This document shows positions 1-64,000 of a stretch of DNA of 64,000 nucleotides, in pieces. The notes below the pieces were generated by a model. It had not been told where the DNA came from and made no database searches. It saw only the letters and a program-made list of their open reading frames with translations. The translations under genes were made by a program, and so were the position numbers. The DNA comes from Macrostomum lignano (lineage: Eukaryota), in the NCBI GenBank assembly GCA_002269645.1, contig NIVC01001699.1:61138-125137 (forward strand), written 5' to 3'. Numbering within the stretch: position 1 is the stretch's first letter; the number at the start of each line of letters is the position of its first letter.

Positions 1-1195
1 TTGTCTATGACCTTAACTGCAGCAGTACATGGTTGTCTTGTCTATGACCTAAACTGCAGCAGTACATGGTTGTCTATGACCTTAACTGCAGCAGTACATG
101 GTTGTCTATGACCTTAACTGCAGCAGTACATGGTTGTCTATGACCTTAACTGCAGCAGTACATGGTTGTCTTGTCTATGACCTAAACTGCAGTAGTACAT
201 GGTTGTCTATGACCTTAACTGCAGCAGTACATGGTTGTCTATGACCTTAACTGCAGCAGTACATGGTTGTCTATGACCTTAACTGCAGCAGTACATGGTT
301 GTCTTGTCTATGACCTAAACTGCAGCAGTACATGGTTGTCTATGACCTTAACTGCAGCAGTACATGGTTGTCTTGTCTATGACCTAAACTGCAGCAGTAC
401 ATGGTTGTCTATGACCTTAACTGCAGCAGTACATGGTTGTCTTGTCTATGACCTAAACTGCAGTAGTACATGGTTGTCTATGACCTTAACTGCAGCAGTA
501 CATGGTTGTCTATGACCTTAACTGCAGCAGTACATGGTTGTCTTGTCTATGACCTAAACTGCAGTAGTACATGGTTGTCTATGACTTAAACTGCAGCAGT
601 ACATGGTTGTCTATGACCTTAACTGCAGCAGTACATGGTTGTCTTGTCTATGACCTAAACTGCAGCAGTACATGGTTGTCTATGACCTTAACTGCAGCAG
701 TACATGGTTGTCTTGTCTATGACCTAAACTGCAGTAGTACATGGTTGTCTATGACTTAAACTGCAGCAGTACATGGTTGTCTTGTCTATGACCTAAACTG
801 CAGCAGTACATGGTTGTCTATGACCTTAACTGCAGCAGTACATGGTTGTCTTGTCTATGACCTAAACTGCAGCAGTACATGGTTGTCTATGACCTTAACT
901 GCAGCAGTACATGGTTGTCTTGTCTATGACCTTAACTGCAGCAGTACATGGTTGTCTTGTCTATGACCTAAACTGCAGTAGTACATGGTTGTCTATGACT
1001 TAAACTGCAGCAGTACATGGTTGTCTATGACCTTAACTGCAGCAGTACATGGATGTCTATGACCTTAACTGCAGCAGTACATGGATGTCTATAGCTTAAA
1101 CAGCAGCAGTACATGGATGTCTATGGCTTAAACAGTAGCAGTAAATGGATGTCTATGGCTTTAACAGCAGCAGTAAATGGATATCTATGGCCTAG
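1..1195. repeat. Minisatellite, 32/37-bp unit (gttgtctatgaccttaactgcagcagtacatg, with or without gtctt); runs off the window start
   Basis: Units read directly; they decay towards ~1195, and degenerate inverted units follow at ~1245-1320. Confidence 0.97.
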
Positions 1196-1784
1196 ACAGT
1201 CGCTATGAATAACGAAAAACATGAGAATTACACAAACTTGCACTTCTGCATTTTAGGTCGTAGACAACCTTGCACTGCTGCAGTTTAGAACATAGACAAA
1301 CATGGATGCTGCAGTTAAAATTTGTGCTATTTTTATGGAGAACTGAGCTATTGACTCGTTGCCTTCTGTTTTGATTTCGTCATCTCTGTTATATCATGTA
1401 AAAGTCTTGAATAACCACTTTTAAGACTGGTGTGTGCATTTTAAAGCGAAACTTTGTATCGCTTGCTTTAATTTGGTATGAATTTTAGTAATATTTTAGT
1501 AGCAGTACATTTTCGTTGCTTATAATTTTATAGTGGGAAATCGTGCTCTATCTAGAAGTACCATCTGTCATTCGCTGTTTCTGTCTATGCACTCTGTGTT
1601 TAGTTCATCTGATTCTGATTGATAAATAAAGTCACTGTTTCAGCACCAAACGAGCATCTTCTTGTGGCGAATCTATTTTTGTTACTAACTAATTATAAAC
1701 TGCTTCCGTTATCTCAGTTTTACCTGAATATGCGACACTTAAACTTAGTAGTAGCTAAGTATGAGCATAATTCACCGCTTATAC

Positions 1785-2005
1785 CTGTGCCCCATGACCC
1801 CATGACCATGAGTAGTTCACCGCTACCACCTGTGCCCCATGACCCCATGAGTAGTTCCCCGCTACCACCTGTGCCCCATGACCCCATGAGTAATTCACCG
1901 CTACCACCTGTGCCCCATGACCCCATGAGTAATTCACCGCTACCACCTGTGCCCCATGACCCCATGAGTAGTTCACCGCTACCACCTGCGACCCATGAGT
2001 AGTTC
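1785..2005. repeat. Minisatellite, 39-bp unit (cctgtgccccatgaccccatgagtagttcaccgctacca), ~5 copies
   Basis: 39-bp period measured between agtagttc at 1811 and 1850. Confidence 0.93.
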
Positions 2006-3793
2006 ACTTTTAAGTTTACCTAGATAGAGATAGTTTATCTAGCTTACGTAGACAGTACAAGCATTGGTTCAATTTGCATGCAATAACAGTACACACAGTG
2101 AATGATGTCACAGGTAAATTGCATTTAGTAGTGCAGTTTTATTTTTGAAACTAACTCTTGGTGCAGTTTAATTAGCTCGTATTTTATACAGACAAGGCAT
2201 TAGAGGCAGCATGATTTATATGCCATTGGCATGAGCGGAAGGGGTCGATTTGAAGTGACAAATGTACTTTCGAGTCTGGAGTATGAGCAATTATAAAGCT
2301 TTGAGCAAAAAGTAAATAAAAATCAGTTTTAAATGGTCAAGCTATAACAAAAAATGCTAAAAAATGTTGTGCGACTGTATGAATACAACTATTTCAGAGT
2401 TAGTTGCTTGCTTAGATTTTAAACATACTTTAAAAAGTAAAAAAACAATCGATGTCCGCGACTTCATTATTTCCCCAGCAGCACGCGAAAAAGACAAATG
2501 CGCGTATAAAATAAAGTTAAATAACAATGCTTAGTAACTATGTTCGTATTACTAAAGCGAATGGTAGAAATCAGAAATGAGCTACTTGTAAAATATATCA
2601 AGTATGGATGAATTAATATTTGCAATGTATTGATAGTATTGCTGCACGGCGTTGATGCATGGACAGACAAACAATGTAACCAGAGCCTGGCCCATACACT
2701 CGTGCTATAACGTTGCTGCACTCCCAGCCGTGCTTTATAGTGCCTCATTGAAACCGAAATATTTGTAACGTGCCACTTGTCACTTGTAGATTCTTAATGC
2801 AATGGGCCAACTTAGTACATTTACGCATGTAGTATGCGCATACACTCGGCAACATTTAAAACGCAACAACCTACGAGCGTGGTTCAAGAAATGCGCGTAG
2901 CCTCCTCTTGCAAGTAGAGAGCGTTGAGTACGGATTCGACTTGAAGAGACTAAAGTCCGTTCCGTCTTTTTTGCAGTGATGGTCGACTCAGTTGGTATTC
3001 TTAGCTCATAGACGCAACGCAAACGTGAACAGAGAAGAGTATCTGCTCCCTTATGTCAACAACCACTTCGGTTGCGTATAGCAAACTGCATATTGCAGGA
3101 TGATAATGGCACCGGCGAACCGAGCAGCAGCAGCAGCAGTCAGTGAGCTTAAGGATCAGCTGCGTATGCTCGGTGGCCTTCAAGATCCTCTGATATGAAC
3201 CAAATTGAACATTCCTAGGTCTTTATCAAGCGGGTGTTCAACGGCAGAATTCGTTGCAGACAGTAGCTTGCTGAACTGAGAAAAACGCTAACGCTAAGCG
3301 GGAATGCAACGTCTAGTCAACGCCATGTTTCTTGCGAGAGCTATAAGGCTATACACGCGTTTCTGAAGCTCGATTTGAAGCATAGACTATGCGCTTTGGC
3401 TCTTCTGGGTTGATTTTTCTTCTATAGTTAGTGTTGCGTTTTAAATGTGGTCCAGTGTATATGGCTGGAACATGGTACTTTGGTATGTTATACCCACAGA
3501 ATTTCTACACAGAATGCTGAACCAACTGCTGTCTACGAGCTCATATTATGTAGAAGATAAAGCACGCTTGCTCGAGGGCGCTAAGTAAATAGTGCCCGGA
3601 AAATAGCGTGCTCTATCTCATATAGAGCATGTGTATAAATCCCATAGACAAATGGTTGAAAAATAAAGCCCGCAACTTGACGAACTGCTTGGAATAGCGG
3701 GCAATATAAGGCTCACACCATGCTCTATTGAGAATTAAACACTATTTTTGCGCTGAATGATTTCCAGAAGTAGTAGTATTTTTCATTGCCACC

Positions 3794-4146
3794 CAGAGAA
3801 TATTGAGCATACATAGAATGCCAACATACGTATAGCTTTAAAAAGTAAAGCCGATTTTCGCGTTCCGCCGGGTCGCTTTAGACCATAGACTAAAAATATA
3901 TTTTAAAAAATTAGGTGCTAAGAGCTAGAAGTATATATGCAATTAATTATTTAAAGTTCTCATTTCTACATTTATCACAAATATATTTTTGCTCAAAACA
4001 CTTTAGTCTATGGTCCAAAGCTAAACTCCCGGCGGAACGCGAAAATCGGCTTTACTTTTTAAAGCTAGTTTGGCATCAAGGACAACTTGTTATTAAGTTA
4101 TCAAGTTGTCCTTGGTTGGCATTCTATGTATGCTCAATATTCTCTG
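3794..4146. mobile_element. Foldback/MITE-like element with ~100-bp inverted arms and a nested hairpin in the right arm
   Basis: 3794-3894 is the near-exact reverse complement of 4002-4146. The right arm carries an extra caaggacaacttg...caagttgtccttg hairpin. Confidence 0.75.
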
Positions 4147-4964
4147 TTGCCACCTGATTTTTTTAAACTGAAGCTATACGAGCTTGTACCTTGAATATAA
4201 AAGTATAAAAAGCATTTGAATTTCGCTTTTCAATTAGCTAAAAGTTGAATCGATAACACGTGAAGTTTGCCAAGCTTGCCAGTATATCGCGAAGAGTTTT
4301 CCCGCTAAGGTTTTGGCAGCCTTTTCCAGCCCTGGAGTCCTATACATGAGCAGCTACTACAAATTTTTAAATAGATTTTACTCCTTAGGATCTTACAGGC
4401 CTACATTTTTAATCAGTGATGTGCAAATTTCCAAACCTCACCACAAGAAACCCGCCTACAGGAAAATCTAGGCCCGTAGTTTATTGGCTAATAACTAATA
4501 GTTAAGCAACGCATTTTTCTGCAGTCTGTGTATATTCTGTGGGTGTACCCAAAATCTAATTAAATTTTCTTGTGAATAAAACTGCAACGCACGCCAAACA
4601 TACAAAATCCTTTTTCAAAGTTCCGGCACAATTCCGTTTTATGCTTTGGATGCCGCAGCACGGGTCGGAGCTCGGAAGCGGTGTGCGCGAACAGGCAAAT
4701 GGAATTATACCTGCAGAATCCCAGCTCCTGGAATTGTTCCCAGTTTAAGGAAAACCAAGTGAAGATTACTTCATGAGAATATATCCACTCTACCTAAGTG
4801 GATACAAAAGTATACAAGAGTACGCTCATATATGTACATAATATACTTATCAGTGAACTCAGGCCACAGTAGCATCCAGGATTCGAATTGGAAAGCAATC
4901 CTGGGCACTAATACATGTATTGGGTGTCTCTTGGAAGGTGCCAATGTACAAGTACTGCCACTTG

Positions 4965-5235
4965 GTGGGCGCCCCTGTCTCTTAGTGGGCGCCTGTCTCT
5001 TGATGAGCGCCCCCTCTCTTGGTGGGCGCCCCCTGTCTCTTGGTGGGCGCCCCCTGTCTTTTGGTGGGCGCCCCCTGTCTCTTGATGAGCGCTCCCTCTC
5101 TTAGTTAGTGGGTGGGCGCCCGTGTCTCTTGTTGGGCGCCCCTGTCTTTTAGGGGACGCCCCCTGTCTCTTGATGAGCGCCCCCTCTCTTGGTGGGCGCC
5201 CTATCTCTTAATAGGTTCCACTGTCTCTTGGTGGG
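4965..5235. repeat. Degenerate 20-21-bp minisatellite (gggcgcccc(c)tgtctcttggt), same family as 49165-50015
   Basis: Units read directly; they share the gcgcc-ctgtctctt core with the later array. Confidence 0.9.
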
Positions 5236-6129
5236 TTCCAATTAATTTTAATACTACTTGAATCACCTTGGCTTTATTAGCTTACCTTCATGTTACGACA
5301 CCATTCCGTTTTATATTTGGCTGCAGTAAATTCCGGCGACTTCTGCTTCTGAATCTGTAATTACATGTAATTTAACACTGCAGTATATTTCTAGGGCCAG
5401 TGTAGCGCAGAATCATAAGATGTACTTACACATTCTTTGGTTGACATTATAGTACCGGTATATCAATTGGCTTATACTTTCTACTATAACACCAGCAAGT
5501 CAGCAACACTCAAATGAATTTTTCTTTCGCTTAGCTATGTTGAACTGAGGCTCCGCTTTTATTGTAGAGAAACGGTTGAGGTAGTTTGGGCTAGCGGTAT
5601 GTACTCTGAAGACTGTACAGTCGAAAGCCCCCCGCCGAACTGTGGCTGTGCCTAAGTTTGTGTGACCTTCTGGCTCTACCAATCAAACTGATGTGGGGCC
5701 TACGAGCTAGCTTTAAAATGGGGTTGGGGTTGGAACTTGGGGGGTATGGCTTCCGTGAGAGATCGCGCCACCCCGCACGCCTAGCCACCCACCCAAGCCC
5801 ACCCCAAGATCAAATTTAACGACTCTTTGTGTGAATTAAGGAGGCACAGAGTAATAAAACCAACGCGCTCGCTCTGATTGTGAAAAGTGGAACTAAACTG
5901 AATGATTATCTAGACTCTAGAAATCTTATCTATGACTTGAGCCATCGGATCCTTTTTTGCACTAATGAGAATTATATGAAGATAAAAAGTTTAATTAATA
6001 TTAACGTGTGGTGAAGTACTAACATTCAGCAATTGTTTAAAATTAAAATTGACTTTTTCTTCTAAACGGAGGCCAATGCGAAAGTTTACTTAAATTACGG
6101 AATACAAAATCCCGAGTTGGCCAATGCCG

Positions 6130-7160
6130 GGTAGGCAATACAAAATCCCGAGTTTTGCCAATCCCGGGATTCTCGAGATCGGGATATCCCGGACTTTGCC
6201 AATCCCGGGATTCCGACGAATTGGGCCAGGTGTAAACTCTAAAAAAAGTTTCTAATCTTTGTTGGTGCAATTTGGGTTTACGAGGTCATCTAACCTGATT
6301 TTAAAGGGCTTTCAACAATAAAGTATAAGAGAACAAAATATTTTGCAAACAGAAACTAACAGTGTGCCCTGAATTGGAGTGTGATGTACGGGCTGGCGTA
6401 TTAGACGTGCTTTTTTACATGCCAGTATCAGCTCAGGAAAATCACACTTGATTGTGATGTAACCTGGGGAATGATAGCTTATAGAACTATGGCCCGAGGT
6501 ACTGGGATAACAGGGTAGGGGATCAGACATCACCCCTCCAGGGGCACCCGCCCTAGATGGAGAACTGGTTGGTAGCTTGGGTTGTGGACCGATAGCAAGG
6601 TCCCACTGTTCTAATACCAACTACGGCCAAGGAGTTTTGAAGGTAGGGACTGCTTAAAGTACATGTAGTTCTGCCACCAACCCGATGCTGGGCATCGAAA
6701 CGGTGTCCGATAGTGCTAAGAATGAGGTCTTTCGCATAAAGGGCTTCTGATCTGCGCAAGGTCGAGACCCCCTGATTTTAGCTGGGTTTGAAATAGAGGG
6801 AATTAATTCAAATGAACAATGATTTGACTCCCGTCTTGCAAGCTATAGCGCTGTGATCGGCAAAAATGAGTAATTGGTTTCTATTGCTTTAGACTCTGTG
6901 CACAGGTTTTAGAATAATAATTACATTAGTCTGCGAGTACCATATGCATACAGTTGCACGTACATTGTTACACCTGAAATCTCCTACGATCTGCCAACAG
7001 CTTCAGTTTTGTATCCCTGCTGCCCTAGCCTTCTCACTAGCCTGCATGTTTCAAAGATTAATAAATCAAAGCAGGACAACTGGGTTATGATTTTCACCTG
7101 ACAAGTACCTCAGCTGCAGATGCTACTACTCGAGAATGAATGATTGAATTATTGCAAACC
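6130..7160. repeat. Copy 1 of a diverged ~1-kb tandem segmental duplication
   Basis: Colinear shared blocks with 7240-9790, e.g. gatgtacgggctggcgta, aatcacacttgattgtgatgtaacctgg, agctgggtttgaaatagaggga, aagattaataaatcaaagcaggaca. Confidence 0.9.
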
Positions 7161-7344
7161 GGGATCAGGATCCAGATGGTCAATCCCGGGATTTTCGAAT
7201 CCCGGACAAGTGTGAATAAATCCCGGGATTCAGGCATGATCGAAATCCCGGGATTTGGGCCGGGATTTCCCTAATGCCGGGACTTTCGTGATCGGGATAT
7301 CCCAGACTTTGCCAATCCTTGATCCTGACGAATAGGGCCGGGAT

Positions 7345-7782
7345 CTGGGTCTTTGGGCTATACGGGGTGTTTTGGCCCCTTGAAAATCTCATTGGAAACA
7401 TGATTTTTGGCATCAGAGACCAATCTGGCAACTTCATTTTCCCCGTGCCAGTTGCCAATTTCAAAAACGATTTTGTAAGCGTAATAAAAGTGCCATATGA
7501 ATTGATATGATGGAATTATTAGTTTGTTATTCTTTGCAGCATAGATAGCAATCTTAGAGTTGAGAGAACAAACAAATTTCTATACTTTTCAAACATTATC
7601 CTTCCTCGAGAATTTGGCTAGTTGCCAATGGCCAACCGAAAATAGCCATTGGCAACTGGATTTTGAGCCCCAAGGGCTCAAATCCCAAATTGGAAAGCAA
7701 TCCTGGGCACTAATAGATGTATTGTCTCTTGGAAGGTGCCAATGTACAAGAGCCCAAAATTTCCAACCTTAAAAAAACCCAG
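7345..7782. mobile_element. Non-autonomous DNA transposon (MITE) with an 8-bp TSD
   Basis: Termini ctgggtcttt / aaaaacccag are 9/10 inverted; the direct repeat gccgggat lies at 7337-7344 and 7783-7790. An internal ~65-bp block also occurs at ~4886-4952. Confidence 0.75.
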
Positions 7783-8281
7783 GCCGGGATCCCAGATTGA
7801 AAAAGTTTCTAATCACCTTTAATTCTTGGTGCAATTTTGGGTCAAAGTCACTTGATCTAATTATAAAGGGCTCTCAATAATAAAAGTAGAACAGACTAGA
7901 ATATTTTGCCAACAAGAAACTGACAGTGAGCTCTAAATTGAAGTACGATGTACGGGCTGGCGTAATGAGAGTGCTTTTGTACAAGCCAGTATACAGCTCA
8001 TCAAAATAGTAAAATCACACTTGATTGTGATGTAACCTGGAGGAATGATAGCTTACAGAGCTATAGTCCGAGGTACTGACTGATACCCGGGTAGAAGGGA
8101 ATCAGACCTCGCCCTCCCAGGGAAACCCGCCCTAGATGGAGAATTAGTATAGTAGCTTGGGGTTGTGGTCCGATAGCAATTGGTCCCATTGTTCTAATCC
8201 CATCTACGGCCATGGAGTTAAGGGACTCAGGGACTTCTTAAAGTAGTTCTGCCACCAACCCTATGTTGGGCGTTGAAAGAG

Positions 8282-8924
8282 GGAGATCGACAATTGACCG
8301 CCACAATTTGACCGCCGCAATTTGACCGCCGCAATTTGACCGCCGCAATTTAACCGCCGACAATTTGACCGCCACAATTGGACCGCCGCAATTTAACCGC
8401 CGCAATTCGACTGGGATATTTGGGACCAATTCAACAATTTGATCGCCGTATTTTCTGCGGCGAGGGTGGTAACTCTTTAGAATTGTGAATATGCTAGCTG
8501 GTATTTCGTTATTTGAGACTTTTAACTCCGGAGGAATACTACGTTGAGGAGACGAGCTCGAAGAATCTGCCCAAAAAAGAAGAGGAGCCCGCGACAGTAA
8601 GTGATCACTCCATTCTGTTCCCAGACTTGCGGTCTGGAAGTGAGAGTTCCTGGGTTTAGAAACTAGACTTAATTCTCTATCTCTCTTCTCTTTCTCTCTC
8701 CTTTCCCTCTATCTCTGTGTGCTGAAGCGAACTCTTCAATGCTTTGGCTTAGGGGCTAGGGCAAAATGCATGTAATGAACCAGCAAGAGGTAGCTAATGT
8801 AAATAAATGTCAATGAATATTTTAAATGAAAATTACTGTCAAAATAACTAAAAAAATTCGGTGAAAGGGTGGTGGTGAAATAGGCGGTGGTGGTCAAGTT
8901 GCGGCGGCCAACTGTCGTAGATCC
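8282..8924. mobile_element. MITE with subterminal 14-bp repeats (ccgcaatttgaccg), Mutator-like architecture
   Basis: Imperfect TIRs ggagatcgacaattgaccgcc / ggcggccaactgtcgtagatcc; absent from copy 1. Any 9-bp TSD is decayed. Confidence 0.7.
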
Positions 8925-9270
8925 ATCTAAAGGTTGTCCTGACAGTGCTGAGAATTAATTAGGTCTTTTAATCCACGCAAATAGGTCGAGACTCGAGACC
9001 CCTGATTTAGCTGGGTTTGAAATAGAGGGAGAGTTTAAATAATTTGATTCCTATCTGGCTAGCGCTGTGATCGGAAACGATGAGGGATTAGTTCTATTGT
9101 TTCAGGCTCCGCACAGGTTTTAGAATAATATAACTACATTACTCTGTGTCTGCGAGTACCATATATGCATACAGCATGTACATTATTACACCTAAAATCT
9201 TCTTACAATCTGCCAACAGGTTTCTGTTTCGTCTTGCAGCCTTAGCTTTTCTACTCACTAGCCTGCATGC

Positions 9271-9669
9271 GTAGGAACGGGGGGGCAGTAGTGGTATCTG
9301 GCCCCTCCACATTTTAAATGTAAAATGTAGACTTCTTGCTTATTTTAGATTTTTGCTGCTTTGCATGAATGCATTTTTTCTGCTGGGCGACAAAACATAG
9401 CCCCCGTAGCGCCAAAATGAGTGCCTGCGGCGCTAAAATGAATGCCTGCGACGCTAAAATGAGTGCCTGCAGCGCCAAAATGAGTGCCTGCGGCGCTTTA
9501 TAAAATGAGTGCTGACAAGATGGGTTCTGAAAATAATTGGTACATGATTATGTGCATTTTCCATATATTAAAATCTTACTCGACGGGGGCGTTCGCCCTG
9601 TGTCCCCCTCAATCCGTCACTGAACCTTCCCCCCCCCCTCCCAGTTTTTGAAACGTCCCTACGCCTATG
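9271..9669. mobile_element. hAT-like MITE with 8-bp TSD ctgcatgc, containing a possible nested cagt...actg element and a 21-bp tandem repeat
   Basis: ctgcatgc at 9263-9270 and 9670-9677; copy 1 has a single ctgcatgt. Termini gtaggaacg / cgtccctacgcctatg (left end shortened). Confidence 0.75.
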
Positions 9670-11091
9670 CTGCATGCTTAAAAGATTAATAAATCAAAGC
9701 AGGACATCAGCTGGGTTATGATTTTCTGACAAGTAGCTCAGCTGCAGATATACTGCTACTTGAGAATTAATGACTGATTTATTGCAAAGCAGTGTTCATG
9801 CAAAGCCCTATGCTAGTAAAGGCTAGTGGAGCTCCAACTAATGCAGCTTATAGCGGCACAGCACAGGTACAGCACTCAGGGTCAAGGCGAGCGCGGCCGG
9901 CTTGTAGACTCTCCTCAGAGACAATGCCAATGATGACGCGGAAAGGGATTTGTATTAATTAAGAGGGATTGGGGATCGACTAGGGTGGAACCGGAGACTT
10001 TGCTATTGGTATTTAAGAAAGATTTGGGGAGTGGTTGCAGGGGACAGGGGCAGGGATTTGCTCTTGGGTTGAGGACAGGGGTTGGATATTTTCGGGATCC
10101 GGCTATGGTCATCCCGGGTATAAGAGTTAGAAATCTGAAGTTTTGACCCTAAGTTAGAAGATAGGTAGAAATTTATGAAATGCCCCTGAGGCGCAGTGAA
10201 GGGCGAGGCAGAAGAGCACAATGGAACCCCTAGATAGCAATTAGAAGGGCAAACAGAAGCAGTTCTAAGATAATTAATCAACTGTCAAGTCAATTTGAAT
10301 AGCCGAATCTAATAAAGCCCCTTCCATTCCAGTCAGTAGCGTCACCCCGCCGCAGGAACAATGGCGACTAAACCGGCCGGGAAAAGCAAATTGAGCAGCG
10401 GCCAGCTTAGAGAACGACGCGGCACGCGGCATCTTCTGGCGCACCCTGAGGGAGAAAACGTGAGGCCCACCTACAGATTCCTACCCAACCTGAACCGGCC
10501 CAAGAAGGCGAGATCAACCCCAAACAGCTTGACAACCGAGAGAGAGAGAGGACTGTTTAATCATCCATGGACAGAGTCAAGAGACGGAAAATTAAGCTCT
10601 TTTTCTATAATCTTTCTATCCTAAATTTTTTCCAACTCAACACATAGATTTGCTAAAGCCCGAATAATCTCTAACCCTCACACTCAGCAACCTACTAGAA
10701 CTAACTAAATTCATGTACAACTAGGGGACTGAGTCCCAGATTGTGATCCCTGGGTTTAGGCCTAATCGAAATCCTGCATGGGATCGTATTGCCTAGTTGA
10801 CTCCAGATTCACCGAACTCACAATTCGCTCAATCTGTATGCCACATGAAAGTCCTGACAAAGACTGTGCTAGTTAATAGCTTCCCTTTGAATCTGGGTGT
10901 AGTGGGAATTCGGCGAATCGGGAGTAAACCCATTTGACACTCTATAGTCTAGATAGTCCGTCAGTTTACCCCCACGCCACCAGGACCCCGGGTCCTCCAC
11001 GTCGAAGGGACCCGGGTGTGTTAAGGCAGGCTGATCCTAGGGCTTTGCCGAGCAGATTCGTTGGCGCGGCGGTTCTGCATGGTGTGACCAT

Positions 11092-11500
11092 AACAACAAC
11101 AACAAAATACGCGACCCCGCATGCACAGTCAACAGTTAGAGCAGGGCGCGTCAGATGGCGCGCCGCAGAGCCTGGGAGCGAACAAAGTCAGCTCGGCAGT
11201 GTCGGGCGCCCCAGCGTCGCACAGCAGGCAGTCCACGTATCGACGGGTTCGGGCCTAACCCCGCCTGAACGGACCCCGCAAGGTGAGCAGCAGGACGTCC
11301 TGAGCAGGTTGGGGGCAGTAGCCCTCGGCCCGGATCACGTGGCTCGCCAGTTGAAGTCGCCGCCGGCGCAGGATGGTGAACGGGCGCTGCAGCTTGGCCC
11401 GATCGGTCCCGACGCCTCGGTCCCGACGCTCTCGTTAGCTCGAAAGGCCGCATGGAGCAGCCCTGAGTGCGCCGAGTTGATGTGTTCCTTGTTACCCGAC
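11092..11500 (-). mobile_element. 5'-truncated, frameshifted RTE-like non-LTR retrotransposon 3' end
   Basis: Minus strand reads HINSAHSGLLHAAFR..., then after a 13-bp duplication DRAKLQRPFTILRRRRLQLASHVIRAEGYCPQPAQDVLLLTLRGPFRRG*ARTRRYVDCLL. This matches the RRL..GHV.R post-RT motif. The fragment ends in a (TTG)n tail at ~11092-11103. Confidence 0.8.
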
Positions 11501-12042
11501 CGACTTTCGGTAATCAAAGAACAATCACTTCTTGCTCTGTAGCTAGGCAACCCAGTAAGTCAATGAAGGTATTTATTACCTTGAGTACTGATCAGTTGAT
11601 CTCTTCCTGAGCGTTGTTCTCGCTAGTAGATCTTAGGGCGCCTCTCGTCGGTGTCTGGTCCGGTCCTCTTTGTCCTCTCTGACTTCTGGCCGGCCGGTAT
11701 CTGTAGTTCGGACCAATCGGAAGCTTCGAATTAACAATGGGATCCCTGCGCCAAACTGCGGTATAGTATAAGCCTACTCCTTCTAGCAGTGCCTCTTCGC
11801 ACTCTAGGAATAGCTCCGGAGACCACTGATAGCCTTCTAAGATCTATCAGGGGCAGTCCTTCTGGAGACTGCAACCAGTGGAGTCTAAACAGACTCTCTA
11901 AAGTTGTGATTATTGAATGGCAATAGGCAAAAAGAAAGTGAAAAATTGTGCAAAGTGAAGCTGTAAGGCAGTCAAACATTCAGGATTCAGCAAAGTTAAA
12001 TAGTTATACTGCTTTTTTTCTTGGAAGATCCGAATCGATTCT

Positions 12043-12157
12043 GGTTCTTGCAACGTACACAGGTAAGGAGGGTAAGAATGAAAACAATTGATTACAACTT
12101 GGCTTTAGCCAATTGTTTTCATTCTTACCCTCCTTACCTGTGTACGTTGCAAAAACC
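12043..12157. mobile_element. Short hairpin element with a perfect 43-bp inverted repeat and 19-nt loop
   Basis: 12048-12090 is the exact reverse complement of 12110-12152. Confidence 0.7.
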
Positions 12158-12739
12158 AATATTTAATCAATCGATTCTGGTTCTGGAATTGGTTAATGTG
12201 AAAAGCTCCAATGAATCGTTATCGTAATTACGTTTTGATCGTAGGTCCACGAGTTTAAAAATTTATTAAAACACGCACGTGCAGCTATAGAAATTGTTTG
12301 TAAGCGTGCATGCCCGCTGCTGCACTACACTTACACTGTAAGTAGACCTTAGACAGGGTGTAGGTCGAAGACGAATAGACGATAAATAAGTTACATAGCC
12401 TAATCATGCATTCATAATTATTTGTTTTTATCCTTATTCCATTCCATATCGGCATATGACATTGTTTCAATTGATTTGATTTTGATCCTTTGAGTTTGAC
12501 TAGGCACTAGGGCCTATAACTTTGGGAGTCATATATTTTTATAGGCTATTATTATTAATTTGCCCAATAAAATGTGTATCTCTATGTCTTGATCTGCTTT
12601 TATTAATTTGTCTATTATAAAACTTTTAAATGAAATCTAAAAAGAAAAATGCTAGGATAGGCCTAGGCACTAGGCAGGCAGGTGCAGGCCTTGCTTGTTT
12701 AATTTATATTTAGTTTTAAATAAGGCCTTTTTTTATTAA

Positions 12740-13110
12740 ACTTGTAACAGTGGTGATTCCTATACACTGAGAATCCCACCGCTGCCACCAAGTTGTAACA
12801 GGTGTTATTCCTCTGTCTTTATGAACAATCCCACTATTGCCACCAAGTTGTTCCAGGTGTTCCCGTATGATACAAAATCCTACCGCTGTAACCAAGTTGT
12901 TACAGACCTTTTGGCTCTCTATAAGAATTTCACCGTTATGCCACCAAAGTTGTACTAGGTGTGTTTCCTGTGCACTGAGAATCCTACTAAATGCCACCAA
13001 AGTTGTAACAGGGGTGATTCTTTCTTCTTAATAATAATTTCACACTGTCACCAAAAGCTATCACAGGGCTAATTTACTAATCTCTTAAGTTGGTAGCTGC
13101 CACCAGGATT
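12740..13110. repeat. Old degenerate ~55-60-bp tandem repeat (ccaccaagttgtaacagg core), ~6 units
   Basis: Recurring ccacca(a)agttg motif at roughly regular spacing. Confidence 0.7.
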
Positions 13111-14233
13111 ATCCTATTAATAAATTGTGAGTTTATCAATCTTAGAATAATCCGAGAAATGTTTCTTAGAATAGGTCTGGGTATTTAGTCTGAGTATTTA
13201 GTCTGAGTATTTAGTCTGAGTATTTAGTCTGAGTATTAGTCTTAGAAAAACTGTTAGCCCTGAAAGATTTTACTCTTCTGATTATTCTGGTAGCGTTCTA
13301 TTATTCTGGTAGCGTTCTATTATTCTGGTAGCGTTCTACTTATCTAATGGCCTGAGCGGTATTTTGGCTTACTGGTATATGTATTTCATGTACTTTGCAA
13401 GTCCTTGGGCGTTACCGAGATCAGAGGGTCACAGCCTCCGGTTATTCTTACACGTATTACTTCAGATCTACTTCGCAACTTCTTACTACTCAACACTTTC
13501 CTTCTCAGTAGTATATACGGTACACACTTCCGTCTACTTCACTCTTTCTTAAAAAAAGAATTAACACGGAAAACACTTCTTCAATTCTTATTTTCTCGGA
13601 ACTCTTCTATTTGCTATCAATTGCTTATTGCGAACCGCGATGCGCGAGGTTGGTCTCTCCTCTGCCAAAAACGCTTCTATTTATACTAAAATTTGCTACA
13701 GTTTTAAACAAAAATTCGTTAGTGCAAAATATTATAGAAAATACGAGTATTAAAACAAAATATGTTTCTTAGTTTTGGCGTAAATTCAAATTGACTAAAT
13801 GGTGACTATTTTATAAAGAAATCGGGAGGGGCCCTGCACAAACTAATAAATTATTTAAAGACAATGGCTATATCCAAAATTCTACATTTAAGAATTAAGG
13901 GCTAAGAGGGGCATGGTACCTGCCTATGGCATGGGCTATGATATGACATATCAACAAATCTTAATACATATTAATTGATATTAGACTTAGAGGTTAGATA
14001 GGATTGAAGTCATCAATTAGGATTGGAAATATTTTTCTCAGGTTTGGGATCAGGATTAGGAATCAGAGTCAGGTTTTTTTGTTTATTTAATAGGCCTAGC
14101 TTTGTTACTTTTAACATAACTTTTTTATTTGTAAGATAAAGATATTTTCTATTTGTTATTTTAATTCTTTTTTTGTTTCTTTTTTGCTACTTTTGAGGTA
14201 GGGGATTTCAAAATAGATTGCTACATACCAATA

Positions 14234-14745
14234 CTGCAGCCCTATAGTCAGGAGCATGGCACTCTTGTGCCAAAACAAATCCAATCAAAAAAGTTTGCTT
14301 GTACCATGTGCCAGAACTATTCCTATCAAAAAGCTTGCTTGTACTATGCTGGAACTTTTAAAAAATTACAAAAAATGCAAAAACCAGTATTTTCCATTGG
14401 AAAAATTCTAGTAAAACTTGTATTTGAATCTGTTTAATAGAAAATGCAATGTTAACATATATTAATTAAAAAATCATCAATATACAACAAACAAAAAAGT
14501 GCTAAGCCCCATAAAAAGAAATTACATGCTAATTTTCTATTTGTAAAAATATTGTCTTGCTGAAAGTTTTTGGCTTGCAATAATTTGCACCATGTTTTGT
14601 CTTGCATAGTATAGTATTGCACTGAATTTTTCCCCTTGTCTACTGTTGTGCCAGAATGTGCCAGCATGGGTGATGCATGTCCAACCCCCTTTTGCACCAG
14701 AATTTTCCATGAAAAGACCATTTTCCTTACTATGGCTGTAGCTAT
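14234..14745. mobile_element. Possible decayed MITE
   Basis: ctgcagccctatagtcag at the left resembles the reverse complement of cttactatggctgtag at the right; no TSD found. Confidence 0.3.
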
Positions 14746-15479
14746 CGGGTTGGCAATTTGTCAATATTTGAATTTATAGACTTAAAGCCAGAAAACTTAA
14801 AGCAATATATATGTTTGAATCTGTATTGTTTATTCCATCATCTGCTATAGGTTCTCAATTCCAGGGGAAGGATAATAAAAATATTGTAGCCAAGAGGTCA
14901 TTCTTCTATATGTATATAGTATACCAATTTTTGAATTTGCCAAAATGTTTTAATACTTTGCCAAAATATTACTTTTGTGATTCACTGAAACATTAATTTG
15001 CCAAAACATCATATAGCCACTATAGTTCATAGATCCATATAGAGTTGAACAGAGTTGAACAAATACTATTAAGATCAGATCAAAAGATAAAACATGATAG
15101 AATAGATATAAAGTTTTGTAACCAATGAAGATTATTATAATGAGTATAAGTTAAAACAGAATGCATTCAAGTAATCACTAATTCTATAAATTTAGAATCA
15201 AAAGACCTATTTCCAATTTTCATTGTTAAGGTTAGGATCCCTAGAATATGGGATCAGGATTCAAATCCTATTTGACCTCTAGTATATATTTGGTAGTATC
15301 ATATACATTAATCTGATACTATAAATATACTAGCTACTAGCTAGGGTTAGGCCCACAATATAATATGAGCATAAGAAAGTTAAGCCATTATCCCAAGGAT
15401 TTTGATACCTTACCTTTCTAAGGCCCTAGAGTCCTAGGTATAGCTACTATAGATTTTCAAATGGATTTTACACTATATA

Positions 15480-16150
15480 GCCTAGGACCTAATAGGCCCA
15501 TTGATGTAACCGCCCTTGTTGCCAGTCCACTCCTATTGAGAGACGAACACTTGGCTAGAGGGGGCAATGACTGTAGGCTGCCTATGACCGGGCAATGACC
15601 TGACGGACCTCCAGCACCAGACTGTCCCGCCCACATGATTAGTAGCTTTGGTAGCGCTTCGTGACCAGAGGGCCAAGGACCCACATGGACCCCACCTGTA
15701 GCCAAGGTGCAATAGTTGGTCACTCGGTCATGGTATGACCGAGTGGCTGCCACCACTCTATGTGACCTGGTGCACCTGGATCTTGCTACCAGACCTCTTG
15801 AGGCTAGAGCCCCGCCTGGATTGGTTACCAGGGGATTTAGGCTAACAGGGGAGACACATGCAGCCGAGTACAGGGACTCTGCTTGGGGCATGATCGGGAA
15901 CTCTGGGCTCAATCCTGGAGGATTTCTCAGCAGGGGATCCTTGTGGCTGTGAGCGAGGCTGACTTGCGACTTTGATTACTAAGAGTAGTATGAGGTGAAC
16001 ATGTACTGTCTCTAGTTTAGATTGCTCAGGGCAAAGAGGCGCGTCAGCATGGGGTTGCAACCTTCCTACTGCCATTCTGTGCCAAGACTCGCTAATCCCT
16101 CTACTGCACGCACGCACGGCCCCGCAGCCCGCACTCACAGGCGAGCTTTG
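15480..16150 (-). pseudogene. Probable decayed tyrosine recombinase (DIRS/Ngaro-type retroelement) C-terminal region
   Basis: One frameshift joins TRSHRVVAATRSYHDRV to DQLLHLGYRW, resembling the YR box HS.R.GAAT....G......LGRW. It is followed by VWCWRSVRS and EWTGNKGG, weakly like the SGNH-hydrolase ORF that follows YR in Ngaro elements. Confidence 0.4.
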
Positions 16151-16791
16151 CACGGGGAGAGGCCATTAGCTTACCCAAACTTCTCTATGCTTTGCCACCC
16201 CGGGAGAAAGGCTTAGCAAGCCATGAGTGAAATGATGGTGAAAGAGTGAATAATGATGAGGTTAGTTAATAGTTAATAATTAGGCCCTTAGGCAAATAAT
16301 CAGGCAATTAGGCGGCTTCACTATTGAGTAAAAATACAGCAAAAGGTACGGTATCACAACTGGCTCAGCTCTCTAATCAGACCATGGAAAAATAGGCAAA
16401 CTCCGGATAAGCAAAGGCAATTAGAGCACAAATCAGTAACAGGAACTTACCAGCGGCTGCACAGAGAGAGAGAGAGAGAGAGAGACGGAGTGACCGAGGG
16501 CGGCTGTAGGCTGCAGTCAGGCGGACAGTGAAGCGGCGATGCGCTGAAGCGACGAGGCGCTGGTGTAGATCAGGCGAAGCTGATGATGCTGTGCGGTGTC
16601 AGACCGCTGGCCGATAGGCGAGCTCACTTGGGGAGCTGAAGATAACTTGGCGGTAACAGACCGCGGACCGGCAGGGATTCGTCTTATAGACGAATGGGTC
16701 AGAACTCATTCAGTCTGACGGCAAGTCTAAAGAAAGACTAGGAGCCCGAAGGTGGGCAAAAGTTGAGCATTCTCATGCCGAAAACCGCCTC

Positions 16792-16883
16792 CTTTTATAG
16801 CCTTCCCAGCCGCCGCTCCAAGGTCGTTTCCATGACTCCCTCTCTCTGATTGGCTGCCGGCTGAATGACGTCAGAATGAGTCA
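16792..16883 (-). promoter_or_regulatory. Pol II promoter-like cluster: TATAAAAG, CCAAT, CRE (TGACGTCA), AP-1 (TGAGTCA)
   Basis: TATA at 16799-16792 (minus), ATTGG at 16849-16853, TGACGTCA at 16866-16873, TGAGTCA at 16877-16883; GTAAGT donor at 16450-16445 downstream. Confidence 0.55.
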
Positions 16884-18380
16884 TGATGAGAAACATAAGA
16901 CCGGCATAGCAACATGAGAAAAAGGGAAATTGCGCAATCCGGAGGTGGGGTGGGGGGATAATTGGCGCAGCGGGTGGTTGCGAAAGTGTTGCGCAAGCAA
17001 ACATTGAGACCAATAGGGCCGGGGTCGAGAACAAAGGAATTGGAAATCGGGGATAATTGGGGAGAATCGAGAACAATAGAAAAGCAAACATTGGAGAAAA
17101 GGTGATAATTAGGTGCGAAAACGAGAACAAAAGAAAGAGAAAATCGGAGAAAATGTGATAATTGGTGGGGGTAAAGAGAACAAAAGAATCAAAAACGAGA
17201 ACAATAGAAGCGGAGGTGGGGTGGGTGTCGCATGAGAAATTTGGAGAGGAGAGCAATAGCATGAGAAAAGGTTGCGCAAGAGAGGGGGATGAGTAATCGA
17301 GGGGCGGTCACACGACTTGCGTCACCGTTTGGGAGTTTGGGAAGAGATGGGAGGTCGGTGAGCACACAAAATACTGTAAGTAGACGCAGAGAAAGAGGGG
17401 GCAGCGCAGGAAAATAGTGCAGAGAGGGACAAAAAGAGGGGGGATAGGGAAAGTACAAGAAGACTAGGGTGGAGCACAGGGGAGATAAGGTAGAGGGGAG
17501 GTACAGAGAGGGATATGGGGCTCCGGAAAGGCAGGTGTGGCGGCAGGGGAGACGGAACCAAGGCAGCAGGGGGGTGCAGCAGAGCGGGAGTCTCCAGACC
17601 TGGTCGGAGACCTGGCCGAGTCTCGACAGCTCTGTGCAGGGGGGTACACGGGATAGAAGGCACTTTCGAAAAAGTTCCCATGCCCTATCCCGCGACCAGA
17701 GCGTGGTTACATCACCATGTTTTTTAATCCTTGATGTGCAAACTGTAAAATATTGAAAACAAAGCTTTGGTAGCAAAAAACTGGTAAAAGAACCTGTTTG
17801 TAAGAAACCTGCTTGTGGAAAATCTCATTGACCTACAGTTTATTTGACAAATAAATGTAGCAATACTTTTTCTATATTCTGTGTATATTCTATGGGTAGG
17901 CCTATACCTATGATATAATAGACTTATGATTTATTATAGTACAATAATTTACTTAAAAATCATTTTTTAAAGGATTCATGGGTCATACATTGGACAAAAG
18001 TGGTCTTCGGTTCCATTTCTAGGATTCCTTTGGCCTAAGCTGGCCATTGTAGAATAAACACTAGTCATAGTCTTCTCCTTAAAATATAACTGCTATCCAG
18101 TGTTAGCCTTTGGAGTATATCTAACAAAAGATGAAATATTCCTTTGACAAAGGCATTGGATCCTATTTAAAAGCCAACAAACTCTTCAAAGATGTTTTGC
18201 TTTTATTTTTATTTGGTTTTACAGATTCTTATATAATTAGACGTTTTTGATGCTACAACAATGGCTGTTGGCTTTCCACAGAAGCAAACCCATCAAATTA
18301 GCATCTCGATCCTATTTAAGACCCCTAGTTAGGTCAGTAAAGTTACCTGGTATGTTTTGCTCTTGTCTGCTTGTGTTTGA

Positions 18381-18940
18381 CTTTGATATCTTTCCTTACT
18401 GCTCTCTCATTGGCTAAGCTAAATTGGGCCTGCCCCCTATCCTAAATTTTGTCCGTCTGTCTTTGATCTCTTTCCTTACTGCTCTCTCATTGGCTAAGCT
18501 AAATTGGGCCTGGCCCCTAACCTAAATTTTGTCCATCTGTCTTTGATCTCTTTCCTTACTGCTCTCTCATTGCCTAAGCTAAATTGGGCCTGCCCCCTAG
18601 CCTAAATTTCGTCCGTCTGTCTTTGATCTCTTTCCTTACTGCTCTCTCATTGCCTAAGCTAAATTGGGCCTGCCCCCTAGCCTAAATTTCGTCTGTCGGT
18701 TTTTGATCTCTTTCCTTACTGATCTCTCTCATTGGCTGAGCTAAATTGGGCCTGTCCCCTAGCCTTAATTTCGTCTGTCGGTCTTTGATCTCTTTCCTTA
18801 CTGCTCTCTCATTGGCTGAGCTAAATTGGGCCTGTCCCCTAGCCTTAATTTCGTCTGTCGGTCTTTGATCTCTTTCCTTACTGCTCTCTCATTGGCTGAG
18901 CTAAATTGGGCCTGCCCCCTAGCCTAATTTTTGTCCGTCT
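18381..18940. repeat. 80-bp minisatellite, 7 copies, just upstream of PRIM2
   Basis: tttccttact recurs at 18391, 18471, 18551, 18631 and 18711, and continues at ~80-bp period. Confidence 0.95.
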
Positions 18941-19031
18941 TGCGTTCACTCATTATATTATCTGTGCTCATACCTAAGCACTAGAGCACTACTAGGTGGG
19001 ATTTATGCCAATCCTTCCGGTTGCAGCAGGC

Positions 19032-19447
19032 ATGGAAATCACCGAGTCCAAGGGCTCCTCAGCTGAGCCGCAGGTCCGGCTGCAGTTCTACCGCGACCCG
19101 CCATCTGGCAGCGAGCAGCTGGACACTGTCCAAAATCTCTGCCTTGCCCGACTGCGCCTGCTCAAAGCAGTTGAAGAAGTCGGCCAGGACATGATCAAAG
19201 GATCTAAAGAGTACATGGAACGGTTGAAGATGAAGCTCGGGAAGCTGGACCTGGGCGCCTCGCTGCTCACTACCAGTGGTGTACACGTCGACGGCCTGCG
19301 ATTCCGAGAAGAGATTCGACGCGACGTGTTGAGCCACTTCCTGCTGAGGCTGGCGATGTGCCGCACCGAGGATCAGCGCCGCTGGTTCATCACCCAGGAG
19401 ACCGATTTGTTTAGGCTGCGCTTCCAACTGGAGCAGAATGCTGATAG
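19032..19447 (+). CDS. PRIM2: DNA primase large subunit, coding exon 1
   Basis: MEITESKG...LQFYRDPP...RRDVLSHFLLRLAMCRTEDQRRWFITQETDLFRLRF matches the PRIM2 N-terminus; phase-2 donor AG|gtgctt. Confidence 0.92.
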
Positions 19448-19864
19448 GTGCTTGCCTATTGCTGGTGTGAAGACTAAACAAATTCACTTTCACTTTTATT
19501 AGTGGTTTTAAAGCAAGCAAACTCTAACTAAGCTATTAAAATACTCTACTTGCAGTAGAAATAGTAGAATATTACCTGTAAAGAATTAATAAAAAACTTG
19601 TGTTATAATCTACTAATAGGATAGTAAAAATGTCCAATGGATGTACTGCTCTAGTAAAAATAATAGTTGTTAGTCACGAAAAAAACTATGTTGAAAGAGG
19701 AATGAATAGGGGGAATTTTAATTATTAGTGTTAAATACTTACCTTATTTATTAGTATGTTTATTACTGTTTTTATCATAGAAAAGCTGTTAGTAGTACTG
19801 CAAGTATTTAAGTGATAAATGCGAGCCACCAATATCCCATAGAATAGAATAAAATCCCATAGAC

Positions 19865-19890
19865 TACCACTACTACTGCTAATACTACTG

Positions 19891-19966
<76 letters not shown>
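19865..19966. repeat. (CTA)n microsatellite abutting the PRIM2 intron 1 acceptor
   Basis: Read directly; ends ...ctactacag|G. Confidence 0.97.
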
Positions 19967-19968
19967 AG

Positions 19969-20502
19969 GTCCAGATCCAGCCGGTTCAGCGCCGTGGCGG
20001 CATTCCTATCCGCCAACGGCATCCATTTCGATTCGCTGAGCGACGCCGAGCGGTCGGATCTGGCGCCAGAGCTGCTGGCGGCCACGCCGGGCATCGGCAG
20101 CGACGCCGAGCTGGCCACCGTGGCATTCTACCGCGCCCACTTCACCGAGGCCCTCGACCTGGTCCGGTCTAGGCGAGTTTATCTGCGCGATGGCTTCGCC
20201 TACGTGCCCGAGACCGGGGTGGTCTCTATGGCAACTACGCGATTCCGGGCCCACCTGTCGCATCAGCTGGCCGTGGCCTGCCGGGCCCTGCCTTACCTGG
20301 GCGAGGACGCCCGCCTGGTGCCTCTGCTCGGCGCCATAGCCAAGAATTTGTCCGGCGACGAATGGACAGCCAAATCTGGCGGACCAGCTGGAGTGGTGCT
20401 CAGCGGCCAGGTTGACCAGCTGGCTAAGACCAGCTTCCCGCCCTGCATGCAGCATCTGCACTCTGCCCTGCGCCGCGATCATCATCTCAGGCACTTTGGC
20501 AG
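19969..20502 (+). CDS. PRIM2: DNA primase large subunit, exon 2
   Basis: ALDLVRSRRVYLRDGFAYVP...SFPPCMQHLHSALRRDHHLRHFGR; cag acceptor, AG|gtaagt donor, frame continuous. Confidence 0.96.
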
Positions 20503-20609
20503 GTAAGTTTTTATAATTAATATATGCCTTTTTCACAATTTTATGTTGTTGGTTCTTTAGTTTTTTATTTGGAATGAAAGTTTAGTAGTGAGGGAAATCA
20601 CTCTTCAGC

Positions 20610-21215
20610 ATCTTGGTCATCATCATCTTGAGCATCCTCATCCTGACCATCATCATCTTGATCATCATCATCTTGATTATCATCATCTTGAGCATCATCA
20701 TCTTGAGCACATCATCTTGATCATCATCATCTTAAGCATCACCATCTTGATCGTCATCATTTTGAGCATCATCATCTTGAGCATCATCATCTTAAGCATC
20801 ATCATCTTGAGCATCATCATCTTTATCATTATCATCTTGATCATCATCATCTTGAGCATCATCATCTTAAGCATCATCATCTTAAGCATCATCATCTTGA
20901 GCACATCATCTTGATCATCATCATCTTAAGCATCACCATCTTGATCGTCATCATTTTGAGCATCATCATCTTGAGCATCATCATCTTTATCATTATCATC
21001 TTGATCATCATCATCTTGAGCATCATCATCTTAAGCATCATCATCTTAAGCATCATCATCTTGAGCATCATCATCTTTATCATTATCATCTTGATCATCA
21101 TCATCTTGAGCATCACCATCTTAAGCGTCATCATCTTGAGCATCATCATTGTGAGCACATTATCACATTATCTTGATCATCATCATCATTTTGAGTATCA
21201 TCATCTTGAGCGCAT
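20610..21215. repeat. (CAT)n-derived 15-bp repeat (catcatcatcttgag) in PRIM2 intron 2
   Basis: Read directly; source of the poly-I and poly-M ORFs. Confidence 0.95.
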
Positions 21216-21293
21216 CATCTTGATTATTATATGCAAAGTTGTGTGACAGCTTTGCGGAGTGAAGTTATTCAAGCAGTCCCGCCGCCTCTCCAG

Positions 21294-21614
21294 ACTGCAG
21301 TACGGCCTGTTTCTAAAGGGCATCGGCATGCCCCTAGAGGAGGCGCTCAAATTCTGGCGCGGCGCTTTCGCTGGCAAAGTTGATGGAGACAAATTCGCAA
21401 AAGAGTATGCCTACGGCATCCGGTACAACTACGGCAAGGAGGGCAAGCGGGCCGACTTCAGCCCCTATTCCTGCGTCAGAATCATCACTACTAATCAGCC
21501 CGGTCAGGGCGACTCGCACGGCTGTCCGTTTCGGCACTGTGGCGCTGATCTGCTTGCCCAGCGACTGCAGGCGGCCGGCATTTCGCAGGACCAGGCGCAG
21601 GGCATCTTGACTAG
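21294..21614 (+). CDS. PRIM2: DNA primase large subunit, exon 3 (Fe-S domain)
   Basis: [11 protein letters not shown]...[15 protein letters not shown]...HGCPFRH; ctccag acceptor, AG|gtgagt donor. Confidence 0.97.
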
Positions 21615-21704
21615 GTGAGTGGGCTGGGCTGCTCTGAGGCTTAGGGAGGTGGGGGCTGGGGTCTAGTGTCCAGAGACGGGGGACTGATGGCTCCTAATCA
21701 TTAG

Positions 21705-22225
<521 letters not shown>

Positions 22226-22900
22226 GAGGTCACGGCGTGTTTAAAAAAATCAAAAGACTAATTAATTAAATATGGGCTACCGGTTTCGAGCCTCTGGGCT
22301 CTTCGTCAGGCCAAAAAATCTGTGTGTCATGCAATTCAAGTTGGTCTTTTAAGTATTATTTTTCTTAGTCTGATAGAATTGATAAGTAGTTGTACATATG
22401 AGGGATGTACATTTAAAACCCTGTTTTGCCTAGCTCTAACGTGTCCCAGAGGCTTTCCACCATTAATTTTAAACGACAGTATATTTGTTATAAAAAAATT
22501 GTTATTTCGAAGTACTATACGATATGCGATACTATACGATTAGATGAAATGCCGGTATTGGGGTAGGAGCATAAAAATCAATATTGAGCGTACAGTTAAG
22601 CAGTTTGAATAAAATAAAATAAATGACACGTGAATAAATATTTTATTTCAATAGGGTAAAAATAGCGCATTGGTTAAAATGATTCAATGTTTCCTGGCTG
22701 AGACTTGAACTTATTGGGGCCAGGAGGCTCTGTAAGTTACGTTGCCGTGTAAAAGCGGGCAGTATGCGGGAGCCTGGTTTATTTTGTAGCTTATCAAAGT
22801 TTTTAGCAATCTCGTTGGCAAGCCAGACCGTAGATGGGTGAAAAGGAAGGACCAGAGGGATGGGTCGGAGAAGATGATTGTCAACCCTGATGTTCGTACC
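22226..22900 (-). mobile_element. Penelope-like retroelement remnant inserted in PRIM2 intron 3
   Basis: Carries a minimal hammerhead typical of Penelope pseudo-LTRs. Upstream minus-strand peptides RILPAFTRQRNLQSLL and YCRLKLMVESLW weakly resemble PLE linker and GIY-YIG C-terminal segments. Confidence 0.6.
22275..22312 (-). ncRNA. Minimal type I hammerhead ribozyme
   Basis: Minus strand GGC-CUGACGA-A-GAGC-CCAGAG-GCUC-GAAA-CCGG-UA-GCC: full core, 4-bp stem II, palindromic CCGG in stem III, GUA cleavage triplet, 3-bp stem I. Confidence 0.85.
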
Positions 22901-22911
22901 TGGCGGTTTGA

Positions 22912-22943
<32 letters not shown>

Positions 22944-22948
22944 CTATC

Positions 22949-23022
<74 letters not shown>

Positions 23023-23149
23023 ATGACCGAATTTCGAGAGAGAGTGAGTAATGACCGAATTTCAAGAGTATAGTGGACTGTGCTCAATGATAGTGGATAT
23101 CTTAAGCATCGCGGCAATTATTTATATTTAACCCCCCCCCATCCAACAG

Positions 23150-23447
23150 GGCCAAGGACTCCCAGTACCAGCTGGCTTGCCGAGACTATTTCCGAGCTGT
23201 GCACAAGTTAAGCTCTGATCACGAGGTCAGCATCAATCATCCCAATCAATATTACGAAGAGTCGCGCGCCCTGTTGCTAGGCAACGGCCAGCAACAGCAG
23301 TCGGCGCGAGCCCCGGTGCGCGTGACCAAAGTGAAAGCTGCCCCTGCTGCGACCGCTGCAGGCAGCCAAGCGGCTGAATCTGATTGGCTGGACGAGACCA
23401 TTGACCAGGAGATGTCGCAGGTTGACTTGTCCGCTTATGAAGCTTAG
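23150..23447 (+). CDS. PRIM2: DNA primase large subunit, exon 4 (stop)
   Basis: AKDSQYQLACRDYF...NHPNQYYEES supplies the 4th Fe-S cysteine; TAG at 23445-23447. Joined CDS is 1569 nt, 522 aa. Confidence 0.95.
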
Positions 23448-23514
23448 TGAGGCTCTGGGAGCTGATTGCATGACTTTATGAGGTTCTATTCCGAGCAGCA
23501 ATATTGTGAGACGT

Positions 23515-23520
23515 AATAAA
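23515..23520 (+). terminator. PRIM2 polyadenylation signal AATAAA
   Basis: 68 nt after the stop codon, directly before a minisatellite. Confidence 0.65.
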
Positions 23521-24410
23521 GAGTTCCTATCCCAAATCTAAGAGTCCCTATCCCAAATCTAAGAGTCCCTATCCCAAATCTGTGAGTCTCTATCCAAAAT
23601 CTGAGTCCCTATCCCAAATCTGAGTTCCTATCCCAAATCTGAGTCCCTATCCCAAATCTGAGTCTCTATCCCAAATCTGAGTCCCTATCCCAAATCTAAG
23701 AGTCCCTATCCCAAATCTAAGAGTCCCTATCCCAAATCTAAGAGTCCCTATCCCAAATCTGTGAGTCTCTATCCCAAATCTGAGTCCCTATCCCAAATCT
23801 GAGTCTCTATCCCAAATCTGAGTCCCTATCCCAAATCTGAGTTCCTATCCCAAATCTGAGTTCCTATCCCAAATCTTTGAGTCTCTATCCCAAATCTTTG
23901 AGTCCCTATCCCAAATCTGAGTCCCTATCCCAAATCTGAGTTCCTATCCCAAATCTGAGTTCCTATCCCAAATCTGAGTTCCTATCCCAAATCTGAGTTC
24001 CTATCCCAAATCTGAGTTCCTATCCCAAATCTGAGTCCCTATCCCAAATCTGTGAGTCCCTATCCCAAATCTGTGAGTCCCTATCCCAAATCTGTGAGTC
24101 CCTATCCCAAATCTGAGTCCCTATCCCAAATCTGAGTTCCTATCCCAAATCTGAGTTCCTATCCCAAATCTTTGAGTCTCTATCCCAAATCTTTGAGTCC
24201 CTATCCCAAATCTGAGTCCCTATCCCAAATCTGAGTTCCTATCCCAAATCTGAGTTCCTATCCCAAATCTGAGTTCCTATCCCAAATCTGAGTTCCTATC
24301 CCAAATCTGAGTTCCTATCCCAAATCTGTGAGTCCCTATCCCAAACCTGTGAGTCCCTATCCCAAATCTGTGAGTCCCTATCCCAAACCTGTGAGTCCCT
24401 ATCCCACAGT
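23521..24410. repeat. 19/21-bp minisatellite (gagtccctatcccaaatct), ~45 copies
   Basis: Read directly. Confidence 0.97.
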
Positions 24411-25004
24411 CGAGGGTCACTATCTCAAACAACCAACAACTATACTTTAAATAAATACTATTTTCTATACATTTATTTGTGTGTAATTGATTTTTAATAC
24501 AAATTGAACTCAAGGCATTGCAACGAATCCATTGTATATTTAATTATGGCAGAAGTAGGAACTGCTGATGCGGTAGTTTCTTAGTAGTATATTTTATGCA
24601 ACCCTAATGTTTATATTATTTTTTAGCTGTGCCGCATTTTCAAAATGAAATGAGATAAGCATTTTTCTTTGGTTTACGATTGTAATTTTATGCCTTTTTG
24701 CTTACCAACAGTTGGATATTGCTGGATAGGCTAATTTAATTTCAGCATTTGTTCTAATACAATTTTTTTGTCAAATTAATAATTCATTAATCATCTTTTT
24801 GCCCTAAAATTTGTTCCTTACCAAGTCTTGATCTTAATTAACATGGTAAAATATTTTTCTATTGTTTTTTAACAAAAATAAACATAGCAGTCTACTATGC
24901 GGTCAGTAGCAAATCAGCTTCAAATAATTACAATTGCTTTTTTAAAATTGAATTTGAACTTTTTGCATGCAGTTTATTATCTTGATTTTTTTAATGCAAC
25001 ACAT

Positions 25005-25262
25005 CGGCTGCTACCCCCACCCAGTCCCTCACTCGGCTGCTACCCCCACCCCAGTCCCTCACTCGGCTGCTACCCCACCCCAGTCCCTCACTGGGCTGCT
25101 ACCCCCACCCCAGTCCCTCACTGGGCTGCTACCCCCACCCCAGTCCCTCACTGGGCTGCTACCCCCACCCCAGTCCCTCACTGGGCTGCTACCCCCTCCC
25201 CAGTCCCTCACTGGGCTGCTACCCCCACCCCAGTCCCTCACTGGGCTGCTACCCCCACCCAA
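25005..25262. repeat. 30-bp minisatellite (ctgctacccccaccccagtccctcactggg) just 3' of the astacin stop
   Basis: Read directly. Confidence 0.95.
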
Positions 25263-25302
25263 GTCCTTCAGTACCTCATTAGTATTAGTCTGGTCACCGG
25301 CA

Positions 25303-25535
25303 TCAAGCTCTGCATTGGTACATGGCCTTCAGCAGTGCCACGTCTCCCTGGCTCATTCGCTCCCGCTGTCCAACTTCGACTCCGTCTGGCAGCCTGCCTG
25401 GCAGCGGTTCAATGGTGTTCTGGCCGTTGCTGCTGAATGCAGACAACGAATAGTGCATCTGCGAGCCGAAGTCGTACGGCTGGTTGAAGGTGTCGTAATA
25501 GCGGGAGCTCTCCTTCACGAAGTTCAGGAAATATT
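25303..25535 (-). CDS. Astacin (M12A) metalloprotease, exon 7 (stop)
   Basis: YFLNFVKESSRYYDTFNQPYDFGSQMHYS (SxMHY Met-turn)...GQRERMSQGDVALLKAMYQCRA*; ccaacag acceptor, phase 1. Confidence 0.93.
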
Positions 25536-25549
25536 CTGTTGGCAGTGGC

Positions 25550-26560
25550 AGTGTGAGCTCATGTTCACATTGTCTCTCATGGTCTGTGTGAGTTCATGTT
25601 CATATTGTCTCTCATGGTCTGTGTGAGTTCATGTTCATATTGTCTCTCATGGTCTGTGTGAGTTCATGTTCATATTGTCTCTCATGGTCTGTGTGAGTTC
25701 ATGTTCATATTGTCTCTCATGGTCTGTGTGAGTTCATGTTCATATTGTCTCTCTTGGTCTGTGTGAGTTCATGTTCATATTGTCTCTCATGGTCTGTGTG
25801 AATTCATGTTCATATTGTCTCTATCGTGGTCTGTGTGAGTTCATGTTCATATTGTCTCTCATGGTCTGTGTGAGTTCATGTTCATATTGTCTATCATGTT
25901 CTGTGTGAGTTCATGTTCATATTGTCTCTCATGGTCTGTGTGAGTTCATGTTCATATTGTCTCTATGCTCTGTGTGAGTTCATGTTCATATTGTCTATCA
26001 TGTTCTGTGTGAGTTCATGTTCATATTGTCTCTCATGGTCTGTGTGAGTTCATGTTCATATTGTCTCTCATGGTCTGTGTGAGTTCATGTTCATATTGTC
26101 TCTCTTGGTCTGTGTGAGTTCATGTTCATATTGTCTCTCATGGTCTGTGTGAATTCATGTTCATATTGTCTCTATCGTGGTCTGTGTGAGTTCATGTTCA
26201 TATTGTCTCTCATGGTCTGTGTGAGTTCATGTTCATATTGTCTATCATGTTCTGTGTGAGTTCATGTTCATATTGTCTATCATGTTCTGTGTGAGTTCAT
26301 GTTCAAATTGTCTCTCATGGTCTGTGTGAATTCATGTTCATATTGTCTCTATCGTGGTCTGTGTGAGTTCATGTCCATATTGTCTCTATCATGGTCTGTG
26401 TGAGTTCATGTTCATATTGTCTCTATCATGGTCTGTGTGAATTCATGTCCATATTGTCTCTATCATGGTCTGCGGGAGTTCATGTCCATATTGTCTCTAT
26501 CATGGTCTGTGTGAGTTCATGTTCATCATGTCATGTCTATCGTGGTCTGAGATCTCTTAG
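25550..26560. repeat. ~35-bp minisatellite (gtgtgagttcatgttcatattgtctctcatggtct) filling astacin intron 6
   Basis: Read directly. Confidence 0.96.
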
Positions 26561-26659
26561 CTCGCATTCATCTTGTGAGATCATGGTGTGAGAGCTGCTC
26601 GGGGTCGCTATCTATTGAATAAGTTTGAAGTCAGAACTGATCTGCAAGGCCGCGCTCAC

Positions 26660-26731
26660 CCGGAATAACATTGTCGAACTGGATCTTCACGTACTGGTCC
26701 CTGTCCGGGCGGCTCTGTTGATGCTCCACGC
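26660..26731 (-). CDS. Astacin exon 6
   Basis: GVEHQQSRPDRDQYVKIQFDNVIP; ttag acceptor, gtgagc donor. Confidence 0.93.
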
Positions 26732-26816
26732 CTAAATATTTCGGATTGCTGTTGTCTGAATGTACAGCTGTGAGTAGTAAGCAAACAGAATGTACAAGTA
26801 CACGCAGACTGCTCAC

Positions 26817-26920
26817 CTAAGGAATGCTGCAGTTCGTGCATGATGTTGCCCACAGTGCAGCGCTCTGCCAGGTTCATGCTTGTGGACCTGCCGGCCCAGT
26901 AGCCCACTGTTGCCGAACAG
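26817..26920 (-). CDS. Astacin exon 5 (HExxH)
   Basis: CSATVGYWAGRSTSMNLAERCTVGNIMHELQHSL; phases match both neighbours. Confidence 0.94.
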
Positions 26921-26954
26921 CTGCGAATTGGGCACCGTTTAGAGCGGGTGGACT

Positions 26955-27728
26955 TTGCACTTTTATTGTTGCACTTTGTTTAACCATTGTACTTTTATTG
27001 TTTCACTTTGTTTAACCATTGTACTTTTATTGTTGCACTTTGTTTAACCATTGTACTTTTATTGTTGCACTTTGTTTAACCATTGTACTTTTATTGTTGC
27101 ACTTTGTTTAACCATTGCACTTTTATTGTTGCACTTTGTTTAACCATTGTACTTTTATTGTTGCACTTTGTTTAACCATTGTACTTTTATTGTTTCACTT
27201 TGTTTAACCATTGTACTTTTATTGTTGCACTTTGTTTAACCATTGTACTTTTATTGTTGCACTTTGTTTAACCATTGTACTTTTATTGTTGCACTTTGTT
27301 TAACCATTGCACTTTTATTGTTGCACTTTGTTTAACCATTGTACTTTTATTGTTGCACTTTGTTTAACCATTGTACTTTTATTGTTGCACTTTGTTTAAC
27401 CATTGCACTTTTATTGTTGCACTTTGTTTAACCATTGTACTTTTATTGTTGCACTTTGTTTAACCATTGTACTTTTATTGTTGCACTTTGTTTAACCATT
27501 GTACTTTTATTGTTGCACTTTGTTTAACCATTGCACTTTTATTATTGCACTTTGTTTAACCATTGTACTTTTATTGTTGCACTTTGTTTAACCATTGTAC
27601 TTTTATTGTTGCACTTTGTTTAACCATTGCACTTTTATTATTGCACTTTGTTTAACCATTGTACTTTTATTGTTGCACTTTGTTTAACCATTGTACTTTT
27701 ATTGTTGCACTTTGTTTAACCATTGTAC
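26955..27728. repeat. 32-bp minisatellite (ttgcactttgtttaaccattgtacttttattg) in astacin intron 4
   Basis: Read directly. Confidence 0.97.
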
Positions 27729-27799
27729 TGACTGATTTAAAGTTAAGCAGTGCGAAAATGGTGACTTGAATTGAGTTTGAATTATTACCTCATTATTAC

Positions 27800-28390
27800 G
27801 GCTACCGGACATTTCCCCTCCGGCGTTTCCCCTCCGGACATTTCCCCTCCGGAAATTTCCCATCCAGCTATAACGAAATAACAGAGCTTTTTTAGAACAT
27901 GCCAAAAAGAAGTTTTGCACGCATGTACGTCACATCCATGTAGTTATGCTGTTAGATCGCTTTTATTTTAAAAATTATGTAAGTAAAAAGTGAGAGTAGA
28001 TGGTTTTATTATATTTTATTATAGGTTTTGTTATAATAAAATTATAATATAATATATTATTATTGTCTTTATTATTAATATATAAAAAATTTTTATATAA
28101 TATTATTATTAAATTATTATATTATTTTGTATATTATTATTTTTATTATTATTATACTATAATATTATACTATTACTATATTATTACATTTATATATACA
28201 CTTATATACATTTATATATATACATGCAACTTATGTTCTCTTTGGACATGTCCGAAGGCACTGTTATTTCGTTATAGATGAAGGGGAAATGTCCGGAGGG
28301 GAAATGTCCGGAGGGGAAATGTCCGGAGGGGAAATGTCCGGAGGGGAAATGTCCGGAGGGGAAACGCCGGAGGGGAAATGTCCGTAAGCG
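27800..28390. mobile_element. Mutator-like (MULE) MITE with a perfect 9-bp TSD
   Basis: TSD cattattac at 27791-27799 and 28391-28399; TIR ggctaccggacatttcccc vs revcomp cgcttacggacatttcccc; subterminal cggacatttcccctc repeats; AT-rich core. Confidence 0.88.
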
Positions 28391-28448
28391 CATTATTACA
28401 GGTAAGAAGGTAAGATTAGCTAGCAATTAGCATTGCAGATTAGCTCAC

Positions 28449-28578
28449 CCGCTGCCGCTTCGGATGAGAACGAACTCAACGCCGTCCGACGGCTGCCACT
28501 CCCTGAACCGGGCGCAGTTGCCAGTCTCGGCCGACACTCGCGACATCGCCTGTAACACTCTCTGGCGAATCGGGTCCG
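28449..28578 (-). CDS. Astacin exon 4
   Basis: DPIRQRVLQAMSRVSAETGNCARFREWQPSDGVEFVLIRSGSG; caacag / gtgagc. Confidence 0.9.
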
Positions 28579-28744
28579 CTGTTGGGGAATGACGATTCGG
28601 GAAGGGCTTGTTCACCGCGTGTTGCTATGGAGAAGTGGAAGCGATAGCGGTTACGGATAGAGGGAGAGTGAATTTGAATGCGGGAAGGAGGTGAACATGC
28701 TGATTGAAAAGAAAGGTTGAGAAACTGAGGGAGTAAGAGGGAGA

Positions 28745-29705
28745 TGCAATGGGGTGAGAGGAAGTGGAGGTGAGAGGGAGTGGAGGTGAGAGGTAGTGGG
28801 GTGAGAGGGAGTGGAGGTGAGAGGGAGTGGAGGTGAGAGGTAGTGGGGTGAGAGGGAGTGGAGGTGAGAGGGAGTGGGGTGAGAGGAAGTGGAGGTGAGA
28901 GGAAGTGAAGGTGAGAGGTAGTGGGGTGAGAGGGAGTGGGGGTGAGAGAGAGAGTGGAGTGAGAGGGAGTGGGGTGAGAGGGAGTAGGGTGAGAGGAAGT
29001 GGAGGTGAGAGGTAGTGGGGTGAGAGGAAGTGGAGGTGAGAGGGAGTGGAGGTGAGAGGAAGTGGAGGTGAGAGGTAGTGGGGTGAGAGGGAGTGGAGGT
29101 GAGAGGTAGTGGGGTGAGAGGGAGTGGGGTGAGAGGGAGTAGGGTGAGAGAGAGTGGAGTGAGAGGGAGTGGGGTGAGAGGGAGTGGGGGTGAGAGGGAA
29201 TGGGGTGAGAGGAAGTGGGGTGAGAGAGAGTGGGGTGAGAGGGAGTGGGGTGAGAGAGAGTGGGGTGAGAGGAAGTGGAGGTGAGAGGGAGTGGGGTGAG
29301 AGGAAGTGGAGGTGAGAGGAAGTGAAGGTGAGAGGTAGTGGGGTGAGAGGGAGTGGGGTGAGAGAGAGTGGAGTGAGAGGGAGTGGGGTGAGAGGGAGTA
29401 GGGTGAGAGGGAGTGGAGGTGAGAGGTAGTGGGGTGAGAGGAAGTGGAGGTGAGAGGGAGTGGAGGTGAGAGGAAGTGGAGGTGAGAGGAAGTGAAGGTG
29501 AGAGGTAGTGGGGTGAGAGGGAGTGGGGGTGAGAGGGAATGGGGTGAGAGGAAGTGGGGTGAGAGAGAGTGGGGTGAGAGGGAGTGGGGGTGAGAGAGAG
29601 TGGGGTGAGAGGGAGTGGGGTGAGAGGGAGTGGGGGTGAGAGGGAGTGGGGGTGAGAGGGAGTGGGGTGAGAGAGAGTGGGGTGAGAGGGAGTGGGGTGA
29701 GAGGG
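28745..29705. repeat. G-rich purine minisatellite (gagagggagtggggtga-type, 17-18 bp) in astacin intron 3
   Basis: Read directly. Confidence 0.95.
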
Positions 29706-29845
29706 TGAGTGGCGAACGATCAGCGCCGATGATCAGCACTCGCGAGTCAAGTTTTGGTGCATTGCAGATGGGTTTATTTATGGACCCTCATCTGACAGCA
29801 AGTCGGCTATGTCCAATACAGACAGCGAATCGGTTTCGAACTCAC

Positions 29846-29921
29846 GCAAGTCGGGGTCGAATTTGTAGACAACCACGCCTTCCGGCCAGCGATTCGCTGG
29901 ATTCAGTAGGCCAGCAAACGT
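29846..29921 (-). CDS. Astacin exon 3
   Basis: TFAGLLNPANRWPEGVVVYKFDPDL, matching the astacin RWPxGxVxYxF start of the catalytic domain. Confidence 0.87.
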
Positions 29922-30042
29922 CTTCAAGTCATTCGGTGAGGGGGGGGGGCACTGTGCCTTGAAACTGAGGAACTACTGCCTGCTTATGTTGAGCTTGAAT
30001 TTGGTGGATTTGAGGGGTTATTGGGTCTAAAATAGGGAAACT

Positions 30043-32100
<2,058 letters not shown>

Positions 32101-32154
32101 TATTCAAACAGAAATTAATGCGTTTTTATCAGAGCAAAGCGAAACCAATCTTAC

Positions 32155-32232
32155 CCCAGGAATTGGTTCCATTATGTCGCCTTGAAAATATTCGCCGTAC
32201 TCTGCCGCTGCTTCATCCGCTGTTGAAGCTGG
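32155..32232 (-). CDS. Astacin exon 2 (propeptide)
   Basis: PASTADEAAAEYGEYFQGDIMEPIPG contains the F(E/Q)GDI aspartate-switch motif; cacag / gtaag. Confidence 0.87.
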
Positions 32233-32397
32233 CTGTGAATGGCGCGTAGGGGAAAAGTTAAGTCTGAAAATTTTCTCTTGTAAGACTGAAATCTCAGCAT
32301 GTGTTTAGGGGATTTCTGTGACAGGAAATCTCACTGAAACGGGCAAAGTCTGTTTAAACGTGGCAGAAAGTTAACAGTATTTCTCGGCCAGTCTCAC

Positions 32398-32451
32398 CAG
32401 GCCGGACACACCGCACAAAAGGACGTGAGCAGCAGCGCAGACAACCAGCAT
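32398..32451 (-). CDS. Astacin exon 1 (signal peptide)
   Basis: MLVVCAAAHVLLCGVSGL|gtgag, phase 0. Joined CDS is 747 nt, 248 aa. Confidence 0.72.
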
Positions 32452-32777
32452 TAGCGCTCCAGTTGAACAGCTGAGCATAGCTGCTGTCTGTCGTCAGTCT
32501 AATATGCAGGAGAAAAGTTAAACGCTTTCTGTTTCAAAAGTATTGCATGCTTGTCTCAGCTCATAGCAAATCACTGCATATATGATTTACCAGGAGTCGA
32601 TCAGACCGTATTGCTTGCGCGTGAGAACTCGACACGAGGCGTTTCGGCGGGGAAAGAATTTTCTTATCAATAGCCTGCCTGGTGTCGAATTATTGAGCTA
32701 TTTCAGCTCGCAGGACCGCTGTATTCCGCAAGCTATAAATAGTTTTGTTCGAAAATATGCATTGGGTTATAAATTGA

Positions 32778-35700
32778 GTGTTCTGTCATCTGCTGGCATC
32801 TAACTGTCATTTCTGTCATCTGCTGGCATCTAACTGCCATTTCTGTCATCTGCTGGCATCTAACTGTCATTTCTGTCATCTGCTGGCATCTAACTGCCAT
32901 TTCTGTCATCTGCTGGCATCTAACTGCCATTTCTGTCATCTGCTGGCATCTAACTGCCATTTCTGTCATCTGCTGGCATCTAACTGCCATTTCTGTCATC
33001 TGCTGGCATCTAACTGCCATTTCTGTCATCTGCTGGCATCTAACTGCCATTTCTGTCATCTTCTGGCATCTAACCGCCATTTCTGTCTTCTTCTGACATC
33101 TAACCACCATTTCTGTCATCTACTAGCATCTAACCGCCATTTCTGTCATCTGCTGGCATCTAACTGCCATTTCTGTCACCTTCTGGCATTTAACTGCCAT
33201 TTCTGTCATCTACTGGCATCTAACTGCCATTTCTGTCATCTGCTGGCATCTAACTGCCATTTCTGTCATCTTCTGGCATCTAACCGCCATTTCTGTTATC
33301 TACTAGCATCTAACTGCCATTTCTGTCATCTACAGGCATCTAACTGCCATTTCTGTCATCTGCTGGCATCTAACTGCCATTTCTGTCATCTGCTGGCATC
33401 TAACTGCCATTTCTGTCATCTGCTGGCATCTAACTGCCATTTCTGTCATCTGCTGGCATGTATCTGCCACTTCTGTCATCTGCTGGCATCTAACTGCCAT
33501 TTCTGTCATCTTCTGGCATCTAACCGCCATTTCTGTCTTCTTCTGACATCTAACCACCATTTCTGTCATCTACTAGCATCTAACCGCCATTTCTGTCATC
33601 TGCTGGCATCTAACTGCCATTTCTGTCACCTTCTGGCATTTAACTGCCATTTCTGTCATCTACTGGCATCTAACTGCCATTTCTGTCATCTGCTGGCATC
33701 TAACTGCCATTTCTGTCATCTTCTGGCATCTAACCGCCATTTCTGTTATCTACTAGCATCTAACTGCCATTTCTGTCATCTACAGGCATCTAACTGCCAT
33801 TTCTGTCATCTGCTGGCATCTAACTGCCATTTCTGTCATCTGCTGGCATCTAACTGCCATTTCTGTCATCTGCTGGCATCTAACTGCTATTTCTGTCATC
33901 TGCTGGCATCTAACTGCCATTTCTGTCATCTGCTGGCATCTAACTGCCATTTCTGTCATCTTCTGGCATCTAACCGCCATTTCTGTCTTCTTCTGACATC
34001 TAACCACCATTTCTGTCATCTACTAGCATCTAACCGCCATTTCTGTCATCTGCTGGCATCTAACTGCCATTTCTGTCACCTTCTGGCATTTAACTGCCAT
34101 TTCTGTCATCTACTGGCATCTAACTGCCATTTCTGTCATCTGCTGGCATCTAACTGCCATTTCTGTCATCTTCTGGCATCTAACCGCCATTTCTGTTATC
34201 TACTAGCATCTAACTGCCATTTCTGTCATCTACTAGCATCTAACTGCCATTTCTGTCATCTGCTGGCATCTAACTGCCATTTCTGTCATCTGCTGGCATC
34301 TAACTGCCATTTCTGTCATCTGCTGGCATCTAACTGCCATTTCTGTCATCTGCTGGCATCTAACTGCCATTTCTGTCATCTGCTGGCATGTATCTGCCAT
34401 TTCTGTCATCTACAGGCATCTAACTGCCATTTCTGTCATCTACTAGCATCTAACTGCCATTTCTGTCATCTACAGTCATCTAACTGCCATTTCTGTCATC
34501 TGCTGGCATCTAACTGCCATTTCTGTCATCTACAGGCATCTAACTGCCATTTCTGTCATCTACTAGCATCTAACTGCCATTTCTGTCATCTACAGTCATC
34601 TAACTGCCATTTCTGTCATCTGCTGGCATCTAACTGCCATTTCTGTCATCTGCTGGCATCTAACCGCCATTTCTGTTATCTACTAGCATCTAACTGCCAT
34701 TTCTGTCATCTGCTGGCATCTAACTGCCATTTCTGTCATCTGCTGGCATCTAACTGCCATTTCTGTCATCTACAGGCATCTAACTGCCATTTCTGTCATC
34801 TACTAGCATCTAACTGCCATTTCTGTCATCTGCTGGCATCTAACTGCCATTTCTGTCATCTGCTGGCATCTAACTGCCATTTCTGTCATCTACAGGCATC
34901 TAACTGCCATTTCTGTCATCTACTAGCATCTAACTGCCATTTCTGTCATCTGCTGGCATCTAACTGCCATTTCTGTCATCTGCTGGCATCTAACTGCCAT
35001 TTCTGTCATCTGCTGGCATCTAACTGCCATTTCTGTCATCTACTAGCATCTAACTGCCATTTCTGTCATCTACTAGCATCTAACTGCCATTTCTGTCATC
35101 TACAGTCATCTAACTGCCATTTCTGTCATCTGCTGGCATCTAACTGCCGTTTCTGTCATCTTCTGGCATCTAACTGCCATTTCTGTCATCTACTGGCATC
35201 TAACTGCCATTTCTGTCATCTTCTGGAATCTAACCGCCACTTCTGTCATCTGCTGGCATCCAACTGCCATTTCTGTCATCTACTAGCATCTAACTGCCAT
35301 TTCTGTCATCTGCTAGCATCTAACTGCCATTTCTGTCATCTGCTGGCATCTAACTGCCATTTCTGTCATCTTCTGGCATCTAACCGCCATTTCTGTCTTC
35401 TTCTGACATCTAACCACCATTTCTGTCATCTACTAGCATCTAACCGCCATTTCTGTCATCTGCTGGCATCTAACTGCCATTTCTGTCATCTTCTGGCATC
35501 TAACCGCCATTTCTGTCATCTACTAGCATCTAACTGCCATTTCTGTCATCTACAGGCATCTAACTGCCATTTCTGTCATCTACTAGCATCTAACTGCCAT
35601 TTCTGTCATCTACAGGCATCTATCTGCCACTTCTGACATCTGCTGGCATCTAACTGCCATTTCTGTCATCTACTAGCATCTAACTGCCATTTCTGTCATC

Positions 35701-38390
35701 TGCTGGCATCTAACTGCCATTTCTGTCATCTGCTGGCATGTATGTGCCATTTCTGTCATCTGCTGGCATCTAACTGCCATTTCTGTCATCTACAGGCATC
35801 TAACTGCCATTTCTGTCATCTACTAGCATCTAACTGCCATTTCTGTCATCTGCTGGCATCTAACTGCCATTTCTGTCATCTGCTGGCATCTAACTGCCAT
35901 TTCTGTCATCTGCTGGCATCTAACTGCCATTTCTGTCATCTGCTGACATGTATCTGCCATTTCTGTCATCTACTAGCATCTAACTGCCATTTCTGTCATC
36001 TACTAGCATCTAACTGCCATTTCTGTCATCTACAGTCATCTAACTGCCATTTCTGTCATCTGCTGGCATCTAACTGCCGTTTCTGTCATCTTCTGGCATC
36101 TAACTGCCATTTCTGTCATCTACTGGCATCTAACTGCCATTTCTGTCATCTTCTGGCATCTAACCGCCACTTCTGTCATCTGCTGGCATCCAACTGCCAT
36201 TTCTGTCATCTACTAGCATCTAACTGCCATTTCTGTCATCTGCTAACATCTAACTGCCATTTCTGTCATCTGCTGGCATCTAACTGCCATTTCTGTCATC
36301 TACTAGCATCTAACTGCCATTTCTGTCATCTACTAGCATCTAACTGCCATTTCTGTCATCTGCTGGCATGTATGTGCCATTTCTGTCATCTGCTGGCATG
36401 TATCTGCCACTTCTGTCATCTGCTGGCATCTAACTGCCATTTCTGTCATCTACAGGCATCTAACTGCCATTTCTGTCATCTGCTGGCATTTAACTACCAT
36501 TTCTGTCATCTACTAGCATCTAACTGCCATTTCTGTCATCTACTACAGTCATCTAACTGCCATTTCTGTCACCTTCTGGCATTTAACTGCCATTTCTGTC
36601 ATCTACTGGCATCTAACTGCCATTTCTGTCATCTGCTGGCATCTAACTGCCATTTCTGTCATCTTCTGGCATCTAACCGCCATTTCTGTTATCTACTAGC
36701 ATCTAACTGCCATTTCTGTCATCTGCTAGCATCTAACTGCCATTTCTGTCATCTGCTGGCATCTAACTGCCATTTCTGTCATCTACTAGCATCTAACTGC
36801 CATTTCTGTCATCTACTAGCATCTAACTGCCATTTCTGTCATCTGCTGGCATGTATGTGCCATTTCTGTCATCTGCTGGCATGTATCTGCCACTTCTGTC
36901 ATCTGCTGGCATCTAACTGCCATTTCTGTCATCTGCTGGCATCTAACTGCCATTTCTGTCATCTACAGGCTTCTAACTGCCATTTCTGTCATCTGCTGGC
37001 ATCTAACTACCATTTCTGTCATCTACTAGCATCTAACTGCCATTTCTGTTATCTACTGGCATCTAACTGCCATTTCTGTTATCTACTGGCATCTAACTGC
37101 CATTTCTGTCATCTGCTGGCATCTAACTGCCATTTCTGTCATCTACTAGCATCTAACTGCCATTTCTGTCATCTTCTGGCATCTAACCGCCATTTCTGTC
37201 ATCTACTAGCATCTAACTGCCATTTCTGTCATCTACTAGCATCTAACTGCCATTTCTGTCATCTACAGGCATCTATCTGCCACTTCTGACATCTGCTGGC
37301 ATCTAACTGCCATTTCTGTCATCTACTAGCATCTAACTGCCATTTCTGTCATCTGCTGGCATCTAACTGCCATTTCTGTCATCTGCTGGCATGTATGTGC
37401 CATTTCTGTCATCTGCTGGCATCTAACTGCCATTTCTGTCATCTACTAGCATCTAACTGCCATTTCTGTCATCTACTAGCATCTAACTGCCATTTCTGTC
37501 ATCTGCTGGCATGTATGTGCCATTTCTGTCATCTGCTGGCATGTATCTGCCACTTCTGTCATCTGCTGGCATCTAACTGCCATTTCTGTCATCTGCTGGC
37601 ATCTAACTGCCATTTCTGTCATCTACAGGCTTCTAACTGCCATTTCTGTCATCTGCTGGCATCTAACTACCATTTCTGTCATCTACTAGCATCTAACTGC
37701 CATTTCTGTTATCTACTGGCATCTAACTGCCATTTCTGTTATCTACTGGCATCTAACTGCCATTTCTGTCATCTGCTGGCATCTAACTGCCATTTCTGTC
37801 ATCTACTAGCATCTAACTGCCATTTCTGTCATCTTCTGGCATCTAACCGCCATTTCTGTCATCTACTAGCATCTAACTGCCATTTCTGTCATCTACTAGC
37901 ATCTAACTGCCATTTCTGTCATCTACAGGCATCTATCTGCCACTTCTGACATCTGCTGGCATCTAACTGCCATTTCTGTCATCTACTAGCATCTAACTGC
38001 CATTTCTGTCATCTGCTGGCATCTAACTGCCATTTCTGTCATCTGCTGGCATGTATGTGCCATTTCTGTCATCTGCTGGCATCTAACTGCCATTTCTGTC
38101 ATCTACAGGCATCTAACTGCCATTTCTGTCATCTACTAGCATCTAACTGCCATTTCTGTCATCTGCTGGCATCTAACTGCCATTTCTGTCATCTGCTGGC
38201 ATCTAACTGCCATTTCTGTCATCTACTAGCATCTAACTGCCATTTCTGTCATCTACTAGCATCTAACTGCCATTGCTGTCATCTGCTGGCATCTAACCGC
38301 CACTTCTGTCATCTACTGGCATCTAACTGCCATTTCTGTCATCTACTGGCATCTATCTGCCACTTCTGTCATCTACTGGCATCTAGCTAA
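32778..38390. repeat. 5.6-kb satellite of a 30-bp unit (ttctgtcatctgctggcatctaactgccat) with higher-order repeats
   Basis: About 187 units; variant patterns recur at 450-bp and 660-bp spacing. Confidence 0.98.
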
Positions 38391-39319
38391 GTAATTGGCA
38401 GTTCTGTCGTGTTACTGACAGCACACTATCAGCATAGTAAAGCATACCATCAGTTAAATGCTATGCCACTATCTGATCGCCAGCCTGCTTCGTGGAACTC
38501 TCAACTCTCCCACCAACAAAACAGAATTAAAATCGATCCCTCAAAGGCCGCAATTTCCCAGGCAGCCTGTAATTGCGGGGCGGATCGGCAGAGCCAAGGC
38601 CAGCTGCGGGAGTTCCGCACGGATGAGGCGGAGGAGGAAATAAAAGAAATGCCCCCGCCAGTCTGAATGCCCGGAAGCTGTTGGGAAATGCCTCGCTTGT
38701 CTGCCGTCTCCGGCTTCCAAACCCATACCGCCTTTTATGTTATCCATAACAGCTGAGCTTTCGCTTTCCCAGCCGAGATAAAAGCAGCGGGGTCTGGGGA
38801 GCAAAACTGGAAGGAAATTGAGCAGGAGTTGAAGGATGAGAAGTTCTGGGATTTAGACTAGTGAAGGAGGAAGGGAGCATGCGGCTGGGAGGGGAGGAGA
38901 GAGAGGAAGTAAGAAGCAAATTCCAAAGAAGCTATACTAGTACCCCGGGCATGCCCCTTGCCCCAGGACCCGGGTGGAAGTGCATGCTGCATATTCGGCC
39001 AGCTCTTGGGGTCCGCGCCGCCTCCCTCACTGCCGCCATGGATGAGTCCGCGGGCCCGGCGTCTGGGCAATTAAAGCAGAGTGGAGCAGCGGGGATCAAT
39101 CACTCAGGGGAGCCGGCTAGGCGTGATTAAAACCACCGACCCCCCTGCGCCCCGACGCTGCCCCTTGCCCAGCCCCGCTGACCCGTCTCCGCTTCTCCCC
39201 TCCGCCTCCCCGTCCTCCTTGGTAACTCGGTAGTGACTGGGGAGCAGCGCCGCCGAGCTCAGTAGTACTGCCTCTGCCGCCTCTCAGCGATCCCCGAGAG
39301 CAGGCTGCCGAGTGACCCA

Positions 39320-39920
39320 CTCTCTCCCTCTCTCCCTGTATCCCTCTCTCCCTCTCTCCCTCTCTTCCTGTATCCCTCTCTCCCTGTATCCCTCTCTCCC
39401 TGTATCCCTCTCTCCCTCTCTCCCTCTCTCCCTGTATCCCTCTCTCCCTGTATCCCTCTCTCCCTGTATCCCTCTCTCCCTGTATCCCTCTCTCCCTGTA
39501 TCCCTCTCTCCCTCTCTCCCTCTCTCCCTCTCTCCTTCTCTCCCTCTCTCCCTCTCTCCCTCTCTCCCTCTCTCCCTCTCTCCCTCTCTCCCTCTCTCCC
39601 TCTCTCCTTCTCTCCCTCTCTCTCACACTCTCTCTCCCCCTTTCTCTCTCACTCTCTCTCCCCCTTTCTCCCTCCCTCTCTCTCCCCCTCTCTCTCTCAC
39701 ACACTCTCTCTTCCTCCCCCCTCTCTCTCTCACTCACCCTCCCTCTCCCCTCTCTCTCCCCTCCCCTCTCTCTTTCTCTCTCACACTCTCTCTCCCTACC
39801 TCTCTCACACACTCACTCTCCCCTCTCTCTCCCCTCTCTCTCCCCTCCTCTCTCCCACTCTCTCTCACTTCTCTCTCATACACACACAATCTCTCTTTCT
39901 CTTTCTCATTCTCTTTTAGC
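39320..39920. repeat. CT-rich low-complexity tract
   Basis: ccctctctc / ccctgtatc units; a (CA)n tract follows at ~40088-40142. Confidence 0.93.
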
Positions 39921-40719
39921 CTGAGGAGGAGCCCAAAAGCTTGAATCCTGTTGCCAATTCAACCGGTCGCCGTAACCTCTCCTATCTTTTTCTCACACAC
40001 TCTCACACTCGCTTCTCTGAGCTGCAGTAGACATGAGTCGGCTATCACGCTTCTGATTGAAGGCTCTGCTGTTTGTCATCGAAGGAGCACACACGCACAC
40101 ACACACACACACACACGCACACACACACACGCACACACACACCATTTTGCTGACTGCAGCGAGTGCTCCTGGAATATATAAATAATCAGGCATTTCCCCC
40201 TTCCCCACGGCTCTGATGAGGTTTCACGCGAGTGGAGCCCTGCAGCCTCCCGGTCCCCAAAACTTCGGCTGCCAGCCGTTCAGCCCGAGCTGCGTGACAG
40301 GTCGCGACAAAAAGTTGAGCACATGAGTTTTTAATCGAATTTCCAGCTGTAAACTTCAGAATTTCGTAACCAAAATTCAATTGAAAACCATGTGAGTGCG
40401 GAAAATCCCGAGACCTTTGGATAGCAACTGGGATTGAGAACTTGGGTGAAGTTTGGTTGAATTTAAACTCAGAACGGTCTCAGTGACCGCCAACAGTGCT
40501 TTATTCAATTCCCTGAGGCCCATTCAAAGTTGATGCAGCAGGCGTCTTCTTTGACAATAAAATAAAGTCTCCATTTCAAATCCAGTACGATGGCCAACGT
40601 TGCCTTCTCCATCAGAGGGGGATCCAGGAGACAAAACTTTTAAGGGGCCACCACAAATCATTTGCATTTTAGCGAGCTGCTAGAGATGTCTTTTATTCAG
40701 TACAGTTTAGCTATATTTA

Positions 40720-41612
40720 GGTGTCAGTGGTCTCAACCCCCAGCTCCAGTCCATTTTTAGTTATTTAGGTGTCCCTGGTCTCAACCACCAGCTCCAGTCC
40801 AGTTTTAGTTATTTAGGTGTCCCTGGTCTCAACCACCAGCTCCAGTCTAGTTTAGTTATTTACATGTAGGTGTCAGTGGTCTCAACCACTAGCTCCAGTC
40901 CAGTTTTAGTTATTTAGGTGTCCCTGGTTTCAACCACTAGCTCCAGTCCAGTTTTAGTTATTTTAGGTGTCCCTGGTCTCAACCACCAGCTCCAGTCCAG
41001 TTTTAGTATTTAGGTGTCCCTGGTCTCAACCAGCAGCTCCAGTCCATTTTTAGTTATTTAGGTGTCCCTGGTCTCAACCACTAGCTCCAGTCCATTTTTA
41101 GTTATTTAGGTGTCCCTGGTCTCAACCCCCAGCTCCAGTCCATTTTTAGTATTTAGGTGTCCCTGGTCTCAACCACCAGCTCCAGTCCAGTTTTAGTTAT
41201 TTTAGGTGTCCCTGGTCTCAACCACTAGCTCCAGTCCAGTTTTAGTTATTTTAGGTGTCCCTGGTCTCAACCACCAACTCCAGTCCAGTTTTAGTTATTT
41301 AGGTGTCCCTGGTCTCAACCACAAGCTCCAGTCCAGTTTTAGTTATTTAGGTGTCCCTGGTCTCAACCACCAGCTCCAGTCCAGTTTTAGTTATTTAGGT
41401 GTCCCTGGTCTCAACCACCAGCTCCAGTCCAGTTTTAGTTATTTAGGTGTCCCTGGTCTCAACCACCAGCTCCAGTCTAGTTTAGTTATTTACATGTAGG
41501 TGTCTCTGGGTCTCAACCAGCTCCAGTCCAGTTTAGTTATTTAGGTGTCCCTTGTCTTAACCTCCAGTCTAGTTTAGTTATTTAGGTGTCCCTGGTCTCA
41601 ACCACCAGCTCC
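40720..41612. repeat. ~48-bp minisatellite (ttatttaggtgtccctggtctcaaccaccagctccagtccagttttag)
   Basis: 48-bp period between 41343 and 41391; a (GA)n tract follows at ~41815-41886. Confidence 0.95.
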
Positions 41613-41825
41613 AACAGTGCCGGGGCCAGCCAGTTCCACCTCATTTGCGGGCTCAATTAGCGCCCAGATGAGGCGCTGAGAAGTGCAGGGGCGCCCCCAC
41701 CATCCACCCCGCAGCCACGCCCAGCCAAGCAGCAGATATCGCATTTCGGCAATATTGCCGAACACAGGCCTACTTCATTGGCGCTGGAAATTGGCGTCGA
41801 CAAATATGATGAAGCTGAGAGAGAG

Positions 41826-41889
<64 letters not shown>

Positions 41890-43669
41890 GGAGAGAAATG
41901 AGGAGTCCTCACTCGCTGCAGGGTGGTCCGCGTGGTTCGAACCTGATTCACTCTCCATCTATAGCTCCACCTCTGGCAAACTTTTGCCCAGCATGTTTGC
42001 CTGGTTATTCGACTGCCAGCAGATCGAGTCCCCTAGCAGAACCCTATCACACTCTCTGCGCCTCAGCGTCAGTCTCTGAGAGTAAAACAAATCCATGCGA
42101 ATTTCATAACTGGTTAAAGCTCGTCCACACCGCCATCAAGTAAGGCCAAAGTTCGTGTGATCATACCGTCATTCCTTTATAAATCGGTCGTGTGATTTGA
42201 TGACAGAGCGTGAATCAGCCTTAATTTGTGAGCGATCAGTCAGTGATGTCACCATTCCACTTCGATTTTCTTCACTACTCTCCTTCCTGTTTCCTTTCTC
42301 TGCCATTTTCTCCACTCCTTTCCCCATCAGCTCCTCGACTCCCTTCCAGCTGCATTCATCTTTCGATTTCTCTTATGTCTTCAACTCTTCTCTTTCTCTC
42401 TCTAATAACGTCTCTGCATCCGGCCTCTACTCGCTCCTTCATCCTTGCTGTCTCAGCTGCTGGCATTGAGGTCCAGCACGCAGTGGTCAGAATGTGTCGC
42501 CATCCCGTCCGCCCCCGGAGACTCTCGATCAGTCACTCGCAACCTCCCGGATGACTGATTGCGGACGATTCGTAGAGCCGCGAAACAACAAGGCAAGTCT
42601 CTCCGCAGCTCTCGTCTCTGATAGGCATCTCGCGTTGGACAGCCGGCCCACTTGTCCCAACGCATTAATTACTTAGGGAAGCTTCTTCTAGGAGAAGGAA
42701 ATGCAACTTTTGCTCCGCCGCTGTCCCGCAGCTGGGTCTCTCTGCCTGGAGGGAGTCCTCGCCTTGCGGGTGGGCCCGAATAAAAACTTTCTTTACTACC
42801 TACATCTTGCCTCTTTCCTTTTCCGGGTGATCTCTCGACAGGCGCGCAAAAAGACAGCTGCATGCTTCGTGACTTGTTGTGTTCCTTACGCGCGTAAACA
42901 TGGATAGTGTGCATGGATACGGGGCGATAAAGTTGGGCAATGTTAATACGCACACGCAGACCAACCGTGTGCACCATTAGAAAGTGTGAGCGCACGGCAG
43001 GAGCCAGCTGCTGCAGATAACACATACGGGCAAGTCAATGTCAGAGAGAGTTATTAACTTATAGCCTGTATGCTCGCAGTCAATGTGCTTCGATTTCCAC
43101 GGTTACCCGTCGGAGTTTTTCATCAATAGCTCGTAGACTATTAGCTTAATTAGCCTTCCTTATTAGCTTAATCAGGGAGGGGAGCCCGTTCTAGGGTCTT
43201 TACCTTAAAGCATTATTGAGCCACTTTTTTCGTTCGTCTGGTAGAAGCTGTGCGCCCTTTTGCATACTATATTTGTCAGACCGATCGCGTGCTTGGAAGG
43301 AAAGGGATGGCAGAGGAGGTCGCTAGAAAGACGCTGGTAGAAGCGCTGCGATTTTAAAGGAAAAAAGGTAAAAACTAAAACGAGGCGAATGGAAATGTCA
43401 AAGCTGCATGTTGCTGAGAGCGGCTTTACCGGCTTGAAATTTACGCAAGCCGAAAGTGGCCATGCTTGGATGGCATCAAAGAAGCGTTCGGCAGTAGAGC
43501 AGACTGGGTGCACTGTATTTTTACTTTTATTTCAACAGAAAAAATAGAATATATAGACATTCAGTATAATATAGTCTGGCAATGAGAGAATTTTTTTCAG
43601 ATATAGGGCTACGAGTACAGCTGGATCTACTTTATTTTTTTACATTTGCACGTCACTCAATCGTCGTGC

Positions 43670-44792
43670 GAAAAGTATCAAGGATCTTGCTCAATCACAT
43701 CACTCTCATCGGTACCAATCGAGCAGGATCTTGCTCAATCACACCACTCTCATCGGTACCAATCGGACAGGATCTTGCTCAATCACATCACCCTCATCGG
43801 TACCAATCGAGCAGGATCTTGCTCAATCACATCACTCTCATCGGTACCAATCGAGCAGGATCTTGCTCAATCACATCACCCTCATCGGTACCAATCGAGC
43901 AGGATCTTGCTCAATCACATCACTCTCATCGGTACCAATCGGACAGGATCTTGCTCAATCACATCACTCTCATCGGTACCAATCGGACAGGATCTTGCTC
44001 AATCACATCACCCTCATCGGTACCAATCGGACAGGATCTTGCTCAATCACATCACCCTCATCGGTACCAATCGAGCAGGATCTTGCTCAATCACATCACT
44101 CTCATCGGTACCAATCGAGCAGGATCTTGCTCAATCACATCACCCTCATCGGTACCAATCGAGCAGGATCTTGCTCAATCACATCACTCTCATCGGTACC
44201 AATCGGACAGGATCTTGCTCAATCACATCACTCTCATCAGTACCAATCGGACAGGATCTTGCTCAATCACATCACCCTCATCGGTACCAATCGAGCAGGA
44301 TCTTGCTCAATCACATCACTCTCATCGGTACCAATCGGACAGGATCTTGCTCAATCACATCACTCTCATCGGTACCAATCGAGCAGGATCTTGCTCAATC
44401 ACATCACCCTCATCGGTACCAATCGGACAGGATCTTGCTCAATCACATCACTCTCATCGGTACCAATCGGACAGGATCTTGCTCAATCACATCACTCTCA
44501 TCAGTACCAATCGGACAGGATCTTGCTCAATCACATCACCCTCATCGGTACCAATCGAGCAGGATCTTGCTCAATCACATCACTCTCATCGGTACCAATC
44601 GGACAGGATCTTGCTCAATCACATCACCCTCATCAGTACCAATCGGACAGGATCTTGCTCAATCACATCACCCTCATCGGTACCAATCGAGCAGGATCTT
44701 GCTCAATCACTTCACCCTCATCGGTACCAATCGGACAGGATCTTGCTCAATCACATCACCCTCATCGGTACCAATCGAGCAGGATCTTGCTG
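43670..44792. repeat. 44-bp minisatellite derived from the 3' end of the serotonin receptor CDS
   Basis: Unit aggatcttgctcaatcacatcac(t/c)ctcatcggtaccaatcg(ag/ga)c shares aggatcttgct and tc(a/g)tcggta with the coding sequence at 44855-44891. Confidence 0.95.
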
Positions 44793-44854
44793 AATCAGTT
44801 ACGGTTACCCTCGTCGGTACAAAACGAACATCAGGACCTTGTCAAACCGACGAG

Positions 44855-45771
44855 TCACCTTCGTCGGTAACGTCCAAATAGGATCTTGCTAAATGCGCTG
44901 CGAAAGTCCGGCGAGAAGATGGTGTATATCACTGGATTGAGCAGGCTGTTTGTGTAGCCCAACCACTGGATCAACGAGTGCCCAGTCTCGGAGATGAGGT
45001 CGGTGCACAGCGGCGAATAGAAGGGACAGACTATGGCTCGAACGAAGAAGGGGAACCAGCAGAACAGAAAGCAGCCTGTAATTATCGCCAGGGTTCTTGC
45101 TGCCTTCCTTTCTCGTTTCTGTTCCAGCCTCTCGCGCTGCATAGCCGCTTTGGACTGGATGGTGATGCGCTCCTGAGCTTCTGCTCGACCGTTTTGTTGT
45201 AGCTGTTTCTGCTGCTGTTTTTTCTGCTTTGAGTTCAGCTTTTTAGTAGTAGCGCTAAATGACGTCGTTTGACAGGGACCTGCGCCACTGGACACTTCCG
45301 GCGTGTGGTCGGAATCGGATGTGGATTTTTTCGCCGCCTGCTGCTGCTGCTGCTGCGCCGTCGCAGCGGCAGTTGCCGCGGCCGAAGCCGCCGGCTGGCT
45401 TGGCTTGAAGGCTTTCCGACGAATTCTTTTGCGAGCGGCGTGATAAATTCTCAGGTAGATGCCGATCATGAACAGCATGGGCAGGTAGAAGGCGCCAACA
45501 GTTGAGAATACGGTGTAAGCTGGCGATTCGTTGATGCGACACTCGTCCGGCTCTTTCCTCATGCGCCAGAAGCGCGCCGGGGCGCTGATCGCGGCGCTGA
45601 TGATCCAAATGGCGGCGATCATCAGGCCGATGCGGCGTCCGGTGCGGGTTCTGATGTAGTTGATGTTGGTGACTGCCCAGTAGCGATCAACCGCTATGCC
45701 AACCAGGTGCAGGATCGAAGCTGTGCAGCACAGCACGTCTAGGCAGGTCCACAGGTCGCAGAGGTGCACAC
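44855..45771 (-). CDS. 5-HT1-type serotonin receptor, exon 3 (TM3-TM7, stop)
   Basis: CDLWTCLDVLCCTASILHLVGIAVDRYW (TM3 Asp, DRY), STVGAFYLP, ERKAARTLAIITG..CWFPFF, WLGYTNSLLNPVIY; ctacag acceptor, phase 1. Confidence 0.95.
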
Positions 45772-45889
45772 CTGTAGAGTAGGGCCGATTTATTAGTGCT
45801 TTATACCTGCAATCTTCGGCTCAAAATTGCTTAAGAATATTTAAACCGCTGCTCGTTTCACTGTGCCCACATTTGTTGCTGTAACGCCA

Positions 45890-46690
45890 CTGTGCCAGCG
45901 CCAGGCCTCACCACGTCACTTTGCCAGCGCCAGTCCTCCCCCCCGCCACTCTGCCAGTGCCAGTCCCCACCCCGCCACTCTGCCAGCGCCAGTCCTCACC
46001 CCCGCCACTCTGCCAGTGCCAGTCCCCACCCCGCCACTCTGCCAGGGCCAGTCCCCACCCCGCCACTCTGCCAGGGCCAGTCCTCACCCCCGCCACTCTG
46101 TCAGGGCCAGTCCCCACCCCGCCACTCTGCCAGGGCCAGTCCTCACCCCCGCCACTCTGCCAGTGCCAGTCCCCACCCTCGCCACTCTGCCAGGGCCAGT
46201 CCTCACCCCCGCCACTCTGCCGGTGCCAGTCCCCACCCCGCCACTCTGCCAGTGCCAGTCCCCACTCCGCCACTCTGCCAGTGCCAGTCCCCACCCTCGC
46301 CACTCTGCCAGTGCCAGTCCCCACCCCGCCACTCTGCCAGCGCCAGTCCCCACCCCGCCACTCTGCCAGTGCCAGTCCCCACTCCGCCACTCTGCCAGTG
46401 CCAGTCCCCACCCTCGCCACTCTGCCAGTGCCAGTCCCCACCCCGCCACTCTGCCAGCGCCAGTCCCCACCCTCGCCACTCTGCCAGTGCCAGTCCCCAC
46501 CCCGCCACTCTGCCAGTGCCAGTCCCCACCTCGCCACTCTGCCAGCGCCAGTCCCCACCCTCGCCACTCTGCCAGTGCCAGTCCCCACCCCGCCACTCTG
46601 CCAGTGCCAGTCCCACCCCGCCACTCTGCCAGTGCCAGTCCCCACCCCGCCACTCTGCCAGTGCCAGTCCCACCCCGCCACTCTGCCCTG
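45890..46690. repeat. 29/30-bp GC-rich minisatellite (cgccactctgccagtgccagtccccaccc) in GPCR intron 2
   Basis: Read directly. Confidence 0.96.
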
Positions 46691-48224
46691 TGCCTGTCTG
46701 TGTACTTATAAAACCATAAGGGCCAGGTTAATAAATTTTTAGTTTTTTTAACGACTTTTAAACGTATTAAAAATTGTTTTTTAAGCCCGCCGCTTCCCCA
46801 TAAGCATCGTAAATAAGATCAAATTTCAAATTATTTTGCGCATTTTCCTGCATAACAGGCAACAGCGGCAAGCCTCTTTTGCCATGCTTAGCCATAACGC
46901 TCGTAAGTCTGGAAATAAGGGAGGAAAGGATTATCGGAACACTTGAGTTTATGCGCAGTTAGAAATGTATCATAACGATGCTAGTTATTATATAGAAATA
47001 CGGTCTCCTATCCATTTGCATTTCAGCCCAATAGTTCGCTTTAACTACCGTGGTCTCATTCAGCAGACTATTATTGCCATCTGCCCCCCCCCCCACTGCC
47101 GGCTGCTCTTCAATTGGATTGTAGTAAAATATAAATTAAATATATTTTTATAAGTGCGCGCAAGCCACTGCCTGGTCAGTGACAGCCCAAGGCATCTGAT
47201 TTACCCCCCCCCCCACGGCCAGCAGATCAACTGACGGAGTTCAATCAGCTGGTCCCATCGCTTCCCAGTCTGGGCAGGTCCTCCTGTGTCCAACCGTCGC
47301 ATTCCAGCCGCTTTTGAAGCCTCATCTCTCGATCCCCCTTTCCCCTCCTGTTATTCCAGCTTATACCCAGCACCCACTACCCTCTCGGCTTGGTCTAATT
47401 CAGCCCCCCTCGGCTAAACTTTTTTGTCCCAAAGGCCGCCTCGGTCCGGCACGGCATCAGGGATAGGTGGGATCGGGGATTAAAGCTACTCCAGTCCGGA
47501 GGCAAAGGCTTGGCGAAACGGGTTAGGAAACAGGGAACAAACCAAAGCGAAAGCTGATCCCCTGGGCTGGGAGGATCAGGAAACGCGTTTATATAGCCTA
47601 ATTCTTTCTTTCCCTCTGCTGGACTACGCCAGATATTTTTGCTGGCACAGCTTGCAGGAGGCCCCGACAGCTTTGAAAAGGGGGAGAACAGCGGCCGGAG
47701 ACGCTCCTTCTTGTGTGTCCCAGCTTTAGTCTTCTTGCCCTCCCGTTGTTGTCCCGGTCGCCCCCTTCCCTATTTGGTCTGGCCGGCGGTGTAGCGGGCG
47801 ACCTGACGCTGCCTGCATGCGCCGCTCTCCATCGCCGCCTCCAACGCCAGCTATTTTTTACGTCTGGGCGTCCCCCGCCAACGCGACTGGCGATGCTTGA
47901 AAAGAATTAGTAAGGAAACAGGCGAGAGGGAGAGAGGGGGTTGAGGGAGAGGTATGGGGTGGAAATTCCGACTGATGATGACGAGGCCTGGCTGCGTTGC
48001 GATGGTGTTCCGCTGTCTATATAGCTGGTACTTTCGCCTTTGTTTTACACCGAATACGCTGACGCTGGTAAATGACGCGGTGCTAGGCTGACTGACAAGG
48101 AAAAGCACTTGAGGCGCCTAACAGTGTTGGTGAAAATCGATTGAGTGGTGATGGACCCTGCATCCAGGCATTGGACAGATTCGACCCAATAACAGTACTG
48201 CATGAAAATTGCCTTGTGATGTGA

Positions 48225-48735
48225 CTGACTCAGTTTGAGACTGATAGAGCAGTGAGTGACTCAGTTTGAGACTGATAGAGCAGTGAGTGACTCAGTTTGA
48301 GACTGATAGAGCAGTGAGTGACTCAGTTTGAGACTGATAGAGCAGTGAGTGACTCAGTTTGAGACTGATAGAGCAGTGAGTGACTCAGTTTGAGACTGAT
48401 AGAGCAGTGAGTGACTCAGTTTGAGACTGATAGAGCAGTGAGTGACTCAGTTTGAGACTGATAGAGCAGTGAGTGACTCAGTTTGAGACTGATAGAGCAG
48501 TGAGTGACTCAGTTTGAGACTGATAGAGCAGTGAGTGACTCAGTTTGAGACTGATAGAGCAGTGAGTGACTCAGTTTGAGACTGATAGAGCAGTGAGTGA
48601 CTCAGTTTGAGACTGATAGAGCAGTGAGTGACTCAGTTTGAGACTGATAGAGCAGTGAGTGACTCAGTTTGAGACTGATAGAGCAGTGACTGACTCAGTT
48701 TGAGACTGATAGAGCAGTAAGTGACTCAGTTTGAG
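48225..48735. repeat. 31-bp homogeneous minisatellite (gactcagtttgagactgatagagcagtgagt) in GPCR intron 2
   Basis: Read directly. Confidence 0.97.
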
Positions 48736-48786
48736 AATACGGTTAAGCAGTGAGAAACTCAGTTTTCAAGCGAATTAACATTTTAC

Positions 48787-48895
48787 CGAGCCACCAGACT
48801 TTGGACATCTCCTTCAGGGCGCAGATGGGCATCACCAGGGTGGCCACCATCAGGTCGGCGACAGCCAGGCTCAGGATCAGGTAGTTCGACACGCT
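48787..48895 (-). CDS. 5-HT1-type serotonin receptor, exon 2 (TM2)
   Basis: SVSNYLILSLAVADLMVATLVMPICALKEMSKVWWL; tttcag / gtaaaa. Confidence 0.94.
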
Positions 48896-48919
48896 CTGAA
48901 AAATTAATGTAAAGCTTTA

Positions 48920-49160
48920 TCCAGGTAGCTTAGGTGTAAGAAGGGAGAAGTCCTGCGTTCAGTTCCACTGCCTAAAGATGTGAAAGTCTGGGCCTCTGTA
49001 CACCCTGTGAGATCGATCGACTATAGATTTGATTTCTGCGTCCGCTGGTTCCTGAAGCCCTTGCGCTTGATGGGCAGACTATGTAGTACGAGCATACAGT
49101 TCACTTTTAACTGGAAGGGGCCGCAGCCCTGAGGAGCGCCAGTGAAACTTAACTTGGTGC
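48920..49160 (+). mobile_element. Possible decayed tRNA-derived SINE-like element ending in a degenerate hammerhead
   Basis: A-box-like tagcttaggtg (48926), B-box-like cgttcagttcc (48956) with short spacing; CTGAGGA...GAAA core at 49129-49147. Confidence 0.3.
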
Positions 49161-49164
49161 CCGC

Positions 49165-50015
49165 GCCTGTCTCTTGGTGGGGCGCCACTGTCTCTTAGTG
49201 GGGCGCCACTGTCTCTTGGTGGGGCGCCACTGTCTCTTAGTGAGGCGCCACTGTCTCTTAGTGAGGCGCCACTGTCTCTTAGTGAGGCGCCACTGTCTCT
49301 TAGTGAGGCGCCACTGTCTCTTAGTGATGCGCCACTGTCTCTTAGTGAGGCGCCACTGTCTCTTAGTGAGGCGCCACTGTCTCTTAGTGAGGCGCCACTG
49401 TCTCTTAGTGAGGCGCCACTGTCTCTTAGTGAGGCGCCACTGTCTCTTAGTGAGGCGCCACTGTCTCTTAGTGAGGCGCCACTGTCTCTTAGTGAGGCGC
49501 CACTGTCTCTTAGTGAGGCGCCACTGTCTCTTAGTGAGGCGCCACTGTCTCTTAGTGAGGCGCCACTGTCTCTTAGTGAGGCGCCACTGTCTCTTAGTGA
49601 GGCGCCACTGTCTCTTAGTGAGGCGCCACTGTCTCTTAGTGAGGCGCCACTGTCTCTTAGTGAGGCGCCACTGTCTCTTAGTGAGGCGCCACTGTCTCTT
49701 AGTGAGGCGCCACTGTCTCTTAGTGAGGCGCCACTGTCTCTTAGTGAGGCGCCACTGTCTCTTAGTGAGGCGCCACTGTCTCTTAGTGAGGCGCCACTGT
49801 CTCTTAGTGAGGCGCCACTGTCTCTTAGTGAGGCGCCACTGTCTCTTAGTGAGGCGCCACTGTCTCTTAGTGAGGCGCCACTGTCTCTTAGTGAGGCGCC
49901 ACTGTCTCTTAGTGAGGCGCCACTGTCTCTTAGTGAGGCGCCACTGTCTCTTAGTGAGGCGCCACTGTCTCTTAGTGAGGCGCCACTGTCTCTTAGTGAG
50001 CCGCCACTGTCTCTT
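49165..50015. repeat. 21-bp homogeneous minisatellite (gcgccactgtctcttagtgag), ~40 copies, GPCR intron 1
   Basis: Read directly. Confidence 0.98.
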
Positions 50016-50847
50016 GGATTGGAGTTTATGCTAATCAGGGAAAATCCCTCCTATGGAGATGGAGGGGCAGAGGTAGGCAGGTGACTGAAAGTTTGCCCAC
50101 GACCCTCTGTTTGGTTTGCGGTTTCGTAATTCGACAATTAGACAATTTCCGGACGCGAATTTGCATCATCCTGGATGCTGCACCTCAGCTCCCGATATTA
50201 ATTAATCAAGATGGGACCGGTTTGGCATCTATGAGTACCTCTCTGAGTACCGCCCTCCCATAGTATAGTAAGGGCTGGCAAAATTGATGAACAATGAACG
50301 GTCTGGCACCGCAGGAAGATAATTTAATATAATTAAGCTGCTCCTGCAAGCAGACGGGCCGGTGTCAATCAAGCCTCGCTGGCTGGGTGCATCTGCGTGG
50401 CAAATGCACCCAGCCAGCATGTCCGCCGGCCATCCGGCCATCTGGAGAGGCCAGGCCGGGACCCGAGCCAAGCTGCAGGTCGGCCGTCGTTTTCCCACAT
50501 CTCCCTTCTCCTGCTCCCCCCCCCAGTTGCCCCTGGGGCTGATGTGGCATCTTAGGCACGAACTATTGCCAACCGATTAGTAATCAGCTGGTGCAAAACT
50601 GCTTGTGAATTTTCCGGGACACAGTTGCGAACACTTTTCTCCATTCGGCACCCCAAGGGGTTTATTAATATTTAGCTGACAGAAAATTCCAATGCTGGGG
50701 GCAGGATAATTTTCTTGAACTGCCTATTCGCTTCTTCTCTCATAACTAACTCGGTTGGAAGGGAAAATGCCGCAACTCATGCTTAATTGTGTATCATAGT
50801 TGGGGCCAGCTTGAGTTTGAATAGCCACTGCTGTCTGAGTTCATCGG

Positions 50848-52525
50848 TTGAGACACCGGTTGGACATCAGATAGAGACTCGGTTGAGACACCGGTGGGAC
50901 ATCAGATAGAGACTCGGTTGAGACACCGGTGGGACATCAGACAGAGACTCGGTTGAGACACCGGTGGGACATCAGACAGAGACTCGGTTGAGACACCGGT
51001 GGGACATCAGACAGAGACTCGGTTGAGACACCGGTGGGACATCAGACAGAGACTCGGTTGAGACACCGGTTGGACATCAGATAGAGACTCGGTTGAGACA
51101 CCGGTTGGACATCAGATAGAGACTCGGTTGAGACACCGGTGGGACATCAGATAGAGACTCGGTTGAGACACCGATTGAACATCAGATAGAGACTCGGTTG
51201 AGACACCGGTTGGACATCAGATAGAGACTCGGTTGAGACACCGGTGGGACATCAGACAGAGACTCAGTTGAGACACCGGTTGGACATCAGATAGAGACTC
51301 GGTTGAGACACCGGTGGGACAGCAGCTAGAGAGACTCGGTTGAGACACCGGTGGGACAGCAGCTAGAGAGACTCGGTTGAGACACCGATTGAACATCAGA
51401 TAGAGACACGGTTGAGACACCGGTGGGACATCAGACAGAGACTCGGTTGAGACACCGATTGAACATCAGATAGAGACTCGGTTGAGACACCGGTTGAACA
51501 TCAGATAGAGACTCGGTTGAGACACCGGTGGGACAGCAGCTAGAGAGACTCGGTTGAGACACCGGTTGGACATCAGATAGAGAGACTCAGTTGAGACACC
51601 GGGGTGGGACATCAGCTAGAGAGACTCAGTTGAGACACCGGGGTGGGACATCAGCTAGAGAGACTCAGTTGAGACACCGGTGGGACATCAGACAGAGACT
51701 CGGTTGAGACACCGATAGGACATCAGATAGAGACTCGGTTGAGACACCGGTTGGACATCAGATAGAGACTCGGTTGAGACACCGATTGAACATCAGATAG
51801 AGACTCGGTTGAGACACCGGTGGGACATCAGACAGAGACTCGGTTGAGACACCGGTTGGACATCAGATAGAGACTCGGTTGAGACACCGGTGGGACATCA
51901 GACAGAGACTCGGTTGAGACACCGGTTGGACATCAGATAGAGACTCGGTTGAGACACCGATTGAACATCAGATAGAGACTCGGTTGAGACACCGGTGGGA
52001 CATCAGACAGAGACTCAGTTGAGACACCGGTTGGACATCAGATAGAGACTCGGTTGAGACACCGGTGGGACAGCAGCTAGAGAGACTCGGTTGAGACACC
52101 GGTGGGACAGCAGCTAGAGAGACTCGGTTGAGACACCGATTGAACATCAGATAGAGACTCGGTTGAGACACCGGTTGAACATCAGATAGAGACTCGGTTG
52201 AGACACCGGTGGGACAGCAGCTAGAGAGACTCGGTTGAGACACCGGTTGGACATCAGATAGAGACTCGGTTGAGACACCGGTTGAACGTCAGATAGAGAC
52301 TCGGTTGAGATACCGGTGGGACGGGAGCTAGAGACTCGGTTGAGACACCGGTTGGACATCAGATAGAGACTCGGTTGAGATACCGGTTGGACATCAGCTA
52401 AGAGAGACTCAGTTGAGACACCGGTGGGACGGCAGCTAGAGAGACTTGGTTGAGACACCGGTGGGACAGCAGCTAGAGAGACTCGGTTGAGACACCGGTG
52501 GGACAGCAGCTAGAGAGACTCAGTC
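50848..52525. repeat. ~35-bp minisatellite (gagactcggttgagacaccggtgggacatcagata), GPCR intron 1
   Basis: 35-bp period between 50881 and 50916. Confidence 0.97.
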
Positions 52526-53454
52526 GCTCATAGTGATATATCTCATTTGCACCGCTGGCAAATTCAATAGTATCCGGCTAAAACGTACTCAAAAGTGTAG
52601 CAGCAACTTCACTCCGCGGCTCAAGTGTCGCTAATCTCATTAGTCGCTGAGACTACTAATCTCCCTAGCTCTCGAACCCCTACTCAAAGCTGGACTAACT
52701 CGCAGCAATGTATGGAACTCAATCGACCAATAAATAGGGACTGACCTATCTGAAGTGAGCAGTGTTTTATGACCTGCATTCGGATTTTCATATTTGGTAT
52801 TTAGTAGATATAGGAGTAGCGCAGCAGCTGTGCTCAGGTAGCTTCCCCTTTAAAGTAAGCCGGCTTGCATAGCAACTGAGCAGCCAAAGCTACACACCTC
52901 CCCTCCCCACCCCCGGAGTTCATCCCAAGGGACGCTTCGTCTCGAATTGGTCGAGTCTTTTATCTGGGAGGCTTTTAAAGCAACAAAATGTTCTGTATAG
53001 CCTATGATGACGACTGCTTGATCCGCCCCCTGTTTTGCATTCACCTTGTCTCCCTGCCTGCAATTCCGGCCCGCCTCTTCCTCCGCCGCTAATTTGCACT
53101 AAAAGCTGTCGAATTTCTCCTCTTTACAGCCAAAGAGACTTTGCTTTTAGTTCCCCCATCCCGCTTTGATCCTCAGTCCCCAGCCGCGCCTCGTTCTGTT
53201 TGTCTTTGTCTCCCTTTTCTCTGTGAAGCCGATCGGTGACCCTAAATCCTCGAGGGCGGCCCAGCCGCCCGGTTCTCATGTGGAATCGCAAGAGCTTGGG
53301 TTTTTAGCGGGAGCCTTTGTAGATTTTTGTCAAGTAAAAGAAACAAAAACTTTTCTTCAATACGCTGAATAGCGCTTGGTATTGATCTCTTTGCAGATTG
53401 CTTTCAAATCCGTACGTTTCACTGCACTTTTTCCATATCCAACCGACAGCCATG

Positions 53455-54547
53455 CAAGATCCCCAGTTGCTGGGCCACCAGCCTCCCAGATCCTAAGTTT
53501 CTGGCCCCCGCAGCCTCCCAGATCCTCAGTTGCTGGGCCAGCCTCCCAGATCCTCAGTTGCTGGGCCAGCCTCCAAGATCCTCAGTTGCTGGGCCAGCCT
53601 CCCAGATCCTCAGTTGTTGGCTCAGCCTCCCAGATCCTTGCTGGCCCAGCCTCCCAGATCCTCAGTTGCTGGGCCAGCCTCCCAGATCCTCAGTTGCTGG
53701 GTCAGCCTCCCAAATCCTCAGTTGCTGGCCAGCCTCCCAGATGCTCAGCTGCTGGGTCAGCCTCCCAGATCCTCAGTTGCTGGGCCAGCCTCCCAGATCC
53801 TCAGTTGCTGGGCCAGCCTCCCAGATACTCAGTTGCTGGGCCAGCCTCCCAGATCCTCAGCTGCTGGGTCAGCCTCCCAGATCCTCATTTGCTGGGCCAG
53901 CCTCCCAGATCCTCAGTTGCTGGGCCAGCCTCCCAGATCCTCAGTTGCTGGGCCAGCCTCCAAGATCCTCAGTTGCTGGGCCAGCCTCCCAGATCCTCAG
54001 TTGTTGGCTCAGCCTCCCAGATCCTTGCTGGCCCAGCCTCCCAGATCCTCAGTTGCTGGGCCAGCCTCCCAGATCCTCAGTTGCTGGGCCAGCCTCCCAG
54101 ATCCTCAGCTGCTGGGTCAGCCTCCCAAATCCTCAGTTGCTGGCCAGCCTCCCAGATGCTCAGCTGCTGGGTCAGCCTCCCAGATCCTCAGTTGCTGGGC
54201 CAGCCTCCCAGATCCTCAGTTGCTGGGCCAGCCTCCCAGATCCTCAGTTGCTGGGCCAGCCTCCAAGATCCTCAGTTGCTGGGCCAGCCTCCCAGATCCT
54301 CAGTTGTTGGCTCAGCCTCCCAGATCCTTGCTGGCCCAGCCTCCCAGATCCTCAGTTGCTGGGCCAGCCTCCCAGATCCTCAGTTGCTGGGCCAGCCTCC
54401 CAGATCCTCAGCTGCTGGGTCAGCCTCCCAAATCCTCAGTTGCTGGCCAGCCTCCCAGATGCTCAGCTGCTGGGTCAGCCTCCCAGATCCTCAGTTGCTG
54501 GGCCAGCCTCCCAGATCCTCAGTTGCTGGGCCAGCCTCCCAGATCCC
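53455..54547. repeat. 28-bp minisatellite (cagcctcccagatcctcagttgctgggc) with higher-order structure, next to the GPCR exon 1 donor
   Basis: Read directly; same unit at 58190-58385. Confidence 0.97.
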
Positions 54548-54561
54548 TAATCCGGTCTCAC

Positions 54562-54831
54562 CTGCAAGTTTCTCTCCAAGATGATGGCCGCCACCACAAA
54601 CACGTTGCCAACAATGGTGCAGAGAATCATGATGCCCAGCAGCAGGCTGGTCATGACAATCTGCAGTGGCCCAAATCTCGGCTGGAACCCGATGGACATC
54701 GCTGACGTCGCCGTCGTCCCGTTGTCGTAGGTGGTGTTCGCGTCCAGGCTGGAGTTCAGGCCCGCAGGGTAGGAGCTGGCGTTGCTGGCCGCAGCGGCCG
54801 CCATGCCGAAGGTGGCGTTGGGAGTGAGCAT
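54562..54831 (-). CDS. 5-HT1-type serotonin receptor, exon 1 (N-terminus with NxS/T sites, TM1)
   Basis: MLTPNATF...SLLLGIMILCTIVGNVFVVAAIILERNLQ|gtgag. Joined CDS is 1296 nt, 431 aa. Confidence 0.92.
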
Positions 54832-55669
54832 GCCCTGCTGCCAGTTCTGTCAAATTCGTGGAAGAGTCGCGGTAGTCAGCCCAGTCTCGTCAAGAACTTG
54901 CCGCCGTCGCCGCGGACCCCTCGGATTTGTTTCCTTTTTTAATGGCGCCCGCGCAGTGCGGTACGGACTCCGCTTTGCTTACAGAGTGGTGGCAGCGGCT
55001 GGCCAATCAGATGCCAGATGGTCTCTCCCACTATAGCTAACCCCCCCCCCTGCCCACTTGCTTGTTGGTAGCTCGCGACAGTATCTGATTCTATCTAGTA
55101 TTAGCGCCCAAATTTAAGCTATATGACAAGTGATGCGATAAGTGATGGCAGTTTCTATCTGTCTGCCAATCAAGGTCAAGATCAAGTTTTTACGTTAGTA
55201 AAGTGTATACAATGCGGTTGATATAGGTGGATAGCTATGGCACCTAGGCACTAACAGCTGCTTCTGCATTTCTGTCTGTCTCCTTTCTTACTTTTGCTTT
55301 CATTAATGCAAAGTCGCAGCAACATCAGCAGCAGCAGCAGCAGCAGCAGCGGAGTCCATGTAGCCAGGCTGTGCAATTGCCCTCATTCGCTGGCTGTTGC
55401 TTTGACCTGCTTGAACTGCCTGGCGCCAACTGCAGCTGCTGCCCAGGAGCCAACTGGCAGACCCAATGCCGCTCAGGAATGTTATTTCTGCGGCCAGGTT
55501 CGGCTTAATACCGGGTCGCCTGCGCCTCGCTAGCAGTCGTGAGAGTGGCTCGGCAGAAAACAGGCTTTTAGTTCAGGAAATAAAGAAGCAATTGCTTGGA
55601 AAGCAGAGGCCTGGTGAGCGTCTGAAAAACAAAAACTGTGAATGGAAACTTAGAAAGGCGAACCCACCG

Positions 55670-56033
55670 GTCTGAATTGCAACAGTCTCAATCGCAACAG
55701 TCTCAATTGCAACAGTCTCAATTGCAACAGTCTCAATTGCAACAGTCTCAATTGCAACAGTCTGAATTGCAACAGTCTCAATTGCAACAGTCTGAGTTGC
55801 AACAGTCTCAATTGCAACAGACTCAATTGCAACAGTCTGAATTGCAACAGTCTCAATTGCAACAGACTCAATTGCAACAGTCTCAATTGCAACAGTCTCA
55901 ATTGCAACAGTCTCAATTGCAACAGTCTCAATTGCAACAGTCTCAATTGCAACAGTCTCAATTGCAACAGTCTCAATTGCAACAGTCTCAATTGCAACAG
56001 TCTGAATTGCAACAGTCTCAATTGCAACAGTCT
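55670..56033. repeat. 15-bp minisatellite (tctcaattgcaacag)
   Basis: Read directly. Confidence 0.97.
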
Positions 56034-56612
56034 TAATCTGAACCATGAGAATCTGAACCATGAGAATCTGAACCATGAGAATCTGAACCATGAGAATCTG
56101 AACCATGAGAATCTGAACCATGAGAATCTGAACCATGAGAATCTGAACCATGAGAATCTGAACCATGAAAATCTGAACCATGAGAATCTGAACCATGAGA
56201 ATCTGAACCATGAGAATCTGAACCATGAGAATCTGAACCATGAAAATCTGAACCATGAGAATCTGAACCATGAGAATCTGAACCATGAAAATCTGAACCA
56301 TGAGAATCTGAACCATGAGAATCTGAACCATGAAAATCTGAACCATGAGAATCTGAACCATGAAAATCTGAACCATGAGAATCTGAACCATGAGAATCTG
56401 AACCATGAGAATCTGAACCATGAGAATCTGAACCATGAGAATCTGAACCATGAAAATCTGAACCATGAGAATCTGAACCATGAGAATCTGAACCATGAGA
56501 ATCTGAACCATGAGAATCTGAACCATGAGAATCTGAACCATGAGAATCTGAACCATGAGAATCTGAACCATGAAAATCTTAACCATGAGAATCTGAACTA
56601 TGAGAATCTGAA
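56034..56612. repeat. 15-bp minisatellite (aatctgaaccatgag), fused to the previous array
   Basis: Read directly. Confidence 0.97.
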
Positions 56613-57449
56613 TCACAGACCCGCTTAATGAAGGACAGTTGAATCTTTGGGCACAGAATCCACGCTCCATCGAAGCCCACTAGGTAATTCTAAGTGCTTC
56701 AATGAGTCTGTGATACTAAGCAAGTCGCTATATTTAAGTTTGAGCTTCTCTTGACCGCCAAGAAACACTCGACATGAAACTGTGCTCAGATTCTGCACAA
56801 GTCACATCGGTTCGCTTTGGATAAATGGTAAAAATACACGAAGAAAATGGATCCTGTATTCTAAGAAATGAACAGGAGAAAACGAACGCAAGTAGCAAAG
56901 CTTCGCGACAATGTCGGTAGAGTCGCTAAAAAATAAGTGTTCAATCGATCAACCAGGGTTCGCCAATTTTCATCAATCATTTGCACCGAAATTCTCAGAT
57001 GCCAATTTTGCCAACTTCAACCGACTCCGCGTTCCGTCTGAACAATCGCTCTCCAGTTTTTGGATCGTTGCCAAGGTAAACAACCTCAACCGAGTCGCCG
57101 ATGCGAATCTCCAAATCGGCGGCCGTCATTTTCTGCGGTGGGGGGGGGCGATGCGGAGGGAGGAAGCTGCGGTCGTTTGATTGTGTAAACAGCAAAATGA
57201 TGAAGAGCGATCGACGGCAGAACATCGAATTGCAAGAAGCCAGACTCGGGTTGCCCCCCCCCCTCGGATTTCGGCTGCGTTTGATGGATCATGAAATCTA
57301 TCGGGGAGGGGGGGGGGGTTCGATGACGCGGCATTTTTACTGGATTTACAGAATCCTTACTTTGTCAGTGGCTGCGTCCGTTTGAAGTTTTTTGCTCCCC
57401 TGTGAAATCCGGCTTCTGAAATCTTGCGCTGGCGCGGAACAGGCAATAA

Positions 57450-57955
57450 TGACTCTGTACTCTGCTATCTCCACTCTGCACTCTGCACTCTACACTCTGC
57501 ACTCTGCACTCTACACTCTGCACTCTGTACTCTTTACTCTGCTATCTCCTCTCTGCACTCTGTACTCTGCACTCTGCACTCTGCTATCTCCTCTCTGCAC
57601 TCTGTACTCTGCACTCTGCACTCTGCTATCTCCTCTCTGCACTCTGTACTCTCCACTCTGCTATCTGCTATCTCCACTCTGCACTCTGCACTCTACACTC
57701 TGCACTCTGCACTCTGCACTCTGCACTCTGCACTCTGCACTCTGCTCTCTGAACTCTGCTCTGTGTACTCTTTACTCTTTACTCTGCTCTCTGTACTCTT
57801 TACTCTGCACTCTGCTCTCTGTACTCTTTACTCTGCACTCTGCTATCTTCTCTCTGCACTTTCCACTCTGCACTCTGCTCTCTGTACTCTTTACTCTGCA
57901 CTCTGCTATCTCCTCTCTGCACTTTCCACTCTGCACTCTGTACTCTGCACTCTGC
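57450..57955. repeat. 7-bp-based repeat (ctctgca / ctctgta)
   Basis: Read directly. Confidence 0.93.
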
Positions 57956-58189
57956 GATGGCGCGAACACTTTTGTATAACCTACATAATGTAAGTTAAGA
58001 AGGATTATTCAAACTAGCAAGCAGAATTCTACACGCTTCTTTGACAACCAGCATAATTAAAAACATAATTTTTGAAAATGCGATTTGCAATAAACTTTTT
58101 TTTCAATTTTTTCGAAGCTGATTTACAGATAATTTCGGGAATTTCGATTTTATCTGAGAGCCAGATACACCTACCACCCCCTTTCAGAC

Positions 58190-58385
58190 CCTCAGTTGCT
58201 GGGCTAGCCTCCCAGATCCTCAGTTGCTGGGCCAGCCTCCCAGATCCTCATTTGCTGGGCCAGCCTCCCAGATCCTCATTTGCTGGGCCAGCCTCCCAGA
58301 TCCCCAGTTACTGGGCCAGCCTCCCAGATCCTCATTTGCTGGGCCAGCCTCCCAGATCCCCAGTTACTGGGCCAGCTTCCGTGAT
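58190..58385. repeat. Short array of the 28-bp cagcctcccagatcctca unit overlapping the putative iGluR stop
   Basis: Same unit as 53455-54547. Confidence 0.92.
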
Positions 58386-58570
58386 CCCAGCCACTTCGTT
58401 CTCAAAGCATGAATCAGCGCAGTCGCACCAACCTTGGTGGGGTCCGGCGACAGCATTTGGTTGGGCAGGAATTCCACCCAGCCCTGCACTCGCACCCTGA
58501 TGCCGCTGGGCGTCACGTTTGTGACCTCGGCCTGATATGGCTTCATGAACTCAAGGCGAGAGTTCACCTT
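58364..58570 (-). CDS. Putative terminal exon of the iGluR-like gene (cytoplasmic tail)
   Basis: GC-rich open frame KVNSRLEFMKPYQAEVTNVTPSGIRVRVQGWVEFLP...LAQ* with a ttccag acceptor in phase 0. No family motif, so the link to the gene is inferred. Confidence 0.45.
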   Translation of the reverse strand, partial: KVNSRLEFMKPYQAEVTNVTPSGIRVRVQGWVEFLPNQMLSPDPTKVGATALIHALRTKWLGSRKLAQ

Positions 58571-58897
58571 CTGGAATGAGCGCAGGTGGTTGGCAAGTCT
58601 CAGTATCATGTATGTAGCCAAAGCTCCCACAGCTTGCATTTAAGGTCCTGGACTCGAATCCCTAATTTGCAATCTTAGTCAATACAGCAAAGATATAGAA
58701 TTTTTCCACGCATCATCAAATCCCATTGTGCATACCTGAATTTTAGCGATTACCATTTAGCCAGCAGTGAATGCTCAGACTAACAGGAAGGCACACACCG
58801 CACCCATCGTTTCTATGCGCTACATGTTAAAGGTACTTTAATTCATCCACTGAAAAAACTGACTACTCAAAATTCCATATTTCACACTAGAACTTGC

Positions 58898-59081
58898 CAT
58901 TCGGTGCCAGTACAGCTGCAGCTGGTAGAACGCGTGCTCAAGCAGCAGCACAATGAAGGACAGGCCCAGTGCGCAGGCCAGCACTATGAAAATGCCGGAC
59001 ACCTGCTCGATATGGATTGAGTTCAGCTCCTTCGCGTTGATCAGATAGTCGTTTGATGAGCATTTTATCTCCGACCAGTAA
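58898..59081 (-). CDS. iGluR-like gene, M4 exon
   Basis: YWSEIKCSS...IEQVSGIFIVLACALGLSFIVLLLEHAFY matches the iGluR pre-M4 Cys and M4 (GIF.VL..GL.L...E); ctcag acceptor in phase 2. The 3' boundary assumes a GC donor. Confidence 0.82.
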
Positions 59082-59154
59082 CTGAGTCGGGTTGGGAGGG
59101 TTGCATTTGAATTGAATGAAAGATATTATTTAATATCAATGCGCCCATTGCATA

Positions 59155-59950
59155 GAATCTCAGGTGATGAGTTCATGGAATCCCAAGTGCTGAGCTCATG
59201 GTATCCCAGGTGATCAGCTCATGGAATCCCAAGTGCTGAGCTCATGTTATCCCAGGTGATGAGCTCATGTTATCCCAGGTGATGAGCTCATGGTATCCCA
59301 GGTGATGAGCTCATGTTATCCCAGGTGATGAGCTCATGGTATCCCAGGTGATGAGCTCATGGTATCCCAGGTGATGAGCTCATGTTATCCCAGGTGATGA
59401 GCTCATGTTATCCCAGGTGATGAGCTCATGTTATCCCAGGTGATGAGCTCATGGTATCCCAGGTGATGAGCTCATAGAATCCCAGGTGATCAGCTCATGG
59501 AATCCCAGGTGATCAGCTCATTGAATCCCAAGTGCTGAGCTCATGGTATCCCAGGTGCTCAGTTCATAGAATCTCAGGTGATGAGCTCATGGGATCACAG
59601 GTGATGAGCTCATGGAATCCCAGGTGATCAGCTCATGGAATCCCAGATGATCAGCTCATGGAATCCCAGATGATCAGCTCATGGAATCCCAGGTGATAAG
59701 CTCATAGAATCCCAGGTGATGAGCTCATGGAATCCCAGGTGATGAGCTCATGTAATCCCAGGTGATGAGCTCATGGAATCCCAGGTGATCAGCTCATGGA
59801 ATCCCAGGTGATAAGCTCATAGAATCCCAGGTGATGAGCTCATGGAATCCCAGGTGATGAGCTCATGTAATCCCAGGTGATGAGCTCATGGAATCCCAGG
59901 TGATCAGCTCATGGAATCCCAGGTGATCAGCTCATGGAATCCCAGGTGCT
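59155..59950. repeat. 23-bp minisatellite (ccaggtgatgagctcatggaatc), iGluR intron
   Basis: Read directly. Confidence 0.96.
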
Positions 59951-60297
59951 TATCTCTATAGGGGCAGAGTCCTTCTAATGGACTCTCCGGAGGAGGACCG
60001 CACTGCGGACACCTGCACCACCGGATCTCCCTGCGCGACACCGCAGCACCGGCTGCCGTGTTCGCCAGGTGTTTAAGAAATGGGCGGCGACGCCTCCCCG
60101 CTGTGTCGGGATGCCCGGAGCCCCCTGCAGCGCAGAGAGTGTACATGCCTGACAATGAGAAAGTCAGGGCCGCTGTACACCCTGTGTGAGCGCGTGCCTG
60201 CGTACGAATCCGAGTCAGCGGAGTGGGCCTGGGACTGGCTGTCGACTGAGATTAGCGGCAGTACCAAAGCCCCCTGCAAAATAACTGGGTAGCTCAC

Positions 60298-61151
60298 GTG
60301 TCCTTGTACTGGTCCAGCAGACCCCGGTCAGACATGCTCTGAATCCTGTCGTTGATGGTCCGCCGGAGCTGCGGGTCCAGCCCTGCCCGCATCGCCAGGA
60401 ACAACGGCCTGTACAGCTCATTGCTGCCGGCCATCATCAGGTCGCAGGACTTCGCCACCGCGTAGCTGATTGCGGCGCCGTCGCCGACGTAAACTGGCTG
60501 CCGACCATCTGGCAGAGCCGTCTGGTTCTTTATTAGCGCCAGGGCCGCCTCCTCCGACTCGACCCACAGATCGGCGGTGGCCAGCTTCCTGTAGACAGAT
60601 CCTTCAGGCTGAGCGGCCAGGATCCCGGAGCTGGTGCTGTTCTCGACCAGGACCCGGTAGTACCTGCCGCTCTGGTTGTACAGCCCGTCCAGCGAGGTGA
60701 ACGGCAAAGCTCGGTTGCTGCGGATCAGCAGGAAGAAGGCGTTGGTGCCGTAAGTGGTGCAGTACATCAGCGAGGCGAACCACAGGATTAAGATGAATAT
60801 CCTTGACGACGGTTTGATAGCCTTGGCGCTCAGCTTGGACATCATGAAGGATGAATAGACGAAGAACACGGACTCCGAGATGCTGAACTTCGGTCGCCTG
60901 TAATCATTCGGGCTTATCTTGTCTATGGAGTAGAGAGTCGCCGACAGGATCACGAAAGCCACGACTACGGCGAGCCAGACGTTCCAGGAGAACGGGAACA
61001 GCGGACTGAGGAAGCTCAGCTTGGGACTCTCCGCGTAGCCCATGGCCGACACGCTGGTGTACATCAGCGGCCAGGAGGAGTAGCTAACGTTTGAGTCGTT
61101 CTTGATGTTGTCTAACGGCATCTGCATGGGGTTGGCTATCAGATCGCCAGC
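60298..61151 (-). CDS. iGluR-like gene, exon covering late S1, M1, M2 loop, M3 and S2
   Basis: AGDLIANP...SFLSPLFPFSWNVWLAVVVAF (M1)...SISESVFFVYSSFM (M2)...SSRIFILILWFASL (M3)...LRRTINDRIQSMSDRGLLDQYKD; ttccag / gtgagc. Confidence 0.9.
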
Positions 61152-61159
61152 CTGGAACA

Positions 61160-61400
61160 GGATTATCGAGGGATCATCAATGGATTATCAGTGGATTATC
61201 AATGGGTTATTAAGGGATTATCAGTATTATCAAGGAATTATCGAAGGATTCTCATGGTATTATCAAGATTATCAAGGGATTATCGAAGGATTATTATGGG
61301 ATTATCAAGATTATCAAGGGATTATCGAAGGTTATCAAGGGATTATCGAAGGATTATCGATGGGTTATTAATAGATTATTATGAATAATTGAGGGATAAT
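61160..61400. repeat. Degenerate gattatc(a/g)a(a/g)g repeat filling a small iGluR intron
   Basis: Read directly. Confidence 0.8.
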
Positions 61401-61486
61401 CATGGATGTCATCAATAGATTATCCGGTAGGATTGGGATATCGGTTTTTTCTGGGAGGGACTGGCTATTCAAATCCCATCACTGAC

Positions 61487-61630
61487 CCCTTGGCGCAGCA
61501 GCGGCAGCAGGTCGCCATTTTCAGCCACAGGCACCACGTCCCACTCGAATAGGCCGGCGCTCAGATGATTCAGCACGCTGATGCTGAAGCCGTAGTACTC
61601 AGTTGGCGAGGCCATCGTGAAGGGCTGACG
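61487..61630 (-). CDS. iGluR-like gene, S1 exon
   Basis: RQPFTMASPTEYYGFSISVLNHLS resembles E.PF.M...Y.GF.ID.L; ttacag / gtcagt, phase 0/0. Confidence 0.85.
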
Positions 61631-61724
61631 CTGTAAAATTATCGGGCATTCAGGCAGAGAGATCAATCATTAATATTAAGTAATTGATTTATATCAAAAC
61701 TATTTCTGAACTCTTATCTATGAT

Positions 61725-62180
61725 AGCACGACTCGTATCTATGGTAGATCGACTCGCATCTATGGTAGATCGACTCGTATCTATGGTAGATCGAATCATA
61801 TCTATGGTAGATCGACTCATATCTATGGTAGATCGACTCATATCTATGGTAGATCGACTCGTATCTATGGTAGATCGACTCTTATCTATGGTAGAACGAC
61901 TCGTACCTATGGTAGATCGACTCATATCTATGGTAGAACGACTCGTACCTATGGTAGAACGACTCGTACCTATGGTAGAACGACTCGTATCAATGGTAGA
62001 ACGACTCGTACCTATGGTAGATCGACTCATATCTATGGTAGAACGACTCGTATCTATGGTAGAACGACTCGTACCTATGGTAGATCGACTCATATCTATG
62101 GTAGAACGACTCGTATCTATGGTAGAACGACTCGTACCTATGGTAGATCGACTCATATCTATGGTAGAACGACTCATATC
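61725..62180. repeat. 21-bp minisatellite (tatctatggtagatcgactcg), iGluR intron
   Basis: Read directly. Confidence 0.96.
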
Positions 62181-62287
62181 TTATCTACGCTCGTATGCAC
62201 ATTTGATTATTTTTTTCATTTTAATAATTATTTAGCATGATAGCTGGAGAGTAAAAGCTGCAGATGTATTCTCAAGAATCCACTTAC

Positions 62288-62409
62288 CATAAAGGTAAGC
62301 ACGCGCAAAATTGGGAGCTTGCTTCTGAGGCCGCCTCGGATCAAAGCGATGCCGCCAGAGTTGTTCTTGCCCAGACCCCGAACTGCGATTTTATTGAGAC
62401 GAGTTGAGT
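62288..62409 (-). CDS. iGluR-like gene, exon leading into S1; upstream exons lie outside the window
   Basis: STRLNKIAVRGLGK...KLPILRVLTFM|gtaagt (LRV.T strand at the start of S1); aagcag acceptor. Confidence 0.7.
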
Positions 62410-62421
62410 CTGCTTTAATCG

Positions 62422-64000
62422 GTCTGGGATCTGGTGGCTTGGTTGGGGATCTGGTGGCTTGGTTGGGGATCTTGGTTGGGGATCTGGTGGCTGGGTTGGG
62501 GATCTGGTGGCTGGGTTGGGGATCTGGTGGCTTGGTTGGGGATCTGGTGGCTTGGTTGGGGATCTGGTGGCTTGGTTGGGGATCTGGTGGCTTGGTTGGG
62601 GATCTGGTGGCTGGGTTGGGGATCTGGTGGCTTGGTTGGGGATCTGGTGGCTTGGTTGGGGATCTGGTGGCTTGGTTGGGGATCTGGTGGCTTGGTTGGG
62701 GATCTGGTGGCTGGGTTGGGGATCTGGTGGCTGGGTTGGGGATCTGGTGGCTGGGTTGGGGATCTGGTGGCTTGGTTGGGGATCTGGTAGCTTGGTTGGG
62801 GATCTGGTGGCTTGGTTGGGGATCTGGTGGCTTGGTTGGGGATCTGGTGGCTTGGTTGGGGATCTGGTGGCTTGGTTGGGGATCTGGTTGCTTAGTTGGG
62901 ATCTGGTGGCTTGGTTGGGGATCTGGTGGCTTGGTTGGGGATCTGGTGGCTTGGTTGGGGATCTGGTGGCTTGGTTGGGGATCTGGTGGCTTGGTTGGGG
63001 ATCTGGTGGCTTGGTTGGGGATCTGGTAGCTTGGTTGGGGATCTGGTGGCTTGGTTGGGGATCTGGTGGCTTGGTTGGGGATCTGGTTGCTTAGTTGGGG
63101 ATCTGGTGGCTTGGTTGGGGATCTGGTGGCTTGGTTGGGGATCTGGTGGCTTGGTTGGGGATCTGGTGGCTTGGTTGGGGATCTGGTGGCTTGGTTGGGG
63201 ATCTGGTGGCTTGGTTGGGGATCTGGTGGCTTGGTTGGGGATCTGGTGGCTGGGTTGGGGATCTGGTGGCTTGGTTGGGGATCTGGTGGCTTGGTTGGGG
63301 ATCTGGTGGCTTGGTTGGGGATCTGGTGCTTGGTTGGGGATCTGGTGGCTTGGTTGGGATCTGGTTGCTTAGTTGGGGATCTGGTGGCTTGGTTGGGTAT
63401 CTGGTGGCTTGGTTGGGGATCTGGTTGCTTAGTTGGGGATCTGGTGGCTTGGTTGGGGATCTGGTGGCTTGGTTGGGGATCTGGTGGCTTGGTTGGGGAT
63501 CTGGTGGCTTGGTTGGGGATCTGGTGGCTTGGTTGGGGATCTGGTGGCTTGGTTGGGGATCTGGTGGCTTGGTTGGGGATCTGGTGGCTTGGTTGGGGAT
63601 CTGGTGGCTTGGTTGGGGATCTGGTGGCTGGGTTGGGGATCTGGTGGCTTGGTTGGGGATCTGGTTGCTTAGTTGGGGATCTGGTGGCTTGGTTGGGGAT
63701 CTGGTGGCTGGGTTGGGATCTAGTGGCTTGGTTGGGGATCTAGTGGCTTGGTTGGGGATCTGGTGGCTGGGTTGGGGATCTGGTGGCTTGGTTGGGATCT
63801 GGTGGCTGGTTGGGGATCTGGTGGCTTGGTTGGGGATCTGGTGGCTGGGTTGGGGATCTGGTGGCTTGGTTGGGGATCTGGTGGCTTGGTTGGGGATCTG
63901 GTGGCTGGGTTGGGGATCTGGTAGCTTGGTTGGGGATCTGGTGGCTTGGTTGGGGATCTGGTGGCTGGGTTGGGATCTGGTGGCTGGGTTGGGGATCTGG
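62422..64000. repeat. 20-bp minisatellite (gggatctggtggcttggttg), iGluR intron; runs off the window end
   Basis: Read directly. Confidence 0.98.

What the first reader, a model, noticed from the sequence alone, without database searches (positions are those of the whole stretch)
43670..44891. A minisatellite built from the last codons and stop of the serotonin receptor
Seen: on the gene strand the CDS ends AGC AAG ATC CTA TTT GGA CGT TAC CGA CGA AGG TGA (SKILFGRYRRR*). The next units are 47 bp (from the coding copy to acaaggtcctg...tac cga cga ggg taa) and 52 bp long. They are followed by ~25 homogenised 44-bp units reading AGC AAG ATC CTG ... TAC CGA TGA GGG TGA. This is a gradient from coding sequence through proto-repeats to a homogenised array. 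Established: F...KIL is the conserved helix 8 of aminergic GPCRs. Inference: the coding sequence is ancestral and seeded the array. The 3' UTR is then a run of stop-containing copies of the C-terminus, and unequal crossover could swap alternative tails (e.g. SKILLDWYR*) onto the receptor.
Basis: partly seen in the sequence, partly recalled or inferred. Interest (0 to 1): 0.75.

Follow-up and report, generated by a model that had tools for sequence, protein, structure and literature searches.

The report
Minisatellite copied from receptor gene tail
In the flatworm Macrostomum lignano, the 1.1-kb block of 44-bp repeats after a serotonin-receptor gene is a run of decayed copies of the gene's last codons and stop codon: a clear but ordinary example of a tandem repeat born from local sequence in a very repeat-rich genome.

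Summary
On the minus strand, a 5-HT1-like receptor gene of Macrostomum lignano ends SKILFGRYRRR* (stop 44857-44855). It is followed by two degenerate units (48 and 51 nt), 25 exact-length 44-bp units (44791-43692, 95.6% alike), and a last degenerate unit that runs into an AATAAA. The coding tail and both edge units match the unit far better than any of 20,000 random window segments.

KILFG is present in 135 of 144 homologues across phyla. A 50%-identical homologue uses almost the same codons and has no repeat downstream. The unit occurs nowhere else in the window. So a tandem duplication spanning the stop codon seeded the array, and the first copy stayed the working gene end.

Two things are not shown. 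First, the array may not be a 3' UTR: two deposited gene models splice it out from a donor that overlaps the stop codon. Second, there is no sign that unequal crossover swaps tails onto the receptor.

Context lowers the surprise. Tandem arrays cover 45% of this window and a published 15% of the genome. This is a new member of a known kind, with modest interest.

The parts
44855..45771 (-). Last coding exon of a 5-HT1-like aminergic GPCR (TM3/DRY through NPVIY and helix 8 to SKILFGRYRRR*). The acceptor AG is at 45773-45772.
   Evidence: ORF. Pfam 7tm_1 E=1.4e-44. 97-99% identical to UniProt M. lignano GPCR models and 39-47% to named 5-hydroxytryptamine receptors of molluscs, annelids and nemerteans.
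44843..44890 (-). Unit U0: the progenitor copy. It is the last 11 codons plus the stop (44890-44855) and 12 nt of downstream sequence.
   Evidence: 33/48 alignment columns identical to the unit consensus. 0/20,000 random segments score as well.
44855..44857 (-). Stop codon TGA. The GT at 44858-44857 is the splice donor used by two deposited gene models.
44846..44868 (-). 8-bp hairpin ACCGACGA / TCGTCGGT. Its 7-nt loop AGGTGAC holds the stop codon and the candidate donor. It is present only in the coding copy.
   Evidence: DNA fold -9.1 to -11.4 kcal/mol, z -3.1 to -3.45, 1-3 of 200 shuffles as good. Array units give z >= 0.
44792..44842 (-). Unit U0': a 51-nt transitional (proto-repeat) unit ending TAC CGA CGA GGG TAA.
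   Evidence: 34/52 columns identical to the consensus and 36/53 to U0. 0/20,000 random segments match, even without the 11-nt anchor.
43692..44791 (-). Homogenised core: 25 units of exactly 44 nt, 8 sequence types, mean pairwise identity 95.6%.
43643..43691 (-). Uend: 11 nt identical to the unit start, then a degenerate unit that keeps the CDS-like CGACGA.
   Evidence: 35/50 columns identical to the consensus, 0/20,000 random segments. Without the anchor 58/20,000.
43631..43636 (-). AATAAA polyadenylation-signal consensus, 45 nt after the last repeat base.
   Evidence: Sequence read directly. Its use was not tested.
43346..44858 (-). Candidate GT-AG intron of gene model P0004 (donor AAG|GTGACT, acceptor ttttttcctttaaaatcgcag|C). 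It would remove the stop codon and the whole array and add SASTSVFLATSSAIPFLPSTRSV*.
   Evidence: The P0004 tail maps to 43353-43279. Splice sites were read. No RNA evidence is available here.

Best explanation
The array was born locally. A tandem duplication of about 48 bp took in the last 11 codons, the stop codon and about 12 nt downstream of a 5-HT1-like receptor gene.

The first copy carries an intact reading frame and stop, so the receptor was unharmed and that copy stayed under purifying selection. The downstream copies were non-coding and drifted (for example CGACGA to CGATGA). One lineage of them was amplified and kept alike by replication slippage or unequal exchange, giving 25 units of 44 bp. 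The two outermost copies escaped homogenisation and remain as degenerate edge units.

The array most likely has no function of its own. Its effect is to put about 1.2 kb between the stop codon and the first AATAAA, or to lie in an intron if the donor at the stop codon is used.

Shown: the similarity, the register, the ancestry of the coding tail, and the absence of the unit elsewhere in the window. Inferred: the mechanism of duplication and amplification, and neutrality.
For: - Array anatomy.
- In-register similarity of the CDS tail and both edge units to the unit: 0 of 20,000 random segments or shuffles reach it.
- U0' is intermediate. It shares about 6 states with the core and 2 with the CDS copy.
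- The coding tail is ancestral. A KILFG-type motif is in 135/144 homologues and KILFG[KR]Y in 109. M. lignano paralogues end KILFGRYRRRGFR, KILFGRYHRRGY and KILFGRNHRLRRR.
- A 50%-identical homologue from another sample encodes the motif as AAGATCCTATTCGGA (here AAGATCCTATTTGGA). Its 255 nt after the stop hold no copy of the tail and no comparable array.
- The unit was found only here. All 25 window matches lie in the array, with 0 expected by chance. It is unrelated to the other 30 array units of the window. There is no match in JGI metagenome contigs. No protein among 5.8 billion, UniProt M. lignano models included, matches its open plus-strand translation.
- All four combinations of the two main variant sites occur, which fits exchange between units.
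- The (XY)nX layout, 25 units plus an 11-nt partial unit, is what the two published minisatellite-birth models predict, as summarised in PMC3389668.
- Background: tandem arrays cover 45% of the window and a published 15% of the genome (PMC5730564).
Against: - No M. lignano DNA outside this window could be searched, nor any sister species. 'Locus-specific' therefore rests on 64 kb plus indirect negatives.
- The coding copy and the core differ at about 31% of aligned columns. The middle of the alignment is soft; without the 11-nt anchor the support is about 8e-4 rather than below 5e-5.
- Neutrality is assumed, not tested.
- Four units fold better as RNA than shuffles do (z -4). This may only reflect repetition.
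- Whether the array is in the mature mRNA is unknown.
Confidence: 0.8

Rival explanations
1. Chance resemblance: an unrelated minisatellite happens to sit next to the stop codon and happens to look like the last codons.
For: Arrays are so dense here (48 in 64 kb) that one lying within 100 bp of an exon end is expected. Other arrays of this gene start 17-110 bp from exon borders.
Against: In-register alignment scores of U0, U0' and Uend are never reached by 20,000 random window segments or shuffles. This holds largely even without the shared 11-mer. U0 and U0' are also alike (36/53, 0/20,000).
Confidence: 0.01
2. Invasion: a pre-existing or dispersed (transposon-borne) repeat spread into the gene and now supplies the receptor's C-terminus.
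For: Some unit families in the window are dispersed, for example the same 28-bp unit at 53457-54546 and 58185-58387. The genome outside the window could not be searched.
Against: The tail KILFG[KR]YR..RRR is conserved across phyla and in four M. lignano paralogues. A distant homologue without any array uses nearly the same codons. The unit is absent from the rest of the window and from the searchable collections.
Confidence: 0.04
3. The array is functional. It could be a 3' UTR regulatory module (25 copies of a binding site or structure). It could be a set of decoy 5' splice sites and stops that tunes the choice between the short tail (RRR*) and a spliced, extended tail. It could be a reservoir for alternative C-termini through unequal exchange. 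This concerns present use and is compatible with the local origin.
For: The stop codon lies inside a good donor (AAG|GTGACT), in the loop of an 8-bp hairpin. Two deposited models use that donor. About half of the units keep AGG|GTGATG. Four units fold with z -4 as RNA.
Against: There is no RNA or population evidence. The unit length is not a multiple of 3. The hairpin is not kept in the units. Unit variants look like free drift plus homogenisation. Comparable arrays fill the introns and flanks of the same gene. The extended tails of the models have no counterpart in any homologue. All five deposited models keep the normal tail.
Confidence: 0.1
4. Assembly artefact: the array, or its copy number, was produced by long-read assembly of a repetitive region.
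For: The public M. lignano assemblies are repeat-rich and redundant (PMC5730564). Deposited models from the older assembly carry frameshifts relative to this window.
Against: The units are exactly 44 nt with structured variants and degenerate edges, as in a real array. The gene models that splice across this interval imply an insert between the stop codon and 43345 in the other assembly too. The origin argument depends on the edges, not on copy number.
Confidence: 0.03

Closest known systems
[quoted passage not shown]
   Same: There is a single-copy progenitor still in place at one border. The array has the form (XY)n plus a partial X (11 nt). The terminal unit is incomplete. The unit length falls in the 10-100 bp range.
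   Different: The progenitor here is the end of a conserved coding sequence with its stop codon, so the direction of copying can be read from protein conservation. Which of the two models applies cannot be decided, because the ancestral single-copy state is not available.
Arrays with a homogenised core and degenerate edge units (general behaviour of satellite and minisatellite ends; from my own knowledge, not tested against a paper here)
   Same: The core units are 95.6% alike. The two units at the CDS side and the unit at the far side are only about 65-70% like the core.
   Different: One edge unit is held in place by purifying selection on a protein, not merely by escape from homogenisation.
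VNTRs in monoamine-signalling genes of humans: the 40-bp VNTR in the 3' UTR of SLC6A3 (DAT1) and the 48-bp VNTR in exon 3 of DRD4 (from my own knowledge)
   Same: A 40-50-bp minisatellite lies in or next to the coding sequence of an aminergic signalling gene. In DRD4 the gene is an aminergic GPCR.
   Different: Those arrays are not known to be copies of the stop-codon region. The DRD4 repeat is in frame and translated. No polymorphism or phenotype data exist for the flatworm array.
Invertebrate 5-HT1-type serotonin receptors (the host gene)
   Same: It has a 7tm_1 domain, a DRY motif, a long third loop, NPxxY, and a short tail ending FxKILFG[KR]YR...RRR like the named 5-HT receptors of molluscs, annelids and nemerteans.
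   Different: The ligand has not been tested. It is one of at least four M. lignano paralogues.

Membership tests
Minisatellite / VNTR | Head-to-tail array of units of about 10-100 bp | tested here: met
   44-bp period, 25.4 copies, 94% matches, no indels. 25 exact-length units.
Minisatellite / VNTR | Copy number varies between individuals or lines | not testable with these tools
   Only one haplotype is available. It needs PCR or long reads from several M. lignano lines.
Locally born (not transposon-derived) tandem array | A recognisable progenitor copy in the adjoining unique sequence, in register with the array | tested here: met
   U0 (the CDS tail) and U0' are in register. 0/20,000 random segments score as well.
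Locally born (not transposon-derived) tandem array | Unit absent from unrelated loci of the genome | tested here: inconclusive
   The unit is absent from the other 62.8 kb of the window, from JGI metagenome contigs and, as a translation, from 5.8 billion proteins. The M. lignano genome itself could not be searched.
Locally born (not transposon-derived) tandem array | (XY)nX layout or incomplete terminal unit, as predicted by the Haber-Louis and Taylor-Breden models | tested here: met
   The array ends with the first 11 nt of a unit (43691-43681). This is weak evidence, since any array with a non-integer copy number looks like this.
Aminergic GPCR, 5-HT1-like | Rhodopsin-family 7TM domain with DRY and NPxxY motifs and a helix-8 F..F..KIL motif | tested here: met
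   Pfam 7tm_1 E=1.4e-44. DRYWAV and NPVIYTIFSPDFRSAFSKILFG were read.
Aminergic GPCR, 5-HT1-like | Closest named relatives are serotonin receptors | tested here: met
   Named hits are 5-hydroxytryptamine receptor, 5-HT1A or HTR1 at 39-47% identity over the whole exon.
Aminergic GPCR, 5-HT1-like | Binds serotonin and signals through Gi/o | not testable with these tools
   Needs heterologous expression and a ligand assay.
3' UTR repeat | The array is present in the mature, polyadenylated mRNA | not testable with these tools
   An AATAAA lies 45 nt after the array. However, two deposited models splice the array out. No transcript data are reachable here.

The most novel reading that the evidence does not exclude
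The stop codon of this receptor sits inside a usable 5' splice site held in a hairpin loop, and the array is a run of 25 copies of that stop-plus-donor motif. The array could then act on the choice between the conserved short tail (RRR*) and a spliced, extended tail. More broadly, M. lignano may generate minisatellites from local unique sequence, coding ends included, at an unusually high rate. In that case this locus would be a dated series (coding copy, then proto-units, then homogenised core) for measuring that process.
Probability: 0.08. Interest if true: 0.55.

Novelty: new member of a known kind. Interest (0 to 1): 0.3.

Why it matters
The origin of minisatellites is hard to study because the single-copy progenitor is usually gone (PMC3389668). 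Here the progenitor is frozen in place by selection on a conserved receptor tail. Direction, unit boundaries and the order of changes can therefore be read directly.

The locus also illustrates a simple rule. A tandem duplication that spans a stop codon is harmless to the protein, so such arrays can build up at gene ends.

For annotators of M. lignano it is a practical warning. Arrays sit against nearly every exon border of this gene, and deposited gene models translate them or splice around them.

It does not change what is known about how minisatellites or serotonin receptors work.

Tried and rejected
- **Orthologous or homeologous DNA.** I looked for it by searching the protein collection with the whole last exon and with its last 94 residues. 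All M. lignano hits are UniProt-only and have no contigs, so no second M. lignano locus could be read. Two Logan contigs of distant homologues were fetched. Only L002 was useful.
- **Other copies of the unit.** I searched the window, the other array consensus units, JGI metagenome contigs, and the protein collection through the open plus-strand translation. Nothing was found. None of these covers the flatworm genome.
- **A plus-strand gene in the array.** The plus strand is open in all three frames (ORFs of 379-411 aa). I rejected it as a gene for three reasons. The unit length is not a multiple of 3. There is no homologue. The Pfam hits have no single stretch that passes and are summed repeats.
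- **Rfam.** Nothing meaningful in 43000-45900.
- **Higher-order periodicity.** A 6-unit (264-bp) period looked possible but is not significant (p=0.07).
- **Gradient inside the core.** Only a post-hoc p=0.04 for one variant.
- **Wasik et al. 2015 genome paper.** It could not be read.

Full report
**What the window is.** The last-exon ORF at 45769-44855 on the minus strand is a rhodopsin-family 7TM domain (Pfam 7tm_1, E=1.4e-44). Its best matches are UniProt models from the free-living flatworm Macrostomum lignano (97-99% identity). Next come named 5-hydroxytryptamine receptors of nemerteans, molluscs and annelids at 39-47%.

Mapping the deposited models onto the window places the coding exons at:
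- about 55358-55324
- 54847-54563
- 48895-48787
- 45771-44855

. The exon carries DRYWAV, a long third loop, NPVIY, and the helix-8 end FRSAFSKILFGRYRRR*.

**The observation.** TRF reports 43681-44797 with period 44, 25.4 copies, 94% matches and no indels. On the gene strand the layout is:

| Element | Coordinates | Length | Content |
|---|---|---|---|
| U0 | 44890-44843 | 48 nt | Last 11 codons, TGA, 12 nt downstream |
| U0' | 44842-44792 | 51 nt | ...TAC CGA CGA GGG TAA... |
| Core | 44791-43692 | 25 x 44 nt | Homogenised units |
| Uend | 43691-43643 | 49 nt | 11 nt identical to a unit start, then degenerate |
| AATAAA | 43636-43631 | 6 nt | Polyadenylation-signal consensus |

In the receptor's frame the units read SKILLDWYR*G* or SKILSDWYR*(G/E)*.

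**Is it more than chance?** I aligned each edge unit globally and in register to the consensus. The results were 33/48 (U0), 34/52 (U0') and 35/50 (Uend) identical columns, and 36/53 for U0 against U0'. None of 20,000 random segments of the window and none of 20,000 shuffles reached any of these scores. With the shared 11-mer AGCAAGATCCT removed, the fractions were 16/20,000, 0/20,000 and 58/20,000. The resemblance is real.

**Direction of copying.** Among 144 retrieved homologues with an NPxxY motif, 135 have a KILFG-type motif within 30 residues and 109 have KILFG[KR]Y. Other M. lignano paralogues end KILFGRYRRRGFR, KILFGRYHRRGY and KILFGRNHRLRRR.

A 50%-identical homologue on a Logan contig (L002) writes the motif AAGATCCTATTCGGA, against AAGATCCTATTTGGA here. 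Its 255 nt after the stop contain no copy of the tail and no comparable array. The coding tail therefore predates the array.

In a five-way alignment U0' shares about six states with the core against U0. It keeps two U0 states (CGACGA, and the C after GT[G/A]A) that the core has lost. Uend also keeps CGACGA.

**Is the unit specific to this locus?**
- All 25 window matches to a 31-nt unit pattern (up to 3 mismatches) lie in the array, with 0 expected by chance.
- The unit is unrelated to the other 30 array consensus units of the window. Three other pairs of arrays are related to each other.
- There is no exact match in JGI metagenome contigs.
- The plus-strand translation, which gene predictors would readily pick up, has no match among 5.8 billion proteins.

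The M. lignano genome itself could not be searched, so this point stays open.

**Inside the core.** There are eight unit types with a mean pairwise identity of 95.6%. The main variants are CT/TC at positions 13-14 and G/A at position 32. All four combinations occur, which fits exchange between units. Three units carry a CpG-to-TpG change. The derived A32 is missing from the four units nearest the CDS (p=0.039, post hoc). A six-unit periodicity is not significant (p=0.07). Apart from the edges, there is no gradient.

**Context.** TRF arrays cover 45% of the window and 47% of the gene's span. The published genome figure is 15% simple and tandem repeats (PMC5730564). That paper's transcript pipeline explicitly bridges repetitive gaps between ORFs and poly(A) ends.

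Arrays begin 17-110 bp from every internal exon border of this gene. Beyond the TRF borders, 5 of the 22 larger arrays have a flank that resembles the unit at p<=0.001, and a few more do so more weakly (p about 0.003-0.03). This is the only array whose edge unit is coding.

A duplication spanning a stop codon leaves the first copy intact, so it is the kind of exon-overlapping array that selection would tolerate. That last step is inference.

**Mechanism.** The layout (XY)n plus a partial X matches both published birth models: slippage between short direct repeats, and mispairing at noncontiguous repeats (PMC3389668). I cannot choose between them without the empty site.

The coding copy alone contains an 8-bp hairpin, ACCGACGA/TCGTCGGT, around the stop codon (z about -3.1 to -3.45). 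A pause at such a structure could have favoured the first duplication. That is conjecture.

**3' UTR or intron?** The AATAAA 45 nt past the array fits a long 3' UTR. However, the stop codon is embedded in AAG|GTGACT. Deposited models P0004 and P0003 splice from exactly there to acceptors at 43346|43345 and 40428|40427. This adds tails that no homologue shares. These may be prediction artefacts. No RNA data are reachable with these tools.

**Tail swapping.** This is unsupported. Only 11 nt are identical between the CDS and the unit. All five deposited models of this gene keep SKILFGRYRR. The swapped tail would lose the conserved F-G.

**Verdict.** The functional extrapolations are untested. This is a well-preserved case of minisatellite birth from the stop-codon region of a conserved gene, in a genome where such arrays are everywhere. 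It is a new member of a known kind, of modest interest.

Noticed in passing
window 1-64000: 48 separate tandem arrays cover 45% of the window. Examples are a 5.6-kb array of a 30-bp unit at 32781-38385 and a 2-kb CTA-rich array at 30043-32102. This is three times the published genome average of 15%.
   Followed up: partly
window 44855-55518 (receptor gene): The introns are largely made of minisatellites (45885-46687, 48221-48736, 49167-50015, 50844-52516, 53457-54546). These start 17-110 bp from exon borders. The array at 48221-48736 has degenerate units running to within about 15-20 nt of the donor of the 48895-48787 exon.
   Followed up: partly
window 44846-44868 (minus strand): A perfect 8-bp hairpin ACCGACGA/TCGTCGGT has a loop AGGTGAC that holds the stop codon and a candidate 5' splice site. 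The 3' arm is an inverted copy of the last codons. Fold z is about -3.1 to -3.45. It is not present in the repeat units.
   Followed up: partly
window 44858/43345 and 44858/40427 (minus strand): UniProt models P0004 and P0003 splice from a donor overlapping the stop codon to downstream acceptors. This gives extended tails (SASTSVFLATSSAIPFLPSTRSV* and SCYPKVSGFSALTW...) that no homologue shares. They are either real alternative 3' ends or prediction artefacts.
   Followed up: partly
window 45885-46687: The N-terminal 165 or so residues of UniProt model P0004 (GLALAEWRGGDWHWQSGG...) are a translation of the intronic 29-bp minisatellite, which is an annotation artefact. Models P0003 and P0006 also carry frameshifted stretches of the third loop relative to this window.
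   Followed up: partly
window 53457-54546 and 58185-58387: The same 28-bp unit (AGATCCTCAGTTGCTGGGCCAGCCTCCC) forms two arrays in the same orientation, one inside the gene's intron and one upstream of the gene. At least some unit families are therefore dispersed or segmentally copied.
   Followed up: no
window 27805-27865 / 28282-28384, and 1-1193 / 1232-1316: Two pairs of arrays are reverse complements of each other. The 15-bp pair flanks an AT-rich stretch (28007-28220), like the arms of a foldback-type element.
   Followed up: no
array consensus units across the window: Short motifs recur in otherwise unrelated units: TCTCA/TGAGA in 9 of 31 units and GAGAC/GTCTC in 7 of 31. The maximum count over all 5-mers exceeds shuffled units (p about 0.01).
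   Followed up: partly
window 43582-44881 (plus strand): The antisense strand of the array has no stop codon in any frame (ORFs of 403, 411 and 379 aa). They have no homologues, and the Pfam hits are summed-repeat artefacts.
   Followed up: yes
proteins P0005 and P0121 (M. lignano paralogue, not in the window): Two models of one paralogue share everything up to FRNAF. One then ends SKILFGRYHRRGY and the other TRLHLIDLLLDSEKAAPLSEQPVQCLMPGSSI. Part of the second tail loosely resembles, by eye only, a reading of window 43440-43400, which hints at conserved sequence downstream of these genes.
   Followed up: no
window 54832-54847 (minus strand): The exon starting at 54847 follows a strong acceptor (ttgacag|AACTGG), with an ATG 13 nt downstream. 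Trans-splicing is frequent in this species (PMC5730564). The true start may therefore be this ATG rather than the upstream MDSAAAAAAAAD exon of model P0002.
   Followed up: no
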